Positions 1 to 64,000 of a stretch of DNA of 64,000 nucleotides are shown here, one piece after another. The translations under genes were made by a program, and so were the position numbers. The DNA comes from a phage: the NCBI GenBank assembly GCA_012401045.1, contig GCA_012401045.1_4704.1. The stretch is one strand, 5' to 3'. A model generated the notes under the pieces. It searched no databases. It worked only from the letters and a program-made list of their open reading frames with translations, and had not been told where the DNA came from. The first letter of the stretch is position 1; each line of letters starts with the position of its first letter.

Positions 1-387
1 ACGGGTTATGTTTTGCCCGCGAGGAACGCCAGCTAACACGGATAGGAAATGTACGATCCGGTTATTGGTTGCGAACTGCATGTAATCATCGTAGTACTTA
101 AGGTCTTTCATCGCAGACTCTACCGTCATACGACGACCAGGTGACACATACTCAGAATAAGAATAAGCTGCGATCGTGCGGCGGTCTTCAGTGAGGTAAG
201 TATTCCCTTCGGGATGATAACTCTCGACTGTTCCGTCTTCATAGGTGACGGTCACAACAGGTGCACCGTACTCGTCGCGACCGAAATCAATTTTACATTT
301 ATCCGAAAGCGGTAGAACCGTGCAAGGTTTTGCACTGTTCTCATCAGGGAGATCGTAACCACTCATCATTTTCAAGAACATAGACAT
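1..387 (-). CDS. hypothetical protein, 3' end truncated by window edge
   Basis: Minus-strand ATG at 385-387 (MSMFLKMMSGYDLPDE...) stays open to position 1; not in ORF track because no stop lies inside the window. Confidence 0.4.
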   Translation of the reverse strand, partial: MSMFLKMMSGYDLPDENSAKPCTVLPLSDKCKIDFGRDEYGAPVVTVTYEDGTVESYHPEGNTYLTEDRRTIAAYSYSEYVSPGRRMTVESAMKDLKYYDDYMQFATNNRIVHFLSVLAGVPRGQNITR

Positions 388-439
388 AATAGAACCTCAT
401 GATAATAGATAATAGAAATGATAGATAGTACAACAAATT

Positions 440-461
440 GAGGGGTATTATCCCACCCCTC
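440..461 (-). terminator. intergenic hairpin GAGGGG/CCCCTC
   Basis: Inverted repeat between the stop of ORF 472..1005 and the start of the partial gene at 387. Confidence 0.3.
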
Positions 462-471
462 GTAGGGATTA

Positions 472-1005
472 CTACTTAACGATCGCGATGATTTTGCCAC
501 CCGCACCGGCGTAATATGCCGTTAACTTACCAGTAAACAACTCTTGTAAAAGACGATTTACGTTACTAACAAAATTAGGATTGTCCGATTTTACAAACTC
601 GATGTGTCGCGTTTGTTTTACATCACGATCGATTAAGCGTATTTCCAATAACGCACAAATAAGGCTATCGTCAAGTTCACCATTTGCATCCAGCACATTC
701 CCATACGTCGTAGCACGGGCGTCTGCATACATACGGTCAACATCATCCTTCCCAAAACCACAGGAATAGGCATACGTTGCGATGGTATTACCATTATCCA
801 TCACATAAACGTTACCGCCTGGGTAATCGATAAATCGTTGGGATTTATCGCCATGAGCGACGAACTCCAACGTCGGTTTACCCATCGAATTACGGTTGAA
901 TTCAATTGTGGTCAAGCGATCTGGCACCACATGCAACGTGAACGGTTTCGCATTGTTACGATCGCTAGTATCGCAGTTGCCCATTACTTTTACGATAACA
1001 CTCAT
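472..1005 (-). CDS. hypothetical protein (177 aa)
   Basis: ORF track; compact minus-strand gene array. Confidence 0.5.
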   Translation of the reverse strand: MSVIVKVMGNCDTSDRNNAKPFTLHVVPDRLTTIEFNRNSMGKPTLEFVAHGDKSQRFIDYPGGNVYVMDNGNTIATYAYSCGFGKDDVDRMYADARATTYGNVLDANGELDDSLICALLEIRLIDRDVKQTRHIEFVKSDNPNFVSNVNRLLQELFTGKLTAYYAGAGGKIIAIVK

Positions 1006-1079
1006 GTTTTATTCCTTAGTAGTCCTAGTAGTAGTATTGAGGAATTTCACCTCATTAGATAGTCTATTTTGGTAATGTT

Positions 1080-1379
1080 TTACTGAAACAAGACATTAAA
1101 TTCGACAAGATACCCATCGGATCTATCGCCCCGATAACGGTTGCAGAAAACACCGAATTTCATCAAGAACGCACATAACTCTTCGGCTTTGTACAGCGGA
1201 ATACGATTTTCGTCGAGCAGAGGGCACTTATGGCTAACCCGCTCCGACGAATCAACGCAACACAAATAAAGAAGGAACCGAACGATAGCCCGGTTCTTAG
1301 TGAAGCTCTCGAATTCACCTGCGGTTCTGAACTCATCGAGGAGCTTTGTCGTTTTCTTCAATCGTTCACGATCAAGCAT
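1080..1379 (-). CDS. hypothetical protein (99 aa)
   Basis: ORF track; preceded on the minus strand by hairpin then TTATG. Confidence 0.45.
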   Translation of the reverse strand: MLDRERLKKTTKLLDEFRTAGEFESFTKNRAIVRFLLYLCCVDSSERVSHKCPLLDENRIPLYKAEELCAFLMKFGVFCNRYRGDRSDGYLVEFNVLFQ

Positions 1380-1401
1380 GTTAACCTCAATACGAACATA
1401 A

Positions 1402-1433
1402 CCCTCCTCCTTCCCTTACGGGTTGGAGGAGGG
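1402..1433 (-). terminator. CCCTCCTCC/GGAGGAGGG hairpin followed by TTATG on the coding strand
   Basis: 9-bp inverted repeat, member of the recurrent intergenic hairpin family. Confidence 0.4.
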
Positions 1434-1442
1434 AATATGCTG

Positions 1443-1757
1443 TTATTCTGTTTTCGGTGTTGAACCGTTCTTCTTGAAGTCGGATTCGTATTTCACGTTA
1501 GAATCGAGAACCTCACGAACGGTTTTATCCGTACAACCACGAGCGATGTATGCATTAAGATCATCACGTAATTTACGCATCGTTGTTTTATCCACATCAG
1601 AAACATCTGACTTGGTAAGACGGAATGCGATTGCATCGCGAATTTTATTCAACGTTGCTGGGTTATTACGCTGTTCTGCAAATACCGCTTTGATGAACTT
1701 ATCGCTATCTTTCGAAGCAATAGCAGCATCAAGAATCTCAATATGCTTTTCAGACAT
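1443..1757 (-). CDS. hypothetical protein (104 aa)
   Basis: ORF track. Confidence 0.5.
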   Translation of the reverse strand: MSEKHIEILDAAIASKDSDKFIKAVFAEQRNNPATLNKIRDAIAFRLTKSDVSDVDKTTMRKLRDDLNAYIARGCTDKTVREVLDSNVKYESDFKKNGSTPKTE

Positions 1758-1808
1758 CTTCTTTCCTTTAATAAACGATCATCGTCATATTCATTGCGCG
1801 TGACGTCG

Positions 1809-3062
1809 TCACTTCAGAAGCTTAGACGCCGCCATGCTTCGCGCCTTCGCAACGTCATACGCATCCATGATTGCGTCACCGATAGCGGTATGACGGATCA
1901 ACGGAATACCCATATCTGGATACTCTTTGGTACCTAAGATGGATACCGGTTTGTCTTGATATGCGGCAATCATCGAACGGATATCCTGAACCTGGTTATA
2001 ACGACAAACTGGCTTAAAGCCTGCTTTACGGAACCAATGCTCTAATTGAGGCCAATCTGTTTCACCGCGAGCAAGATAATAGAAGGCATCCTTACCGTAA
2101 TATTCGGTCATTTCATCACGGATATTGTTAACAAACGCATTCACTGTGGTAATGGCTTCTTTATAGTCCATCACTCCGTCATGCTGAAAACAATAGTCGC
2201 GCGCTTCCTTCGGTGCTTTGGTTTGCCACCATTCTACCGTGGACTTACTAATATCACCACCATCAGCGATTTGACCATAAACGTCAGGGAAGATATCTAT
2301 ACGTGGGCCGTTAATAACAGATTCTGGATTAGCTAGATCAAAGAACAAGATGCCGATTTCCAGCAGTACCCCGTTCTTTTCCAGACTGAGATTCTCCACA
2401 TCCAGGCAAAACGCAGGTTTCTCTACCGCTGAAAAATCAAAATATCCTTCGAAACGTGGCGTTGGTTCAGCAGCGAGAAACGTCTCATGGACGAACTGAG
2501 AGAATGTCTTATTCTCTGCTACTAAGTCAATGCCCAATTTACTTAGCAGTGGTATAAGCGCACGGTCGTTCTGCTCGATTATCACCAACTCTTGGTTTTT
2601 GATATAACGACCAATTGAGTAAAAAAGATGAACGATATCTAACGGTTTATACGGAGCCCCAAATGTTGTTCCCTGGAACGACTGAGCTAGCGCCTTATGC
2701 GTTTCTTCGCGATGATTCATCAGTTGGATAATAGCGCAGCGCAGATAATGCCGTAATGTTATCTCGTGAAGATGCGACGTATCTTCCTGAAATAACGTCA
2801 TGAAACCGTGATACGTATAATACTCTCCTCTTTTAATTTCTTCGAGGAGTTCTTTGTCCCCATTTATTTCCTCTGGTGTTATCGGTTCGATTTGATCGTG
2901 GATAATGTTGAGCAGGTCACTGCCGTGTACCTTAAACAGTTTTTCAACGTCAAGATTAGGTAAAGTCGCAATCGCCGCGTACATTAATGTTTCTGCGGGA
3001 TTAAGTTCTTTATTGTCAATTGTGATGGTTAAAGCCATTTTGTTATACCTCATCGAAATCAA
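1809..3062 (-). CDS. protein with C-terminal DEDDh (DnaQ-like) 3'-5' exonuclease domain
   Basis: Exo I-like FCLDVE and Exo III-like HTAIGDAIMDAYDV motifs in the C-terminal half; N-terminal half has no recognised motif. Confidence 0.5.
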   Translation of the reverse strand: MISMRYNKMALTITIDNKELNPAETLMYAAIATLPNLDVEKLFKVHGSDLLNIIHDQIEPITPEEINGDKELLEEIKRGEYYTYHGFMTLFQEDTSHLHEITLRHYLRCAIIQLMNHREETHKALAQSFQGTTFGAPYKPLDIVHLFYSIGRYIKNQELVIIEQNDRALIPLLSKLGIDLVAENKTFSQFVHETFLAAEPTPRFEGYFDFSAVEKPAFCLDVENLSLEKNGVLLEIGILFFDLANPESVINGPRIDIFPDVYGQIADGGDISKSTVEWWQTKAPKEARDYCFQHDGVMDYKEAITTVNAFVNNIRDEMTEYYGKDAFYYLARGETDWPQLEHWFRKAGFKPVCRYNQVQDIRSMIAAYQDKPVSILGTKEYPDMGIPLIRHTAIGDAIMDAYDVAKARSMAASKLLK

Positions 3063-3082
3063 ATTAGTTCAGTTCTGGTTTA

Positions 3083-3418
3083 TCATTCCGGTCTATCAGC
3101 AGCCAGACCAAGTCCAGTCAGCATCACGTAGTCGTACCAAGCTTTTACTTTTGCTTTCGCCTCATCTAAACTATCTGCGTTGATGTGCGAAAACTCATCG
3201 TTGACTGGGAAAGGTAAATCGCAGTCGTAGCTTGTATAGTCTTTCCAACCTTTCCATTCGATAGTTAGAGAACCAAAAACGGTCTCAGCAACAACGTGGT
3301 TATAGCGACATTCTTCACATGGCGAGCGCTCTTCCGACCAAACAAGCTCATGCTGCGCTAAAAGTTGTTGTACGACCGATAACGGTTGCTCTTCATTAAG
3401 TTCGATGCTGTCTATCAT
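3083..3418 (-). CDS. hypothetical protein (111 aa)
   Basis: ORF track; 4-nt overlap with upstream gene. Confidence 0.45.
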   Translation of the reverse strand: MIDSIELNEEQPLSVVQQLLAQHELVWSEERSPCEECRYNHVVAETVFGSLTIEWKGWKDYTSYDCDLPFPVNDEFSHINADSLDEAKAKVKAWYDYVMLTGLGLAADRPE

Positions 3419-4011
3419 CGTATACCCTCCTTTTCCTTATCGTAATCGCTGCAAATATTGACAAACGCAGTATTATCAGACAGCGTGGCGACCATCTGAC
3501 GGATTGCGTCCAACGGTTCAAGTTTAGGATTGATTGATTCACCGGTCAACGCGCTTATTGCTCGTGTGATCTCAACCAAATCAACGTTCGGGTCGTTATC
3601 ATCGATGACGAGCAGACTCTTCGCTGGTTTCTGACGACGTTTGATGATCAACAAATACGTGATGAGATTCTCACGCCATGCGTCAGAATCCAGATTGCGT
3701 ATCAGGGTTAACGCACGACGTTCTTCCGCCCACGATGGTTTCTCACGGATAACAGGCATGTAAGATAACTGCTCAGCAAGTCCTTTCAAACTGACACGGT
3801 TGGTACCACCAGGATGCTCACTAATCCGCAACATCTCGGTTAACAGACGGACATAGGCGGCTGTTGTCGAAACACCCCTCAACGGCAGGAACACATTATG
3901 TCCTGGGACACCATCGTGACTCAGCGGTGCGATATACGCCATGAATCGCCGAATATCATCATCGGTCTGTTCCCCAGCAACGAACTTAAACGCTTCACGT
4001 AAAACGCTCAC
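3415..4011 (-). CDS. hypothetical protein (198 aa)
   Basis: ORF track. Confidence 0.5.
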   Translation of the reverse strand: MSVLREAFKFVAGEQTDDDIRRFMAYIAPLSHDGVPGHNVFLPLRGVSTTAAYVRLLTEMLRISEHPGGTNRVSLKGLAEQLSYMPVIREKPSWAEERRALTLIRNLDSDAWRENLITYLLIIKRRQKPAKSLLVIDDNDPNVDLVEITRAISALTGESINPKLEPLDAIRQMVATLSDNTAFVNICSDYDKEKEGIR

Positions 4012-4297
4012 TATGAAGTCTCCTTAATGTTTCTTGCATACGTAGTCTCTTCGGCAGAAATAGACGTTTGTATAGATCAATTAACAGATAACGCATAACA
4101 GAAGCGACCACCAGGTATTCACCTTCAGCTTCCGAATAACGTATCATGTTAATTGGGTAATTCAAATAAGAATAAGAAAAGAGATCATCGTTGGTAAGGT
4201 GATGATCTTCAAGATACTGACGAAACAATTTTGCTAAGGCATCGTACTCCATTCCGTAGTAACACAACGACACCTGTCTTGCAGATAGTCGTTTCAT
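3995..4297 (-). CDS. hypothetical protein (100 aa)
   Basis: ORF track. Confidence 0.4.
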   Translation of the reverse strand: MKRLSARQVSLCYYGMEYDALAKLFRQYLEDHHLTNDDLFSYSYLNYPINMIRYSEAEGEYLVVASVMRYLLIDLYKRLFLPKRLRMQETLRRLHSERFT

Positions 4298-5136
4298 GCT
4301 GGGTTACCTTTTAGTTTTCCACGTATCATGTCGACAACGCGTGAGGGATCAGAAATAACATTGGCGATAAGATGATCGATAGGTAGGTCGAGAATGATAT
4401 TCTTCAGCTGGAAAGCCGTATCTTTACGACGCACGCCGTAGAACACGCCATCTTTAAACACAACCTCGTACGAGATGGGGAGCTGGCTAATAACCGTGTT
4501 AGCGTAATCACCCAACCACATCGACCCCGCCATCAGATGCGCACAAACCGCATGACTAATACGCACATCTTTGTTCTTCCGGTTAACGTCTTTGGTTTTC
4601 GACATGGTAACCAGAAGCTCACCGATCTTACTCAGCATATCGTCGTATACCCCAAAGAACTTAATCAGTTGTCGGGCACCTAACGATATATATGTTTCTC
4701 GTGGTAAGACACAACACACCTGCGGTAACGTTCCAACCCCATAGACACAACTGTGTGGTGATAATGGAAGCAAATCAGCAACCGCGTTCTTGATGTTGTT
4801 ATACTCAACGATATCGTTGAACGGTGAAAGACCTTTCGTAATCGGTTTATCAATCGCCACATCGAACTCCGCGAACGTCCATGCTGATTTACGTGGTTCC
4901 CCTTTCTGGTACGGTGGAGCCAGTACCGCGACAACACGAAGTCGATGTTCATGGGTATCACGTAGCTTAAGTTGGATACCCTCACCGTCACCCTCACGCA
5001 CAAGTGAGTAGCGGCTTGCGCAGTCATCACATACCACCGTTGGTTCGTGTTGACCGTATGCTGCAAGCATCGGTTTACTAAGATCTTTATCACAGTGTTT
5101 ACAGCGATGATCCTGTTCCTGATAACTAATTTTCAC
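4294..5136 (-). CDS. hypothetical Zn-ribbon protein (280 aa)
   Basis: N-terminal CKHCDK...CDDC cysteine pairs. Confidence 0.5.
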   Translation of the reverse strand: MKISYQEQDHRCKHCDKDLSKPMLAAYGQHEPTVVCDDCASRYSLVREGDGEGIQLKLRDTHEHRLRVVAVLAPPYQKGEPRKSAWTFAEFDVAIDKPITKGLSPFNDIVEYNNIKNAVADLLPLSPHSCVYGVGTLPQVCCVLPRETYISLGARQLIKFFGVYDDMLSKIGELLVTMSKTKDVNRKNKDVRISHAVCAHLMAGSMWLGDYANTVISQLPISYEVVFKDGVFYGVRRKDTAFQLKNIILDLPIDHLIANVISDPSRVVDMIRGKLKGNPA

Positions 5137-5151
5137 ACCGAGACCCCTTTG

Positions 5152-6108
5152 TTAATGCAAGACACGATCTGCTGGAATTATCGTGGCATTGCTGTCGGAC
5201 AGATTCGTCGCTTTACGATCAGGACTGAATCGACGAGCGTTCTCTTCATGGTAGTTGACGGGGTTATCCTGTTTTAACAGTTCCATTGCCTCATCAAACG
5301 TTAGTTCCCGAAATCCTCTTGGGTAGAGGAACAAGGGTTCATCAACATCCAGCCCTTTAACAAACCCGTGCGACAACCAGACGCTACCATCAGCACTGTA
5401 AAGAACCGGCTCAACATCATAATCCAAGACGTATTGATACCAATAATTAAACAGTTGAGCAATCCACCGATTACGTAATAAGTAATCGATCATAACCGCA
5501 CTACGCACGCTGTGACACCAGCCGATCTTACCATCAACTTTCTGCAACAACGTACCCTCATTTGCTTGATGGATAACCGCATTAAATAACCACGCAAGAT
5601 CGGTTGCGAAAAGTGCTGCTTCTTGAATATCGCTAACGTAACGCACGGGTATCGTCAGATGCGTGCGGTAATGCGACATCGCCTCTTCGTAGTTGTCTCC
5701 TTCGATGCAGAGAGTCCCGTTTGGTGACAGATGTCCCTGATTCAACGACTGACCGATATAAAGATCAGCGATCGCGTTAATATGTTCGACGGTACCCAAG
5801 GTTAACTCAGACATAAAACAATCGACATCAACAGCCATCGATGTACTGGAAACAAACGGATTGGCTGGGCGAGTTGTATTAGAGAAAATAATCGACCAAA
5901 TCGCTTCGTGTTTTTCATCCGATGGCAAAAACGAAATATGGCGTTCTGCGCTATTATCGACAACAAATACCTTTACGGTTTTCAAACAGCTAGTACAAAC
6001 ATAGCACGTGTTCGGCAACGGCATATCCGAAAACATATCGTAACGAATCGATGCCAGCGAAATGTCATGTCCGCAATGAGGGCATGTCGTATCAATAAGC
6101 GTTTTCAT
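5152..6108 (-). CDS. hypothetical Zn-ribbon protein (318 aa)
   Basis: N-terminal CPHCGHD...CYVCTSC. Confidence 0.5.
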   Translation of the reverse strand: MKTLIDTTCPHCGHDISLASIRYDMFSDMPLPNTCYVCTSCLKTVKVFVVDNSAERHISFLPSDEKHEAIWSIIFSNTTRPANPFVSSTSMAVDVDCFMSELTLGTVEHINAIADLYIGQSLNQGHLSPNGTLCIEGDNYEEAMSHYRTHLTIPVRYVSDIQEAALFATDLAWLFNAVIHQANEGTLLQKVDGKIGWCHSVRSAVMIDYLLRNRWIAQLFNYWYQYVLDYDVEPVLYSADGSVWLSHGFVKGLDVDEPLFLYPRGFRELTFDEAMELLKQDNPVNYHEENARRFSPDRKATNLSDSNATIIPADRVLH

Positions 6109-6374
6109 TATTGAATTCCTTTTGATAAGAATAACTGAATATCGGTAAACTGTTCTTCAGGAACATCGTCAGCAGCCGTTAGAACCTTAGGGCCGTGTTC
6201 ATTGAGGTAAGCTTCCCGTAGACGATGATGACGTCGATTGGCTTCCTGGAACTCGGTGTCCGTCATGTAAACCAGCGTAAACTTCGAACGTTTATTCGGA
6301 TTATATCTCTTATTACGTTTCTTTGGTTTCTTCGCCATAATAGCCTCGTGAAGGTGGATGGGTGTACCATCCAC
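6108..6374 (-). CDS. small basic protein
   Basis: MAKKPKKRNKRYNPNKRSK lysine/arginine-rich N-terminus; true start may be the internal Met. Confidence 0.4.
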   Translation of the reverse strand: MDGTPIHLHEAIMAKKPKKRNKRYNPNKRSKFTLVYMTDTEFQEANRRHHRLREAYLNEHGPKVLTAADDVPEEQFTDIQLFLSKGIQ

Positions 6375-6385
6375 CTTCCTCTATG

Positions 6386-6907
6386 TTAAAGTGCGTTCAA
6401 TTCTTCAGGTGTACGTACAGTACGCGTGTTAGGATCAACCATTGCTGGCACACCCGCTGGACATTTACGGACATCGATCCGCATTTCCGGCTCGATCGGA
6501 CGAACACGATACGTTTTACCGTCGTCGGTTAACACCGAAATGGTCAACGCTTGATTCAACTCACTAACGAAGTTCACCAAACGCTGTTGTCCGCCCTTCG
6601 ACCAGAAGTTAAGATCGGTTTCTCCATTGAAATAACTGATTCCATCAGCGGTTCCAATCGTGATTTTAACGATACCCGGATAGTCACGAAGAAGAGGTGC
6701 CTGATAACCTTCATCTTCCGTATCCAGTTTTACCCACGCGCCTCCCGTAGACAAGCAGTTAACTTCCAGGGCGGTTGGTGCACTGACTTCTGCTGATGAC
6801 CAGGTATACATCGTGCCTAGTTTAGCGTGTCCGGTTTCCAGTTCGCTATAATCCCAAGCATGTGCTGATGCCGTAATAAAGAAAGCCGCAAGAAATAACT
6901 TTTTCAT
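6386..6907 (-). CDS. secreted protein with Sec-type signal peptide
   Basis: MKKLFLAAFFITASAHA then W: n-region, hydrophobic core, AxA cleavage site. Confidence 0.55.
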   Translation of the reverse strand: MKKLFLAAFFITASAHAWDYSELETGHAKLGTMYTWSSAEVSAPTALEVNCLSTGGAWVKLDTEDEGYQAPLLRDYPGIVKITIGTADGISYFNGETDLNFWSKGGQQRLVNFVSELNQALTISVLTDDGKTYRVRPIEPEMRIDVRKCPAGVPAMVDPNTRTVRTPEELNAL

Positions 6908-6961
6908 TCTTTCGATTCCTATTAAAAGTGACCGATTTCTGTGGTCGAGATTGCTAATAAA

Positions 6962-7423
6962 TTAATTCCGGTTTTGTTTCCGTATTGCACGGTTACGTTT
7001 ACGTTCTTGGTCTTTGACTGCACCAAGAAACTTCTTTAATTCTGATGGTTCGAGTGTACCCTCACGTACCACACCGTTTTGTTCGATATGGTACGACCAA
7101 TAACCAACTTCAGCCGTTAAGGATAACGTTGTCGGTTGCTCATCAGGTAACGATCGGGGTGAAAAAATAAAGAGTAATTCAAAAGGCGTTTCTCGGCTGA
7201 TGGTGGGACGGATACTCACATCGAGTCCCTCCCATCGCTGAGGTTTAAATATTCCTCCGGCGGCGATGATTGTCTCCGAGCGCTGGTCTACAAGCTCAGC
7301 TAATTCACGATCATCATTGAAATAAATATCGTGAAGGATATCCGTATCGATAAAAAACCCGCGATCCGAATCGTGACGAACAATGGAATTCTTCATTCTA
7401 ACGCCTTTATTGTTTGTTTTCAT
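6962..7423 (-). CDS. hypothetical protein with basic C-terminal tail
   Basis: ORF track; C-terminus KDQERKRNRAIRKQNRN. Confidence 0.45.
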   Translation of the reverse strand: MKTNNKGVRMKNSIVRHDSDRGFFIDTDILHDIYFNDDRELAELVDQRSETIIAAGGIFKPQRWEGLDVSIRPTISRETPFELLFIFSPRSLPDEQPTTLSLTAEVGYWSYHIEQNGVVREGTLEPSELKKFLGAVKDQERKRNRAIRKQNRN

Positions 7424-7470
7424 GTCCTATACGAACATGAAAAACCGTTAATTTTTACCGTAGTCGCGTG

Positions 7471-7746
7471 TTAAAAATCCACCCCGCGACCCGTCATCGA
7501 CGAAGGAACCGCGCGATAATAGAAGTAGATGTAATGGTCGCGATGGCTAAAACAGTTTTTGCAAGCATAGAACTCTCCAGATCCAATGAATGATTTAATA
7601 CGTGTAACTTGAGGGTGTCGTGCGAGTAACGCCCGTAGGACGATTTCCATTTGGTGTGCGCTCAAACCGGGTCGAGCTGCGACATGATAATGAAGCTCCG
7701 TAAGAAATCGTTTCCAGGGATCAGTTTGTGTCGATGATCGAGACAT
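7471..7746 (-). CDS. hypothetical protein (91 aa)
   Basis: ORF track; AAGGAG upstream of ATG at 7746. Confidence 0.45.
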   Translation of the reverse strand: MSRSSTQTDPWKRFLTELHYHVAARPGLSAHQMEIVLRALLARHPQVTRIKSFIGSGEFYACKNCFSHRDHYIYFYYRAVPSSMTGRGVDF

Positions 7747-7784
7747 CTTTATCTCCTTAACAGGTGCTGGTAACGCAGCATAAA

Positions 7785-7802
7785 CCCTCCCCGAAGGGAG
7801 GG
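7785..7802 (-). terminator. CCCTCCC-loop-GGGAGGG hairpin followed by TTTATG
   Basis: Lies between the stop of 7813..8370 and the start of 7471..7746. Confidence 0.4.
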
Positions 7803-7812
7803 CGATTAACGA

Positions 7813-8370
7813 TTACTCCATCCATACTTCTTCGTCGTAATGATTTTCTATCGCATTACGCCAAAAACGCACGGTGTCCAAACTAATCGGTGCATAAAAA
7901 TGCTGATCAACGCCGACATTAAGTCCGTTGGCCTTCGCTAACATACAGCGATGAATATGACCGAATAAATTAAAGTAGCCTGGGTTTCTTTCGCTGGGCT
8001 TATGGCAGAGCCAGTAGGATTCGTCATTGCTAATCGGTAGCACCAACGGATGTTCATAAACCGCAGCAAACCCCATACCGAGCAGTTTATCACGCCAAGC
8101 TTCGAAGCTTAACCCTGTTGCTCTGCATGCGTCTTCGTCCCAATTCCCCAATACCAATTGAACCTGGATATCAGAACGAATGGCTTCCACGAACTCGAAC
8201 TTACCCCAATCACCTAAATGCCATAACACACTGTTCTTTGGAAGCTTATTGATGGCTTTCAGCATATGCTGGTTCATATCGGCGACGCTTGCGAACGGAC
8301 GGCGTGAATACGTCCATGTACGCTCGCTATCAAAATGGGTATCCGATATAAAGAAGATGGGTGAGGTCAT
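7813..8370 (-). CDS. calcineurin-like metallophosphoesterase
   Basis: Ordered motifs ISDTHF, HLGDWG, GNWDED, GHIH. Confidence 0.6.
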   Translation of the reverse strand: MTSPIFFISDTHFDSERTWTYSRRPFASVADMNQHMLKAINKLPKNSVLWHLGDWGKFEFVEAIRSDIQVQLVLGNWDEDACRATGLSFEAWRDKLLGMGFAAVYEHPLVLPISNDESYWLCHKPSERNPGYFNLFGHIHRCMLAKANGLNVGVDQHFYAPISLDTVRFWRNAIENHYDEEVWME

Positions 8371-8849
8371 TGATCTAATTGCTCCAGAAACGCACGACCC
8401 GATTTACTTGCTTTTAAATGCTGTTCTGCGGAAGTAAGCAGAAGATCGGTTGGTGTGAACGCAGCGCTACCTTTCCATGCTGTTTTCAGTTTACCCTTTT
8501 CGATACTGAACTGAATCAGTTGTTGGGTACCGAAGTTAAGCGTGTTCGTCGCGGCGCTAAATACACCACCCATCATGCTGTAACCAAAGACTTTCACATT
8601 TTCCGTGTAGAAGTCATTGTCGATCAGTTTGTTCTGGAGCTCGAGTTGGTCGGACGGCAGCAATCCCCCATCAAAGACACTTAAAATACCAGCCAGGCGA
8701 TACATACTCACCTTTCCTGAAACGCCCACAACGTAATTGCCGTACAGGGTTTCTTCCAGTTTAGCAACAACGGTGCGATCGTCGGAGGTTTTCATCGAAA
8801 CCTCAATACCATCACCAATTTCTGTTAACGTTAAATCAACGATACTCAT
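8367..8849 (-). CDS. hypothetical protein (160 aa)
   Basis: ORF track; 4-nt overlap with downstream gene. Confidence 0.45.
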   Translation of the reverse strand: MSIVDLTLTEIGDGIEVSMKTSDDRTVVAKLEETLYGNYVVGVSGKVSMYRLAGILSVFDGGLLPSDQLELQNKLIDNDFYTENVKVFGYSMMGGVFSAATNTLNFGTQQLIQFSIEKGKLKTAWKGSAAFTPTDLLLTSAEQHLKASKSGRAFLEQLDQ

Positions 8850-8871
8850 TCATTATTCTCCGCTTTCATGT

Positions 8872-9558
8872 TTAACACATGATTTCACCATGTTTCTTTT
8901 CGACATACGTATAAACATCATCCAAATAAGCAATGAGTTTATCACGATCCGCACAAAGCGATTTAATCGCCGCAATCTCTTTCATATAAAGCTGCTGACC
9001 TAACGCTGGATACGTAATCCAAGCGTAGCCGTCAGGCGCAAATTTAGAAATAAGATAATCGGCGGTTTCCTGTAATGCGAACTCTTTGCTCATCTGACCG
9101 TAACGATGTTCGATTGCGCGGATACCAAAACGTTCGCTATCAAGACGACCCATATCCGCCAGACGAAGCACCTGAGAAGCAACCGAGCTGCGTGGACCAG
9201 AGTACGAGGCACGATGTTCAGCAATAAGTACACGTATCTCTTCGATGTCTTCCGGTGTGAAAATATGCTGCTCGTTACGAAGCAGAATAACCGACGCACG
9301 AATACCCCCGATAAGGTGGTGGTAGGTTCTGTTTTCATGGCAAGCGATATCATGCATAAAAGCAGCTGTTAATAGACGGCGGCGTTCGGTAGGTCTAATA
9401 ATCCCAACCACATCAGCAAGTTCATTTGCCAGTTCAACAACAGCAAGCACATGTTCTTCTTGATGTGCAAGATCGTTCTTCCGAATATTTTCAATTACTT
9501 CAGCGCGTGTTTCCTGAGATAAGAAATTTAAACAATCCAACGAATATAAAGATTTCAT
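8872..9558 (-). CDS. putative HD-domain phosphohydrolase
   Basis: His then AAFMHDIA (HD dyad) then further His residues; motif-level only. Confidence 0.4.
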   Translation of the reverse strand: MKSLYSLDCLNFLSQETRAEVIENIRKNDLAHQEEHVLAVVELANELADVVGIIRPTERRRLLTAAFMHDIACHENRTYHHLIGGIRASVILLRNEQHIFTPEDIEEIRVLIAEHRASYSGPRSSVASQVLRLADMGRLDSERFGIRAIEHRYGQMSKEFALQETADYLISKFAPDGYAWITYPALGQQLYMKEIAAIKSLCADRDKLIAYLDDVYTYVEKKHGEIMC

Positions 9559-9600
9559 CGCACGTACCTCTTTGAATCTATTAATAAATTTTCTTTACTC

Positions 9601-9623
9601 ACGTAAGTAATATAGCCGTGAAA
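9601..9623 (-). promoter_or_regulatory. candidate phage early promoter, TATATTAC core on the minus strand
   Basis: One of four near-identical copies of a 23-nt motif, about 50 nt upstream of the ATG at 9558. Confidence 0.45.
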
Positions 9624-9702
9624 GGATTTGTGTTGGCCCGTTTCGATGCCCATCGTATTTTATGGATTGTCGAATGACGTCATTTTAAGGGACATCCCCG
9701 GC

Positions 9703-9731
9703 CTCCTCCCCAGGAAAGGTGTGGGGAGGAG
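9703..9731 (+). terminator. CTCCTCCCC/GGGGAGGAG hairpin followed by TTTTTA
   Basis: 9-bp perfect inverted repeat in a divergent intergenic region; overlaps the GTG start proposed by the ORF track. Confidence 0.35.
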
Positions 9732-9766
9732 TTTTTATCATACATTCTATTAAATCGAGCGCGATT

Positions 9767-11848
9767 ATGTTGGATAGAATCAATCGTCTAATGAACCGAA
9801 TAACGGTTAAAAATCAGAGTAACAATACCGTGCATATCGGGGGTATCGATGCCTGGCGTCTTTCAGATGACATTCAGCGAATATGGGGTACCTCCCGATT
9901 TACGAAACATATGTTTCGTAATTTCTCTTCTAGTGGACTCAGCCTCCACAACTTTTACCTCCCCGATTTCGTTTATATTCTCGAGACGATCATCGAAGCA
10001 AAGAATACCCGCAGTAACAAACGCATGCTGAAACACCTTATTGAGGTACTGCTACAGGAAACCTGGTTGCAAAATACCACAATCGAGCAACCTGCAATCC
10101 TCGATAAAGCACGCATGAACAAAATGCTAACGCTCTCTTTGTTCGATTATCAAGATGAGTTTATCGACATCTATAACCGTAACGTACCTAAATATCGACT
10201 GAAAGGATACGTGTGCGCGATGGGTGCCGGTGCGGGTAAAACGATCACCGCGTTGGCATTAAGCGCCGCAATGAACGTCGATGTATTTGTGGTCTGCTGT
10301 CCTAAGAACACGATGCGTTCAGCATGGCAATCCGATGTAAACAAAGCCATCGTTGACCCTGCAACAGAAACCGCGTTCTGGTCAGATACGATGCCACCAT
10401 CACAGCTGCAGAAAAGCGATAAGTACTATTTTCTGCATTACGAATCGATGGGTTTATTAAACGATGTAATGATCAAGCATAAACGCACCGCGAAGCGCGT
10501 GTTGATCGTGGTTGACGAAAGCCATAACTTCAACGACAAGAACAGCCAACGTTCCCAACGACTGGTTGATCTCGTACAGACGATGCGTCAGACCATGAAT
10601 GCGGATGTGCATGTCTTGTTTATGTCAGGTACGCCCGTTAAACAGATGGGTTCTGAGATGATCCCATGTTTAGGTTGTATCGACCCGATGTTCCAAGGAC
10701 AGGTGGTTGATAGCTTCAAAGCAATTTACGGTTTAACCAGCAGTCGCGCTAACGATATCCTCAGACATCGTCTTGGGTTCATGATGCATGTCGTACCTAA
10801 AGAAGCTTATCGTAAAACCCGGCCGGAAGTTCAGGATGTTTACGTGAAGCTCCCTAACGGTAGCGATTATACCATCTCAAGTATCCGCGACGACATGGCG
10901 ATATTTGTACGCGATCGGGCGAAGTATTACAAGGATAACTGGGGGCATTACAGAAAGATTTTTGATGACGCCTTGGACTACTATCGTAAGACTATTCGTA
11001 CCGACGGAGAACGTAAAGAGCTATCTCGATACGAATCGATTGTTGCTCGTTTCCAGAAAGGTTACGATCCCGTCAGAGACAAAGAAGATGCGATGTTCTG
11101 CAACACGTTTGAAAAACGTTCCATCATGCCGGTTCTTCCTTCTGATTTAAGAGTTGCTTTCAAAGACGCTAAGAGTGTCATCAAGTACGTTGGGTTGAAA
11201 ATTCAGGGTGAAGCGTTGGCACGTGTTCTAGGTGCAGCCCGCATTCAGTGTCATGTCGACATGGTGGAGTACATCGACTTCGAAGGGTACATCAACAACG
11301 CTGAAGCCAAAGTGTTGATCTTCACGTCGTACGTTCAGGTGGTTGAGCGCGTCGACAACCTGCTTCGCGATGCGGGTTTCTTACCTGAACCCATTTACGG
11401 GAAGACCAACAAAAACATCAACCAGATACTTGCTCGCTTACGGGACGATCCTGACAGCGGTCCCGCTATCGCAACATTTGATAGTTTAGCTGAAGGGGTT
11501 CCAATGTTGATGTGTAACGTGGGTCTCTTCTTGAACAATCCGTGGCGCTCATCCGATGAAATCCAGGCCATCAGCCGTCTCGACCGTGTAGGGCAAACAC
11601 AACCCGTTCGGATTTATCGTTTCATGTTAGATACAGGAAGCGAGGGTAACGTTTCTACACGCAGCCACGAAATCATGGAGTTAAGCCGACAGCTTGTTGA
11701 AGAAATCACGGGTGTCAAATACGTGGTGAACAAGCAAGACGATGTTAACTTGCAAGAAACGCTGGCGATGGAAGGATACGATCAATACGTTACCGTAAAC
11801 ACCACGGAATACGATATTAAACCACGACCTGCGTTCTTGGAATGGTGA
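9767..11848 (+). CDS. SNF2-family (SF2) helicase/ATPase
   Basis: DYQ, GAGAGKT Walker A, VVDESH, SGTP, and QAISRLDRVGQ motif VI; start moved from GTG 9719 to in-frame ATG 9767. Confidence 0.6.
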   Translation: MLDRINRLMNRITVKNQSNNTVHIGGIDAWRLSDDIQRIWGTSRFTKHMFRNFSSSGLSLHNFYLPDFVYILETIIEAKNTRSNKRMLKHLIEVLLQETWLQNTTIEQPAILDKARMNKMLTLSLFDYQDEFIDIYNRNVPKYRLKGYVCAMGAGAGKTITALALSAAMNVDVFVVCCPKNTMRSAWQSDVNKAIVDPATETAFWSDTMPPSQLQKSDKYYFLHYESMGLLNDVMIKHKRTAKRVLIVVDESHNFNDKNSQRSQRLVDLVQTMRQTMNADVHVLFMSGTPVKQMGSEMIPCLGCIDPMFQGQVVDSFKAIYGLTSSRANDILRHRLGFMMHVVPKEAYRKTRPEVQDVYVKLPNGSDYTISSIRDDMAIFVRDRAKYYKDNWGHYRKIFDDALDYYRKTIRTDGERKELSRYESIVARFQKGYDPVRDKEDAMFCNTFEKRSIMPVLPSDLRVAFKDAKSVIKYVGLKIQGEALARVLGAARIQCHVDMVEYIDFEGYINNAEAKVLIFTSYVQVVERVDNLLRDAGFLPEPIYGKTNKNINQILARLRDDPDSGPAIATFDSLAEGVPMLMCNVGLFLNNPWRSSDEIQAISRLDRVGQTQPVRIYRFMLDTGSEGNVSTRSHEIMELSRQLVEEITGVKYVVNKQDDVNLQETLAMEGYDQYVTVNTTEYDIKPRPAFLEW

Positions 11849-11947
11849 TTAAGAAGCTCTGCCTGACATCAGGCAGAGCTTTATGCTGTATTTGTTGCAA
11901 GATCGTATGACGTATATGCGTTGTACTTATTTAATAAGGCAGAATAA

Positions 11948-13402
11948 ATGAAACTTAAACAAAGCTGGAAAGACGAACTTCTCGCGTTAGTAAACAGCAA
12001 AAACAGTTTACAACTGACATTAGACGATGTAAAATTTGAACTAACGGCACCGGTAAGCGAAGTGCCTGGAACGGTCGTTGTTACAATCAAACCGAACGAT
12101 AATAGTCGCTACTTTAACGAGCAGTCTCTGACCTACATCCGTCGAGACATCGCTAAAAACTTCACTGGGATCCCGTTACGGGTCATCGTTAAAAAAGATA
12201 CCGCTGTAAGGGATATCATCAATACGATTGCTGAACGTTACGGATTGGTATTTGACACAGCCGTCGACTTCCTCGAATCCGAGCTGAATAAACAAATTAC
12301 GTTCGCAGACACCGGTATTAAAGACATTACGGTTCCGGTTGCAAACACGTCTTATGTTTGGGCGGGTAATCTTCAGTTCAATATTGCTAACGATACGTTA
12401 AGCTTGATTACTATCATCAAGAAAACCGATCTTACGAATCTGGTTTATCTGGATGGTGTTGAAGCTGACACATCTGGTTCGTTACTATTAGCAACCGCAG
12501 CACTTGTTAACGAACACGTAAATGAACCGATGGTTGAAAACGAAGATATCGTTAATGAATTTATTAACGTTCTTAATACTCTAGCCAAATATGGTGACAT
12601 AACCGGCGATGAATTAGATGCCGCCTTACAAGCGTACGATGAAGCAGAAAACAGGAATAAAACCACGGTAATAACTCTTGGTGATATCCAGTGTGTTGCA
12701 ACAGAAAAAGACGATTGGGAAATTGGACGTTTACGCGGTCAGATGGTTCTCGCGCTCAAATCCGATAAATACCCGGAGCCCGATAACACGTTCAGGTTGT
12801 TTACGAATGGTGGTGACGTATCGCTAACGTTAAACACAATGAAAGATATAAGTATCGATTGGGGTGATGGGAATAAAGTAACGTTGGATGCTGAAGAAAG
12901 ATACGCGCACCACACATACGCCGACAATAACCAGTACCAAATCGAAATTGTGTCTCGTACGGACCCAGATGTGCTGCGACCAAATTATATTTCTGGGAGT
13001 GAGATAACCGAAGTAATTCACTGGGCTACTACTTCAACAATAGCTCTGAATTTTGTTGGATGCGATAATTTAGCGACTGTTCCAGATGAGATCCCAACTT
13101 CGTGGACAACGTTGGACAGCATGTTTGAAAGTTGTACGAATTTGAATGATCCGTCTATCTCTAACTGGAATACAAGTAACATCACATCAATGAATGGTAT
13201 GTTCGGCGGATGCACTAAATTTAACCAACCTTTAGCTGCCTGGGATGTCAGCTCAGTAACTGACATTGGTGGTATGTTTAACGGATGCAACAGTTTTAAC
13301 CAAGATTTAAGTGGGTGGCGATTACCGTCAGGAGTAACCCACGACAATTACGATAGTGGTGCTTTCTCGTGGCAGACGGAACATAAACCGACGTTCCAGT
13401 AA
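11948..13402 (+). CDS. protein with C-terminal BspA-type repeats
   Basis: Repeats of the form MFxxCxxFNQxLxxWxVSxVTxMxxMF in the last ~100 residues. Confidence 0.5.
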   Translation: MKLKQSWKDELLALVNSKNSLQLTLDDVKFELTAPVSEVPGTVVVTIKPNDNSRYFNEQSLTYIRRDIAKNFTGIPLRVIVKKDTAVRDIINTIAERYGLVFDTAVDFLESELNKQITFADTGIKDITVPVANTSYVWAGNLQFNIANDTLSLITIIKKTDLTNLVYLDGVEADTSGSLLLATAALVNEHVNEPMVENEDIVNEFINVLNTLAKYGDITGDELDAALQAYDEAENRNKTTVITLGDIQCVATEKDDWEIGRLRGQMVLALKSDKYPEPDNTFRLFTNGGDVSLTLNTMKDISIDWGDGNKVTLDAEERYAHHTYADNNQYQIEIVSRTDPDVLRPNYISGSEITEVIHWATTSTIALNFVGCDNLATVPDEIPTSWTTLDSMFESCTNLNDPSISNWNTSNITSMNGMFGGCTKFNQPLAAWDVSSVTDIGGMFNGCNSFNQDLSGWRLPSGVTHDNYDSGAFSWQTEHKPTFQ

Positions 13403-13422
13403 AAAAAAAATAGTTAGCCTAT

Positions 13423-13455
13423 CTTCCTCCCTACCCATAACGGGCGGGGAGGAAG
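13423..13455 (+). terminator. intrinsic terminator-like hairpin followed by TTTTATGG
   Basis: CTTCCTCCC/GGGAGGAAG 9-bp stem 20 nt after the stop of 11948..13402, in a convergent gap. Confidence 0.45.
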
Positions 13456-13473
13456 GTTTTATGGCGTTATGAC

Positions 13474-13812
13474 TTAGAACCAGAGTTCTTTCATGAAGTA
13501 GGCTTCCGTATCGTAGATAAGCCACTCATCAGGGATTTCTAAAGGATCGTCTTCGGTTAAGGTGAGCATGTGCAGGGCGAACGCACGCTTAATATCTTCC
13601 AACAGCTTATCATCACCGTAACCTTCGGGTAGTTTACGGTCAGCCAGCTGAGTTTGTTTATAGACATCGCGGAACGCTTCAGGATTATGTTTATCCATCG
13701 GGAATTGTTCAGCAGCCTGAACCATCGAAAGCGTCCAGCTTACAACATTGTAACGCTCACCGTTAATTTCACTGAACTGATCATCGATTAAACAGATTTG
13801 TTGTATATTCAT
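13474..13812 (-). CDS. hypothetical protein (112 aa)
   Basis: ORF track. Confidence 0.45.
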   Translation of the reverse strand: MNIQQICLIDDQFSEINGERYNVVSWTLSMVQAAEQFPMDKHNPEAFRDVYKQTQLADRKLPEGYGDDKLLEDIKRAFALHMLTLTEDDPLEIPDEWLIYDTEAYFMKELWF

Positions 13813-14702
13813 TCATTTTCTCCATTCTTATCTTGGTCGCAATCACACTCTTCGACGTCTTTCTTACTTAAACGTAAGACACCGAGTGCGGCATGCTTGA
13901 GTTCTTGCAACGCGCTTTTCAGCTGACCTTCTTCATCGAAATCAAAATACTTCTCGTTGTAGCTTAATGCCGGAATCATATTTACGAGAGGTTCGATGGC
14001 GGGCATCAGCATTTCAATGACGACCTTAGGATCGACAAAGCGTTCAAACCCTTCAGGAAGTTTGCTCGCCACAACCTTATCGTTCTTGATGTAGAATTTG
14101 TTCTTGAATAGATCGTCAAGAATAGCATTCTCTTCATCCGTACGTTTTGCGTGAGGACGATCGATCATCTGCACAAACACACCGCTCAACGCTTCAGGCA
14201 AAGTCGGATTTTCACGAAGATAAGTTCCGGCCGGAATTTCAATATCGATCTTCGCCCACTCAACAACCTGGTGGTCTCGCGTATAGATGACGTCAACTTC
14301 CCATGCCAGACCGTCCGGACTTTCCACGGTGTAACGTGTTTTCGCTTGACCTTCCGGAGCCATACGCTCGATCGCGTCAAACATCTCGACTGGAATTTCG
14401 ACCTCGCTTTCCGTTGCATCACCTGGACCACGATACACCTTCGTGGTCATGATGTATTTCGGTTCTTCGTTATCGATCTGTATCGCACGTGCTCGTACTT
14501 GACCTTTCACACCACCAACGGCCGTGTTATCAAACAACCATTGATGCTGCACCATATGTTCGATTTTTGATGCGACTTGACGAAGACGTTCAACACCGTC
14601 TTCAGCCAGTTTACCAAAGAAGACCAGCTCACGTTCCTGCTGTGTCTCACCACTTAACATCATTAAATTGGCGATTTGTTTCACGCCTCTTACGTGTGAC
14701 AT
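13809..14702 (-). CDS. hypothetical acidic protein (297 aa)
   Basis: ORF track. Confidence 0.45.
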   Translation of the reverse strand: MSHVRGVKQIANLMMLSGETQQERELVFFGKLAEDGVERLRQVASKIEHMVQHQWLFDNTAVGGVKGQVRARAIQIDNEEPKYIMTTKVYRGPGDATESEVEIPVEMFDAIERMAPEGQAKTRYTVESPDGLAWEVDVIYTRDHQVVEWAKIDIEIPAGTYLRENPTLPEALSGVFVQMIDRPHAKRTDEENAILDDLFKNKFYIKNDKVVASKLPEGFERFVDPKVVIEMLMPAIEPLVNMIPALSYNEKYFDFDEEGQLKSALQELKHAALGVLRLSKKDVEECDCDQDKNGENE

Positions 14703-14770
14703 ACATGCTCCGGTTATAAGGGCCTGCTTCGAGACCCTTCATTGATTTTTGATTCCACCAAACGCTATCG

Positions 14771-17032
14771 TTACAATTCAAAATCTTCATCGATAACACG
14801 CTGGGTAAGCACTTTGTCGCTGAAGAACTCCACCTTGCGCTGATGGTATTTACGGTGCGCTTCGATAGAAGTACATACCAGATACCAGAACGTTGGCGTC
14901 ATTCCTTCAAACTTTCCTTTCAGCTGACGCAGTCGCCCCAACACCTGAATGTTACCGGTTCGTGACCCCATCGCTAATGTCATGAACGTCATCACCAAGT
15001 CAGGAAGGTCGATACCTGTACCTGCCGATTTCACCGTTGTAACGCTAATATCGTTATCCAGCAAGACCATGAAATCTTCTTCAGCGGTATAAGGACCGAT
15101 CTCTAACTCAGGGATACGTTCACTGAGATAATGCGACAACGACTTACACATATCGACGGTTGCACAATACACCAGCATCTTCATACCTTCCTGATACTGG
15201 TTCATGAAACCCTTGATAATAACGGTATAGATGAAGTTAAAATACGCGAGTTTGAGTTGCTTGTTCTTCATGATAGACTGTTCGAATATCGTGTGTGAAT
15301 AAGCTCCACCAAACCCTTTGTATCTGACTTTATCTGTACTGCGTAGTCGGTACGTTACCGCATTTACCGCAATGTATTTCTTGTATTCGCCTTTCGCATA
15401 ACGAGCTTCTTTCGGATACATCAAATACAGCATCTGTTCGATAAACGGATCATCGGATACCGCTGTTGCCGACAGATAAATGATTTCCGGAATATTGGCG
15501 TAACACTTGACCTTAAACAAGAAATGCAATGCTTCGTGACACTCGTCATGAATCAGCAAACCTATGCCGGTCTTTTCCCAAAACTCAGCGGGATGAAAGG
15601 CATATGGCGCAACGCAGTTATTCTTCTCGTAGTCCGCAATATAACGTTGGAACATGTTCAAGGAGAACAATGCGATTTTAAAGTCGAGTTCACCTTGTTC
15701 AACCAAGGTTTGAAACTCCAACATACTGTAACGAGGAATGTCGGGATGCGGTGGATCCTCCTTAGCGTTCCCGCGTATCTCGATAACGTCCCCTGGTTCC
15801 ATCCCGAAGAAGTTCAGCAGTGAGCTTCGCCAACCTGGCATATACCGTGGAGAAAGTATAATGCCTGTGCGCACACCCCGTCTGAACACGATTTCCTGCG
15901 ACATCGCGGTGTTATGCGTGACGATGTGGTCTTTAATAACATAAAGGCTTTCGTCATTGTCCACCGTGATGCAACGTGCTTTCGCTTTCACTGTCGGTAC
16001 GATGCTATCAATCGCTAAACCAGGAAGCCGGTTAACGGGGAGATCGTCTGGAACCTCAATGTCGTCAGGAATAAGCTTACGCAAATCGGAATGATAAATT
16101 AATGTCTCCATCGTGTAACTATCGATGGGGCATTTATACGCGATTCCTCCTAACTGATAAGCCAACTCCCAAACCTTGGCCGTTATCTGCGAATCGACGG
16201 TTCTGACCGCAAGGTGAGCTTGCCCGTTTCTGATTCTCAGTTCACAGCGACCTTTGATTACCGCCTTAAATTCCTCGATACCGACGAGTTCTTTCGGTTC
16301 GTAAAGTCGGATTCTTATTGGACGAGATCGAGCAGGTCTGTCGTAAAGACATTCCATGATTTCGTCCGTGCTGAGAACCTTATCGGGGTCAGTACACCGC
16401 CAGAGATGATCGCCACACGCTTCAACCATCCTACCGTCTTCAAAGAAGATAGCATGAAGCTGAATATCGTCATGATCAAATATAGCGGTTACGTTCGTCG
16501 GTAACCCATCCGCACCAACAACCTGATCCCCTACCTGAAGCTCACCAATCGGCTTCCAACCTCCTGGAACCTTCACGGGTGTGGTAAGCCGTACCGCTTT
16601 CCCTGACCCCGTTTGAGCGGTGTTTAGGCTCATTCTGAAGGGGGTATCCTTACCCCCGTCCATGTACTCCAACCATTCTTGCTGATCTTCACGCCATGGA
16701 AACTTCCATTTCTTTACGAACTCCACTTCTTTACCTGGTACCGGATCGTGATAGACGATTTCCAACCACTCTTTTCGTATCCCTCGGGAAAAGATAAAAT
16801 CCAAAAACGATTTCAACTGTTCACGGAGTAAGTATACCTCGCTATAATCGCTTCTTGCCGCGGCATACGTGTTTATGGTATCGGTAACCATTCTCCGTGT
16901 ACGAGGGTCACGCCGTTTCCTCAGATGCAAACAACGGTCTCGAAGGTAATGGCCGATAAGATGGGCAAATCGAAGTCCGTATCCGCTCAGCCTCATGCCA
17001 TGCGAGAAGACGTCGATACGAGCTAACTTCAT
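14771..17032 (-). CDS. SF2 DExH-box helicase whose P-loop is interrupted by an intein
   Basis: AQTGSGK then intein then T (restores Walker A); LIHDECHE Walker B; QVLGRLRQ motif VI; start ATG overlaps the TGA of the upstream gene. Confidence 0.6.
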   Translation of the reverse strand: MKLARIDVFSHGMRLSGYGLRFAHLIGHYLRDRCLHLRKRRDPRTRRMVTDTINTYAAARSDYSEVYLLREQLKSFLDFIFSRGIRKEWLEIVYHDPVPGKEVEFVKKWKFPWREDQQEWLEYMDGGKDTPFRMSLNTAQTGSGKAVRLTTPVKVPGGWKPIGELQVGDQVVGADGLPTNVTAIFDHDDIQLHAIFFEDGRMVEACGDHLWRCTDPDKVLSTDEIMECLYDRPARSRPIRIRLYEPKELVGIEEFKAVIKGRCELRIRNGQAHLAVRTVDSQITAKVWELAYQLGGIAYKCPIDSYTMETLIYHSDLRKLIPDDIEVPDDLPVNRLPGLAIDSIVPTVKAKARCITVDNDESLYVIKDHIVTHNTAMSQEIVFRRGVRTGIILSPRYMPGWRSSLLNFFGMEPGDVIEIRGNAKEDPPHPDIPRYSMLEFQTLVEQGELDFKIALFSLNMFQRYIADYEKNNCVAPYAFHPAEFWEKTGIGLLIHDECHEALHFLFKVKCYANIPEIIYLSATAVSDDPFIEQMLYLMYPKEARYAKGEYKKYIAVNAVTYRLRSTDKVRYKGFGGAYSHTIFEQSIMKNKQLKLAYFNFIYTVIIKGFMNQYQEGMKMLVYCATVDMCKSLSHYLSERIPELEIGPYTAEEDFMVLLDNDISVTTVKSAGTGIDLPDLVMTFMTLAMGSRTGNIQVLGRLRQLKGKFEGMTPTFWYLVCTSIEAHRKYHQRKVEFFSDKVLTQRVIDEDFEL
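15911..16597 (-). mobile_element. intein, 229 aa, class-3-like (Ala1, Trp/Cys/Thr triplet)
   Basis: Hint blocks GWKPIGELQVGDQVVGADG, CITVDNDESLYVIKDHIVTHN then Thr; inserted between Lys and Thr of GSGKT. Confidence 0.6.
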
Positions 17033-19035
17033 AACGTGATTACATCCTCCGGTTTAGGTTCTTTACGCGGTAACAGCATGTAGTCGATCGGATGATCCGG
17101 CTTCATGGTTGGGATATAACTGTTCGGGTTTTGGAACGCATCCAGTTGCTCTTGGTGAGCGAACTTCATACTCAAGGAGCGCATGTTCATGTTCTTCTTG
17201 AAGGTACTGAAGTATCGTGTTGTTCCCTGTTTCGGCATGCGATAATCTTTCGTGTGTGGCGAACGAATCATGCTGGCGTAGAGAATAACATCGAGATGCG
17301 AAAGGTTCATTCGTAGGCGCTGGGCACACAGACGATGCCAATAATACAGCACGTTTGCAACTTCTTCCGGTGTTGCTTCGTCTTCCGAGAGGAATCCGGC
17401 ACTGAAAGAACCTTTCCCGAATTTGAATTCACGTTCGATTTCTTTTGCGTACTCCATCATGTTTTTGTGGATTAACGGCATCTGGAATAACATACGTGAA
17501 TTGTCCCAATGTTTCAAGTCGAAAATCACAATCCCGTCAGACGTCACTTCCCAGCTATGGCGTTTAAGATAACGGATAAACGCTTTACTCGGTACAACAG
17601 GACGGCCGCAGAAATCGAAATTGACTTTGAGCTTACGATAGCTTTCATCTTTCCTGTCGTAAATCTCCATATCGCAAAGCGTCATGTTAAACAGACGTTG
17701 CGGTATCAGCGAACCGATTTCTTCCGCTTCCGCTACGTCGTACAACATGTTTGCAAGACCTAACTTCATCTTAATCAACACGTGTTTACCTTTCAGCTCA
17801 CGTGCGAGTTTGATGTCGTTCATGTTCTGGCTATAGCGAAGGATATGTTGATATTCCGGTGGGATTGGTGCTGTGGATACCGTTGACGAACCATCGTGGT
17901 GTTTGGTAGAAAGAATGTTCTGCGTTACCTGTTGCGAACAGGTACGCGCTGCACCATCGCCGACATTATCAGTCAATGCGAAGTTATGGCTTAATTCACC
18001 ATAACACGTCGTACATACCCCAGCAGGATCGGGATGATGACAATAGTTAACGGAGCGCATGCGCACCGTCGTGCCGATCAATTCTTTCATGTGTGGTTGT
18101 ATCGCTACCAACGAACCGTCATCACGAATAATGAATCGACCATGGAAGCCACGCAGGTCGGTCTCATCACGGATTGGCATCGGGATGGTCTCTTTACTAC
18201 CACAATCACCAGGATGAAGTCGTTGTACAACCGCTGTCGCTATCTGAAGTTCACGACCGAAATATTCAGACTTTTTAATCTGCTCTTTGTTGAACAGCAA
18301 CGATTTCGCCGCAGAACGACTTTCTTTCAAGCTGTCGGGAAGAGAGATCAAACCAGCTGCGTACGACCGCATTACTGGATCACGGAATATCTCGGAGTTA
18401 ATATCAGTCAAGAATCCACGCATCCCAATACACTGTAGCACCTGCCCAATCGAAACGTGTTCGGTTCTTACCGCACGTGCAATAGGGTTTGCATGTAACG
18501 TTTTATCGGTGCTCAGTACCTTGGTCAGTTTCTTGTATGCGCTTTCGATACCTTCACGGGTGGGTTCCGCTTCGGCGATGATTTTCTTAACTTCGGGGTG
18601 TACAGTAATCTGATAAAAATCATCCGCGCAAATCGTTGTTACGTATTCCTCCAACGCATACGTAAAGAAGTTATACACATTGTTAAACATATCGAACAAT
18701 GCTTTCCAGAGAACCTCACGATTCTCTTGTGGGTAAGCATACATGCATTGACGATACGCGGCGCTTTGCAACGCAACCGATGAACCCGCTGTGAACTTGC
18801 GTTTATCAACCAGGTTCTCTTTTGTCAGTGGTGTCTCAGGATACATGCGATGCACAGACCAGTGCATGTAACTAAAGAAAATGCGTCGCGCACGCAATTC
18901 ATGAACGCCATCGTCCATCTCGATATATACACGGTCATTAGGCTGTGCCCACTCGAACACCTCATCAACCGGCCAATGCATAAGCTCGCGTGCCCTCACA
19001 CGACGTTTCGTGGTGGTCGTCTGTGTTATAGTCAT
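17029..19035 (-). CDS. multisubunit RNA polymerase beta-prime, C-terminal fragment
   Basis: CHHPDPAGVCTTCYGEL...GDGAARTCSQQVTQNIL aligns to E. coli beta-prime CDTDFGVCAHCYGRD...GEPGTQLTMRTFH; GMRG and PGDC match the bridge-helix region. Confidence 0.65.
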   Translation of the reverse strand: MTITQTTTTKRRVRARELMHWPVDEVFEWAQPNDRVYIEMDDGVHELRARRIFFSYMHWSVHRMYPETPLTKENLVDKRKFTAGSSVALQSAAYRQCMYAYPQENREVLWKALFDMFNNVYNFFTYALEEYVTTICADDFYQITVHPEVKKIIAEAEPTREGIESAYKKLTKVLSTDKTLHANPIARAVRTEHVSIGQVLQCIGMRGFLTDINSEIFRDPVMRSYAAGLISLPDSLKESRSAAKSLLFNKEQIKKSEYFGRELQIATAVVQRLHPGDCGSKETIPMPIRDETDLRGFHGRFIIRDDGSLVAIQPHMKELIGTTVRMRSVNYCHHPDPAGVCTTCYGELSHNFALTDNVGDGAARTCSQQVTQNILSTKHHDGSSTVSTAPIPPEYQHILRYSQNMNDIKLARELKGKHVLIKMKLGLANMLYDVAEAEEIGSLIPQRLFNMTLCDMEIYDRKDESYRKLKVNFDFCGRPVVPSKAFIRYLKRHSWEVTSDGIVIFDLKHWDNSRMLFQMPLIHKNMMEYAKEIEREFKFGKGSFSAGFLSEDEATPEEVANVLYYWHRLCAQRLRMNLSHLDVILYASMIRSPHTKDYRMPKQGTTRYFSTFKKNMNMRSLSMKFAHQEQLDAFQNPNSYIPTMKPDHPIDYMLLPRKEPKPEDVITL

Positions 19036-19180
19036 TATTGCTTTCCGATTTAAATGGTTTTATCATACGGTTTACCAAATCCGTTGGACTTTACTATCGT
19101 TGTGATAGCATCGGGAATCCCTTCCCTTAGGTTATGTAGGTGTTAATATATCTCCACTGCTGACCTTTATGTCGGCAGCA

Positions 19181-19666
19181 CTATCCAGCTTTCTGTTGTA
19201 AAGCGTATGGATCCATAGCGTCTGACATATCCGCAAAAACGGTGAGAATAAACCCCTTTATCTGTCTCACCTCGGTTACACGAAGCCCTTTATCATTGCG
19301 ATATACGTTTTCTTCACCGACTAACTTTGGTCGAATAACATAAACTCCATCAACAAGCGGGAATGTCGGATACGGATAAATACCAATACGAATGATGTTT
19401 GGGTGATCGCCTAGAAGGTCACGTCCAAACTTATCGACTCGACCATAAATCGCCCCATCCGCACCTTCCACTTCAATGAGATCATTTCGAATATCCTGAA
19501 ATAGTTGCTCTAACGTGTCGGCGGGATACGTATATGCGATGCCTAACGCAGGATCCTCGATCGTTTTGACACTGAAACCGTTAAGCCAAACAATCCGTTC
19601 ATCCGCCCATGTTTCTTCATATACCGTTAATCCATCGCCGTATATGTTGGCGTGTGCTATCTCCAT
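19181..19666 (-). CDS. hypothetical protein (161 aa)
   Basis: ORF track. Confidence 0.45.
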   Translation of the reverse strand: MEIAHANIYGDGLTVYEETWADERIVWLNGFSVKTIEDPALGIAYTYPADTLEQLFQDIRNDLIEVEGADGAIYGRVDKFGRDLLGDHPNIIRIGIYPYPTFPLVDGVYVIRPKLVGEENVYRNDKGLRVTEVRQIKGFILTVFADMSDAMDPYALQQKAG

Positions 19667-19779
19667 AATCTCATTTCCTCTTCTACGTAGAAATAGATGA
19701 CATGTTGGATATACGTTGCCTTTGCATATATTGCTTTATTTCCGTCAGAAATAACGGAAAATAAAACAACGACATAGTT

Positions 19780-19809
19780 CCCTCCCACCTCCACGTGGGA
19801 GAGGGAGGG
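19780..19809 (-). terminator. CCCTCCC...GGGAGGG hairpin with internal CCACGTGG palindrome
   Basis: Intergenic inverted repeat between 19823..20185 and 19181..19666. Confidence 0.35.
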
Positions 19810-19822
19810 CTATTCGTGTTTA

Positions 19823-20185
19823 TTACTCTATGCTATCTTCGTCCGTATCTTCCTCTTCAGAACCATCGAACGTTTTCTGCACCGCTGTGGTATCCCAGTT
19901 AGCTGCGTAATCAGCCATCGCTTCGCGCAGCGCTTCTTCACCAGCATCACCAGCCAGGTCAAGTACAACTAAACCCTGTGCGACGTTTTGAGCAACGGTA
20001 TCGATAACGGTTGCATCTTCTTCAAAACTACGTACCGGTTCAATGGTACCTACATCAACAGCGTAGTTCGTGGTTGCTGTAAGCACGGCGACTTGTAGCG
20101 CATTGCTATCTTCATCATGCAGTGCTGCTTCAATACCGATTGGACGAGCCAGTTCTTGCAGTGTTAATTTGCGAATTAAGTTCAT
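19823..20185 (-). CDS. small acidic protein, paralog family member
   Basis: Shares LxLQELxR and GLxxLxLxGxxG patterns with 20218..20565 and 20683..21093. Confidence 0.45.
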   Translation of the reverse strand: MNLIRKLTLQELARPIGIEAALHDEDSNALQVAVLTATTNYAVDVGTIEPVRSFEEDATVIDTVAQNVAQGLVVLDLAGDAGEEALREAMADYAANWDTTAVQKTFDGSEEEDTDEDSIE

Positions 20186-20217
20186 TATGTTTTCCTCAGG
20201 TGAATGTTAGCAATCGT

Positions 20218-20565
20218 TTAAAACTTTAAAACTTTTTCGATACGATGGTTGACAAGTTCATTGAACGACTCTTCAACTTGTTCAATGATTTCATCAACGT
20301 CGATATCTAATTGTTGGGGTTGGATAACATGCTCTTTCATGGTTTCCAGCCAGTATTCGGCTTTAACCATGACGTTAGCGACGTGTTCGACCTGGCTGCG
20401 TATGTCGACGATCTGGCAGTCAGGATTGTTAATGTCGATGATGTGTCCGTGGTGGTTGATAAAACCTAGCTTGTTTGATGCCCTTACTGCATCACGAGTC
20501 AGTTCTTGCAAAATTAAATTATTGACGTAGTTCACTGCTACGGAACGATTTTCATTATCACTCAT
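20218..20565 (-). CDS. small acidic protein, paralog family member
   Basis: ORF track; N-terminal NNLILQELTRDA resembles neighbours. Confidence 0.45.
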   Translation of the reverse strand: MSDNENRSVAVNYVNNLILQELTRDAVRASNKLGFINHHGHIIDINNPDCQIVDIRSQVEHVANVMVKAEYWLETMKEHVIQPQQLDIDVDEIIEQVEESFNELVNHRIEKVLKF

Positions 20566-20642
20566 ACCAGGGATCCTTTTAAGTCTTCACATTCTAGTGT
20601 TAAGCAGTTAAAATAAACCGTTCCTTTAATCAGCATAAACAT

Positions 20643-20671
20643 CCTCCTCCCACCACATGGGCAGGAGGAGG
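20643..20671 (-). terminator. CCTCCTCC/GGAGGAGG hairpin followed by TGTTTATG
   Basis: 8-bp inverted repeat between 20683..21093 and 20218..20565. Confidence 0.4.
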
Positions 20672-20682
20672 CGTAATATGCA

Positions 20683-21093
20683 TCAGAAAGGAGGACGATC
20701 TTTAAATTCTAACAACGTGTCTTCGAAGCAAGCGATGAGTTCAGACTGCAATTCGGTACGGCCTTGTTCACCGAAGAGTTCCAGCAACATTAACCCCCGA
20801 GCGGTCTTCGTAGCAACCTCTTCGCAGATGCGGAGATCGTGAACTTCATTATCGTTGACATCTTTGCGTAACTGCGCTGCGATAGGCTTAAGATTGCCGT
20901 TTTCATCGTGTTCGTCACGAAATGCATCATAAGCCGCATCGATGTTCGCGATCCGTGTCAATCCTTCAGAATCCCGCCAGTCTCGATATAATCCAAGCAG
21001 GCGATTATGATTCTTCGTTTTGATGTTCGGTGCTGGAAGGTTGCGCAACAGATGTGGTGTAATCATTGCTATCACGCTATCCGAATGATCCAT
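20683..21093 (-). CDS. small acidic protein, paralog family member
   Basis: ARGLMLLELFGEQGRTELQSEL parallels AQGLVVLDLAGDAGEEALREAM in 19823..20185. Confidence 0.45.
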   Translation of the reverse strand: MDHSDSVIAMITPHLLRNLPAPNIKTKNHNRLLGLYRDWRDSEGLTRIANIDAAYDAFRDEHDENGNLKPIAAQLRKDVNDNEVHDLRICEEVATKTARGLMLLELFGEQGRTELQSELIACFEDTLLEFKDRPPF

Positions 21094-21104
21094 CGTATAC
21101 CTCG

Positions 21105-23273
21105 TTAGCTTTCGCAGTCATCTGCGTCGATGATTTGTCCGCCAGCAACGTTCAGTTGATGATACAGAATCCTCAACGCACGGTTGCCACCAATGGGATA
21201 CTTCTCGAAGTTGGTTGCGATAGGAATCGCTGACGGCTTATCGGTCGCATAGATGCTTTCAGTGATGCTATCCACCTGTTTTGGATTGTTCGCATAATCC
21301 ATAAAGACGCTTGCGAACCATCCGCCAGCAAAGGCGGTCACTTCGCGATGTTCAGATTCACCACAGTAACGAGTCGGTTGCTCTTTACCCGGAGAACTGT
21401 ATTTATCGCTATTACTGAGCTTCGACGGTAATCCATGCGCCTGCAATTTAGGGATACCCACAGCTGACCAATCGTTCGCCGTCTTCTCCAACATCATGAT
21501 GTACGTGTCACCGATCGCAATATCGTTCTTGGTTGTCCGCCACTGCCCAGAACGTCCACGATACCGTACAGGACCTTTCTTCAACGGGAACTCACGAATC
21601 AGATTCTCCATACGTTCTGAACCTGCTGCGATACTGTCCGTCGGGATATAAACTTCCGTACCATGGCGTTGTACGTACCGTAAATGATCCCATTTATCCT
21701 CATCCGTGATACAGTATTTTTCAACAACCTGTTCCACGAATTCAGGACTGACGATATAGTAGTAGCGCATCAGTGTGTTCCAAGCGGTCTCCAGATCGCC
21801 TGCATCCATCACCGGTTTCAGTTCACGCATGATCTGATCACCAACACCGTTGATGTACGGTGCGTTAACACGACTTAAACTCATCCTTTTGATTACCGTG
21901 CTATCGTCGAACATAAAGTCCGCAACGTTACCCCATTGGTCAACCGGCATTTCATCGTCTTCCATGATGTCGGTTACAACGAATTTATCACCCGCCATAC
22001 CGGTGAATTTAAACCCGATACCTGGGACAACGTCATACGTGTATGTGATGGTCACACGCCAATCATCGAGATTCTCTTTGCGGTAATCGCGGGTTGGTAA
22101 CACATGACGTAGCTGTCCGTTGGGATTGCGGATATCAATACCATGTTCAGCATCAGCCAGGTTCAACCACCACATCACCGTTTGATGATGACGTATCGGC
22201 GTACCAACGCGTTCACGTTCGTACTTACGAACAGCATCCTGAATTCGGGTGTAAAGCAAACCGATTGCGTTCTCGTATTTCAGGAATTGACGATACGGAG
22301 GACGCATCTTCTCTTCCATCATAATCGCACGCTCGCGGGCTTGACGTCCAGAACGACGATGTCGGTCGCTGACAACATCGATATCCGTTACACGCGCATT
22401 CGGTTCCGCGTAAGTGAGATCATCGTAAACATAATCCACACGCTGAAGGTTACACGTCATCATGTCAACAACGCTGAGGATAGGATCGATTTCGCGTGTT
22501 GCTGCAAGTAACCCATCCTTACGAATACGCTCACCGTTCTCGGGTATTGCTTGATATACCTCATCATCACCGTAGAGATTGATTGGGTATCGTGATTTAC
22601 CTGATGTGATCGTTCGCTTCTCAATGCCGGTACTGGTGAAATGCTTCAATACACCACGACGGGCAACACCACCATCCTCGATACACTGATAGAAGCTACC
22701 GAAACACACTTTGCAATCGCGACCGTAACCCCACTCGCGCGTTTCTTGATTGATCGCTGGGCTTTCCATCAAACGAGAATATCGCGGTACGATCTGGCCT
22801 CGACGAAGGGAATGGAACAAGTTGGTTGGTCGAAAACGGAAACCGTACTGCTGATGCATGATGTGATGCTCAGGCACTTCAAGCAAGCGTAGCTCGTGGC
22901 GGTTACCATCCTCTTGGTTTTCGTACAGCACGTAATGCATCGTGTTTGTTTTGATGCTGTTTGCTGTATGCCCCGGTTGGAAACGTGGGATGATATCTAT
23001 GATGCGAGATTCGACTGGAAACTCTACTGACCACGTGTTCTGTCCGTACTGGTATTCGATCCCCGTCGTCAGTCGGGACGGTTTCGCATCTTTGATAACC
23101 AACGCTTGGCTAAGATGTCCACCAAACATCGCAGCGCGCTGTGCTGAGTTATAATGCAGTAGCCCGTTAAGTCCAGTCCCTACGCCAGTATACTCCTGTT
23201 TAATGGGAATGATTTTACCTTCAGCGATTGCCTGCTTCACAGATTCATAAAGAGGTTTTTCTTTATAATGCAT
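21105..23273 (-). CDS. possible RNA polymerase beta-like subunit (C-terminal module)
   Basis: GMAGDKF and RYCGESEHREVTAFAGGW loosely resemble beta GDK and GGQRFGEMEVWALEAYGA; start placed at ATG 23273 (AGGAAG 4 nt upstream) instead of track start 23438. Confidence 0.35.
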   Translation of the reverse strand: MHYKEKPLYESVKQAIAEGKIIPIKQEYTGVGTGLNGLLHYNSAQRAAMFGGHLSQALVIKDAKPSRLTTGIEYQYGQNTWSVEFPVESRIIDIIPRFQPGHTANSIKTNTMHYVLYENQEDGNRHELRLLEVPEHHIMHQQYGFRFRPTNLFHSLRRGQIVPRYSRLMESPAINQETREWGYGRDCKVCFGSFYQCIEDGGVARRGVLKHFTSTGIEKRTITSGKSRYPINLYGDDEVYQAIPENGERIRKDGLLAATREIDPILSVVDMMTCNLQRVDYVYDDLTYAEPNARVTDIDVVSDRHRRSGRQARERAIMMEEKMRPPYRQFLKYENAIGLLYTRIQDAVRKYERERVGTPIRHHQTVMWWLNLADAEHGIDIRNPNGQLRHVLPTRDYRKENLDDWRVTITYTYDVVPGIGFKFTGMAGDKFVVTDIMEDDEMPVDQWGNVADFMFDDSTVIKRMSLSRVNAPYINGVGDQIMRELKPVMDAGDLETAWNTLMRYYYIVSPEFVEQVVEKYCITDEDKWDHLRYVQRHGTEVYIPTDSIAAGSERMENLIREFPLKKGPVRYRGRSGQWRTTKNDIAIGDTYIMMLEKTANDWSAVGIPKLQAHGLPSKLSNSDKYSSPGKEQPTRYCGESEHREVTAFAGGWFASVFMDYANNPKQVDSITESIYATDKPSAIPIATNFEKYPIGGNRALRILYHQLNVAGGQIIDADDCES

Positions 23274-23304
23274 AGGACTTCCTATTATCGAATTGAGGTA
23301 CGTC

Positions 23305-23658
23305 ATGTCTAACACGCCCCTGAACGACTTTCTTAAGACAAACCCCGATGACCTCATCCACGATCTTGATTTCAGGAACGTTGTTGAGATGCATCTGGAA
23401 TATTTCAAAAATGCCGGACTGGTCTCTACGATAGACATACCACCCGAACGCGCCTACGAATTCGATGGTAACTTTTATGGATTGTGTCGTGTTCTGCTCG
23501 GTGAGGGCAGTGAACCAATGCACTGGATAACCATGAGACTCAATGGTTATCGCGACCCTACGGAATACACCGCCGATGTTCTAACCATGAAGATTGTCGA
23601 TACAAGCGCAATCAACACATTAAAACAACAGTACCGCACAATCCACTACAGCGCTTAA
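23305..23658 (+). CDS. hypothetical protein (117 aa)
   Basis: In-frame ATG at 23305 with GAGGT upstream; divergent from 21105..23273 with a 31-bp gap. Confidence 0.45.
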   Translation: MSNTPLNDFLKTNPDDLIHDLDFRNVVEMHLEYFKNAGLVSTIDIPPERAYEFDGNFYGLCRVLLGEGSEPMHWITMRLNGYRDPTEYTADVLTMKIVDTSAINTLKQQYRTIHYSA

Positions 23659-23663
23659 GATAA

Positions 23664-23692
23664 CCCTCCCACAGCGTAAAGCGTAGGGAGGG
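23664..23692 (+). terminator. CCCTCCC...GGGAGGG hairpin followed by CATTTATG
   Basis: Directly after the stop of 23305..23658 in a convergent gap. Confidence 0.45.
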
Positions 23693-23723
23693 CATTTATG
23701 CCGTCGTTCGATGACTTAATACA

Positions 23724-25004
23724 TCAGAAACGATTCACAGTACGTCCTGTCCACGCGCTCAGGATGTTGTTACGTTCCATCTCAGCACGACGACGTAAAC
23801 CGTTTGGCGACTGCGGTGCTGGCGGCATCCCCCAGCCAGCAGGTTGCATGCCCATGCCTGGCCAAGCAGCATTATTGAACATCGTACCGTTACGTTCCGC
23901 AACACGGTTCATCAACGCATCAAACGTGCTATTACCTGCCGGTTGGTTACCGCCGCTTTCCCACTGATTAGGTTGGACAGGTGCGGTTTTACCTAACAGG
24001 TTATCGATCACACTGCCTGTTGAAGCAGGACGCGGTTGCATACCTTCATGTGCGGCTGCCGATGGATTTGGCTTAACCGTCGGCTGCGGACGACTGTTCA
24101 GCGTTACACCCATGTTGTATTTCGCTGGCGGAATCTGACCACGATGTTGATTGATCGGTTCAAAATCCTCAACCCAGGTAACATCACAGTAGCCGTTCTC
24201 TTTACCGTCGTACTTATCACCAAACAGTTTGATGAGATTGTTCAGCGGTTCCATCAGCTTAGCGAAGCTGTGGATAAGACAATCGAAATACGGAGCATGA
24301 GGATCGCTTGACCCAGCGTTGTACGTTTCACTTACCTCACCCGCGTGCGGGATAACGTACTCAACCAGGTTTCTCAGCATGTTAAGATCTTTCTTGGAAA
24401 TCTCAACACCACACCAATACGTTTTCTTATCTTTCGTGCTGATGTGTTCTTCTTCCATGAACGGGAAAGTAACGACCGCAACACGGGTCATCTTCTTACC
24501 CATGTAGGTTGCGCCGGTACGACGAAGATAAATTTTGGACAGCGTATACGGTGTGTCGCGTTTCAGCCAAACGGTGACCAGTTTACCCAGGGTCGTTAAT
24601 GTTTTATCGCTGGCGTCCGCAAGGATGTTGAAGAACTCTTTTTGCTTCGGTCCGAAACGTTTTGCTTCTTTAGGATTGATTGCGGTTTCAACCATCCAAA
24701 TCAGCATGGAGCATAGCGTGGCGTTAAAACGAACAACCATCGCACGACGCAGGAACTGAAGTACTTCCGATTCGCCGTTCATCACGTCTTCACTTAGCGG
24801 ATGGAACAGCACACGTTCAGCCAGCTGATTTCCGGTACGGACTTCGGAAACCGGCATCAGCAACGGCATGCTTTCCACGGTAGCGGCAACTGCAACAACT
24901 TTACCATCCCCATCCGTAAAACGATATTCTAATTCGTGGGCGTCATTCTCAAAATAGTTAACGCTCTGTAGTGCTTTGCGATAAGCTTCGATAAGCTTCG
25001 ACAT
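23724..25004 (-). CDS. hypothetical protein with Gln/Pro/Gly/Met-rich low-complexity C-terminus
   Basis: ORF track. Confidence 0.5.
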   Translation of the reverse strand: MSKLIEAYRKALQSVNYFENDAHELEYRFTDGDGKVVAVAATVESMPLLMPVSEVRTGNQLAERVLFHPLSEDVMNGESEVLQFLRRAMVVRFNATLCSMLIWMVETAINPKEAKRFGPKQKEFFNILADASDKTLTTLGKLVTVWLKRDTPYTLSKIYLRRTGATYMGKKMTRVAVVTFPFMEEEHISTKDKKTYWCGVEISKKDLNMLRNLVEYVIPHAGEVSETYNAGSSDPHAPYFDCLIHSFAKLMEPLNNLIKLFGDKYDGKENGYCDVTWVEDFEPINQHRGQIPPAKYNMGVTLNSRPQPTVKPNPSAAAHEGMQPRPASTGSVIDNLLGKTAPVQPNQWESGGNQPAGNSTFDALMNRVAERNGTMFNNAAWPGMGMQPAGWGMPPAPQSPNGLRRRAEMERNNILSAWTGRTVNRF

Positions 25005-25031
25005 ATTGTATTTCCTTTTCTTTACGTCAAC

Positions 25032-25053
25032 GGTCCCCCTACAACAGGGGACC
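25032..25053 (-). terminator. GGTCCCC/GGGGACC hairpin
   Basis: 7-bp inverted repeat between 25060..26646 and 23724..25004. Confidence 0.35.
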
Positions 25054-25059
25054 TATGGA

Positions 25060-26646
25060 TTAGAAGTTGCCTTTGGTAGTTACCGCATCCACCAGGTTAA
25101 ACAAATCAACGCTCAGCTTATACACCTCCTGCTGGCTACGGTTGAGCAGCGGGCTGTATGCAGATGGGTTGATGTTCGGCATGGTGTACGGAATCGGTGC
25201 AGAACCGTCAACGCTGATCTTGAACTGGCTGTCCAGGAACAGGTTAATCGCGCCGCTCACCATAACCGCATTCGGGTTGTTGCCCAACATGGAGGGTAGG
25301 ATATTGGTAATCATGTCAGAACGCATTTGTTCAGCAGCACGGTTACAATCGTATCCTTTAATGAACGGCACAGCGTCGGTAACCGCAACCGCCCACTGAC
25401 CAGGCATGATACCGAGTTCTGGGTGACCATGGTTGTCAGCAATGAAACGGAACGATTCCAACATGCGGTATGTCATCGCAGCAGGCATCATTGCAGCAAG
25501 CGATGAACAATACAGCGTTGGATAATCGATCACATCCCAGCTCTGGCTATCGGTCGGCATCCAACCAAACTCGGTGGTTGCTGATGTACCACGACGAGCT
25601 TCCACATACGGGAATAACGTTAAGACATCACGGATATGTTCACCGAACATCCGTTTCATGTCAGCCCAACTCAGGCTACCGCTGAAAGCGAATCCTTCAT
25701 CACGCATAATCGCACCGAATACCGGATGCGCAACCAGAGGTTCTTCACGAACAGCTTGAGCGGCTTCCACGTAAATATCCTCGTTCTCTGCGCTACCTGG
25801 ATGAGACCCGCTTTCGTACGTCTGACGAATAGCACCAACATTATCGAAGGCTTTTCTTAGATAAATGGTTGGGATGTTCGTATCGGCACTAGCGGGTTTG
25901 ATTTTCTCTGTTGCGAAACACATTGCCGCTTCCACACCACGGAAAACCGGTTCCGGTTGCGGTGGGTAGGATGTACGATGAACCACATCAGCGTAGGCGG
26001 GATCGAACTGTTGCATCACGTTCTGCATGGCTGGGTCCATGAACTGGTTATCAAAACCACCATTGCCTACCCAACGTGCTGTTGATGCATAGGTCAGCGT
26101 ATCCTGAACACGAGTACTGAACTGAACATCACGATTAACAGGGTCGTATGCGCCGGTCAACAGGTTCGTTGCGTCCATCGGGGTTGCACGAACGATTTGC
26201 TTACCGAACATATCCGTTGTGGTTGTTTCGGTTACCTGGATTACGTTCGTGAAGAAGAACACCAGTTCATTCGGCAGATCGATAGCACGCGTTGTAAACG
26301 CATCGAGGCTTACAGAATGGTCGGTGTATCCAGAAATGTAATGGACACGCTTGGTTCCTGGTGCGAGGGCCAAGGATTCTTCTACCGCCATCATGAAATG
26401 GAAACGGCGTGTGCCCCAACCATTCGCAATCTCCGAAACCCCCTCAGGTTCTGCAGACTGCTGCAACAAACCGGTTGCAAGCTTATTGATTGCTGATGGT
26501 GTTGTTGCCGTACCGAACCGCGTCGTGTTAATGAAGTCTTCGATGCTACGCATGCTATCTGCGTGGAATCGTAGTGGACGACGTTGTACGTTGTTGTACG
26601 GTGCGGTTTCAACCATCAGTATTTCACGAACATTCATCGGGATCAT
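25060..26646 (-). CDS. hypothetical protein (528 aa), possibly structural
   Basis: ORF track; no recognisable motif. Confidence 0.5.
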   Translation of the reverse strand: MIPMNVREILMVETAPYNNVQRRPLRFHADSMRSIEDFINTTRFGTATTPSAINKLATGLLQQSAEPEGVSEIANGWGTRRFHFMMAVEESLALAPGTKRVHYISGYTDHSVSLDAFTTRAIDLPNELVFFFTNVIQVTETTTTDMFGKQIVRATPMDATNLLTGAYDPVNRDVQFSTRVQDTLTYASTARWVGNGGFDNQFMDPAMQNVMQQFDPAYADVVHRTSYPPQPEPVFRGVEAAMCFATEKIKPASADTNIPTIYLRKAFDNVGAIRQTYESGSHPGSAENEDIYVEAAQAVREEPLVAHPVFGAIMRDEGFAFSGSLSWADMKRMFGEHIRDVLTLFPYVEARRGTSATTEFGWMPTDSQSWDVIDYPTLYCSSLAAMMPAAMTYRMLESFRFIADNHGHPELGIMPGQWAVAVTDAVPFIKGYDCNRAAEQMRSDMITNILPSMLGNNPNAVMVSGAINLFLDSQFKISVDGSAPIPYTMPNINPSAYSPLLNRSQQEVYKLSVDLFNLVDAVTTKGNF

Positions 26647-28235
26647 TTTATTTTTTTTCCTCTTAAATTTACTACGTGTTCATTTAATCGAACAACTAAT
26701 TGCACAAGCTGCTGACGGATATCTGCTGGACAAAGCATCAATCCTTTACGGTCAGCTGGGACTTTCTCAAGGATTTCCGGGCCTGCTGCTGAAACATCCC
26801 AGTCCCATTCACAAAACGCATCGGCCACCATGTTAATACCGACAACCGGTAAAGTTGTACGTTCATCTTCATACATGGCGTGTGGATACAATTTATTGAC
26901 AGTAATGATCTCCTGTGGTTTTAATTGGTGGATAATCTGATAAACATCGTCGCGTTTGACCTGGATACCTACGGTCAGCGCGGCCAGTTGAGGAAAACCC
27001 CAATGGTCTAACAAACAAGCTGCGATCGCTAACGCTTTTGCCTGATGCACGGCTTCAATCGGTGCCAGACTTCTCGCCGGAAGATGGCTATCAAGCAACC
27101 ATTGCGCCAGTGCTCGGCATCCGCGGTTGATTGGTTTTAACTCAACGGTGTCATCGTGTTTAGCGTACGTGTATCCGTCGTAACGTTTTGCGATACGCGC
27201 ATACATGTCTTCAACTTTACCGTAAGGTGCCGTTTCGTCGACGTCGTGCAACACACGTTCCATCTGGGTAAGATACGCAATGTCGAGAATGAGTACACGT
27301 GGTGAACGTTTATCTTTCACCATCAACGCATCAATCACGCCTTGACTGTCTTCATCTTGCGCATTCCCTCGCGGCGTTTTCTCGCGAATCGGTCCGCTGA
27401 AACGTCGTTCCGTACAAAGGTTATTCACATAGCTGAAGATCAGTGTTACTAGATGCGTACAACTCACTAACACCCCATCTTTAACGACAGGCTGTACAGC
27501 TTGGTCCAAGTCGCGTACGGCGAGACGGCGGACGATGGCTTGTGAACGCAACCAGCCGGGCACTTTCTCCGTCGACATGTAATCCACGGTCATCGACAGC
27601 GTGATCTTTTTATCACCCGTCTGTGCGCGGATATAGTCTTCCAGTCGGTCGTAAGCGGCGATATCATGAATGCGTGTTTTATACATCAACGACATAGCCA
27701 CTTCTTCTTTACGAACCGTTCCGTACGTTTTCCCTGCGTCAATCAGAAACTCTGCCCAAATCGGCACCATCAGACGGACGTAGATCGCTAACGCCGTTAA
27801 CTCAACGTAATCATTTCGTAAATAGGTTTTCTCAGGTATGTCATCCTCACCTAATGTTGTTTTCATGTCCGGTGGTAATTTTACCCAACCTGGGGTATTA
27901 CACAATGCCAGAATCTCTTCGTACACAACCGGTTTGTAAATTTCACCAACAGCGCGACTCAACTCCTCCATTTGTTGTTGTGGAGCAATGTAGTTATCCA
28001 TCGCTTCACGTGCTTTAACGAACCCTTCGAAGATGTCGTCAATTCGACGTGGGTTCTTTTGTTCTATCCAGGCGAGATACTTGTTAATCTCCCGCATCTG
28101 ATTGCTAGCCATATCCCCATCAATCTTGATGTAACCCTGACCTGAAAATTCCACAGTACGTCCATCACGGTGTTTGATGAGATAGTGATCCAGCTTTTCT
28201 TTTCCTTGCGTCGTAATGACGGGCACTATGTGCAT
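26643..28235 (-). CDS. hypothetical protein (about 530 aa)
   Basis: Start moved to ATG 28235 (MHIVPVITT, GAGG upstream), which sits about 60 nt below the promoter-like motif; track start was 28370. Confidence 0.5.
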   Translation of the reverse strand: MHIVPVITTQGKEKLDHYLIKHRDGRTVEFSGQGYIKIDGDMASNQMREINKYLAWIEQKNPRRIDDIFEGFVKAREAMDNYIAPQQQMEELSRAVGEIYKPVVYEEILALCNTPGWVKLPPDMKTTLGEDDIPEKTYLRNDYVELTALAIYVRLMVPIWAEFLIDAGKTYGTVRKEEVAMSLMYKTRIHDIAAYDRLEDYIRAQTGDKKITLSMTVDYMSTEKVPGWLRSQAIVRRLAVRDLDQAVQPVVKDGVLVSCTHLVTLIFSYVNNLCTERRFSGPIREKTPRGNAQDEDSQGVIDALMVKDKRSPRVLILDIAYLTQMERVLHDVDETAPYGKVEDMYARIAKRYDGYTYAKHDDTVELKPINRGCRALAQWLLDSHLPARSLAPIEAVHQAKALAIAACLLDHWGFPQLAALTVGIQVKRDDVYQIIHQLKPQEIITVNKLYPHAMYEDERTTLPVVGINMVADAFCEWDWDVSAAGPEILEKVPADRKGLMLCPADIRQQLVQLVVRLNEHVVNLRGKKIK

Positions 28236-28285
28236 AACAACCTCTTTTCGCGGTTCCCTGTTAAAACGTCTTCTGTGACGTCTAC

Positions 28286-28310
28286 CACAAAGGTAATATA
28301 AGCGTGAATA
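28286..28310 (-). promoter_or_regulatory. candidate phage early promoter, TATATTAC core on the minus strand
   Basis: CACAAAGGTAATATAAGCGTGAATA on plus strand; second copy of the conserved motif. Confidence 0.45.
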
Positions 28311-28439
28311 ATTTTGGATTCCGGCTGAGTTATCGCTCAGCATGCAAGGCATCCCGCCGAAGCGAGACACCTTGCACTAACGGAAAATATTCGCGTTACC
28401 TTCTGAATCGAAGACTCAGAATGCGATGCTAAAGCATGA

Positions 28440-29231
28440 TTAGAACGCTAAGCCATCAAAGGCTACGGACGGATCATCGTCGTCATTTGCGCTTGGCGCA
28501 TCCCAACGGGTATCAGGGGCCGCTGAAGCCGAACTTGATGCGTTAGAGTTACCGTTGTACTGGCCGTTACCAGCATTACGGTTACCGCCGCCGTTGTTAT
28601 TGTTACGGTTATAGCTATTGTTGCCACCATTACTTACGCTACGGCTTTCACCGTCTAAATTGGTTGCGAGGATGCTCGGCAACACTGCGCGATGAATACG
28701 TACAAATTCCAACGCACAAAGCGGAGAAACAACCCCGATCTGTAAAGGTTGCCCAGACTCATCAACCAGAGCGTGGAAACGCGGTGGCTTGAATACGAAT
28801 TGGATGTTCGGTTTTTGGTACGCGGTTACAGCGATATATACCGAACCATCATCGTTCTTACCAACCCATGTTGTACTTTCGGTAATCTGTTTCTTCTTAC
28901 CTGGATTATTGCGATCGTCGATAACCTTTTCGTTCTTCATCGCAAAACGTTGGCCTGGCTTACCCTTAGCAACCTGCTCGAGGATCGCAAGCAGGTTATA
29001 GAACGCGTATGAACTCATGCGTGCCCAAATGCTTTCGGCGCGACCCTGCTGGTCTTTACGACCTGTATAAACCGTGATGCGCGGTTGATTCTTAGCAACG
29101 CTAATTTTCAATGAGGGGATTGAATTACCGCCCTCAACCTTTTCGTCCGCCCACAGTTTCCAGTTGTTGTCGTCATACGCTGTAGGAATAATGTTTCCTT
29201 GTGGTTTACTGCCCGAATTCCAATTGCTCAT
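28440..29231 (-). CDS. possible ssDNA-binding protein
   Basis: Asn/Gly-rich linker then acidic C-terminal tip DDDDPSVAFDGLAF, the architecture of SSB tails; the folded domain is unrecognised. Confidence 0.35.
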   Translation of the reverse strand: MSNWNSGSKPQGNIIPTAYDDNNWKLWADEKVEGGNSIPSLKISVAKNQPRITVYTGRKDQQGRAESIWARMSSYAFYNLLAILEQVAKGKPGQRFAMKNEKVIDDRNNPGKKKQITESTTWVGKNDDGSVYIAVTAYQKPNIQFVFKPPRFHALVDESGQPLQIGVVSPLCALEFVRIHRAVLPSILATNLDGESRSVSNGGNNSYNRNNNNGGGNRNAGNGQYNGNSNASSSASAAPDTRWDAPSANDDDDPSVAFDGLAF

Positions 29232-29304
29232 TTTCAGCCTCGTTACGTAGTGTGAATCAATTTCTGGTTCAGATGATAGTTAATATTAGTTAAAAATTAC
29301 AGCC

Positions 29305-30138
29305 TCAGCGGAACATGTCCAACAGAAAACGTTTTGCAAAGGGGTCACGTAACTGGTTGACACCAAAGCGTGTACGGTCTTCCGTTGTTAATGGATTCCA
29401 CTGACTCTGTTTCGCAAGATCTAACAGCATCCTTTTTATTTTCACCGGCCCGCTATTGAACTGTACGGCTTGGTCACCGAACGTTCCCAATGTCATCTTT
29501 GTAAATGGAAGATTCGCAACCTCTGGACGATCCCCACCAGTAAGTTTAGTCGACCACTGATGTTTTCGTTTCAAGGTTCCGGTATGGCTCTCCACCAAAA
29601 TAAGTTCACCAAAACCGGTTCTTGCCAACAAGTCAGAAACATAGTGCGTGGTGATATACGATGTCTTGGTTATCGTGGGTAATTTACAATCCATCGATTC
29701 GATATTAGGGAGTCGATCTACAGACGCCATCAACCCACGATAAAGTGTAGCGAGTCCTTTTTGTTTTTCGGTGTGTGGCTCCTTATGTAAAGCGTGCGGA
29801 TAAACACGCTTTATTGATGCGTAGGTTGGCGCATATATCCGCAAACGAATATGGGGAACGAGTTCATTCACCAACTGCCTTAGCTGCAGTAACTCGTTTT
29901 GAAAATCCCCTGTTATCATCGATAACGGTAATTTATGTTGTTCAACGTCTTCAAAGCTTTCAACAAAATTGCGTGCTAAAGTGCGCAGGTTGAACAACCA
30001 ATCCATCGGTGTTTCTGGCTGTTGCTGTACTGCTGATAGTGTTGCTGACGTCCCTACCGATAAAGGATAATCACCTAACGTGCGGGCGTACATATTGCTC
30101 ATACCCCACAACTCCTTCTTATCATGGCAACGTATCAA
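29305..30138 (-). CDS. hypothetical protein (277 aa)
   Basis: ORF track. Confidence 0.45.
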   Translation of the reverse strand: MIRCHDKKELWGMSNMYARTLGDYPLSVGTSATLSAVQQQPETPMDWLFNLRTLARNFVESFEDVEQHKLPLSMITGDFQNELLQLRQLVNELVPHIRLRIYAPTYASIKRVYPHALHKEPHTEKQKGLATLYRGLMASVDRLPNIESMDCKLPTITKTSYITTHYVSDLLARTGFGELILVESHTGTLKRKHQWSTKLTGGDRPEVANLPFTKMTLGTFGDQAVQFNSGPVKIKRMLLDLAKQSQWNPLTTEDRTRFGVNQLRDPFAKRFLLDMFR

Positions 30139-31264
30139 GCCAAGCAGAAACCTTTAAGGCATCAACGTTCGGGTATTTATTACGAATGCGTTCGACCAAC
30201 AAACGCTTAACGTTGTCCTTTGTCAAGTCTCCACCTTTCTCGATAACGTTATTGACAAAACTGTTCTTTAATAGCGACTGGTTGTTCTTGGCGTCCGTTT
30301 TAATTGACCAAACGAAGCCTGGATACAAAGAAGGGATAGAACGAAACGTTTTCGCCGCATCGTCTTCCTTATCGCAGCGTATTCGGATATGATCACCCTT
30401 CTTCAATGGAGCCAATTCCCGTTCCAACACACGGACAATTTCATCTCCAACAAGACCATGCAGTTTTATCGTCTTGTAGACATCTGCTTTCTTGTTTTCA
30501 ACAAATTCCCACTGGTCGTTAAACGTTTCCGTTAACATATAACGGAGATACCCTTTTGGACCTTCTTCACCGTGCGCCAAGCGACCGAACGAACCGCCAA
30601 CCATGATACGTCCTTTCTGGGATTGTAAGTGAATATGTCCACTCACGATCCATCCCTGGGTCTTCTCCACCATTGCGTTATACGCATCGCTGCTATGAAC
30701 ACATGTCGCTTTTAACGCTTCTGGTGGAAGCTGATATTCGAACGCGCCATGCATCAGAATGAAGTCAGGCGATCCCTTCTCATCAATAAGTCGGTTCACA
30801 GCCGACAACGTCACATCCGGATCGTGGCTGTAGTTATCTGGAAGATAAAGTACTTTTAAACCAAAGTCTTCATCAACCATGCAGAGATCATCGTAATAAC
30901 GAACTTTCGCTCCTATTTCCATGACCTCGTTCTGTTCAACGAACCACTGACTTTGCTTCTGGTCGTGTAAGTTGGTACCCTCAAGAAAGATCAACGTAAT
31001 ATCGTGTTTTCTTGCATACCGTAACAACCAGGTACCCCAGGCACGAACAGCAACCACGTCACTCGTTACAAATGTCGTAATGCGATCGAAGACATCGCCA
31101 CTGAACGTAATCACATCAAGCAGCGCAGGATCTTCTTTTGTAATGTAATAACGCAGCTGGCTAATCAGGTTTACTGTCGGTGTTTGACGATGGATAAAGT
31201 GAATATCCGACAAGTTGATTCCACGTAATACCCCAGGCGTTTTATTTCGACTGAAGTCGCGCAT
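30122..31264 (-). CDS. Mre11/SbcD-like calcineurin-fold nuclease or phosphoesterase
   Basis: Ordered motifs LSDIHF, SGDVFDR, EGTNLHD, MHGAFE, SGHIH. Confidence 0.55.
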   Translation of the reverse strand: MRDFSRNKTPGVLRGINLSDIHFIHRQTPTVNLISQLRYYITKEDPALLDVITFSGDVFDRITTFVTSDVVAVRAWGTWLLRYARKHDITLIFLEGTNLHDQKQSQWFVEQNEVMEIGAKVRYYDDLCMVDEDFGLKVLYLPDNYSHDPDVTLSAVNRLIDEKGSPDFILMHGAFEYQLPPEALKATCVHSSDAYNAMVEKTQGWIVSGHIHLQSQKGRIMVGGSFGRLAHGEEGPKGYLRYMLTETFNDQWEFVENKKADVYKTIKLHGLVGDEIVRVLERELAPLKKGDHIRIRCDKEDDAAKTFRSIPSLYPGFVWSIKTDAKNNQSLLKNSFVNNVIEKGGDLTKDNVKRLLVERIRNKYPNVDALKVSAWLDTLP

Positions 31265-32046
31265 CAGAATTCCTCTAAGTTGCTGCTGCTAATAGTCCCC
31301 GTCGTAGACGGCATGTTTCTACTACCCACCGACGCAGTTGTTGAAGAAGTTCTGGTCAGATTCAATCCGTTTAATAACCCACGCTCTTTTACCGTACGAC
31401 GTGAACCATCACGAACGTCGTAAAGGGGTACGTTATAATGGTCAAAAATCCGAAGCCATTGCACGTAATCAGCAACAACGTGGTCTTTGCTTTCATTCGG
31501 GGCAAAGCGATCAAGCTGATGGTCGACGTAAGCTTTAGCGCTTTCAGGATTGAAGTTATACTGTCGACGTGCTTTGTCCACCATCGCGAGGAAACATGTG
31601 TTGGGGTCACGATTGATGTATGAACGCGTCCGGATAAAGATAGCCGGTACCGTAAACAGAACCTTGTCGTTATTCCCATCAGCAACGATGTTAACCGCAC
31701 GATGCGGTTGGCCTGCTATCTTACACCAATCGTGAACAATGGTGCTATTACTCAGCATCTCCGCGTATTCAGGATCCTGGGAAAACATTCCTGCGAACGG
31801 ATACAAGAAATGTTTAACGAACAGCGATTCAGGCAGGATGTTGGGACGCGTCATCTCCTGTAAACCTTTTCGTAGAAGCTCGCTATTGTCTACCAGCTCC
31901 TGCCACATGTCCGGTCGTGTTTTCGGGATGGACGGATCCTGAGCGCGGCGAATGCGCTCTTCCTCATTTACAACCACTACCCCAGCCGGATACCCCAATA
32001 AATCCGTTCCTTCGCTAACGTTGCTGTTAGTTTGGCGCGCCTTCAT
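31264..32046 (-). CDS. hypothetical protein (260 aa)
   Basis: ORF track. Confidence 0.45.
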   Translation of the reverse strand: MKARQTNSNVSEGTDLLGYPAGVVVVNEEERIRRAQDPSIPKTRPDMWQELVDNSELLRKGLQEMTRPNILPESLFVKHFLYPFAGMFSQDPEYAEMLSNSTIVHDWCKIAGQPHRAVNIVADGNNDKVLFTVPAIFIRTRSYINRDPNTCFLAMVDKARRQYNFNPESAKAYVDHQLDRFAPNESKDHVVADYVQWLRIFDHYNVPLYDVRDGSRRTVKERGLLNGLNLTRTSSTTASVGSRNMPSTTGTISSSNLEEF

Positions 32047-32434
32047 TTACTTCCTCCTGCCACTTGATAAAATTACCACGCTCGGATCGCAGAACACCAC
32101 CCAGATCGTACGATATACCTTTCTCTGTGACAATCCCCCCAATCTGGAGATCAACACGTTCCGTCGTCGGATCGATATACTTGACACGGACTTTCAATTC
32201 CACGCGATCGTAATAACGCATTAAATAATCATACAACATCCGGTACGTCGCATCTTCCAATTTGGGTGCGCTATACTGCGACGTTGCAATGAGGTACGGT
32301 AGTGAAACGATGGAACCTTGATAGCAATACGACTGGGAATAATTCGATATTGCGAAATTGGTCATTAACCCATCCAGCTTTTTACCCGACGCGGTTAAAA
32401 AGCTCGACAGTCCCGGTAACGGATTCGATGCCAT
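32027..32434 (-). CDS. hypothetical protein (135 aa)
   Basis: ORF track. Confidence 0.4.
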   Translation of the reverse strand: MASNPLPGLSSFLTASGKKLDGLMTNFAISNYSQSYCYQGSIVSLPYLIATSQYSAPKLEDATYRMLYDYLMRYYDRVELKVRVKYIDPTTERVDLQIGGIVTEKGISYDLGGVLRSERGNFIKWQEEVNEGAPN

Positions 32435-32447
32435 GAGGAACTCCTCT

Positions 32448-32897
32448 TTAAGCGTAATTCATTCCAACCAATCTATCGTAGTTAGGCATATGCCCTAACT
32501 CCAGTTCGACGGGCATGGATACATTGGTGCGTGGTGCGTAAAATGTTCGCGTATGCATATCGATATACCCACAGTCCAAATAAACAATATCGGACAACTC
32601 CGTCGGATGTTTAGGTGCGGGAATCTTTAGTCGATTATAACACTCAAGCTGCCACCAGGCATGAAAAAAGTTATTGTAGGCGTACGATTTACTGTTGGCA
32701 ATTTTAAGACCGTAGATCACCCATAACGCCGCCATGAAGTTGGTCGCATTAATTCGCATCGGTTGTTCATTATTGAGCATGTACGTGTAGGTAAACAACG
32801 GTGTGTTACCATCACCGAAACGTCCGACCAAGGTATTGTTCGTGTGTTCGACCTCAAAGGAAAAATGCTGGCTGCTATTGCCATCAAAATGGATCAT
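32448..32897 (-). CDS. hypothetical protein (149 aa)
   Basis: ORF track. Confidence 0.45.
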   Translation of the reverse strand: MIHFDGNSSQHFSFEVEHTNNTLVGRFGDGNTPLFTYTYMLNNEQPMRINATNFMAALWVIYGLKIANSKSYAYNNFFHAWWQLECYNRLKIPAPKHPTELSDIVYLDCGYIDMHTRTFYAPRTNVSMPVELELGHMPNYDRLVGMNYA

Positions 32898-33015
32898 TCC
32901 GTTCTCCTCAAGCTTTTCATTTCATAGAGTGGTGGAAATTCGTAGAAAGTTACAAAAATAAAAAAGAATGGGCAGCCCCTCCCCACCCGAAGGTAGGGAG
33001 AGACCGCAAATATAC

Positions 33016-33480
33016 TTAAACCAAAGCTGCGATAACGTCGTTAACATTACGGCCTCGCAACTCTGCCGCTAAACGAATAACTTCATCCAGGGAACGGTTT
33101 GTACGAATCTTGGCCACTTTCCAATTTTCAGGATACTGTTCGAAGTTAAGCAACCAAGTCATTACCTTTGCTTGTTCCATACCGTTGAGTTTGATTGTCG
33201 TGCGCGGATTGGCTTTGAACCACTTCTTGCTCAGCTGCGCCATACGGCGAACAGGGTAAGCGTAAGCGCGAGTCCAGTCTTTGGACAGATTGTCGAGTAA
33301 TTCACAGTAGCTGCTGTCGTAGTCTTTATTGATACGACGTAATAACCAGTTGGCGGTCATCTGATAAAGTTTATCATCTTCACGTAACCGCATACCTGCT
33401 ACTGCTAAATAAATGATAAGACCTGCGCCCAGGATGAGAGACAGGATAAACAGAATTTGGGTTTCTTGTGCTAAAGTCAT
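33016..33480 (-). CDS. hypothetical membrane-anchored protein
   Basis: N-terminal hydrophobic helix ILFILSLILGAGLIIYLAVAG. Confidence 0.45.
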   Translation of the reverse strand: MTLAQETQILFILSLILGAGLIIYLAVAGMRLREDDKLYQMTANWLLRRINKDYDSSYCELLDNLSKDWTRAYAYPVRRMAQLSKKWFKANPRTTIKLNGMEQAKVMTWLLNFEQYPENWKVAKIRTNRSLDEVIRLAAELRGRNVNDVIAALV

Positions 33481-33566
33481 TTTACTATCCTCGGATTTCG
33501 TTAGGATTTAATTTCCAATATAAGGGCAATGTGATATGCCTTATACAGTCGATTGATGTTGTACAT

Positions 33567-33590
33567 CACTTAAGTAATATAGCCGTGAAA
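33567..33590 (-). promoter_or_regulatory. candidate phage early promoter, TATATTAC core on the minus strand
   Basis: CACTTAAGTAATATAGCCGTGAAA on plus strand; about 95 nt upstream of the ATG at 33480. Confidence 0.45.
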
Positions 33591-33599
33591 AATGTTGGA

Positions 33600-34436
33600 T
33601 TAACGTGTTCTCCTATCACGATGCGTATACGACTGAAGACCGATGTCCATATGCGGTAACGTCAGCGTCTGCCAGATCTGTCGTGCGTAACGATCGAGCG
33701 TATGATCATCAGTAACACAATCGACGGGTTCGATGAGGTGAGTCGTATACTGGCTTTTCTCAGAGAAAGGTTCGATGTTAGCTGTATCGCCTAATCCGCT
33801 TTTCACCGTGAAGACAAGACGTGTGACGATCATCGCCTTATGCTGCTGTTCATTATAACGAAGGCTGCGGTATACGGCATAGCTTCCTCCTTTTAGGCTT
33901 CGGGTATAACGAAGGTCGGAGGTCGTCTCGGAAATCTGATACAGCATCCAGTCCAACGTATCACGCCAGTACGCATCATCCACATCAGGAACCGTAATAC
34001 CGTACCGCGTAGGCAGCAATTCTAAAAGCAATTTATAAAGTCCGCGACGTAAGCCATGCTCTTCTGTTTCCGATAAACCGTTTCCAACATAACGTGAAAT
34101 ACGCGTACGTAAATACGTACGGATGAACATATTCGCCATCAGTGTTTTCACTCTGCTACTGGTATCCTCAAAGCGATCAACGCTGAAACTCGTTTCAATC
34201 AGCCGTCCATTAAAATACAATGCAGCAACATACATCGCGTTATTACTATCACGTTCAATGTTTAAACGACCGCAGATATTAGCCGCATCGTTCATGGTAA
34301 ATTCTAATTTATCGTGTTCGATACGATAGATAATATCCTCTTGGGTTGCCAGGCTCGCAATGCGACGGTAGCCCGGAGAAGTACGTTTTACACTCATAAT
34401 TGTCCTCGTTTTCAATTTTAAGATTGCATGCGGCAT
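33600..34436 (-). CDS. hypothetical protein (278 aa)
   Basis: ORF track; GAGGA upstream of ATG. Confidence 0.45.
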   Translation of the reverse strand: MPHAILKLKTRTIMSVKRTSPGYRRIASLATQEDIIYRIEHDKLEFTMNDAANICGRLNIERDSNNAMYVAALYFNGRLIETSFSVDRFEDTSSRVKTLMANMFIRTYLRTRISRYVGNGLSETEEHGLRRGLYKLLLELLPTRYGITVPDVDDAYWRDTLDWMLYQISETTSDLRYTRSLKGGSYAVYRSLRYNEQQHKAMIVTRLVFTVKSGLGDTANIEPFSEKSQYTTHLIEPVDCVTDDHTLDRYARQIWQTLTLPHMDIGLQSYTHRDRRTR

Positions 34437-34439
34437 AAA

Positions 34440-34464
34440 CCCTCCCCGCCTTATGCAGGGAGGG
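34440..34464 (-). terminator. CCCTCCCC...GGGAGGG hairpin followed by TTTATG
   Basis: Between the stop of 34480..35118 and the start of 33600..34436. Confidence 0.4.
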
Positions 34465-34479
34465 TAGCCATTAAATGGA

Positions 34480-35118
34480 TTAACCTAATTTACCACCGGC
34501 GATGTTGGTGAAATCTTCGCCATCAGGAACTTGCAGTAGGATACGTGCCATGTCCCAGTTGGTTAATGTAATTGCTTTATCATCGATACTCAGTTCTGGT
34601 AGGTCGAGTTCATGATCATCAAACTCGTAGGAAATACTCCACGTTTCATCTGTTTTAGGATCGGTTATCAACACACCGTCTGTTACACGCATGTAGTCCG
34701 GGTGCAGTTCATTACTGAATGTGCTGAACGGATCGGTGTAACATTCAGCATATCCCTCGATCTGCTGACGCTGTGCCTTCGTACGTAATTCAGGGCACGC
34801 CATGATCAGTTGTCGAGATATACCGTTTGCGGCACGGAAGTCTTCCACGGTGTTACATGGCATAACCACATCGTCATGGAAGATGTTCTCCGATTGTCTC
34901 AACAGCGTCTTACGGAGTTCAGCATAGTTTATCTGATTGAATGCGTCGAACGTTGCTAACGATTCAGCGTAAAAATGCTTTACGTGTTCGCTTGCGCCGC
35001 CGAGGCTATTCATCAACTTGTGACCGTACTCCATGAAGCTTTTATCGAGACCGGAGGACATTTCTCCGAACCTCAGTGCACGATAACTGTCTCGTCCACC
35101 TGTAAATATTTGCGCCAT
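34480..35118 (-). CDS. hypothetical protein (212 aa)
   Basis: ORF track; AGGAGG 9 nt upstream of ATG 35118. Confidence 0.45.
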   Translation of the reverse strand: MAQIFTGGRDSYRALRFGEMSSGLDKSFMEYGHKLMNSLGGASEHVKHFYAESLATFDAFNQINYAELRKTLLRQSENIFHDDVVMPCNTVEDFRAANGISRQLIMACPELRTKAQRQQIEGYAECYTDPFSTFSNELHPDYMRVTDGVLITDPKTDETWSISYEFDDHELDLPELSIDDKAITLTNWDMARILLQVPDGEDFTNIAGGKLG

Positions 35119-35133
35119 TACAGGCGTCCTCCT

Positions 35134-35370
35134 TTAGCAATGGTTGTTAGTTGCTTCTATTTCATCAAGATACGGTTCTACGTCATCGCCCTCCACGAAT
35201 TCGTTGAACCAACAGTCAATGGTAGAAATAACCGGCGACTGGTGTTCACATTTCTTAGATACCTTAAAAGGTACGTTATTATCCATCATACCGAGTTCGG
35301 GTCGAAAACGCCCGAAATGTTTCGCAGTCCAAATGTCTGGGACGATATGGTTGTTCATCGTAGTGTTCAG
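35134..35370 (-). CDS. RNA polymerase beta-prime N-terminal subunit, distal exon or separately translated piece
   Basis: TTMNNHIVPD...ELGMMDNNVP aligns to E. coli beta-prime QMAVHVPL...ALMMSTNNIL, the segment that follows DFDGD; 5' boundary uncertain (35367, 35370 or 35379). Confidence 0.45.
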   Translation of the reverse strand: MNTTMNNHIVPDIWTAKHFGRFRPELGMMDNNVPFKVSKKCEHQSPVISTIDCWFNEFVEGDDVEPYLDEIEATNNHC

Positions 35371-35713
35371 CATGAGTCGCTACCTCATACCCGCAGCTTT
35401 ACCTGCAGCTTCCGGTGTTACCGGAATGTCCAGAATATATCTTATCCATATTCCAAATGGAACGTAGGACTTCCGCGCTGGATCTCGCTTGAGACCACGT
35501 ATTCGTTGAACGTTCTCCTGAACGGAGCTTCGCTGCTGATCGAACATTGTCACGTACGGTAGGCATCCCCGAAGGGATTGTCATTGAAGCCGCGTACATC
35601 CGCTACCTTGTTTCTACCTTATCGGTTCCTCTTACGAGGCGTAGCAGCCTTAGCCCTTCCCAGCAATTCACGGAATCCAAGCTCTTCCTTTCGGAAGGCA
35701 GGGCCTATGATTA
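35371..35713 (-). ncRNA. second group I-like intron or degenerate intron spacer
   Basis: Minus-strand Q-like ATCAGCAGCGAAGC (35527-35540), R-like GTTCAACGAATACG (35498-35511), S-like AAGATATATTC (35433-35443); GNRA and UUCG-capped hairpins; no P1 guide found. Confidence 0.4.
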
Positions 35714-35726
35714 AGCGTCACCGTCG
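35714..35726 (-). CDS. 13-nt micro-exon CGACGGTGACGCT supplying the DGD of the catalytic motif
   Basis: Joined to exon 1 it reads NADF-DGD-A; its first four bases are complementary to the GUCG that sits directly 5' of the intron-1 guide sequence. Confidence 0.45.
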
Positions 35727-36103
35727 CTGTTTATCGACTATATCTTCATCCTCGTTGCGAGGAGTCTCCCGTTTTGGTCTGTGTTTAACAGAGCCTACTC
35801 TACTCGACATCGCGTCTTTCGATAGTCTGTGAGCACACATCTTAACAAACATTCGTGGATTCCTAAACAGGTGAATGTTCTTGTTGAGATGCTTCGCTGC
35901 GGATTATTCCCGTCCTACCTCTTTTACCGTACCCAGTTCATTACGCTGGCCCTCATCTATGTCACCACGATGAGTTGGTGTGTAGTCCGATTACAGAAAC
36001 TTCCCGTCAATTAGAGAGCTTTAACTACGTTCCTGTTACCAGAAACCCGACTCCGACGGCATCAATAAATCAACATAAGTTATTGATTTAATTGAAAAAA
36101 CTG
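35727..36103 (-). ncRNA. group I self-splicing intron, 377 nt, no internal ORF
   Basis: Minus-strand P AATTGACGGGAAG (36000-36012), Q AATCCGCAGC (35896-35905), R CACAGACTA (35823-35831), S AAGATATAGTC (35736-35746); guide GAGUCGG (36047-36053) pairs exon end CCGACUU with terminal U-G; ends in G at 35727. Confidence 0.7.
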
Positions 36104-37359
36104 AAGTCGGCATTATAACCTTTGAGGATCATCACGCTTAACCCGATGGTGTTATCCTGCGGATCGCGTTTAACCTTGGTGATTTCAAGACATTGGTTAC
36201 TGCTTCGGTCAAGTGATGGGTTTCGAACAAAGCCGCACACAATCCCATCGAACGGTGTATCAGCAATAAGCTCATCGTGCAGCTCGCTCATCATCGGATG
36301 ATAATTACGGACATGTTCCGCAACGAACGCACGCGCTGCTCTCGGTGAATAACCACGATGGAATAACTTGGATTGGATATGTTCTTTATTGGTTAAAGTA
36401 AATGGTGCGTATGGGAAATGCAGATGATAATAACGATGGTTCGCTGTTATCGAACTGATTACGGTACGCGTGGTGAATGGATGTAATGTACCTAATATGT
36501 TTTTACGTGTAATACCTTTCTTCTTACCGATGAACTCATCGAAAATCGCCGCGTGGTATTGCAGTAGCTTCAATTGCACTTTCGCCATCCAGTTTTCTTT
36601 CTTTCTGGCGCTCAAAGGTGTTGTTGGATGATAGATACTGTTCAACGTACCGATAGCATCGATCGCACCTTCCATTTTGCTATCCGCATAACGACCGGTT
36701 GGCGTATTCTCGATAACGAACATCATGGCCGCAGGAAAGCTGATATACTGACTGAAGAACTTATCACGATGGATACGGATGAATTCTCGTAGCGTGTCAA
36801 CTTTCTCCGTGTTCTTCGGTCCACGTAACGTCGGTCCTTTATACAAGATCTCCATGATGCGATCGAAGTTCTGTATAAAACTATTTACACCGCGACGTAT
36901 CCCGAATACATCGAATTGCTGCTCCAGATAGTTCTTGAGTTCGATGGGTCGTTTTACATTTGGACGGTAACTGGCATCAATGAGCCACGTCATCGTTTCA
37001 AAGCTTTTGATATTCAACTCGCTTGCCAGCACGAGATGGACCAACGGGTTAATGAACGCATCGATTCCTTCAGGAACACGCGCCCAAACCGTCGAACGAA
37101 TCTCCTGTTCTGCCGGGTAGGTCACAACCGTTTTACAGTTTGGACACACCGTGCCGAGTAGCTCACCACGATTGTAGAAACCACAACCACACTGTGGTGT
37201 GATATCCAGCGTATCGCTGGAGTAAACACGGGTGATAAAACTGTTTAATTTCTTCTTCTCTTCGACGACTTTTGTATCGTAATCATTCAACAAAATCGGC
37301 GTAAAAGGAAGTTCTGCGAGCTGTCTATCGAAACTCACGATATCGAGCATGATGGCCAT
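36104..37359 (-). CDS. RNA polymerase beta-prime N-terminal subunit, exon 1
   Basis: N-terminal Zn ribbon QCGCG...CPNC; ends GYNADF matching E. coli AYNADFDGD; unspliced frame gives NADFSFFN then stop at 36088. Confidence 0.7.
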
Positions 37360-37401
37360 GGGGTATCTCCTACAAATGAAAAAGAACGTTAGGACGTATA
37401 A

Positions 37402-37425
37402 GGGAGGGAGGTTGCCCTCCCTCCC
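37402..37425 (-). terminator. GGGAGGGAGG-TTGC-CCTCCCTCCC hairpin followed by TTATACG on the coding strand
   Basis: 10-bp perfect inverted repeat between the 631-aa gene and the beta-prime gene. Confidence 0.4.
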
Positions 37426-37451
37426 GTCAGATTACATCGAACGTTCTTCCA

Positions 37452-39347
37452 TTAGAACAGATTGAATGCCCCACCCATGTTGTTAACGCCAACATTCGGA
37501 CGATCGCTACGTGCGTAGATGTTACCGGAGATGTTACCCAGACCACGAGCACGTGCTGCCATGTTACCACGAACAGCGGTACCTGCCAGATGCTGGATGT
37601 TCTCAGGACGGATGGTGAAGCCAGCATCAGCAGCGGCTTCGATCAGCGCCTGCAGTGCTAACGGATCGAAGTCGTAACGCATTGCCCAGCCGGTTTGTTC
37701 CCAGCTACCAGACAGAACACGATCGATGATTTCGTGACGAGCGACAACACGCTGAGACATCGTCATATCGGTACGGTCGAAGCTGTCTTCCCAAGCTTCT
37801 ACGGTATCCGGGTTAGTGATGTTCATCATGTACAGATCGTCCATATCACGAATATCGTGACGGTGACCATCCTGGTGGTTGTAGTGACCCAGCGGGATAC
37901 GGTTACCGGTAGCGTAGACCAGCGGTTGGCCGTATTGATATTTCTTGCTGAAGCAACCCAGGGTAACATCATCGAACGCACGGAAGAGGGCTTTGTAACC
38001 TTCGGAGATTTCACGGACTTCACCTTCAACTTTGCCCGTATAGATCTTCTCAGCCGCCGGGATCATACGCAGCAGCCAGCTGTACTCACCTTCTTCCGGT
38101 ACGTCGATAGAAATCAGCAGAGACGGATACAGTACCTGTTGCAGGAACTTGTAAATCTGCTCGTTGGTTTGAGTAGACAGATCCAGCGGTGCGGTAACTT
38201 CCGGATCCAGTACCATCGCCAGAGCACCCGGGTTATGCGGACCAATACCACGGGCAGCGTTGCTGATTAAAGACTGTGCCCACGCCATACCGCTGTTCAG
38301 CGTAGCGATGGTGCCAATCAGACCCAACACGAAAGTGTTCGGTGTGAACGCATCCAGCTCCAGCGGGTAAGCGCTGGTCATCACGTAACGCGGCTGGTAT
38401 TGTACAGTCGGCGGTACCGGATAACCGTTAACCAGAACAGGGCCTTGGTTGAAGGTCGGGTTCTGCGGGCTGTAAGTCAGGTCAATGTAACCGGTGGTGG
38501 CGACCAGACGCTGTTGACTATCGTAATCGCTCATCGCTTGACGGATGCGGTTAGAGATAGTTACAGTGATGTCAGAACGCACAGGGTTACCAACAATATC
38601 GCTGTCCTGCATACCGCTGGTGTTGTACTGAACGCTGCTGATTGGCTGATCGCTTGCCATCATGCCCAGGTTGAACTGCGGCAGACCCAGTTTATCACCG
38701 AGACGGATTTCGATCGCGGTTTGGATTGCGTTATCTGCAGCAGACAGCAGGGTGGTTGCCAGATGCGCAGATTCAGCGGTGATTTCATTGGTCACCACAG
38801 CCAGACCAGCGATACGAACAGTACCGTTAGACTTACCGCCAATAGCTGAGTACATTGCCGCCATGACTTCGTTGATGAACGTACCGTTCAGGTTATCAAC
38901 CCAGGTACGCGGTACCAGAATGTTACCATGCGGACCTTGTTCTTCACGACGCGGCAGCGGAGCCAGACCAGCAACCAGCGGAAGCACATAACCAAAGAAG
39001 TGGTTATGGTCACCAACTTTTGCACCACTCATAACGACCAGGGTCGGATACGGTACGCTGTACTGGTTCGGGTCAACCGCAACAAAGATGAAGTCGTTTT
39101 TGAACTGGGTATCTTCCAGATATTTCTCCATCAGACGACGGAGATTCAGTACCTGCTCGGAGCCAGTATTACGGCTAATACGACGGCTCAGTGTACGGTT
39201 GATCGTACGCATCGTATGAGTTACTTTAGGCTGGCCAGCAAAATCTGCAGCGGTTTCCAGCGCCTCATCAGCACGTTGTGCGGTGCGGGTTTCAGCTGCA
39301 CGAATTTCTACATTATCGTTACCGTTATTACGTACGTCTAAGCCCAT
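37452..39347 (-). CDS. candidate chimallin (phage nucleus shell protein), 631 aa
   Basis: Size matches chimallin; sits immediately upstream of the beta-prime N-terminal gene as phiKZ gp54 does; early-promoter-like motif upstream; not confirmed by sequence similarity. Confidence 0.45.
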   Translation of the reverse strand: MGLDVRNNGNDNVEIRAAETRTAQRADEALETAADFAGQPKVTHTMRTINRTLSRRISRNTGSEQVLNLRRLMEKYLEDTQFKNDFIFVAVDPNQYSVPYPTLVVMSGAKVGDHNHFFGYVLPLVAGLAPLPRREEQGPHGNILVPRTWVDNLNGTFINEVMAAMYSAIGGKSNGTVRIAGLAVVTNEITAESAHLATTLLSAADNAIQTAIEIRLGDKLGLPQFNLGMMASDQPISSVQYNTSGMQDSDIVGNPVRSDITVTISNRIRQAMSDYDSQQRLVATTGYIDLTYSPQNPTFNQGPVLVNGYPVPPTVQYQPRYVMTSAYPLELDAFTPNTFVLGLIGTIATLNSGMAWAQSLISNAARGIGPHNPGALAMVLDPEVTAPLDLSTQTNEQIYKFLQQVLYPSLLISIDVPEEGEYSWLLRMIPAAEKIYTGKVEGEVREISEGYKALFRAFDDVTLGCFSKKYQYGQPLVYATGNRIPLGHYNHQDGHRHDIRDMDDLYMMNITNPDTVEAWEDSFDRTDMTMSQRVVARHEIIDRVLSGSWEQTGWAMRYDFDPLALQALIEAAADAGFTIRPENIQHLAGTAVRGNMAARARGLGNISGNIYARSDRPNVGVNNMGGAFNLF

Positions 39348-39412
39348 TTGGGATTCCTCTTTTCTTAAACTTTATTAAATGACGTCATTGAATCAGCTTC
39401 TACTCGCTCATT

Positions 39413-39436
39413 CACCTAGGTAATATAACCCTGAAA
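39413..39436 (-). promoter_or_regulatory. candidate phage early promoter, TATATTAC core on the minus strand
   Basis: CACCTAGGTAATATAACCCTGAAA on plus strand; about 75 nt upstream of the ATG at 39347. Confidence 0.45.
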
Positions 39437-39601
39437 TTTTTTTCAATATTGGTGTAACCACATTGAACGATATAAACCCCTAGGCGAACGCTGCCGAGAA
39501 GCAACATTCTTTCTACATATAATCAGGATATGTCTGTAAACTTTTACTTCTCTTATTGAGAGTAAAGTCATATCCGTTTACTACCTTCTTACGGAGTTCG
39601 T

Positions 39602-40696
39602 ATGTTTCGTGTTTTAAATAACCTCCCGCGAACATCATCGGGTGTGCAGCCCGTCCCTCAGAAAGACTATCTAATACGCGAAGTTCAAAGAAACCTACAG
39701 ACAATCCAGAACCACTATCAAGGTTTTACCTTCGCGGTTCAGAGCGATCACATCCTTGCGTTACTGCTCGCACAGCTCCCTATGAGATACGACATCTCAG
39801 TACAAACTTACTACGATATGATTCTCGATCTTACTCCAGAATTGGGTAATCGTGTTAAGTTGACAACATCAAGATACGCGGGTAAGTTATTCGACGGTGC
39901 TTTCTATCCGGGATTGCACGAAGCTATTATCGCAACCGGTGAAAGTCGTCTTATTTCACGTGACGTTCTTGACAACTGGCGTAATTGGTCGCCGGTTAGA
40001 ATCGTGACACACCCATACGCAAATCTTCGTTACATTCCTCTTCACCGAAAGCAGGTTGAAGAAGGACGAGGTTTTGCGGTCATTATGGTTGATGTACCTT
40101 TATTAGCACTACAGTATCGAATGTGGTCTTTGGTCATGGGTCATAACGTCGACGGTAAATGGGTGGTTAAAGAACCGGTTACAAGCTTCCTTGCGAGTTT
40201 TCCGTTGGTCAACGCATTATATTCACACAACGATGTTGTTATACGCAATCGTTGTTTGTGGGTATCTCCGGCTAAGAATCCACTCAAATCACCAATTTAC
40301 GTTAACGACCTTGATAACGTATTCAGCCAAGTCGTTCTGTCCGTACAGCATCATTTATTACGAAGAAGACGAAGCTACACCGATATGCTTAAACAGATAC
40401 CGAGTTTATACGGGGATCAGTACCAAGCAACCCGAATGGGTTACACCGTCGATCTTCGACAAACCCGATGGGCAAGGGATCTGGGCTGTCTGTCGTTATG
40501 GCAACAACTCGTCACACTACAAAACGTATCTGAAAGCGTCGGGTTCAGCAGCCAGATCGATAACGACCTGTACCGTGCTGCCGACCGTAGTCTAAAAGAA
40601 GGTAACTGGGAGTCCTCTCCGTTACCTGGCGATTTAAGACGTGAAGTTATCGCACAGGTTGCCGACCTCTTAAAAATTCTTCCCGCTGGTGCATAA
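39602..40696 (+). CDS. hypothetical protein (364 aa)
   Basis: ORF track; one of the few plus-strand genes. Confidence 0.5.
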   Translation: MFRVLNNLPRTSSGVQPVPQKDYLIREVQRNLQTIQNHYQGFTFAVQSDHILALLLAQLPMRYDISVQTYYDMILDLTPELGNRVKLTTSRYAGKLFDGAFYPGLHEAIIATGESRLISRDVLDNWRNWSPVRIVTHPYANLRYIPLHRKQVEEGRGFAVIMVDVPLLALQYRMWSLVMGHNVDGKWVVKEPVTSFLASFPLVNALYSHNDVVIRNRCLWVSPAKNPLKSPIYVNDLDNVFSQVVLSVQHHLLRRRRSYTDMLKQIPSLYGDQYQATRMGYTVDLRQTRWARDLGCLSLWQQLVTLQNVSESVGFSSQIDNDLYRAADRSLKEGNWESSPLPGDLRREVIAQVADLLKILPAGA

Positions 40697-40699
40697 TAA

Positions 40700-40757
40700 C
40701 CTCCCTCCTCCCTTGCATCCTCCCAACCCGTAAGGGAAGGGAGGATGGGGTGGTGGG
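40700..40757 (+). terminator. extended pyrimidine/purine hairpin followed by TTATG, likely bidirectional
   Basis: CATCCTCCC/GGGAGGATG core with outer CCTCC/GGTGG pairing in the convergent gap between 39602..40696 and 40763..42916. Confidence 0.45.
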
Positions 40758-40762
40758 TTATG

Positions 40763-42916
40763 TTACTCTGCGGTTTCTTGCTTCGGTAAATAACTTGCTG
40801 CGATGTCTTGGGCTAACAATGTATTGTTTTTATTCGAGATGAAAATACCATAACTTTCCATTAACGCGTAATACGAACGCACGAGCGTAGAGATCAATCG
40901 ACGAATATCCATACCTTGAATAAAGATATCAGGAAGCCCGGAGGCTTCGATCACCGGTAATGGTATCGTTAAGTTGCTTATCGTTTTCTTATCGTTACGT
41001 ACAATCCAATCACGGAAACGTTGTTGTAACCCTTTATCCTCCCAGGAATCAATCCAATCGTTAAGAAGCGTTTTGTTCTTCGTCGCCAACGGCACACGAA
41101 CCCCAACATAGGGTGGTTCAGGGCAATGGCCGTACGATTGAGCAAACACCTCTTCCCACATATCGTAAGACTGTTTCGTTACTGCAACATGCGGTTTCAC
41201 TTTAACACGCGTTAAGAAATCAGGATCACCACGTTTCATAGACTCAACGATTTCGTTTTCTAACGAGATAATATCGTCAAGAACCAATCGAATGCTGATC
41301 TTCTCGTTACGTAACAGCTTATCCATGATACCACACATCATGCGTTCAACACGTTTGACGATCATTTTTGGTGCTGACGCATCACGCATAACCGGACCTT
41401 TCAATTCCAGCTTCGGTGGATTGATAGGAACCCCCTCACGCATGGTCATGTAACCGTAATAGTTTTTACCCATCGAGGTTAACGACAGAATCAAGAACAT
41501 ATATTCGTTCTTCATTTCCATCACGTACATATGCTCTTTCGCCACACCGATATTACCAGAACACATCGCCATCAGATGAACCGTAATCTGCGTAACCAGA
41601 TAGATAAGCGTGTTTGCTAAGCGCGTCGAAACTGGATTGATCTCCATATTTCCAAATCGCCACTGAACCCACTCCTGGCAGGTAAACACCGTCGAGTCGG
41701 TATCAGACAACACACCCACTTCACGGATTGCTGATGGGAAAGCATAAACACCAGCCGGTTGGTTCTCGGTACGCCAGAACGCCATAATCAAATCAGCATA
41801 GCTTTGAATACGCTGTAGCATTAATTTTGTCGTTGCTGCAGTAAGACGATAACCAAGCTCATTTCCTTTTTCTAGCGCTACGTAAATCGCTTCCCCATTC
41901 AAGAACTCCGTACATTGTGCTGTAATCCAAGCGACCGTGTTGTTATCCATGGAAGCAATAATGGCTTTAGCCTCTTCCATCGTTTCAACAGGTTCGGATG
42001 CCAGCTCGCATAACGAATCAAGAAAATCTCGAACAAATTCAGGATTAAGCTCACGTAACGAGTACAGGTTATTGCTGTACATGTAGCAGGCACGTTCCAA
42101 CGGTGTTAAACCAGTAATTAACTCCCGGATAGTCAGTTCTTTCTCTGGGTCGAAAGTATATCGATGCAAGCATTTCGATACGTTAGCCCAAACCTCTTCC
42201 GGCGTAGGGTAATGTAGTTTGTATTTTACCATTACCTGTTCAATGGCTTTACGATCGCTGTTGCGGACAATACTCACGATGTTTTCAATTGCGATATCAC
42301 AATCGTAATAATGGAAATTGCCCGCAAGGAAGCGTTCGTTGTTCGCATTGGCTGAACCTGAAGCACAGCGACACGTTGTCGTTAAACTTGGATGCGCAAT
42401 TGGATTATAAAAAGGGTTAAACTTGGACGCCTGGGTTCCTGACAAACTGTTGTTATCTAACTTGGTGTTGGTTTGTCGTTTATCGTGTAACTCAGCTTCA
42501 TCTTTACGTCCGTGTGCTTGCGCTATCGACATTTGTTTCTTTTGTTTCTTACGCAACTTACCGTTTTCAACCGCAAAGTCGCTTAGCACACTGGAACGTG
42601 TTTCACGTGGATAACAGTTAGCCCACACCGGCGTGATAATTAAATTATTTTCTTTAATATCATTGAAGTATTGGCTGAACTTGATGACTTCTTTTTCTCG
42701 ATTTCCTTCGGTGCGCTGTGTTAATACAAGGCAGTCGGGATCAACCATCCCGTATTTTCCACCAGGACGAACCGTATCAAGGACAAACTGCAACGCTTCC
42801 TGCTGTGATATCCCACGCATGCGCATTAAGAACAGGGTATAATCCTGTACCGCTTCTTTGGTCATATCCAACGTACGGCCATATCCGTTTTCATCGTAAA
42901 AGAACGGATTTTCCAT
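40763..42916 (-). CDS. large hypothetical protein (717 aa), possible polymerase-like enzyme
   Basis: GGAGGA upstream of ATG 42916; single LSDTDS motif resembling a polymerase Mg-binding motif, other polymerase motifs not found. Confidence 0.45.
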   Translation of the reverse strand: MENPFFYDENGYGRTLDMTKEAVQDYTLFLMRMRGISQQEALQFVLDTVRPGGKYGMVDPDCLVLTQRTEGNREKEVIKFSQYFNDIKENNLIITPVWANCYPRETRSSVLSDFAVENGKLRKKQKKQMSIAQAHGRKDEAELHDKRQTNTKLDNNSLSGTQASKFNPFYNPIAHPSLTTTCRCASGSANANNERFLAGNFHYYDCDIAIENIVSIVRNSDRKAIEQVMVKYKLHYPTPEEVWANVSKCLHRYTFDPEKELTIRELITGLTPLERACYMYSNNLYSLRELNPEFVRDFLDSLCELASEPVETMEEAKAIIASMDNNTVAWITAQCTEFLNGEAIYVALEKGNELGYRLTAATTKLMLQRIQSYADLIMAFWRTENQPAGVYAFPSAIREVGVLSDTDSTVFTCQEWVQWRFGNMEINPVSTRLANTLIYLVTQITVHLMAMCSGNIGVAKEHMYVMEMKNEYMFLILSLTSMGKNYYGYMTMREGVPINPPKLELKGPVMRDASAPKMIVKRVERMMCGIMDKLLRNEKISIRLVLDDIISLENEIVESMKRGDPDFLTRVKVKPHVAVTKQSYDMWEEVFAQSYGHCPEPPYVGVRVPLATKNKTLLNDWIDSWEDKGLQQRFRDWIVRNDKKTISNLTIPLPVIEASGLPDIFIQGMDIRRLISTLVRSYYALMESYGIFISNKNNTLLAQDIAASYLPKQETAE

Positions 42917-42980
42917 AAATCCTCCAAAAGTTATTTAGTCTGTCTACATCATCTCGTATATCTGTTAAAAAAGAAGGACG

Positions 42981-43019
42981 GCATAAAAAAGAACCGATCC
43001 AGCCGAAGCCAGATCGGTT
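42981..43019 (-). terminator. rho-independent terminator
   Basis: AACCGATC/GATCGGTT 8-bp stem followed on the minus strand by TTTTTTATGCC. Confidence 0.55.
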
Positions 43020-43214
43020 AAAAAGGATAATAACTGACAGAAAGATATCGATGATGTTCGTGAAACAAGATCTTCTCTCGTGTACAATGATGCTAGATCA
43101 GAGGGAGGTTGTAACACGAGAGGTGGTCCGCCAAAGAAGGAATAAAAACACGAACCTATCTTATTTCACTGATGGCACTAACCACTCAAAATATATAGTA
43201 CCGTATGTAAAAGT

Positions 43215-43628
43215 TTACTGATTAATCAAGTCGTTAGCAACAATCTTGGTGTAACCTGCCTGATTAAGAATTTGATTAATTTTCGTCACGTCGGTCGCAT
43301 CCTCAATAACGATGCTGGGTTTATAGATCAGCGTCTTGGTAACGACGATTGTACTCTCCTTAATCCAAGGAATCCCTAGAATCACATACTCACCATCGGC
43401 TGTAATGACCTCGACGTAATTGTATTTCGTCGGATCGTTCGGTACACTAGACGGGAGCCGGGAATAAATCTGTTGGTGAATGGCGTCTACATCACGGCCG
43501 TTACGCACAGCCGTACGATAGTTGTACACGGCACTAATTTCTACTCCGTTGAAGTTAACCCCAAGTTCTGGGGCGTACACATCAAAACTCACAACAGAGC
43601 CAATCTTTTCTAAATCAGAAGCTGGCAT
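43215..43628 (-). CDS. hypothetical protein (137 aa)
   Basis: ORF track. Confidence 0.45.
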   Translation of the reverse strand: MPASDLEKIGSVVSFDVYAPELGVNFNGVEISAVYNYRTAVRNGRDVDAIHQQIYSRLPSSVPNDPTKYNYVEVITADGEYVILGIPWIKESTIVVTKTLIYKPSIVIEDATDVTKINQILNQAGYTKIVANDLINQ

Positions 43629-43639
43629 AATAGCATCCT

Positions 43640-44161
43640 TTATTTAAAAATGTATTCATATCCGAAAGTCGTCGCTGACCAGACCCGGATAGATGATAGT
43701 GTTCCGCCACGATAAAACGTTTTTGTGAATTCCATATCCTGGACAACACGATAATAAACACGTCCGATAATACGCACGATAAGGTTTCGTGATAACGATC
43801 TCTCCTCGCAGTATTCATCGATAAAGTCATCGTCGATATCCGATAAGACAACATCCGCAATTTCTTGCAGTAGATTCCTCATCAGCATCTGCCTTCCTTC
43901 GGTACCCCACCCAGACAAACAGTAATCGTCTTCTGCCTGACTATAGATGTCGTTAACCGCCTGTTCGAGCAGTTGCTCAAGATAGTAGTCATCGCGTTTT
44001 ATAACGTGGCGACGGCGCTCAGTGGCGTATTTTTCCATCCTGTGTTTCTCTTGTTCGGCGTATGTATTAACGACGCCACAGTCTTTTCTGGATCGTCCCA
44101 CAATGCACGACGAAAACTGGATACTACCATAACGGTAGGATAGATTTGTACAACCTCCCAT
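43640..44161 (-). CDS. hypothetical protein; start uncertain
   Basis: ORF track; overlaps 43999..44487, real start may be internal Met near 44038. Confidence 0.4.
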   Translation of the reverse strand: MGGCTNLSYRYGSIQFSSCIVGRSRKDCGVVNTYAEQEKHRMEKYATERRRHVIKRDDYYLEQLLEQAVNDIYSQAEDDYCLSGWGTEGRQMLMRNLLQEIADVVLSDIDDDFIDEYCEERSLSRNLIVRIIGRVYYRVVQDMEFTKTFYRGGTLSSIRVWSATTFGYEYIFK

Positions 44162-44487
44162 CCGTAACGATGTGCGTTAGTCGTACGTCCGACATTGAAC
44201 AGACATAGCTGATTTAAGAAACAGAGCTGCATCTTCGTAAACAACACCATGTCTTCACGTTTAACGTATCCGAGGATATATGCATTCTCGAACGCCTCGC
44301 GTGACAAGACGGGACGATTAAGATACCGTAACGCTAATACCAACAACGTTGTTATGCGCAACGGATCTTCTGGGTCATTCATGGTGCTCAGCTCTGCTTG
44401 TAACCAGTCAGGGATAGTAACCGTCAGACGATAGGTATCTGTTCCACGATCAACCACATTCAATGTTGAAAAAGGCAACATATCCAT
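43999..44487 (-). CDS. hypothetical protein (162 aa)
   Basis: ORF track. Confidence 0.4.
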   Translation of the reverse strand: MDMLPFSTLNVVDRGTDTYRLTVTIPDWLQAELSTMNDPEDPLRITTLLVLALRYLNRPVLSREAFENAYILGYVKREDMVLFTKMQLCFLNQLCLFNVGRTTNAHRYGWEVVQIYPTVMVVSSFRRALWDDPEKTVASLIHTPNKRNTGWKNTPLSAVATL

Positions 44488-45025
44488 GAATTCCTTCTAG
44501 CTCGAGGTTGTTCTCGCCGGTCTTCGGTAATAACCCACTGGCCGTTAACATCTGTGTCATCGAGTAGTCAAAGCACGGGAATATCAGGTTAACGGTTTCC
44601 TGGATCGCGTCAACATAACTATAAATGGCTTCATAATACTCACCGTCATGATCTACGCTAACCAGTTCCTGACACAGTTCTTCGCTTATCATTTCATATA
44701 CCGGCGGATACCACGATTGAAATGGTCGCTGCATACGTAACGACCAATACTCGTACGTCGTATACTGAAGCACGTCGTAAGCCGATACGTTAATGCGGTC
44801 GAAGAAAGCATACTTGTCCATATGCTGATACAACATCGCCAGCACGGTTTCCAAGCACACCGATATCCGCACGCCGTCATCTTTCCCGTTAAGAAAATTA
44901 GGTTTCTGCCGATAACGCACAAATGCCGACGGCTTTGATTGCATTATTCCACCACCAACCATAACGTCATACTCGTATCTAACGTAAAATTGAAATGCCA
45001 CCAATCTTCTACACGTGGAATCCAC
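44450..45025 (-). CDS. hypothetical protein; GTG start in track, real start uncertain
   Basis: ORF track. Confidence 0.4.
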   Translation of the reverse strand: MDSTCRRLVAFQFYVRYEYDVMVGGGIMQSKPSAFVRYRQKPNFLNGKDDGVRISVCLETVLAMLYQHMDKYAFFDRINVSAYDVLQYTTYEYWSLRMQRPFQSWYPPVYEMISEELCQELVSVDHDGEYYEAIYSYVDAIQETVNLIFPCFDYSMTQMLTASGLLPKTGENNLELEGIHGYVAFFNIECG

Positions 45026-45627
45026 GTACGAAGGATTTGGTTAACTTCGCTTCGCATCACCGATAAACGACAACGAAAATCGAACTTCTCATCGTGGCCG
45101 TAGTCTTCATGCATGAAAACTTCATCCAAAACGAACTCAAGTTGCATGTCGACATCACGGCCAGAGATATTCCGTTTGTACAGATACAGTTCAATCGTGT
45201 CGTAAAGCAACGTGTGAATATCATAATTTCCGTTCGGTGAGAAATAAGGTAATCGCTCATCGAGCATCGTAAACAGATATTCGCTGTAGTTTAATAACGG
45301 GATGATGTACCGACGCCCTGTCTGTGGTGTGCGAATATGTATCGAAACCTGACTTGGGCGCGGAATAACCGACGGCTTAGAATCGTCTCTCTGAAATTGC
45401 TCTAAAGATCGCAACAAAGGTGGCCGCATTGTAACTCTCCAACGCCCAATTGTAAGGCCCTTCCAACATGTGTTCCCATACGTGAATAAACTCACTACCG
45501 AAGACAGGCTCCAGCGCCATGGTGAGATTCGTAAGTTCTGACGCAGCCGCATGGTAAGCATCAACATGTCTTTCCATTGACGGATCGTCTTCATTGAAAA
45601 TACGTTCTGTGTCGCCAGCCCGCTCAA
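44944..45627 (-). CDS. hypothetical protein; probably starts at internal Met near 45294
   Basis: First ~110 residues are Arg/Trp-rich and overlap the better-looking end of 45377..46006. Confidence 0.35.
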   Translation of the reverse strand: MSGLATQNVFSMKTIRQWKDMLMLTMRLRQNLRISPWRWSLSSVVSLFTYGNTCWKGLTIGRWRVTMRPPLLRSLEQFQRDDSKPSVIPRPSQVSIHIRTPQTGRRYIIPLLNYSEYLFTMLDERLPYFSPNGNYDIHTLLYDTIELYLYKRNISGRDVDMQLEFVLDEVFMHEDYGHDEKFDFRCRLSVMRSEVNQILRTWIPRVEDWWHFNFTLDTSMTLWLVVE

Positions 45628-46006
45628 TAAGTTCGGTAATGAGATCTGTCCATGTCTCGTGACACGTCATCATTTCCTGTTCTCGACTTAGTATGCCGAT
45701 GTCTGCGTGGACGCTGGACTCGAACCGGTCTAAAAGGACCCGAAGAACGTGCACCTTGTCGATGTATTTCACCGTTATCCAGGAAAGCGGTTGCCACCGA
45801 CTCAGCATCCATCCGGTACTCGGGAACCCCAAACTCATATAGTACGGGTTGCACCGGACCGAAGACGGAGCGACGTTGTTTAAATCGCTCCTTAAGGGCA
45901 AGGCCTTGTTTAATATAAACGGGTTCATTGGCGAGTTGTTCCGCTTTTCGTTTTGCGTGAGCCAATCGAAGTTCTTCCAATTGCCCAAGCCATTCAAATT
46001 GTTCAT
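45377..46006 (-). CDS. hypothetical protein; N-terminal extent uncertain
   Basis: C-terminal ~125 residues look protein-like; N-terminus overlaps 45624..46601 in another frame. Confidence 0.4.
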   Translation of the reverse strand: MNNLNGLGNWKNFDWLTQNEKRNNSPMNPFILNKALPLRSDLNNVAPSSVRCNPYYMSLGFPSTGWMLSRWQPLSWITVKYIDKVHVLRVLLDRFESSVHADIGILSREQEMMTCHETWTDLITELIERAGDTERIFNEDDPSMERHVDAYHAAASELTNLTMALEPVFGSEFIHVWEHMLEGPYNWALESYNAATFVAIFRAISERRF

Positions 46007-46601
46007 CTGTTAGCTCCTGGGGACGTTCAACAATCGCGCCAGACGGGCAGATATTGATCGTAATGTTAATTGACGGCATCGCCATCACTCGAGGATTACT
46101 ATTACGTACGCGGACAACATGTTCGGTTGCTGATTTACGATCGACGCAATACTCTGTTTCTTGGAACTCAAATGCTTTTAACGGCGTTGGTTTTGTTTGA
46201 CGTTTAGGAACGCGGCCAAGATCAACAATATAGGCATAATCGCACACACGTTCTATTCCGTAAATACGGTTATCCGACCAGTTCTTACCAAACAGCTTGT
46301 TGTGATGATAAGACAAATATTCGGTTACCATACCCTGGACAACATCGAAATCTTCTCGAAATTCAGGTTGGTACCAAATCGGGCCGAGAATATCTGCGAA
46401 CGATTCATGACGATATCGAGGATCATGTCGAGTCCAGGTCATTCTCTGGTTAAGATCGAAATCCACCAACAACTCGGTTAATTGCAATTTTTCCTTCGGA
46501 GAAAGCTGGCGTTGATGATGCAAACTCAGACAATCGATAAGCGGTAATGAAACCCACGATGCTAATGTGTACAAATCGATCCTGGCTAATCTCTTGGTCA
46601 T
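45624..46601 (-). CDS. hypothetical protein; C-terminal extent uncertain
   Basis: Last ~45 residues are Arg-rich and overlap the next ORF. Confidence 0.4.
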   Translation of the reverse strand: MTKRLARIDLYTLASWVSLPLIDCLSLHHQRQLSPKEKLQLTELLVDFDLNQRMTWTRHDPRYRHESFADILGPIWYQPEFREDFDVVQGMVTEYLSYHHNKLFGKNWSDNRIYGIERVCDYAYIVDLGRVPKRQTKPTPLKAFEFQETEYCVDRKSATEHVVRVRNSNPRVMAMPSINITINICPSGAIVERPQELTDEQFEWLGQLEELRLAHAKRKAEQLANEPVYIKQGLALKERFKQRRSVFGPVQPVLYEFGVPEYRMDAESVATAFLDNGEIHRQGARSSGPFRPVRVQRPRRHRHTKSRTGNDDVSRDMDRSHYRTY

Positions 46602-46692
46602 ACTCTTTTCCTAAGTCCCCATTGTTTATACACACGATATCTGGGAATAGTTAAAATATACGGCGTAAAACGAAGCAGGAGAGTTTCTGACG

Positions 46693-47013
46693 TCATTTTC
46701 TCCCTCTTCGAATACTACCGATACCTCTTTCGTCTAAGACGTCCCAGGCACGCTTTATTTCATCCTCCGTTGCTCTGGTATCTGGAGGGACAACCATAAC
46801 ACAGTCGTGGAACGGCCAATGTGTAGGTCTGGGGTTAGCGAACAAATCATCCCATTCAAATGTCCATTCTTTCTTTGAGCGATTGTAGTAGAGTGTAAGG
46901 TACGTGTTGGTATACGCCGGATAACCGCGCATAACTTCAATATCCTTACGATCTTGCCGTTCCTGATTCCAATCGTTAAACCGCTTTCTTATTTTCTCCC
47001 ACCACTTTCCCAT
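46693..47013 (-). CDS. hypothetical protein (106 aa)
   Basis: ORF track. Confidence 0.45.
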   Translation of the reverse strand: MGKWWEKIRKRFNDWNQERQDRKDIEVMRGYPAYTNTYLTLYYNRSKKEWTFEWDDLFANPRPTHWPFHDCVMVVPPDTRATEDEIKRAWDVLDERGIGSIRRGRK

Positions 47014-47066
47014 GCTTTCTCCTACACGGCATAAAAGCCTGCCCCGAAGGACAGGCTCGATAGAAC

Positions 47067-47267
47067 TTAACGACCATCCAATTTCAATGAAGGATGGTTG
47101 ACGATATGTGCGTGTTTTGCTGGGTCATATAGCTGATATGGAAAATAGCCATGCCATTGACGGCCTTGGCATTTCGTACACAGGAACTGACCAACACCTT
47201 GTCGATTCTCGTAAGCGAGTTCGGTACTATCAACATGACCGCAACGTTCGCAGATAAACAGCGACAT
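47067..47267 (-). CDS. small Zn-ribbon protein
   Basis: CERCGH...CTKCQG cysteine pairs. Confidence 0.4.
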   Translation of the reverse strand: MSLFICERCGHVDSTELAYENRQGVGQFLCTKCQGRQWHGYFPYQLYDPAKHAHIVNHPSLKLDGR

Positions 47268-47304
47268 AGCGCATCCCCATTCACTTGAACCTTTTGGTTC
47301 GGCA

Positions 47305-48285
47305 TTAGAAAAGCAAGAAACCGCTATTCTTCGCTTCCGCTACAGTTTCGTCACCAACTTTCGGTGCCTGTTGACGCGCGTTACGATGTTCGATGTAACG
47401 TTTCGCTTCGTCAGCGATTTGTTTGATAATACCCCCTAAACGATCGGTACTTAAAACAAACGACGTCGCTTCACGAATTGGGCTGCTTTCAGGCACAAAA
47501 CCATCGCAGCTGTAAATAGCGCTAACGCCCATGACTTTTGTCGCGTCTTTCGGATAAAGCGTACAGAAAGCAATCGGGCTATCGTTCTCTTTCGTCCAAT
47601 CGTATCCCATGAACGTATTCAGTTCGGTGATCGTTGGTTCCAAACCGGTAACACGTGGATGGTTTAAGAAGTTTTCCAGGTCGGCGCTGTCAAGACGACG
47701 GTTCTCGCCAGAAAACAGAACACAAAGCTGGCTAATAACAACCTGCACGTCCAGGTTGACATCCTGCTCCGATTTCCCATTTTCGCCATTCATGTGATAG
47801 CTAACAATCACTGGACGTTTCAACCCTTCTGCAGCCGCCATCAGTCCTTTGAAGGTGCGATCGGCGTTGATCGTTTGACGCTCATCATCGAACGAGGCAA
47901 CGATGCAACACACCACACGTTCACCACGTTCCAGCAGGTTAGCAACCAACGCAGGACCTGCAACAGAACCTGAACCACCGCTCAGACTAAAGACCACGAT
48001 ATTAAATTTACCTGGCGTATGCTTATTCAGAATACCCGGGATTTGTGAACAGATCAGTTCAGCGTTCTCATCACGCTTCTTACCAGAACCGTCTAACTCA
48101 CGACCGGCTGCATCTTTAAAGATGTAAATATGATCGTCACCCAGTGTGCTATCGCGTAGGTTAGCGCGGCTGGTATCGACATACGTCATGCTGTGTAATC
48201 CTTTCGCGACTTCGCCTTCAAATGCTGAGCCGATTTCGCCACCACAACCACCGACAGCCCAAATATGTACTTGGTTCTCTTGCAT
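47305..48285 (-). CDS. phuZ: PhuZ-type phage tubulin/FtsZ-family GTPase
   Basis: N-terminal IWAVGGCGGEIG and tubulin signature SLSGGSGSVAGP, matching the PhuZ YSLGGGSGSVLGP region; AGGAG upstream of ATG. Confidence 0.7.
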   Translation of the reverse strand: MQENQVHIWAVGGCGGEIGSAFEGEVAKGLHSMTYVDTSRANLRDSTLGDDHIYIFKDAAGRELDGSGKKRDENAELICSQIPGILNKHTPGKFNIVVFSLSGGSGSVAGPALVANLLERGERVVCCIVASFDDERQTINADRTFKGLMAAAEGLKRPVIVSYHMNGENGKSEQDVNLDVQVVISQLCVLFSGENRRLDSADLENFLNHPRVTGLEPTITELNTFMGYDWTKENDSPIAFCTLYPKDATKVMGVSAIYSCDGFVPESSPIREATSFVLSTDRLGGIIKQIADEAKRYIEHRNARQQAPKVGDETVAEAKNSGFLLF

Positions 48286-48349
48286 GTGAACTCCTAACTT
48301 AATATGTATTTAACGTACAATGAATCTTTCTTTGCTAAAGGGGTGACCC

Positions 48350-49192
48350 ATGGGTGCTATTGACTACAGTGTAGATCGTATCTGTCGTACAATACCGGCA
48401 GATATCCTACAGTATTGCTATATCGATCGTTACGACTGGCGTAATCGCTATCCTCGTTCCGTAGAAGACATCATTACCGATTGGGTAATCCGTAAACGGG
48501 TTATCGGCGACATCGATATCTACGGGGGACTACAAACCGTTATTCCCCTTGATGATGCAGGTGTCACAATCGAAGAAGTCACCATTAACTGTTATGTTTT
48601 CCACATTCCGTTGGAAGCCACACAGGGACGTTATATCACGTCCGCATTATCCATTATTTCAGGGAGCGTGAACAACTACGGAATAAACTATAACGGGCAA
48701 TGGGGCGCTTTCAACCAAACCCAATTTCAACGTCAGCTTTGTGGGTGGAACCCCGCAAGCAACACGTTACAGCAAGGGATGAACGCGTTCGGTCCCATGA
48801 ACGTTCTTAGTACAGCCAACGTTGATATCATCGCCCCTAACACCATCATGGTGAACAACGTCACGCCTGTACAATTTCCCCTGAGCCTACGCTGTTTCCT
48901 TGCCCACGATCCGGAACTTACCAACCTCAGCATGGAGGTTTGGAACGACTTCTACAAACTCTGTTTATACGCCACGCAAAGTGACATCTACAACAGAACC
49001 GTTATCCGTCTCGATAGAGGTGTTACAGCACAAGGACAAGAAGTCGGTGCATTCAAGGAATACATCGATCGCTTTGCTGATGCTGAAAACACATATCAGG
49101 AATTCCTGAACGAAACGTGGGCAGGCGTTGCTGCCTGGAACGATCCGCAAACTAAACGTCGCGCCATTCGACTACAAACCGGTTACTTCTGA
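48350..49192 (+). CDS. hypothetical protein (280 aa)
   Basis: ORF track; divergent from phuZ. Confidence 0.5.
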   Translation: MGAIDYSVDRICRTIPADILQYCYIDRYDWRNRYPRSVEDIITDWVIRKRVIGDIDIYGGLQTVIPLDDAGVTIEEVTINCYVFHIPLEATQGRYITSALSIISGSVNNYGINYNGQWGAFNQTQFQRQLCGWNPASNTLQQGMNAFGPMNVLSTANVDIIAPNTIMVNNVTPVQFPLSLRCFLAHDPELTNLSMEVWNDFYKLCLYATQSDIYNRTVIRLDRGVTAQGQEVGAFKEYIDRFADAENTYQEFLNETWAGVAAWNDPQTKRRAIRLQTGYF

Positions 49193-49800
49193 TTAACGAC
49201 AGCTTCCTCCCTCGGTGTTTTCGAGGGAGGTATTTGCCGTTTAAACACTTTCAGCACGTTCGCAAATTCAGCGGCAATAATACAGGCCGAGGTTGATAGC
49301 TTATTACTGAAAATGAGATCGTCCGGTAAACAATCGAACTGAATACCGTATTGCGTCTTTGTCTCATCAACGATCAATGACGGTGTCGATCTTGTCTTCG
49401 CGATGTCGGTGATATACAAACGTAGAAATAATTCACCGTCTTCGCTATCCATAAAACGATAGGCGTTACCAGAAAACGCAACACATGGCGTAACGATAAA
49501 TTGAACACGATCGTCGGTCGGATGGATATTTAACCAACGTTCGATATCATTACTACTCACATTTCGCATATTTACTACGGTAAAAGCAAATAGCGTATCG
49601 TGATGTTTGGAATAATGCAGCACGTACGCCGCACCTTTCTTTTTGTGAATCCCTTCAATGTATTCTATTGTCGTATAGCCGGATTTATATAGCTTTACTT
49701 GCGGTTTATCACTCATCATAACAACCCTTCCCGTTTCATCGCGGCACGCATACTTGCGTAAAGCGCATTCTTCATTGCACCCGGACGCAACGGATAACAA
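49183..49800 (-). CDS. hypothetical protein (205 aa)
   Basis: ORF track; C-terminal codons run through a CCTCCCTCG/CGAGGGAGG hairpin at 49206-49230. Confidence 0.45.
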   Translation of the reverse strand: MLSVASGCNEECALRKYACRDETGRVVMMSDKPQVKLYKSGYTTIEYIEGIHKKKGAAYVLHYSKHHDTLFAFTVVNMRNVSSNDIERWLNIHPTDDRVQFIVTPCVAFSGNAYRFMDSEDGELFLRLYITDIAKTRSTPSLIVDETKTQYGIQFDCLPDDLIFSNKLSTSACIIAAEFANVLKVFKRQIPPSKTPREEAVVNQK

Positions 49801-50015
49801 ATCTCATATCGACGTCCTTGTTTTACAGCAATTTTCCTTCCATTCAGAAACAACGTGCCATTATCCAGCAACAACTCACCTTGTAGTACCATGAGTCCTG
49901 CTTTAACATGACGTCCTTCTTCTTTCGTTAAGACCTTATAGCCGTGTTTATCCAATAACCACAATTCGTAGATACCATGCGCAGCCTTCGGCATTACTTT
50001 CTTCTTCGTCGTCAT
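49716..50015 (-). CDS. hypothetical protein (99 aa)
   Basis: ORF track. Confidence 0.4.
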   Translation of the reverse strand: MTTKKKVMPKAAHGIYELWLLDKHGYKVLTKEEGRHVKAGLMVLQGELLLDNGTLFLNGRKIAVKQGRRYEICYPLRPGAMKNALYASMRAAMKREGLL

Positions 50016-50027
50016 GGAAGATCCTCC

Positions 50028-50402
50028 TTAAACTCCTTGTCGGATCATCACCAACCGGAGCATGTTGTATTCCAATGTAGCGCTTTCTAATTCGAATTCA
50101 TATCGATACCAGAAATTCGGCTCTAATTGACCTACAACACATTTACGAACATCTGTCTGCACCTTCCTCGACAACACCTGTAACAGTTGTGTTATCTCCG
50201 GCTTGAAGTAATGCGCCAAACCTAACTGATCAGAATAAAACAGGCCACAATCAAAGATGGCCTGTAAAATAACATATTCAACCATCAGGTGACGCGCATC
50301 GGGGTCAGGGAATGGCGAACGTAAAGCGAGATCTAACACATCGACGATTGGGCCGACATAAATGGCGGCACGGTACTCACGAATAACACTGATGTTATCC
50401 AT
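50028..50402 (-). CDS. hypothetical protein (124 aa)
   Basis: ORF track. Confidence 0.45.
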   Translation of the reverse strand: MDNISVIREYRAAIYVGPIVDVLDLALRSPFPDPDARHLMVEYVILQAIFDCGLFYSDQLGLAHYFKPEITQLLQVLSRKVQTDVRKCVVGQLEPNFWYRYEFELESATLEYNMLRLVMIRQGV

Positions 50403-50415
50403 GATAACCTATTCG

Positions 50416-51240
50416 TTAACTGTCGCTTTCTGACGTATCGACGTAGTTGAAAATACGATCCCGTAAACACTCGTAACGAGGCAACGCGCTAAGAATGATC
50501 ATCTTCAACTGCATCGCGATCGATACACGTTCTTCATCCGATGCATCGTCTCCCCATTTACCCGGCTTAACCTGAATGGGTTCGTGCGGATCCTGCGGGA
50601 ATATAAAGCTTAACAACAGATAATCCGTGCGGAACTCCCACACTTCTCGACCGTCGTTATCGGTTTCCTTACGCAACGTGAAGAGTTGACGTTCGGTGGT
50701 TGGATCCAACATCAGCGGTCGGCCACGAACAATCTCCAGTTTACGTGGGCTGACGAACGTCGTACGTTCAGGAAGGTATTTTTCAACATCATCCGTATCC
50801 AACAAGAACAAAATGATGTCGTCGAAATACTTCGGTGCGTACGTGTGTATCGGTTCACCGTCGCTATACGAAGAGATCTCTTGAAGTATTGGTGTCTTAC
50901 ACGAAAAGTTCTGGCATGAGCCGCGGGTGATCGGTAAGGTGGTCCATTGATGTTCTGTAGACAATTCAACAGGCACTAACGGATAGTCATCAATGAAAAC
51001 CACACACGTTGTACTAATGGGTATTCTTCCATCATTACCGGGTTCAAAAACCAAACGTATCTTACCGGTAATCAACGCCATCTCATCTGGCATTAAATGG
51101 CTTGCTGAACGGGCAAGTCTGAAACCGGCCGCCTGTTTATAAGGTTCGGGTTTATAGCCACGGACAATAAGAGAGACATCCGCAAGTTCAACGCTCACGA
51201 ACGCATCTTTGGTGTCTTCATTGTTCGTCGTTAACGTCAT
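50416..51240 (-). CDS. hypothetical protein (274 aa)
   Basis: ORF track. Confidence 0.5.
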   Translation of the reverse strand: MTLTTNNEDTKDAFVSVELADVSLIVRGYKPEPYKQAAGFRLARSASHLMPDEMALITGKIRLVFEPGNDGRIPISTTCVVFIDDYPLVPVELSTEHQWTTLPITRGSCQNFSCKTPILQEISSYSDGEPIHTYAPKYFDDIILFLLDTDDVEKYLPERTTFVSPRKLEIVRGRPLMLDPTTERQLFTLRKETDNDGREVWEFRTDYLLLSFIFPQDPHEPIQVKPGKWGDDASDEERVSIAMQLKMIILSALPRYECLRDRIFNYVDTSESDS

Positions 51241-52255
51241 TGTTCATTTTCTCCATTGCAACGAATCGTTCAAGCTCGCGTAATAAACGCTCTTTTAACG
51301 CAGGATCAACTTCCGGAGCATGTTTATCGCGATACCATTCGGTCCCGTTGTATTGCAGGCTAACATGCCATGTTCCTAACGGGCTTTCCTCTGCAGCGGC
51401 GATGAAATTCTTAACGCCGGTTTTGGTAGGATACTCCATGATAGGAATAGCCTGCTTCAGATCCATTACGGTAAGATCCTGGAAGTTATAATCCAGGAGC
51501 GTTAATGCACGTTTGTCGCGTAACAGTAACCCGCAATCCAAGATAGTGAAATCGATACCCCAAAATTGTAGCTTACCGCCCGTACTGATAGGAATATGAC
51601 CGCGATAAACCGCGAGATAAATCTCACCTTTATCGGTTTCTTTATTGTATCCTGCGATGAATGCTGCGGTAATTAACGGCTGATCGCCTTTCGCAAAGAA
51701 AACAGGATGCGTACGATAAAGCCAATCATTACGGATTAAATCGGATACCTGACCTAAACGTGCCGTGGGCACCATTGTCGATCCTAAGTCACTATTACTA
51801 ACTTCGAATTGGTAATATTCAAACAGAACACCGTCGACTTCTTCTTTAGCGTATGGTTCACGATCCGGATTAGCGAGTATATAACGCAACTTATTATCGA
51901 TTTCGGCTACGCGTTCCTCATGGGTATCCATAAGGCTAGTGACGACGAAAGCAGCCAGATTACGTACGCTAAGGAACACGTCGTCTTTCTCCTGGTCGCT
52001 TAGTCCTTCTTCATCTGCTAGCGTTGTCCAATGCAGTGGTCCCTCCACCATTTTCAACCATTTGTCTTCACGCTCTGGGTAAACAAAGGGCTTGTGTACA
52101 GGAACGCTGGTATGCTGCACACGCAATAGTAACGAACAAGGGGATTGCATTATCGACTCCCATGGCACTATACCACTCGTGACAGCGATGACGTGACGAT
52201 TAAGAACAAGAGAAGCTGAATAAGTAATGTTATCTAATCCTGGTAATTGATCCAT
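51218..52255 (-). CDS. hypothetical protein (345 aa)
   Basis: ORF track; preceded by a 308-bp AT-rich intergenic region. Confidence 0.5.
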   Translation of the reverse strand: MDQLPGLDNITYSASLVLNRHVIAVTSGIVPWESIMQSPCSLLLRVQHTSVPVHKPFVYPEREDKWLKMVEGPLHWTTLADEEGLSDQEKDDVFLSVRNLAAFVVTSLMDTHEERVAEIDNKLRYILANPDREPYAKEEVDGVLFEYYQFEVSNSDLGSTMVPTARLGQVSDLIRNDWLYRTHPVFFAKGDQPLITAAFIAGYNKETDKGEIYLAVYRGHIPISTGGKLQFWGIDFTILDCGLLLRDKRALTLLDYNFQDLTVMDLKQAIPIMEYPTKTGVKNFIAAAEESPLGTWHVSLQYNGTEWYRDKHAPEVDPALKERLLRELERFVAMEKMNNDVNDEQ

Positions 52256-52510
52256 GATAGAAATCCTTAGTATGTTTGATATGTTGTTTAATTAACATAT
52301 TAAGTTTAAAAGAGGTTATGTTTTACGTATTGTTAATAACGTATTCTTATCTCTATTAAGTTATGTTCTATCTAAAGATAGTAAACAGATATAATGCTCC
52401 CCACCTCCCCATTCTCCCAAGTAATACTGGCCTACCGGCTCTCTCCTTTTTAAGGGAGAGAGTAAGCATTCAGTATTGCTCAAATGAATAAGCAAAACAG
52501 TATAAACTTA

Positions 52511-52534
52511 CCGTCTCGAGTTATCTCGAGACGG
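52511..52534 (-). terminator. rho-independent terminator
   Basis: Perfect 10-bp inverted repeat CCGTCTCGAG-TTAT-CTCGAGACGG about 30 nt after the stop of 52564..52917, followed on the minus strand by a U-rich run. Confidence 0.5.
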
Positions 52535-52563
52535 CGTAGTAGTATCTGTTTATCTCTTTTATG

Positions 52564-52917
52564 CTAACAGCCTATTTCTGCATGAACCTTTAACGATTCG
52601 AATACATCTTGCTTCTTTATCATCGTCTTGTATAAACGTGATTGAGCAATGATCTTTATCCATTGTTGTGGATCGCGTAAATTCACATTTTCAAAACGGG
52701 GTGGGGTATTATCTCCGTCGAGTCGGATATACCCTAAGAGCAATCCTTCATGGTCTCCTCGACGGATTTCGATATGCGGTTTGAGGAAGACATGATTGTC
52801 TGGTGGATACCAGCTTACGGTGTAGTAATGGTTTCCTGAAACAACGAATTCGTGAACGGCTTTTGTCTCATCGTCAATGACCGCATTTACGCTGGGAATC
52901 ATTAATTTTTGAAGCAT
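52564..52917 (-). CDS. hypothetical protein (117 aa)
   Basis: ORF track. Confidence 0.45.
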   Translation of the reverse strand: MLQKLMIPSVNAVIDDETKAVHEFVVSGNHYYTVSWYPPDNHVFLKPHIEIRRGDHEGLLLGYIRLDGDNTPPRFENVNLRDPQQWIKIIAQSRLYKTMIKKQDVFESLKVHAEIGC

Positions 52918-53501
52918 GGGACATAAACCTCCATCAACATCGCATAAAGCGCACCAAGCCCATGCAGGACTTGGTTAGGTGCAAAGGTCGGAGTGTAGCA
53001 TACTTGTTCGGTTGGTGCTTGTTGACGTAAGTCTAACGGATCTCCGTTGATAAGCATCTGCAGGAGATCAGCATCATCTTGCAATGTGTCTTCATCGATA
53101 TACGCATCAACACAAAGCAGTCGGTGTAACTGTTCTGGTTTAATTGAAATACCTACAACCATGCAGTTGTTGTAGGTGGCGTTGTCCAGAAAGAAGTGAA
53201 TGACGCCCGCTTGAGGATCGCCACCGTAGTGGAGCCAACGCGTAAAACCAGCCGACATCATCCATAGCGGGTTGTGTTGTAACGCACTGACGACGCGGGT
53301 CTCGAAATCCAAACCAAACTTCTGGAAGATTGCGCCCATCTGGAAACGATCTTCATCGAGACGGTAACGGAATATACAGGCATCCGATCCCGTTGAGTTA
53401 TCATACACCGAAAGATACCCACGATGGATTTCCACGGTAACATTGTTGTCGTCAAGCGTGGCGCTCGCAACGCCGTTAGAAAAGGTTGGAACAAAGCTCA
53501 T
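52902..53501 (-). CDS. hypothetical protein (199 aa)
   Basis: ORF track. Confidence 0.45.
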   Translation of the reverse strand: MSFVPTFSNGVASATLDDNNVTVEIHRGYLSVYDNSTGSDACIFRYRLDEDRFQMGAIFQKFGLDFETRVVSALQHNPLWMMSAGFTRWLHYGGDPQAGVIHFFLDNATYNNCMVVGISIKPEQLHRLLCVDAYIDEDTLQDDADLLQMLINGDPLDLRQQAPTEQVCYTPTFAPNQVLHGLGALYAMLMEVYVPCFKN

Positions 53502-54049
53502 CTTGTAATCCTTAATTTACCTGAATGAATTATCGTTGATGGGTCCACGACGCGACCGTATTTCGCGTTACGTAATACACGATGCCCAAAGAAGTCAGCG
53601 GTTTCCAAAACAACCGTGTAACAACCCAGCTGATGTTGATGTCCCCAAAACCGTTCAATGGGAATCCAGCAGGGCGACATGCCTTTGTGTCGCCAATCCG
53701 TAACACAGCCGAATTCAGCAAACTGTTCAGTAAACCACTCGTCAATGTCGGTATCCGTAAAGAGAAACACGTGGTTTTTAACCAGATAAGCGAACCCAGG
53801 ATAAAAAAGCTGAGGGTCATCTGGGTCACGGAGATAAACACGAAGTTTGTCTAGCGTACCCTCGACAACGATTGTATCGGGTAATCCTGGCGGCGTGAAC
53901 CGAAGTTGGAAGTTATCCTCGTTTGCCGAGGCGTTAACCAAATACCCCAGTTGAAGGGGTCGATGCAATTCGAAAAGGTTAAACGTTAATGCATATTCGA
54001 TATACTCTAATCCTATATTCATGTCTGACCTATGTGGTATGGACGGCAT
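53498..54049 (-). CDS. hypothetical protein (183 aa)
   Basis: ORF track; 4-nt overlap with downstream gene. Confidence 0.45.
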   Translation of the reverse strand: MPSIPHRSDMNIGLEYIEYALTFNLFELHRPLQLGYLVNASANEDNFQLRFTPPGLPDTIVVEGTLDKLRVYLRDPDDPQLFYPGFAYLVKNHVFLFTDTDIDEWFTEQFAEFGCVTDWRHKGMSPCWIPIERFWGHQHQLGCYTVVLETADFFGHRVLRNAKYGRVVDPSTIIHSGKLRITR

Positions 54050-54154
54050 TGCATTGCCTTCCGCGAGTGTAATCAGGAAGGTAATGTAGGTTTATTTTAA
54101 TCTCCATTTCGCGATGATATGACAGTCTTTATTACGTTTACCATCTGAGGGAGC

Positions 54155-55399
54155 ATGCTCATGTCTTCTATTTTACAGGTGTTTAATGCGCATGCGGAAG
54201 GCATTGACATCGACGAGTATTTTGTTAATCAGGTTATCCGTTACGCGACACGCTTCCGTACGCAAGACCAAGAACACATGCGTTTTTTCGGTGGGGTTCT
54301 GTTAGGTGTACAGAAAATCCGATTCACAACAAGACATAACGATACATGGTTTTCAGACGTCTTGATGATGGATGAAGAAAGCTTACGACGCGATTTGAGT
54401 AAACTACCCTTCTACAATACGCAGACCAACCGTGTTGCCTCAAACGCCTTTAACCTAAGTTGCTGTTGGTTGCTTTATGCGATCTTCCACAGCAAACAAA
54501 TCAAAAAAGAAAAGGTTCGTGAAGCCGGGATGCTTGCAGCAATGCAAGTCCTCCATTATAAATTCATTTGCGGTCTGGTAGCACGACGTTATCCTTATAA
54601 CGCCGATCCGGCTATCGCCATTAAGGCGTACGATGAGTTAACCCTCAAATCAGGCATCAAGCGCATGAATAGCTGGAATGAGTACATCGACGAACGCTGT
54701 AACGCCATCATTGCGCGCAATAGCACGCATTTCAGTCGCTGGTCAACCCTGGAACCAGATAGTGTCGCCGAACGTTTTGTGCGTGATGTGAATACCGGAA
54801 TCCGTAAGGTTATCAACCGTATCACCGATACGTACTATGCGATGTATGAAGAGGGTAAGAAGATAGGCACGTCCTCTCAAACTGTAGAATTAGACGACGG
54901 CCTCGCTGTTCGCGATATCAAACGCAACGAAACCACTTATCGTCAATATCTGTTCGAAATCGCTTATGACCGAACAAGTTTCGTTAAACGTGAACTCATG
55001 GTCGTCATCCTCGACGTGCATCATACTACCAATCTTTTATCCCTTGAGCGAGCGTTAAGCTATATCAGCGCTAACGTAGAACGACCGACAAGAGACGGAA
55101 AACAGGTCTCTCAGATGTTGCGGCTTGTAATGGAGCATGCTATCGAGTATATCATCTTGAATAAGGTCGATATGCGCGATCTTACGTTCTTATTCTACAT
55201 GCGTAACGTGTACACGTCCAACCGTACCAGCAACCCGAAACTGTTAGAACTGCGTAAACTTGGCTCTGAAGTCATTAAGAAAGCAACCAACGCGAGAAAC
55301 GACGCTGAAGCTGCAGCGACACGTACCGGTGTCTTTCTGTATATCCTGCTTCGTGTGTTTAGCCGTAACTATTACGTTCGACGTGCGATGTCACGTTAA
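54155..55399 (+). CDS. hypothetical protein (414 aa)
   Basis: ORF track. Confidence 0.5.
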   Translation: MLMSSILQVFNAHAEGIDIDEYFVNQVIRYATRFRTQDQEHMRFFGGVLLGVQKIRFTTRHNDTWFSDVLMMDEESLRRDLSKLPFYNTQTNRVASNAFNLSCCWLLYAIFHSKQIKKEKVREAGMLAAMQVLHYKFICGLVARRYPYNADPAIAIKAYDELTLKSGIKRMNSWNEYIDERCNAIIARNSTHFSRWSTLEPDSVAERFVRDVNTGIRKVINRITDTYYAMYEEGKKIGTSSQTVELDDGLAVRDIKRNETTYRQYLFEIAYDRTSFVKRELMVVILDVHHTTNLLSLERALSYISANVERPTRDGKQVSQMLRLVMEHAIEYIILNKVDMRDLTFLFYMRNVYTSNRTSNPKLLELRKLGSEVIKKATNARNDAEAAATRTGVFLYILLRVFSRNYYVRRAMSR

Positions 55400-55551
55400 C
55401 AATGTAACGGTAAAACTTTACTGACGTTGGTTATTATTTGAAGCATAGGGCTTCACCCAGGAGTACCATCCCTTTAAGTCGTTTATCCTCTCCTGGTTAA
55501 CTGTCGTTCTCTCACAGTGCTCGACAGACCAAAAATGCTCAGGCCTCATAG

Positions 55552-55580
55552 CCTCCTCTGGGAATGGAACCCAGAGGAGG
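55552..55580 (+). terminator. CCTCCTCTGG/CCAGAGGAGG hairpin followed by ACTATG
   Basis: 10-bp perfect inverted repeat about 150 nt after the stop of 54155..55399. Confidence 0.35.
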
Positions 55581-55592
55581 ACTATGTTTGCC

Positions 55593-55901
55593 TTAAAATT
55601 CAACGCGACCTTTTGTCGTAAACAATACACCTCTTTGCCAACAGAAAAGATCCTCCGATTGAGCGCAAACACGAATACCCGCATCGAATAGATGTTTTGT
55701 TCTAGCGCTTAAACAATCAGGATCTTCTACATACAACAGAAGACGTTGGCATTTATTTTGAATGCGTTCGACAAGGATGTTCTTATCGCTTAAAATAAAA
55801 TGCGCGTTATCTGTTAAGTTATCGTCGGTTTCCAGCTGCTTGACAAGTTTGATTAAAATACGTAATTGCTCAAGTGTGTCATGATCAAGTGAATCACCCA
55901 T
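55593..55901 (-). CDS. hypothetical protein (about 102 aa)
   Basis: Start placed at ATG 55901 (GAGGT upstream) rather than the TTG at 55913. Confidence 0.4.
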   Translation of the reverse strand: MGDSLDHDTLEQLRILIKLVKQLETDDNLTDNAHFILSDKNILVERIQNKCQRLLLYVEDPDCLSARTKHLFDAGIRVCAQSEDLFCWQRGVLFTTKGRVEF

Positions 55902-55986
55902 GGCGTACCTCAACGTTATACGTCGTTTGTATTATAATACGCTATCGTCTCCCCGCCAGTATTAACGGGGAGTCTGCAGACTACTC

Positions 55987-58218
55987 TTAGAAAAAACCGC
56001 CCGGGCGGTATTGACCCATCGTCATCCACGCATTACGAGAAATATTCCGTTCATTCGAAGAGCGGCTTATTTGACGATAAGTATTCGCTCGTTCCTCCCT
56101 TGCTTTCGTGATCATCGCATCAATAGAAACAGCCGCTGAATCCTCCCCACGTATTTTTCCTTTATACGTAAGAAGCTCTGCCTCCAATCGATCCAAGATA
56201 AGGCCGTTGGTTTCGGTCTTAAGCAACTCATAGATTTCAGCAACGCGTTGACGTAGCTTCGCCTGCTGTTGGTTAAGATACGCTTCATACGGATCGATTT
56301 CACCCGTTACAGATGCTGGTAAACGACTCATGACTTTAAGTGGATCGATACCGTAATGGATCTGTTTCTTAGCACGCTTGATGAACCACATCGCTAACAT
56401 CCATGCGAACGTCATGTCATCGTGCATTCCATCCTGGTGATCGACACGCCCATCTTTGATAACCAATCCGAGGATCTCGGAACACAGCATCTTGTCACGT
56501 AACTGCCCGCGGGTTTCTACAATACCTTCCATCAAGATGTCGGAATACAACTCCATACGTTTGCGCGCATCCGTTGTGAAGCCTAAATGCCGTTTACGTT
56601 GAGCATACCAACTTTCATCACGCATGCTCAATGGTAATTTCAGGTCTTCGAACATCGCTGGATTATCAGCATGCCTGTCTACAATCGTGTTGTATACGCG
56701 TTTGAACACGTCGATGCCCGCTTGCCGCAAGAACTCTTCAATTGCGTCTAACAGCATGATTGCACTGCTTTTACGTTCAGGAATCAACGTAACGTTCTTA
56801 AAACGCATCATGAAGTTGGCCATCCAACGAGCAAAAGAAAGCAGACTCAGTTTATTAAAACGTCCTGTCGCAACAACTTCTGCTGTTTCTACATCCACCA
56901 TCACCAAACCGATAGCGTCACGACCTATTGCATCGCTGGTGTCTAAACCAGCAACCACCTTATTGTTCTGCATGTATGTCTCGATTTTACCTCGAGGTAT
57001 ATACCAGTTAATGCAGTAGCCTTCAGGTGAGATCTCGATATGGTCGATTTCACGTTGTCCCGCCATGATCATCTCAACCATCTCAGCGGTTAACGGGCTT
57101 TCTGCTGAACCGTTGGTCCAGATGTTCATGTAGTCGCGGTCTTTCTGAAGTTTATCACCTTCCGTTTCGTTCATGGTTTTTGCTAACCATTCATCACTGA
57201 AGCCCAGCTGAGCGTGGTTCCATTGTGCCCCGATCCTGACGGTTGCTTTGCTGAGCTCGCACGGCACGTTGTTCAATACCGTCTGATGCAGATGCTTTTC
57301 ATTACGGCAGTCAAAGAAACTTTCAGAGAACGGCGCTGAACGCATGAAAACTTCATAAGCCCATTTGCCTTCGCGTTTATCCAATTCACCTGCTGTTGTC
57401 GTATAGATGATACTCGTCAGGTCGCCGTTGCTTAATGCTTCATCGCGTGCCGCACCCATCGCACCGATACCAGCAGGAACAATGATTTCGATGTATTTCG
57501 TAAACGCGGTTTCGTCGCTATGAAATAGCGGGGTTGTTAGACCACGGCCGATGTTTGTTGCTTGTTTCTTATCCGAACGTGGAATCTTTACCGATAACTT
57601 GTTCTTGAAACGTGTGTAGGTTACGTTCTCTTTGTTCGATGAATCACGGCTATCCAGCGTCCAGAGATACGCAGGCAGCAGATCACGTATACTACGCACA
57701 TCTTCTACTGTTTTCGTACGGGCATCACCGTCTTTTGTTAACTGAATAACCTCGGTGTTTCGACTACGAACATAGGTTAGATAGCAGAACAATCCTAACA
57801 TGGTCATGGATTTACCCGTCTGACGTATCTGTATCTGATACCAGTTCGTTCGGGTAAATATTCCCCAGAGCATCGGAATGTTACCGCGGTTAGCACGGAA
57901 TGAAATTTTGTTATCACCCGCTTTAGCCGGAACACGCATCACTTCACGGAAGAAGTACCATGGATTAAGATAGCATTCCGCACTGATCATCTGAATCTGT
58001 TCTGACGTCAAATTCGGTGCGTGGGGATCAACACCAATCAATCTTGGGTTTAATAACGCCATGAAAAACGCAGAGTTCCGGACACCGAATTCACGACGAT
58101 ATAAGATCGCTAAATCACGCCAACTTGTGTTTGTTGTTTCCCAGTGTGGAACAGCCTGAGGAAAATAATCCCAATCTTCCTCAAACAAGATGATTTTCTT
58201 CGGATCGACAATCGACAT
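55987..58218 (-). CDS. terL: terminase large subunit (T4 gp17-like ATPase-nuclease)
   Basis: Deviant Walker A IRQTGKS (T4 SRQLGKT type), Walker B-like LFHSDE, coupling motif TTTAG, nuclease acidic residues in GLDTSD and DGMHDD; GAGGAG upstream of ATG. Confidence 0.8.
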   Translation of the reverse strand: MSIVDPKKIILFEEDWDYFPQAVPHWETTNTSWRDLAILYRREFGVRNSAFFMALLNPRLIGVDPHAPNLTSEQIQMISAECYLNPWYFFREVMRVPAKAGDNKISFRANRGNIPMLWGIFTRTNWYQIQIRQTGKSMTMLGLFCYLTYVRSRNTEVIQLTKDGDARTKTVEDVRSIRDLLPAYLWTLDSRDSSNKENVTYTRFKNKLSVKIPRSDKKQATNIGRGLTTPLFHSDETAFTKYIEIIVPAGIGAMGAARDEALSNGDLTSIIYTTTAGELDKREGKWAYEVFMRSAPFSESFFDCRNEKHLHQTVLNNVPCELSKATVRIGAQWNHAQLGFSDEWLAKTMNETEGDKLQKDRDYMNIWTNGSAESPLTAEMVEMIMAGQREIDHIEISPEGYCINWYIPRGKIETYMQNNKVVAGLDTSDAIGRDAIGLVMVDVETAEVVATGRFNKLSLLSFARWMANFMMRFKNVTLIPERKSSAIMLLDAIEEFLRQAGIDVFKRVYNTIVDRHADNPAMFEDLKLPLSMRDESWYAQRKRHLGFTTDARKRMELYSDILMEGIVETRGQLRDKMLCSEILGLVIKDGRVDHQDGMHDDMTFAWMLAMWFIKRAKKQIHYGIDPLKVMSRLPASVTGEIDPYEAYLNQQQAKLRQRVAEIYELLKTETNGLILDRLEAELLTYKGKIRGEDSAAVSIDAMITKAREERANTYRQISRSSNERNISRNAWMTMGQYRPGGFF
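55990..56009 (-). terminator. rho-independent terminator overlapping the last codons of the terminase gene
   Basis: ACCGCCCGGGCGGT palindrome followed on the minus strand by TTTTTT and then the TAA stop. Confidence 0.5.
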
Positions 58219-58229
58219 ATAAACTCCTC

Positions 58230-58258
58230 CGATGGAGGGTGCCGAGCACCCTCCATCG
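58230..58258 (-). terminator. 12-bp perfect hairpin immediately upstream of the terminase ribosome-binding site
   Basis: CGATGGAGGGTG-CCGAG-CACCCTCCATCG; on the minus strand followed by GAGGAGTTTATATG, the terminase SD and start. Confidence 0.45.
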
Positions 58259-58268
58259 TTGTATTACC

Positions 58269-60008
58269 TTATGCGACTTTACTAATAACGACTGCTGTGA
58301 TACCGAGATGTAGGTCGACGCCATTCTGTACTTTAATCCAGCGGATATACAGGTTAGCGTTATCCTGTCCCGTACCACCTGGGACGTTATTGTTCCTATT
58401 CCATTGCGAGATTTCGAAACGTTTCTGCACGTTAGGACCAACCATGATTTCAAAGTGGGTCGGTTCTGGTGCTTTCGATTCCGTTTTCTCAAGATAGAGC
58501 GGATGTGTCGCGTAGTAAAGTTGGTTCAACCATTCACCCAGATCTGAGTGTTTGTTCGTCAAGTCAACATACGCGTTACCAGCAACATCGTAAGTAAACA
58601 ACGCTTTCGTGTTACGACCGTACACATCCGTTGTCGTCGGCGTTGTTTGCGAGCTGAACGTTACTGTCCAGTAATCACCGGATGTTGCCGAACCTGCTTG
58701 CAATAGCGTCATTCGAATAGTCTGCGTATGACGTACGCGTTTGTAAACGGTAGGATCGACTTCATCTAACCAGATGTTGTACGCAAATTCCTGAGGTTGT
58801 CCGTATTTCTTCGGATTAAACTCAGGGCTGTTCAGTGCCAATTGTACTTTATCGGTTACGTTGTAGTAACGTTCACGGTCGACGTTGTACAACCAGAACA
58901 CCAGCTCGTATCCCACAGCATCAGATACCCATTGCGGATAGCAGAACAGTTTAACACTGTAAGCCCCTTTCGCTTCTTTAGAAACGACGGTATAAGGCAC
59001 ACTGATGTGTTTCACCGCTCCTGGTAACGCGTAGGATGTGTCCTCATCGTCGTCCAGGTAGTAGTGTAACGCCAGCGGATGTTTGCTGTTGATGACCTGG
59101 GACGTGAAGACGTTAAGGCCGTCCAACACAACCTTGTTACCAGTAACCGGCCAATGTTTAATGGAACCATCACTGTAAGTGACTTCAGCCTGAAGGTCGA
59201 CGGAATCCAGGTTGACGTTGATCGGTAACTCAAGCAGTTTGGTATCGCTGCTGCTCAGCCACGTTGATTTCAGTCGTACCCCGTCTTCCAGAATATATTT
59301 AATACCCTGGTCTGGGGTGCGTACATAGTCAGTGATACGAACGATCATGCGTTTCATGGATAGCGGCTGCGGACCGTCACCATAACCTACTACCATCACC
59401 TGCTCAAAATCTTCGACAGGCTTAATGCAGTAACCTTCACGAGGTGCCCAGATAGCTTTATTCGTTCCGTCTTTGTAAGCGATAAGCTGACACGGAATGA
59501 AATCGCTGATCTTATTCCCGCTGTTGTCATACATCGCACTGATGATTTCGCCTTTGGCGCTGATATCAGAACCGCGGAACACTGCGATACGTCGAATATC
59601 CGAGCCATGCAGATGGAAACGACGATCGATGTTCATTGTAGCAGGGATCGTGTTCGTATTAATCAATACACGCCATGTATCGTACGACCACGTCGGGTCA
59701 ATACCTTCAAAGGTTGTCGTCCCATCGCCCTGACCATCGAACGGAGCAGACAGCTGACCGATAAGTTTAAGGGTACTTAGTTTTGTGCGATCGTCTACGG
59801 CGATAACACGGTACACCGCATTCGTATCCCAGTCTTCAACTTTATCGTCCACGTTGGGGACGTAAAGTTTCCAGTCTTCTTCAACGCCATTATAGATCTC
59901 TTTATACGCATAGGTGGTATAGCGTCTGTCGAGATCCTGAATAGCGAGTTTATCCGGATGCTGTTGTGCATAAAGCACCGGATTGGTAATCTCTCTTCCC
60001 ATTATCAC
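58269..60008 (-). CDS. hypothetical protein (579 aa), possibly virion-associated
   Basis: ORF track; location upstream of terminase. Confidence 0.5.
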   Translation of the reverse strand: MIMGREITNPVLYAQQHPDKLAIQDLDRRYTTYAYKEIYNGVEEDWKLYVPNVDDKVEDWDTNAVYRVIAVDDRTKLSTLKLIGQLSAPFDGQGDGTTTFEGIDPTWSYDTWRVLINTNTIPATMNIDRRFHLHGSDIRRIAVFRGSDISAKGEIISAMYDNSGNKISDFIPCQLIAYKDGTNKAIWAPREGYCIKPVEDFEQVMVVGYGDGPQPLSMKRMIVRITDYVRTPDQGIKYILEDGVRLKSTWLSSSDTKLLELPINVNLDSVDLQAEVTYSDGSIKHWPVTGNKVVLDGLNVFTSQVINSKHPLALHYYLDDDEDTSYALPGAVKHISVPYTVVSKEAKGAYSVKLFCYPQWVSDAVGYELVFWLYNVDRERYYNVTDKVQLALNSPEFNPKKYGQPQEFAYNIWLDEVDPTVYKRVRHTQTIRMTLLQAGSATSGDYWTVTFSSQTTPTTTDVYGRNTKALFTYDVAGNAYVDLTNKHSDLGEWLNQLYYATHPLYLEKTESKAPEPTHFEIMVGPNVQKRFEISQWNRNNNVPGGTGQDNANLYIRWIKVQNGVDLHLGITAVVISKVA

Positions 60009-62599
60009 TCACCTTTGATTGTGTAAAACTTCGTGAAGTCCACGCGATCTTTCAAGAACTCACGACTGACGCGTTCTAAGAACCGCAGTTGTTTAACCGT
60101 AACTTCAAGCGGCGTCCAACTGTCGTGTGGATGAATAGAGACCATCCGCCAATCGTAATTACGTAACGCAGGATCGTAGTCATAGAACCATTTATACGGC
60201 TCCATGAAATCCATCAACTTAACGTCCTGCATATCAGGATCGGGATCGATAACACCGTTGATAAGATCGTACGTTACCGCCATCAGCGTTGGACTGATCA
60301 GCTGATATTTGTTTTCGATTGTGACCGGCGTATCGTACTTCACGCGAGGGAAATACAACGACATATAGTCTTCAACGCGTTTGTCGGTTTCAAGACTCTT
60401 ATCGCGTAGGTAATACGTGTCTGTATTAACCAGACCACGGATGGGGGCAATAACACGGTAGATCGCATAAGGCACCCCATCGTTGACTTTGATGTCGGCA
60501 GGGTATTGCGTGTCCTCTGCGGTAACCACTTCGCTACGATCGTAAATACGTCCACCAACCACAATACGAACAACATGGTCGTCACGAACATTAAACACGT
60601 CGTCGTAAGAAAGCTGATTATGCATCGTCCAACCGGTATCGTAAACGGTTTCACCGGTTAAGTCCGTACGTGGAAAACCAGTACATCTCACGGTAACCGT
60701 GTGCGTGTTCCCTTCACTGAAATACCGTTTCGCGTTGATCATGATCGTTGGCCATTTTACGATATAATCGATATCGCGTACCAAGCTGTAGCTTTTGGTT
60801 GCTCGCTCGTCACCTAACCATACTTCGATTTGACCAGGTTCGAAAGGCAGCGGATATTCAACATCAATACCCGTCGTAACATCCAACCATACGGTGTGGT
60901 TACGATGTTGTATTGTGGTCTTATACGCTAAGAAGTAGGTGTCGAACAATACTAAACCGGTTTGCTTTCTTCCATCCAACGACCATTTTATTACCCCGTT
61001 CTCTTCCGTTACCACAGAAGCATCGTCGGTAACATCCTTCCATGTGTTCGCGACAGGTTGTCCGTTACGAAGATTTACGCTATAACAGCGGTAACTCGCC
61101 CATTCACGGATTGGGACGTCGGCAACACCCATCACGTAATCAAGCGTTCTCCCACCAACACCCGATCGACCCTCAACATAGGACGTGGTTTCATATTGCG
61201 GATAAAAATGTCGGCCTGCCGGATGTTGCGTGATACCCAATAATAGACCGTCACTGTCGTACTCAAAGAACGTCGCATTTGCACGTAAACCCCATGGTAC
61301 TTCAGCGGTAGGGGTACCCATATCGTCAGTAACGCGTTGTGGACTATCTGCAACCAGTTTTGCCATCGCGTTATACCCGTAAGCGGAGGTCACCATGTCG
61401 ATCGTGATATTGCTTTCCTTATTACGCATGATGCGTGTATAATCACTGGCTTCAAGCGTGCGTGCAAAGAACTCGGGTATATTAGCGTTCTGTTCTAACA
61501 TCGCACCGACGATGATGTCGTCTGGAAGTTTATACAATTCGTGGATGCGGTTATGTTCAAAGGTTAACTGCGTTTTCAAACCGCTATCACGGACAACCAC
61601 TTCCAGGGTTAAATCACGAAGCGATTCTGCTCCATCAACCCGTTCAACGAAGTAGCTGACATAATCAACAGGAATCCCGTAATCACGATGTGTGAGCATG
61701 CGGATACTATTTTCCTGGTTGGTGTGGTAATAACGTCCTTTTCCGTTAGGCCCTTTCACGTAGATATCAACGTCATCACGATACCGGATTTTAGTATCCG
61801 CTTCATCTTTCGGCGGATGAATAAGATACTTCACTTTTTTGTCCAGATCGCTGTTGTACGTTTTAAGATCTTCTACACGGAAGCTGTACCGATGAACAAC
61901 GGTACCATCATAGACGACCTGAATGCTATCACCGATCTTAAAACTTGACGGTGGAATGTCTTCAACCGCTTCACCATTGATACTGCAGTGCGTCCAGCCG
62001 ATACCGGTTTCCTGAATCTTTTTACGCCAGGCGTATAGCTGACGCTGCCACTGTAGAACCTGTGTCGAGCTGGTTACAATCCCCCCAAGGACATGCACTT
62101 CACGCCCCGTCGGTTTCGTGTATGACGGATAGCCTTCTGCGAAGTCGGCGTTGAGATAGGTGCGCCAGTAATAATCACCAACGCCAAGGTCAGCGATATT
62201 CGGTTGGTCGAGCACACAGACCAGCATCGTTTCGTTTTCCAGATTACCCGTCCACGTTAATGTCAACGGGAATTCTTTACCGTCCTCGGTATAGATATTG
62301 TAATACGATCCCTTCACCTCACAGAACTTGCTGAGTTCTCGCCACCACAACCGACCCGCCCCGACATTAAAATCCTCCCCCATATGTCGTCCAATAACAA
62401 ACACATGGAACGTATTGGTATCATCAGGAAGATTGAATGTACGATGCCAAGCCGTAAAGTTTTTTACTGCGCCGGTCTTTCCGGTAATACGACGCATCTT
62501 GATACGATGCTGGTTGTCCATTAATGGACGGCAGTTCACATTCAGCGCAGCATGATTTATCAAGTATTGCGCTGTAGGATTAGAAGCGTTCAACACCAC
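60005..62599 (-). CDS. large hypothetical protein (864 aa), possibly virion-associated
   Basis: ORF track; 4-nt overlap with downstream gene. Confidence 0.5.
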   Translation of the reverse strand: MVLNASNPTAQYLINHAALNVNCRPLMDNQHRIKMRRITGKTGAVKNFTAWHRTFNLPDDTNTFHVFVIGRHMGEDFNVGAGRLWWRELSKFCEVKGSYYNIYTEDGKEFPLTLTWTGNLENETMLVCVLDQPNIADLGVGDYYWRTYLNADFAEGYPSYTKPTGREVHVLGGIVTSSTQVLQWQRQLYAWRKKIQETGIGWTHCSINGEAVEDIPPSSFKIGDSIQVVYDGTVVHRYSFRVEDLKTYNSDLDKKVKYLIHPPKDEADTKIRYRDDVDIYVKGPNGKGRYYHTNQENSIRMLTHRDYGIPVDYVSYFVERVDGAESLRDLTLEVVVRDSGLKTQLTFEHNRIHELYKLPDDIIVGAMLEQNANIPEFFARTLEASDYTRIMRNKESNITIDMVTSAYGYNAMAKLVADSPQRVTDDMGTPTAEVPWGLRANATFFEYDSDGLLLGITQHPAGRHFYPQYETTSYVEGRSGVGGRTLDYVMGVADVPIREWASYRCYSVNLRNGQPVANTWKDVTDDASVVTEENGVIKWSLDGRKQTGLVLFDTYFLAYKTTIQHRNHTVWLDVTTGIDVEYPLPFEPGQIEVWLGDERATKSYSLVRDIDYIVKWPTIMINAKRYFSEGNTHTVTVRCTGFPRTDLTGETVYDTGWTMHNQLSYDDVFNVRDDHVVRIVVGGRIYDRSEVVTAEDTQYPADIKVNDGVPYAIYRVIAPIRGLVNTDTYYLRDKSLETDKRVEDYMSLYFPRVKYDTPVTIENKYQLISPTLMAVTYDLINGVIDPDPDMQDVKLMDFMEPYKWFYDYDPALRNYDWRMVSIHPHDSWTPLEVTVKQLRFLERVSREFLKDRVDFTKFYTIKGE

Positions 62600-63527
62600 G
62601 GCATGCCTCCAGGAGGTATTTCATGTTGGCTTGGAAATCATTGACGTCACGCGCCATACGACGCTGATCCGCCATGAGACGAGCCAACACGGTATCACGG
62701 TAACCACGATCGTGGTCAGCAGCAGAGCATAAAAGAATAAATGTTGGTGGATGCTCTAAAGCAATCCCAGCAACTTCTTTACTATAACCCCCAACCCAGC
62801 TGTAAGCGGTGATTTCAAACAACAACGCTTGGGTTAACGTGTTCAAACGGGGACTAATATTACTTTCTTTTAATGCTGTTACGAAAGCTGCCATGTTAGG
62901 GATATAACCCAGGTTTTCGGTTACGATACCGATGCTCGCAAAATCGTAACGAAGCGTTGTCTGGATGGTGCGCACCATAGTTAGTCTTTCATTATTTGTA
63001 AGGCTATCTTTAAACAGGCAAAGATAATACCATGCTGTTATGATGGCAACATCACGACGTTGTTGAAGGTCCAGCCCTAAACGTTGTGTGATTTGTCCGC
63101 TAATCCAATCACAAAAGACACGCATCGGGATAGGGCCAAGACGTTCAAAAGGACGTGTGCCCAAGGATTCCCATCCTACCTGAAGATACGCACGTGATTG
63201 AAGAAAGTTATATTCACGTTCGTTAACAACGGTAGTACGCGATCCTGGGCGTGAAGTATCTGTTGGGGTGCGCGCGTAAGCGCGTTGGTCGATAACAACG
63301 CGCTGTCCGTCCATCACTGTTTTAATGACCAACGGATGACCAAAAGAAGGGATATCGTCCAACGTATTTTTGTTGCCGATGACTTCGAGAACGGGAGTGT
63401 TTACGCCACTTTCTTCACCGGGTGCACTTAACAATCCGCCGACGTAAGCAACTTCGATAGCGGTTCGGATACGGTCAATGCCTTTTAGTTTTGTTCCAAC
63501 AGTTGTGTCGTAAGGAGAGATGAACAT
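62580..63527 (-). CDS. hypothetical protein (315 aa)
   Basis: ORF track. Confidence 0.5.
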   Translation of the reverse strand: MFISPYDTTVGTKLKGIDRIRTAIEVAYVGGLLSAPGEESGVNTPVLEVIGNKNTLDDIPSFGHPLVIKTVMDGQRVVIDQRAYARTPTDTSRPGSRTTVVNEREYNFLQSRAYLQVGWESLGTRPFERLGPIPMRVFCDWISGQITQRLGLDLQQRRDVAIITAWYYLCLFKDSLTNNERLTMVRTIQTTLRYDFASIGIVTENLGYIPNMAAFVTALKESNISPRLNTLTQALLFEITAYSWVGGYSKEVAGIALEHPPTFILLCSAADHDRGYRDTVLARLMADQRRMARDVNDFQANMKYLLEACRGVERF

Positions 63528-63670
63528 ATGTAATTCCTTTATTACGGCATATAAGAAAACGGGTTAAGCACACAGATTTACGCATAATTGTAATATTTTA
63601 CGTTATGCCTATGACATTGTGTCACGTGTGCAATTATGTCATACAATTTCCTTAAATTAAGGAGAGTTCC

Positions 63671-64000
63671 ATGAGGCTTAAGAATAGCACGCCTCGCGCG
63701 ATTTTTACGGGCTTTAAAGAGGGTCTTACCACGGATCCGGTTACAGCCCCAGAGATCACGCCCATTCACCTCCCGTATGTTTTCATTCAGGGTGGTCGTG
63801 GTAAAGAGGACACCTTGCTGTTAACAGGGGACGCCCTGTCTACAGTCTACGGTGAAGATATGCTGAACTACCGCAGTAAGTACGCTTCTCCAGCAACACT
63901 GATTGCTCGCCAGGCGGCTTCTACAGGTAGCGCGATCTTCACAAAACGTTTGGTTGCGCCGGATGCAACGGCAGCACGCATCCGTATCGGTGTTGAAGTG
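63671..64000 (+). CDS. hypothetical protein, 3' end truncated by window edge
   Basis: AAGGAGAG 5 nt upstream of ATG 63671 (MRLKNSTPRAIFTGF...); frame open to the window end. Confidence 0.45.
   Translation, partial: MRLKNSTPRAIFTGFKEGLTTDPVTAPEITPIHLPYVFIQGGRGKEDTLLLTGDALSTVYGEDMLNYRSKYASPATLIARQAASTGSAIFTKRLVAPDATAARIRIGVEV

Follow-up and report, generated by a model that had tools for sequence, protein, structure and literature searches.

In the phage DNA analysed here (a stretch of 64,000 nucleotides, referred to as the window), the minus-strand open reading frame (ORF) of 631 codons at 37452..39347 is almost certainly a Goslarvirus gene for chimallin (ChmA), the main protein of the nuclear shell, and its product is nearly identical to the Goslar protein of solved structure. 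Chimallin of this kind is already known: its sequence, structure and function are published, and the exact allele is present in public assemblies. The novelty is in chimallin's operon partner, the gene of the beta-prime N-terminal subunit (beta-prime-N) of the non-virion RNA polymerase (nvRNAP), for which sequence comparisons indicate a 497-aa spliced product encoded in three exons. The chimallin identification is of value as a correct annotation only: with it the window can be assigned to a nucleus-forming Goslarvirus, and the early gene pair of chimallin followed by beta-prime-N is anchored. The gene itself is described as follows.

37452..39347, minus strand: chmA, coding sequence of chimallin (nuclear shell protein), 631 aa; ORF with PDB, Pfam and PHROG matches

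The product, which starts with ATG in the ORF listing, has a calculated mass of 69.6 kDa and a pI of 5.2. The preliminary description had proposed the ORF as a chimallin candidate of roughly 70 kDa, and its coordinates, size and neighbours were all correct; it also placed the ORF rightly on the same strand as the beta-prime-N gene, without saying that this is the minus strand. In a phmmer search of PDB sequences residues 1-631 aligned with residues 4-634 of 7sqt_A, 'Chimallin' (E=0, 1422 bits). Compared with Goslar chimallin over the full length, 625 of the 631 residues were identical and six were mismatched, and it is this 99% identity that makes the chimallin assignment right. The same search gave far weaker full-length matches to PhuN of PhiPA3 (8fne, E 1e-20) and to gp105, the chimallin of 201phi2-1 (7sqq, E 6e-11), thus the comparisons with Goslar and 201phi2-1 gp105 that had been suggested as a check were both positive. 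The sole Pfam match of the ORF was PF25677 Chimallin_Phikzvirus (95.6 bits vs. a curated gathering cut-off of 27, residues 20-596), and its sole PHROG match was phrog_4795, 'nuclear shell protein' (E 5e-55). The syntenic Goslar gene product, YP_009820873.1, is likewise annotated as 'nuclear shell protein'; this is the accession that was expressed as Goslar chimallin gp189 by Laughlin et al. 2022, and for which cryo-EM structures at 2.3-4.2 Å were reported (PMC9365700). The termini, described previously as disordered-looking, are indeed more polar than the rest of the protein (mean hydropathy -0.91 for residues 1-60 vs. -0.17 for the core), in agreement with the flexible tails known from chimallin.

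Over its full length the window is collinear with positions 133180-197551 of Goslar at about 96.8% identity, and its segment 36000-40000 has 98.6% DNA identity to Escherichia phage vB_EcoM_Goslar. Judged by its sequence, the source phage belongs to Goslarvirus, a genus of the Chimalliviridae, and is a jumbo phage of E. coli/Salmonella approximately 97% identical to vB_EcoM_Goslar. Besides the DNA difference of about 3%, three insertions, deletions or replacements separate the window from Goslar.

Goslar ChmA (gp189; YP_009820873.1 / HOV27_gp246; 7SQT, 7SQU, 7SQV) has the same 631 aa, position, promoter and downstream gene as its counterpart in the window, and differs from it by six substitutions: R81Q, D84N, A167S, A177V, Y455F and L474Q (Goslar residue, position, window residue). 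All of them lie between residues 81 and 474, and residues 1-80 and 475-631 are identical in the two proteins. The two chmA genes differ at 21 nucleotides (14 synonymous and six non-synonymous codons), giving a dN/dS of about 0.14; the ORF is intact and under purifying selection. The segments that build the lattice of 201phi2-1 chimallin have been mapped to residues 48-61 (NTS), 590-611 (CTS1) and 622-631 (CTS2), and the lattice interactions of Goslar chimallin were found to be near-identical, with the NTS and CTS segments resolved bound to neighbouring protomers (PMC9365700). The terminal regions that carry the NTS, CTS1 and CTS2 tail segments are both unchanged from Goslar, therefore the same assembly mechanism is to be expected. 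The exact 631-aa chimallin was found on at least 12 public contigs, one of them (238,589 bp) from GCA_043942905.1, and its flanking genes were the same on all of them. With genomes recovered from bacterial assemblies, the genus Goslarvirus has grown from 1 member to 237 (PMC12768965), and the wide occurrence of the identical chimallin fits this recent expansion.

Two other readings of the ORF were considered. It could be a decaying or repurposed chimallin homologue, for example a non-assembling paralogue, to which the annotation should not be transferred. The six amino acid differences from the characterised protein speak for such a reading, but the intact ORF, the low dN/dS, the unchanged tails, promoter and ribosome-binding site and the preservation of the same sequence on at least 12 independent contigs, together with the fact that this was the sole chimallin-like gene that we came across in the window, make it very improbable. 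The alternative kept in the preliminary description, a virion structural protein of about this size such as the major capsid or tail sheath protein, has to be regarded as extremely improbable. Apart from the size of about 70 kDa, all that could be cited for it is the neighbouring gene at 39602..40696(+), which weakly matches a PHROG 'virion structural protein' but is a different gene. No match of the ORF to capsid, sheath or other virion families was found in Pfam, PHROGs or PDB, its full-length match is chimallin, and Goslar has its annotated tail sheath (gp218) and terminase genes at a distance of more than 16 kb. We therefore return to the identification as chimallin, and turn to the sequences that precede the gene.

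39413..39435, minus strand: Chimalliviridae early-promoter motif TTCAGGGTTATATTACCTAGGTG, 23 nt, with an A-rich tract just upstream; match to consensus
39355..39361, minus strand: strong Shine-Dalgarno sequence AAGAGGA, 7 nt before the chimallin ATG; read from the sequence

The minus strand upstream of chimallin reads ...GAAAAAAATTTCAGGGTTATATTACCTAGGTGAA..., and the TATATTAC contained in it (39420..39427, minus strand) ends 72 nt before the chimallin ATG. The bare 8-mer is not enriched in the window (4 sites vs. 2.15 expected). All four sites are on the minus strand, which is the coding strand, 48-93 nt upstream of the starts of long ORFs, and they have in common the 23-nt consensus TTCAsGsyTATATTACyTnnGTG, for which 0.01-0.36 matches are expected by chance; it must be noted that these four sites also supplied the pattern, which makes the statistic partly circular. 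The motif matches the published promoter consensus of 201phi2-1, TTTRARR_BTATATTACDWHDGTG, as well as the consensus of OBP and that of N1M2, and it contains the phiKZ element TATATTAC (PMC7058600 Table 2); the published consensus sequences are themselves predictions (PMC7058600). In 201phi2-1 the motif is located 75 nt upstream of gp105, vs. 72 nt in the window. The 254-nt upstream region differs from that of Goslar at 1 nt and the promoter motif is identical. Between 35000 and 40800 the scans for sigma-70 promoters and intrinsic terminators detected no more sites than in shuffled sequences, so a host-type promoter is unsupported. The early-promoter-like motif noticed previously in front of chimallin was therefore accepted, as a 23-nt motif, on the basis of the published consensus, the placement in 201phi2-1 and the lack of a sigma-70 signal above chance. 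By analogy with the phiKZ group, and going by the predicted consensus sequences, motifs of the TATATTAC type would belong to the virion-packaged phage RNA polymerase.

The following mechanism can be proposed. We infer that the injected virion RNA polymerase would use the chimallin promoter. By homology with Goslar and 201phi2-1, chmA would be transcribed very early and its protein would be abundant (PMC9365700, PMC12908238, PMC10541120). Chimallin would then assemble into C4 tetramers, in which the protomers are linked by the N-terminal segment and from which two C-terminal segments extend into the adjoining tetramers, and the resulting flexible square lattice would enclose the replicating phage DNA (PMC9365700, PMC12908238). 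Such a lattice is expected to keep out ribosomes and host nucleases and to uncouple transcription from translation (PMC9365700, PMC12908238, PMC10541120). The square-lattice shell has been shown for Goslar by cryo-ET (PMC9365700), and ChmA is essential in Goslar (PMC10541120).

The genes around chmA, namely nvRNAP beta-prime-N, PhuZ and a polymerase of the PF20286 family, are those of a nucleus-forming phage. Three elements near chmA are listed here; the parts of the beta-prime-N gene are given below.

37402..37425, minus strand: GC-rich hairpin with a 10-bp stem (GGGAGGGAGG/CCUCCCUCCC) and a 4-nt loop, without U tract; from folding
40763..42916, minus strand: divergent family B DNA polymerase; PF20286, 682 bits
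47305..48285, minus strand: PhuZ tubulin gene; 9pm9_C E 4e-220, phiKZ gp39 3zbp E 8e-29, 201phi2-1 3r4v E 6e-15

The PhuZ gene had been placed 8 kb from the chimallin gene, and its homologue starts 7958 nt from the chimallin ATG; its counterpart in Goslar is annotated as 'tubulin PhuZ'. The Goslar gene syntenic with the polymerase gene is annotated as 'DNA polymerase' and is weakly similar to 201phi2-1p083; the family is common to Goslar and 201phi2-1. Further RNAP subunits are present in the syntenic Goslar annotation, and a search of the window for tRNA genes gave none. The beta-prime-N ORF (36088..37359, minus strand) lies on the same strand as chmA, 92 nt past the chimallin stop codon, as had been claimed. 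The gap of 92 nt contains the hairpin (extended fold 37385..37445), with a free energy of -33 kcal/mol (z -5.6), a value reached by 0 of 200 shuffled sequences. The hairpin may act as a partial terminator or as an mRNA stabiliser; as a speculation, it might raise the level of chmA mRNA above that of the polymerase-subunit mRNA.

It is interesting to compare this arrangement with those of other chimallin-encoding phages. The order chimallin, beta-prime-N given in the preliminary description is confirmed both in PhiPA3 (gp053, gp054) and in 201phi2-1 (gp105, gp106, gp107, with one small ORF between the two genes). The chimallin of 201phi2-1 (gp105, 7SQQ-7SQS) resembles that of the window in family, length, distance from the promoter and the presence of beta-prime-N downstream, although the similarity of the sequences is only distant, in keeping with the 19.3% identity reported between the Goslar and 201phi2-1 proteins (PMC9365700). 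Unlike the window, 201phi2-1 has the extra small ORF between chimallin and beta-prime-N, and its beta-prime-N gene is intron-less. PhiPA3 gp053 (PhuN, 8FNE) and phiKZ gp54 belong to the same family; in PhiPA3 the chimallin gene is, as in the window, directly upstream of beta-prime-N, whereas its sequence is distant. In its deposited form the phiKZ beta-prime-N chain combines PHIKZ055 with PHIKZ056.1. This points to one interruption of the phiKZ gene, close to the same catalytic loop, in contrast to the two introns of the gene in the window.

The 36088..37359(-) ORF encodes 423 aa and is a homologue of phiKZ gp55, the beta-prime N-terminal subunit of the nvRNAP (7ogp_A, E 5e-62). The preliminary description was right about the identity and the place of this gene, but took it for a simple 423-aa ORF, whereas the gene is split by introns. 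The exon-intron structure that we propose is the following.

36104..37359, minus strand: beta-prime-N exon 1, ending in ...AAU GCC GAC UU; 7ogp_A E 5e-62, PHROG 2987
35727..36103, minus strand: group I intron 1, 377 nt, inserted in the NADFDGD Phe codon and lacking an endonuclease ORF; Rfam RF00028
35714..35726, minus strand: 13-nt micro-exon C GAC GGU GAC GCU; in-silico splicing
35359..35713, minus strand: group I intron 2, 355 nt; local search with RF00028
35134..35358, minus strand: beta-prime-N exon 3, inside a 79-aa ORF; alignment with 7ogp_A

Intron 1 matched RF00028 at 35727..36094 with 49.3 bits vs. the gathering threshold of 50 (E 2e-10), and an intron is also annotated at this place in Goslar. 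By inspection, P1 and P10 are canonical: the exon sequence CCGACUU can pair with GAGUCGG (36047-36053) to form P1 with a U.G pair at the splice site, and CCGUCG (36054-36059), adjacent to the P1 strand, can pair with CGACGG of exon 2 as P10; the intron ends in G. The Rfam scan of the whole window detected intron 1 only. Intron 2 needed a local search, in which RF00028 matched at approximately 35410..35729 with 24.4 bits (local E 3e-4), a score below the gathering threshold, in conserved core segments; the call of this putative intron is supported mainly by the logic of the exons and by natural intron-less alleles. Group I introns were recognised by a match to the covariance model, a 5' exon whose final U pairs with G in P1, a 3'-terminal G and exons that join in frame into a conserved protein, and by these features both elements were classed as group I introns.

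The micro-exon supplies the end of the Phe codon, followed by the codons of Asp-Gly-Asp-Ala in the catalytic loop. The 79-aa ORF, which corresponds to the 'hypothetical' gp185 of Goslar, aligns to residues 443-495 of phiKZ gp55 (7ogp_A). The product obtained by in-silico splicing has 497 aa and aligns without gaps to residues 41-495 of 7ogp_A, with a score of 255 bits vs. 213 for the unspliced version; the alignment to the phiKZ chain runs across ...NADFDGDAMNNHIVPD..., and the protein predicted by the splicing model would contain a peptide spanning NADFDGDAMNNH. In related phages the loop region of beta-prime-N is uninterrupted. The Goslar RefSeq entry has beta-prime-N as a 423-aa product and a separate 79-aa 'hypothetical protein', with one intron marked. 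A 423-aa product of this kind, made by reading on past intron 1 to a stop codon (NADF-DGDA-stop), was also considered by us, but was rejected because the downstream 79-aa ORF aligns to gp55, because the two ORFs are separated by a second group I intron, and because sibling alleles have DGDA and MNNH contiguous.

These sibling alleles were found by comparing 12 sequences at the beta-prime-N site: the window, Goslar (whose chimallin is 99% identical) and ten contigs with identical chimallin (L012-L021). They fell into five allele types with one, two or three introns.

Type A (window, L019): two introns around a micro-exon, as described above
Type B (Goslar, L018): as type A, plus an HNH gene
Type C (L012, L015, L017, L020): a different, 366-nt intron in a Tyr codon, a 26-nt exon, and a second intron of 355 nt as in the window
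Type D (L013, L014, L021): a single 350-nt intron after Asn-Ala, with DFDGDAMNNH contiguous
Type E (L016): three introns, the first with an HNH ORF, and micro-exons of 11 nt and 15 nt between them

At the 3' end of intron 1 Goslar has an insertion of 1065 nt, which holds its HNH endonuclease gene and is missing from the window. The middle intron of type E scored above the gathering threshold (55.8 bits). Type D reads GAC GCA ATG AAC without interruption, and thus provides natural intron-less junctions for both introns of the window; for its own relocated intron no convincing P1 or P10 pairing was seen by eye. Altogether there are five distinct intron positions within about ten codons, and the micro-exons measure 11-26 nt, yet all five types give G-Y-N-A-D-F-D-G-D-A-M-N-N once they are spliced in silico.

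On balance, these alleles lead us to think that in Goslarviruses competing group I introns probably have a hot spot in the catalytic NADFDGD loop of nvRNAP beta-prime. If all of the introns splice, an essential early enzyme would depend on up to three ribozyme reactions. By analogy with PhiPA3 gp210, for which it was shown (PMC11620839), intron-endonuclease warfare among co-infecting phages may underlie the polymorphism. In the literature we found no description of the multi-intron arrangement of beta-prime-N. The natural series of intron alleles could be used in studies of intron homing and of phage-phage competition inside the phage nucleus.

Two other differences from Goslar were seen elsewhere in the window. 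The ORF of an SF2 helicase (14771..17032, minus strand) has 753 aa vs. 524 aa in Goslar, and the extra 229 aa (15911..16597) split the Walker A motif (GSGK|T). The insert starts with Ala and ends with His-Asn, followed by Thr; it matches the DnaB mini-inteins 6rix and 6bs8 in the PDB (E ~1e-10), and no Hint domain was found in it by Pfam. From the PDB sequence matches and the terminal residues the insert is a probable intein, and the Ala at position 1 raises the thought that it may be of the class 3 type. By blastn the segment 12496..13369 gave no match in Goslar; it corresponds to the C-terminal portion of gp161, a leucine-rich-repeat gene.

The gene for the beta-prime N-terminal subunit of the non-virion RNA polymerase (nvRNAP beta-prime-N), which adjoins the chimallin gene, is split in the window by two group I introns:

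35134..37359, minus strand, intron-split nvRNAP beta-prime-N gene, adjoining the chimallin gene
36103..35727, minus strand, group I intron 1 of the beta-prime-N gene
35713..35359, minus strand, group I intron 2 of the beta-prime-N gene

The two introns are separated by a micro-exon of only 13 nt, which codes for part of the catalytic NADFDGD loop, and the real product is probably a protein of 497 aa, composed of the annotated 423-aa ORF and most of a 79-aa "hypothetical" ORF. The Goslar counterparts of the joined ORFs are gp247 and gp185; a single intron is marked for this gene in the Goslar RefSeq record, in contrast to the two of our window model. In Goslar, intron 1 holds at its 3' end a 1065-nt insertion that carries gp186, an HNH homing-endonuclease gene; the window phage has the same intron 1 in an endonuclease-free form:

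Goslar (L001) 10667..11731, HNH insertion in intron 1, corresponding to window point 35728/35731

Sibling Goslarviruses were compared using ten public contigs with identical chimallin (L012-L021). Five allele types were found at the NADFDGD site, each holding between one and three group I introns, and the five insertion positions all fall inside about 10 codons. At the sites of both window introns, the type D alleles (L013, L014, L021) have naturally uninterrupted junctions, and L016 (8704..10860) has three introns with micro-exons of 11 and 15 nt. Judged from these alleles, the intron content of the site is hypervariable across the siblings.

The gap that separates the chimallin stop codon from the start of the beta-prime-N gene contains a GC-rich hairpin:

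37402..37425, minus strand, GC-rich hairpin

Its stem is a perfect 10 bp (GGGAGGGAGG / CCUCCCUCCC) without a U tract, and the free energy of the extended fold is -33 kcal/mol (z -5.6). Possible roles are partial termination of transcription and stabilisation of the mRNA; the hairpin carries no annotation in Goslar.

The 23-nt early-promoter motif TTCAsGsyTATATTACyTnnGTG occurs four times in the window, and a minus-strand ORF begins 48-93 nt downstream of each copy:

9600..9622, 28286..28308, 33567..33589 and 39413..39435, minus strand, early-promoter motif copies

The ORFs behind them are homologues of Goslar gp159, gp175, gp182 and chimallin. The predicted promoters of 201phi2-1, OBP and N1M2 agree with the motif at many positions.

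Another difference from Goslar concerns a helicase, whose Walker A motif is split at GSGK|T by an insert that Goslar gp164 lacks:

15911..16597, minus strand, in-frame 229-aa insert inside ORF 14771..17032

The first residue of the insert is Ala, and its last two, His-Asn, directly precede a Thr. It matches the DnaB mini-inteins 6rix/6bs8 (E about 1e-10); a Pfam search did not pick it up. On the sequence evidence it is a probable intein, and Ala1 may hint at the class 3 type.

Window 12496..13369 had no blastn match in Goslar. It corresponds to the C-terminal part of the BspA-type leucine-rich-repeat gene (Goslar gp161), and its flanks are likewise the window's most divergent parts relative to Goslar (91.6-95.4% identity).

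Follow-up and report, generated by a model that had tools for sequence, protein, structure and literature searches.

Does a tubulin-like gene in a stretch of phage DNA betray a nucleus-forming jumbo phage, and if so, what would its product do in the infected cell? The gene considered here lies on the minus strand of a 64,000-nucleotide stretch of phage DNA (hereafter the window), and the positions of the gene, of its motifs and of its neighbours are collected in Table 1. Our answer is that the open reading frame is almost certainly phuZ, encoding a tubulin/FtsZ-family GTPase of a Goslarvirus, whose filaments would form a GTP-dependent vortex that rotates the phage nucleus without positioning it at mid-cell. 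The protein is already known: it has been annotated, and the near-identical Goslar protein has been imaged in vivo, mutated and solved by cryo-EM.

Table 1. Positions in the window of phuZ, its motifs and the neighbouring features discussed in the text.
Feature	Position	Strand	Remarks
phuZ coding sequence, Goslar gp234 orthologue	47305..48285	minus	326 aa + stop, ATG start
Shine-Dalgarno AGGAG	48291..48295	minus	5 nt 5' of the phuZ ATG, direct reading
N-terminal glycine-rich nucleotide-binding loop (T1) IWAVGGCGGEIG, residues 8-19	48229..48264	minus	G12 and G13 invariant, G15 nearly
Tubulin signature / T4 loop SLSGGSGSVAGP, residues 100-111	47953..47988	minus	G103 invariant in both alignments
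T7 / synergy-loop region DSADLEN, residues 199-205, catalytic D202	47671..47691	minus	D199 and D202 invariant
C-terminal tail past helix H11, residues 306-326	47308..47370	minus	alignment with phiKZ-like and PhiPA3 PhuZ tails
Zinc-ribbon ORF CxxC…CxxC, 66 aa, Goslar gp235	47067..47267	minus	37 nt 3' of phuZ
Intrinsic-terminator hairpin AGCCTGTCC-TTCG-GGGCAGGCT, then TTTTAT	47031..47057	minus	GC-rich; would end the phuZ/zinc-ribbon unit
Chimallin (ChmA, nuclear shell protein)	37452..39347	minus	PHROG 4795 'nuclear shell protein' E=4.8e-55; Goslar gp246 by colinearity
DUF7484 gene, Goslar gp233	48350..49192	plus	divergent from phuZ; Pfam PF24302 E=1.4e-87, PHROG 3179

A sequence-only reading had called the ORF a PhuZ-type tubulin, and profile and sequence comparisons with the tubulin/FtsZ and PhuZ families bear this out, PhuZ proteins coming best and FtsZ and TubZ far lower. 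The product (hereafter window PhuZ) matched PHROG 4733 'tubulin PhuZ' over residues 1-323 of its 326 (E=2.9e-68), and a sequence search of the PDB returned, in order, the PhuZ of phage Goslar (9pm9/9pmk, E=4e-220), phiKZ gp039 (3zbp/3zbq, E=7.8e-29) and PhuZ201 (3r4v/3rb8/3j5v, E ~6e-15), with neither FtsZ nor TubZ at E<=1. Matches of this strength cannot be put down to chance. The Pfam Tubulin model reached 29.9 bits, under its 33-bit gathering cut-off; NCBIfam gave no match, and Pfam PF22334 (TubZ_C_2, gathering threshold 27 bits) gave none even at E<=10. PF22334 was also without a match in P0003, a 56%-identical relative, and it scored 124 bits in a phiKZ-like PhuZ and 47.6 bits in P0006. 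The misses of PF22334 and NCBIfam and the sub-threshold Tubulin score mark the Goslar clade as a sequence-divergent branch of PhuZ, its members sharing about 24-34% identity with other PhuZ proteins. As the fold is still common to the Goslar clade and the other PhuZ, the PF22334 miss reflects sequence divergence and not a different domain. Homologues of PhuZ were found by tblastn in 173 phage records; those listed were all jumbo phages of 203-309 kb, many of them annotated as PhuZ or tubulin, with hosts among Pseudomonas, Erwinia, Serratia, Klebsiella, Ralstonia, Vibrio and others.

An AlphaFold model built with 24 homologues (pLDDT 86.9, pTM 0.86) predicts a tubulin/FtsZ fold for window PhuZ, with an N-terminal GTPase domain, H7, an activation domain and a long C-terminal H11, taken to be the helix at residues 281-305. 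Searched with Foldseek, the model aligned with 9pm9, 'PhuZ Tubulin from phage Goslar (locally refined monomer)', at a TM score of 0.91, and with the PhuZ structures of phiKZ and 201phi2-1 (3zbq/3rb8) at 0.80-0.82 over 307-318 columns (E 1e-22 to 1e-25). CetZ, c-st TubZ, FtsZ and Bt TubZ trailed the PhuZ structures by 9-15 orders of magnitude, the FtsZ and TubZ structures standing at about 1e-10 to 1e-13. The 9pm9 entry was released on 2025-12-24; our literature search found no publication describing 9pm9/9pmk, the code being cited only in an unrelated benchmarking preprint, and neither the Avs5 paper nor the one on the Goslar virion describes the Goslar PhuZ structure.

The strongest competing explanation is a TubZ-type DNA-segregation motor (TubZ-TubR-tubC) like those of Bacillus plasmids and Clostridium phage c-st, which would partition the phage genome as an episome. 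TubZ belongs to the same superfamily, the c-st and B. thuringiensis proteins do appear in the fold search (E=1e-13 to 1e-10), and Goslarvirus genomes are often met in bacterial isolate assemblies, a carrier-like state having been proposed for such phages (PMC12768965). We nevertheless consider a segregation motor very improbable: (i), the PhuZ structures match better by about 10 orders of magnitude or more, and TubZ is absent from the PDB sequence search; (ii), the flanking zinc-ribbon ORF and DUF7484 gene show no winged-helix, HTH or TubR-like match; (iii), neither direct repeats nor iterons occur between 46600 and 49300; and (iv), in Goslar, imaging of the near-identical protein has shown a vortex surrounding the nucleus (PMC9891218). 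Next to no weight can be given to a captured or host-derived FtsZ that manipulates host cell division. The tubulin/FtsZ fold is held in common, and the E. coli and Klebsiella FtsZ structures are recovered by the fold search (E about 1e-11), but the FtsZ fold matches, at E about 1e-10 to 1e-11, have an aligned identity of only 12-16%, FtsZ is missing from the PDB hits at E<=1, and a megablast search of 5,426 complete E. coli genomes came back empty. Moreover, window PhuZ has no FtsZ-type C-terminal linker or conserved peptide, and it carries a PhuZ-type H11 helix and tail. We thus looked both for best homology to host FtsZ and for best homology to plasmid TubZ with an adjacent tubR, and found neither.

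The motifs from which the tubulin call had been made are present: the N-terminal glycine motif and the tubulin signature are the T1 and T4 entries of Table 1, and the motif with which the signature had been compared, YSLGGGSGSVLGP, occurs in 201phi2-1 PhuZ (3r4v/3rb8), aligned to SLSGGSGSVAGP of the window. In family alignments of 14-24 members, the GTPase residues G12, G13, G15, D37, T38, G66, G68, R71, G103-S107, N140, D199 and D202 are invariant or nearly so, and within the T4 loop one or both alignments show G104, S105, G106, S107, V108, G110 and P111 as invariant or nearly so. The catalytic T7 aspartate, D202, is intact.

Window PhuZ and Goslar PhuZ (gp234, YP_009820885.1 / QBO63993.1 'Goslar_00201'), which RefSeq annotates as 'tubulin PhuZ', are identical at 325 of 326 residues (99.7%), the sole change being a conservative one, D229 in the window for E229 in Goslar. 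The boundaries given in Table 1 coincide exactly, from ATG to stop, with those of the ORF listing. The two genes differ at 19 codons, 18 of them synonymous and one non-synonymous (pN/pS ~0.016), and phuZ is under purifying selection. Exactly the same protein is encoded on 488 public contigs of up to 259 kb, mostly under the label 'hypothetical protein [Salmonella enterica]', which makes the window variant the commonest in public data. This count, with its preponderance of Salmonella, is consistent with published work in which Goslarvirus grew from 1 genome to 237 through recovery from assemblies of Salmonella, E. coli and Shigella (PMC12768965). That the gene might be a decaying, non-functional tubulin remnant is hardly credible: PhuZ is dispensable in the Chimalliviridae, where it is not a core protein, has repeatedly been lost and is absent from whole genera (PMC13282480, PMC12768965), but here the ORF is full-length, its catalytic residues are all intact, the identical protein recurs on all of those contigs, and the selection signature, 18 synonymous substitutions against a single conservative one, refutes decay.

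The genomic context places phuZ in the same lineage. Megablast with the phuZ gene returned Escherichia phage vB_EcoM_Goslar alone (98.1% identity over 100% of the query), as it did with a 24-kb stretch around the gene (97.9%, again over 100%). Compared by BLAST with positions 132-200 kb of the 237-kb Goslar genome, the whole window is colinear at 95-98.6% identity (91.6% over 13370-15914), with breaks at three indel or divergent spots. This colinearity identifies the window as a segment from the Goslarviruses, jumbo phages that encode chimallin, form a nucleus and infect E. coli, Salmonella and Shigella; the chimallin shell is the body that PhuZ filaments act on. The chimallin gene stands 8 kb from phuZ, and its presence in the same window, together with a PhuZ 99.7% identical to that of Goslar, upholds the earlier placement of the element among the nucleus-forming jumbo phages. 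It is chimallin, however, and not PhuZ that is the defining marker, since many chimalliviruses have no PhuZ (PMC13282480).

Upstream of phuZ, the divergently oriented DUF7484 gene has counterparts beside or near phuZ in Ea35-70, L007, L008 and L009 as well. A sigma-70 promoter scan around phuZ yielded no more matches than shuffled sequence did, as expected of a phage that uses its own RNA polymerases. No tRNAs were found in the window, and an Rfam scan of the whole window at gathering thresholds gave no match.

Downstream of phuZ, the zinc-ribbon ORF follows closely on the same strand, and the two are probably co-transcribed, with a hairpin beyond them. This hairpin is the counterpart of the terminator annotated in Goslar at 180588-180607; a simple consensus terminator scan did not list it, and it was recognised by direct reading of the sequence. 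The zinc-ribbon protein matches Pfam Zn_ribbon_Elf1 weakly (E=9e-4, under the cut-off), its CxxC…CxxC and WHG motifs are invariant, and a database search with it returned Goslar-clade copies only. Two metagenomic relatives, with PhuZ proteins of 56% and 61% identity, have the ORF at the same place; it was not found beside phuZ in a 33%-identical relative, in PhiPA3, in phiKZ or a phiKZ-like phage, or in Ea35-70, nor beside P0004-type phuZ genes. It is tempting to speculate that the protein could be a lineage-specific PhuZ accessory factor of the Goslar clade. We regard this as a long shot, the one argument for it being synteny (retention at 56-61% PhuZ identity and absence beside other phuZ genes).

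How would the protein work? By homology with the solved proteins of phiKZ and 201phi2-1, monomers would bind GTP through the T1-T6 loops and polymerise head to tail, D202 in the T7 loop of one subunit completing the GTPase site of the next. Homology would likewise have the C-terminal tail lie along the neighbouring subunit and stabilise the polymer, and it raises the possibility of capsid trafficking and treadmilling in the Goslar lineage. Judging from the literature on the Goslar protein, the filaments would surround the chimallin-shelled nucleus in a vortex-like array extending to the membrane, and their GTP-dependent dynamics would push on the membrane so that the nucleus rotates and is not positioned at mid-cell. 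In Goslar, fluorescent PhuZ fusions indeed form a vortex-like array around the chimallin shell that reaches the membrane (PMC9891218), and the direction of rotation follows the orientation of the filaments (PMC9891218, PMC12908238, PMC13282480). The D202A mutant of Goslar PhuZ is dominant-negative: it polymerises at a much lower expression level into a hyper-stable filament, the vortex fails and rotation of the nucleus is strongly reduced, with nucleus position and growth unchanged (PMC9891218). By analogy with this near-identical protein, vortex, rotation and mutant phenotype may all be expected to carry over to window PhuZ. The sequence-only reading had instead proposed that PhuZ spindles centre the nucleus. 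This fits the Pseudomonas phages but not the Goslar lineage (PMC9891218, PMC12908238): the notion of a spindle that centres is not applicable here, because the Goslar vortex rotates the nucleus and the D202A mutation leaves positioning unchanged.

The C-terminal tail also departs in part from what had been proposed. In the phiKZ and 201phi2-1 proteins, H11 leads to an extended tail that becomes ordered along the next subunit; this 'acidic knuckle' buries ~1000 square angstroms (PMC3678025), and KVGDETVAEAKNSGFLLF, residues 309-326 of window PhuZ, had been suggested to play the same part. The tail aligns with the phiKZ-like …LDVDDQATSSGLVFD and the PhiPA3 …IDIDDNRTDDGFVV termini; in the alignment, …ARQQAPKVGDETVAEAKNSGFLLF of the window stands opposite …KRQSTLDVDD-QATSSGLVFD of the phiKZ-like protein and …RNAIIDIDD-NRTDDGFVV of PhiPA3. 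A hydrophobic terminus of 3-4 residues is found in 28 of 28 family members, nearly always with Gly before it, and G322 is nearly invariant across these 28. The acidic residues just ahead of this terminus number 3-5 in most members, with extremes of 1 and 8. The last 22 residues of window PhuZ, which contain QQAPKVGDETVAEAKNSGFLLF, hold three acidic and two basic residues, and only one of the three aspartates in the D(V)DD of phiKZ aligns with an acidic residue in the window, D312. The tail thus appears to be a positional homologue of the knuckle tail in which the hydrophobic terminus is the best-conserved element and acidity is weak; homology of position and the glycine-hydrophobic terminus stand, while the acidic character is poorly borne out. 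Being much less acidic than the phiKZ-type tail, it may make a knuckle contact that differs in detail. The low confidence of the AlphaFold model in this region (pLDDT 47-59) is expected of a tail that orders only in the polymer.

Other genes of the window differ from their Goslar counterparts or are interrupted. An RNAP beta'-like subunit gene (36088..37359, minus) reads …GYNADF and then runs into a group I intron (35727..36094), which interrupts the NADFDGD motif; the intron covers the whole RF00028 model with a score of 49.3 bits, narrowly short of the 50-bit gathering score. At the same intron, Goslar carries an extra 1065 bp with an HNH endonuclease, flanked by a 14-nt inverted repeat, where the window has 2 nt instead and is free of the homing endonuclease gene. 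Directly past the intron lie 13 nt, C GAC GGT GAC GCT, that would supply the rest of …F-D-G-D-A. They are followed by a second element, with conserved group I core motifs (RF00028 23.8 bits, E=4.5e-4), past which the beta' frame is picked up again at MNNHIVPD, within the ORF that is gp185 in the Goslar annotation. Read as tandem introns around a 13-nt micro-exon, the locus is predicted to give the spliced product NADFDGDAMNNHIVP. In alignment, this conceptual product shows no gaps against PhiPA3 gp054 (NADFDGDQLNLTLMPD), which is uninterrupted, and it matches single-piece genes in many chimalliviruses. Gene fission in place of the second intron is an alternative, for which speak a TAA stop directly past the 13 nt and the ATG that the gp185 ORF has of its own.

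Two further differences concern proteins. An SF2 helicase ORF (14771..17032, minus) is longer than its Goslar counterpart (753 aa as opposed to 524 aa), with an insert of 228 aa (15914..16597) within the Walker A motif, between GSGK and T. The insert begins with Ala, ends with VTHN and is followed by Thr, and it matched DnaB mini-intein structures at E=2.4e-10; site, ends and match together indicate an intein that is absent from Goslar. In a DUF285/BspA-like repeat protein (11948..13402), the C-terminal part has diverged from the Goslar copy past megablast detection. In practice, the analysis allows the window as a whole to be assigned securely to a Goslarvirus (Chimalliviridae). PhuZ itself adds little, relatives of this genus being already catalogued in bacterial assemblies, and variation within the lineage is better seen in the putative tandem introns, in whether the homing endonuclease is there, in the helicase intein and in the zinc-ribbon gene linked to phuZ than in the tubulin.

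Set beside known systems, window PhuZ shares the tubulin superfamily and a C-terminal tail with the TubZ proteins of c-st and of the pBtoxis/pXO1-type Bacillus plasmids; the structural match is much weaker, and the TubZ tail serves to recruit the TubR-tubC centromere complex for DNA partition. The PhuZ of Erwinia phage RAY and its relatives (Ea35-70 gp207) is likewise a chimallivirus tubulin, and Ea35-70 keeps a divergent DUF7484 neighbour, but identity is about 27-28%, RAY builds its filaments as hollow tubes of five strands, and rotation of the nucleus is rare. The founding member, 201phi2-1 PhuZ (gp59; 3r4v, 3rb8, 3j5v), has the GGSGSV signature and the catalytic Asp in common with window PhuZ (TM 0.81-0.82); it differs in sequence (~23% identity) and forms a three-stranded filament, and the spindle, the centring and the capsid trafficking have been shown for 201phi2-1. 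The phiKZ protein gp039 (TubZ/PhuZ; 3zbp, 3zbq) shares the fold, the long H11 and the C-terminal tail (TM 0.80, ~27% identity in the fold alignment), and its T1, T4 and T7 residues are the same as in window PhuZ. The phiKZ-type system is set apart by three-stranded filaments in a bipolar spindle that centres the nucleus, by a more acidic tail (DVDD) and by a TubZ_C_2 match of 124 bits where the Goslar clade has none. The closest system by far is that of Goslar itself, whose phuZ has the same genomic position, neighbours, ribosome-binding site and terminator as in the window, and whose PhuZ (9pm9, 9pmk), with 325 of its 326 residues shared, builds the filament vortex that rotates the nucleus.

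The catalytic motif of the RNAP beta' gene is split by a group I intron at NADF|DGD. Comparison with the reference phage vB_EcoM_Goslar shows that the window intron is the endonuclease-free version of the Goslar intron, because a 1065-bp insert of Goslar (36218-37282 of L005, the Goslar locus compared) that encodes an HNH homing endonuclease is missing at the window junction 35728/35731. In Goslar an inverted repeat, TTACGTGCACCGAC/GTCGGTGCACGTAA, brackets this insert.

Immediately 3' of this intron lie 13 nt (C GAC GGT GAC GCT) that would complete F-D-G-D-A, followed by a second group I-like element, which carries no annotation in the Goslar record. The RNAP beta' frame picks up again at MNNHIVPD, within an ORF annotated as Goslar gp185, and the conceptual spliced protein aligns without gaps with PhiPA3 gp054, an uninterrupted homologue. 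Read from the sequence, the arrangement at 35359..36094 points to tandem introns flanking a 13-nt micro-exon. Alternatively, the gene may have undergone fission at the 13-nt site, and this reading can call on a TAA that comes right after the 13 nt and on a downstream ORF (gp185) that has an ATG of its own.

Coordinates of the introns, the helicase insertion and the neighbours of phuZ in the window
Feature	Position	Strand	Remarks
Group I intron (first)	35727..36094	-	RF00028 match over the full model, 49.3 bits, just under the gathering score of 50 bits
Second group I-like element	within 35359..35726	-	RF00028, 23.8 bits, E=4.5e-4; core motifs present
228-aa in-frame insertion	15914..16597	-	inside SF2 DNA helicase ORF 14771..17032 (-)
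CxxC...CxxC zinc-ribbon ORF, 66 aa	47067..47267	-	37 nt downstream of phuZ, upstream of terminator
DUF7484 / PHROG 3179 gene	48350..49192	+	divergent from phuZ

Another interruption affects the SF2 DNA helicase, in which the insertion site is the Walker A motif (GSGK|T); the Goslar counterpart, gp164, lacks the insertion. A Pfam search gave no match. The insertion is an intein because (i) its first residue is Ala, (ii) it ends in VTHN, followed by Thr and (iii) it matches the DnaB mini-intein structures 6rix/6bs8 (E=2.4e-10), the gp41-1 intein being also matched. It possibly belongs to the class of inteins without an N-terminal nucleophile.

In the 'BspA-like' protein (Goslar gp161; ORF 11948..13402, + strand), the C-terminal DUF285 repeat part corresponds to 12495..13370, for which megablast found no match in Goslar. 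The adjoining 2.5 kb (13370..15914) are 91.6% identical to Goslar, vs 97-98% elsewhere in the window. By sequence comparison, 12495..15914 is thus a local hot spot of divergence from Goslar.

The exact PhuZ sequence of the window is carried by 488 public contigs, the longest of 259 kb, and the Goslar reference variant is found in 10; the deposits with the window variant are mostly labelled as Salmonella enterica 'hypothetical protein'. The window is probably part of a Goslarvirus genome of the kind that lies concealed within assemblies of bacterial isolates. Downstream of phuZ, the zinc-ribbon ORF keeps its position in the Goslar-clade relatives whose PhuZ is 56-61% identical and is missing beside more distant phuZ genes, and a search of 5.8 billion proteins returned homologues in the Goslar clade only. 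On the other side, the pairing of phuZ with the DUF7484 gene also occurs in Erwinia phage Ea35-70 and three metagenomic relatives, and therefore predates the Goslar clade.
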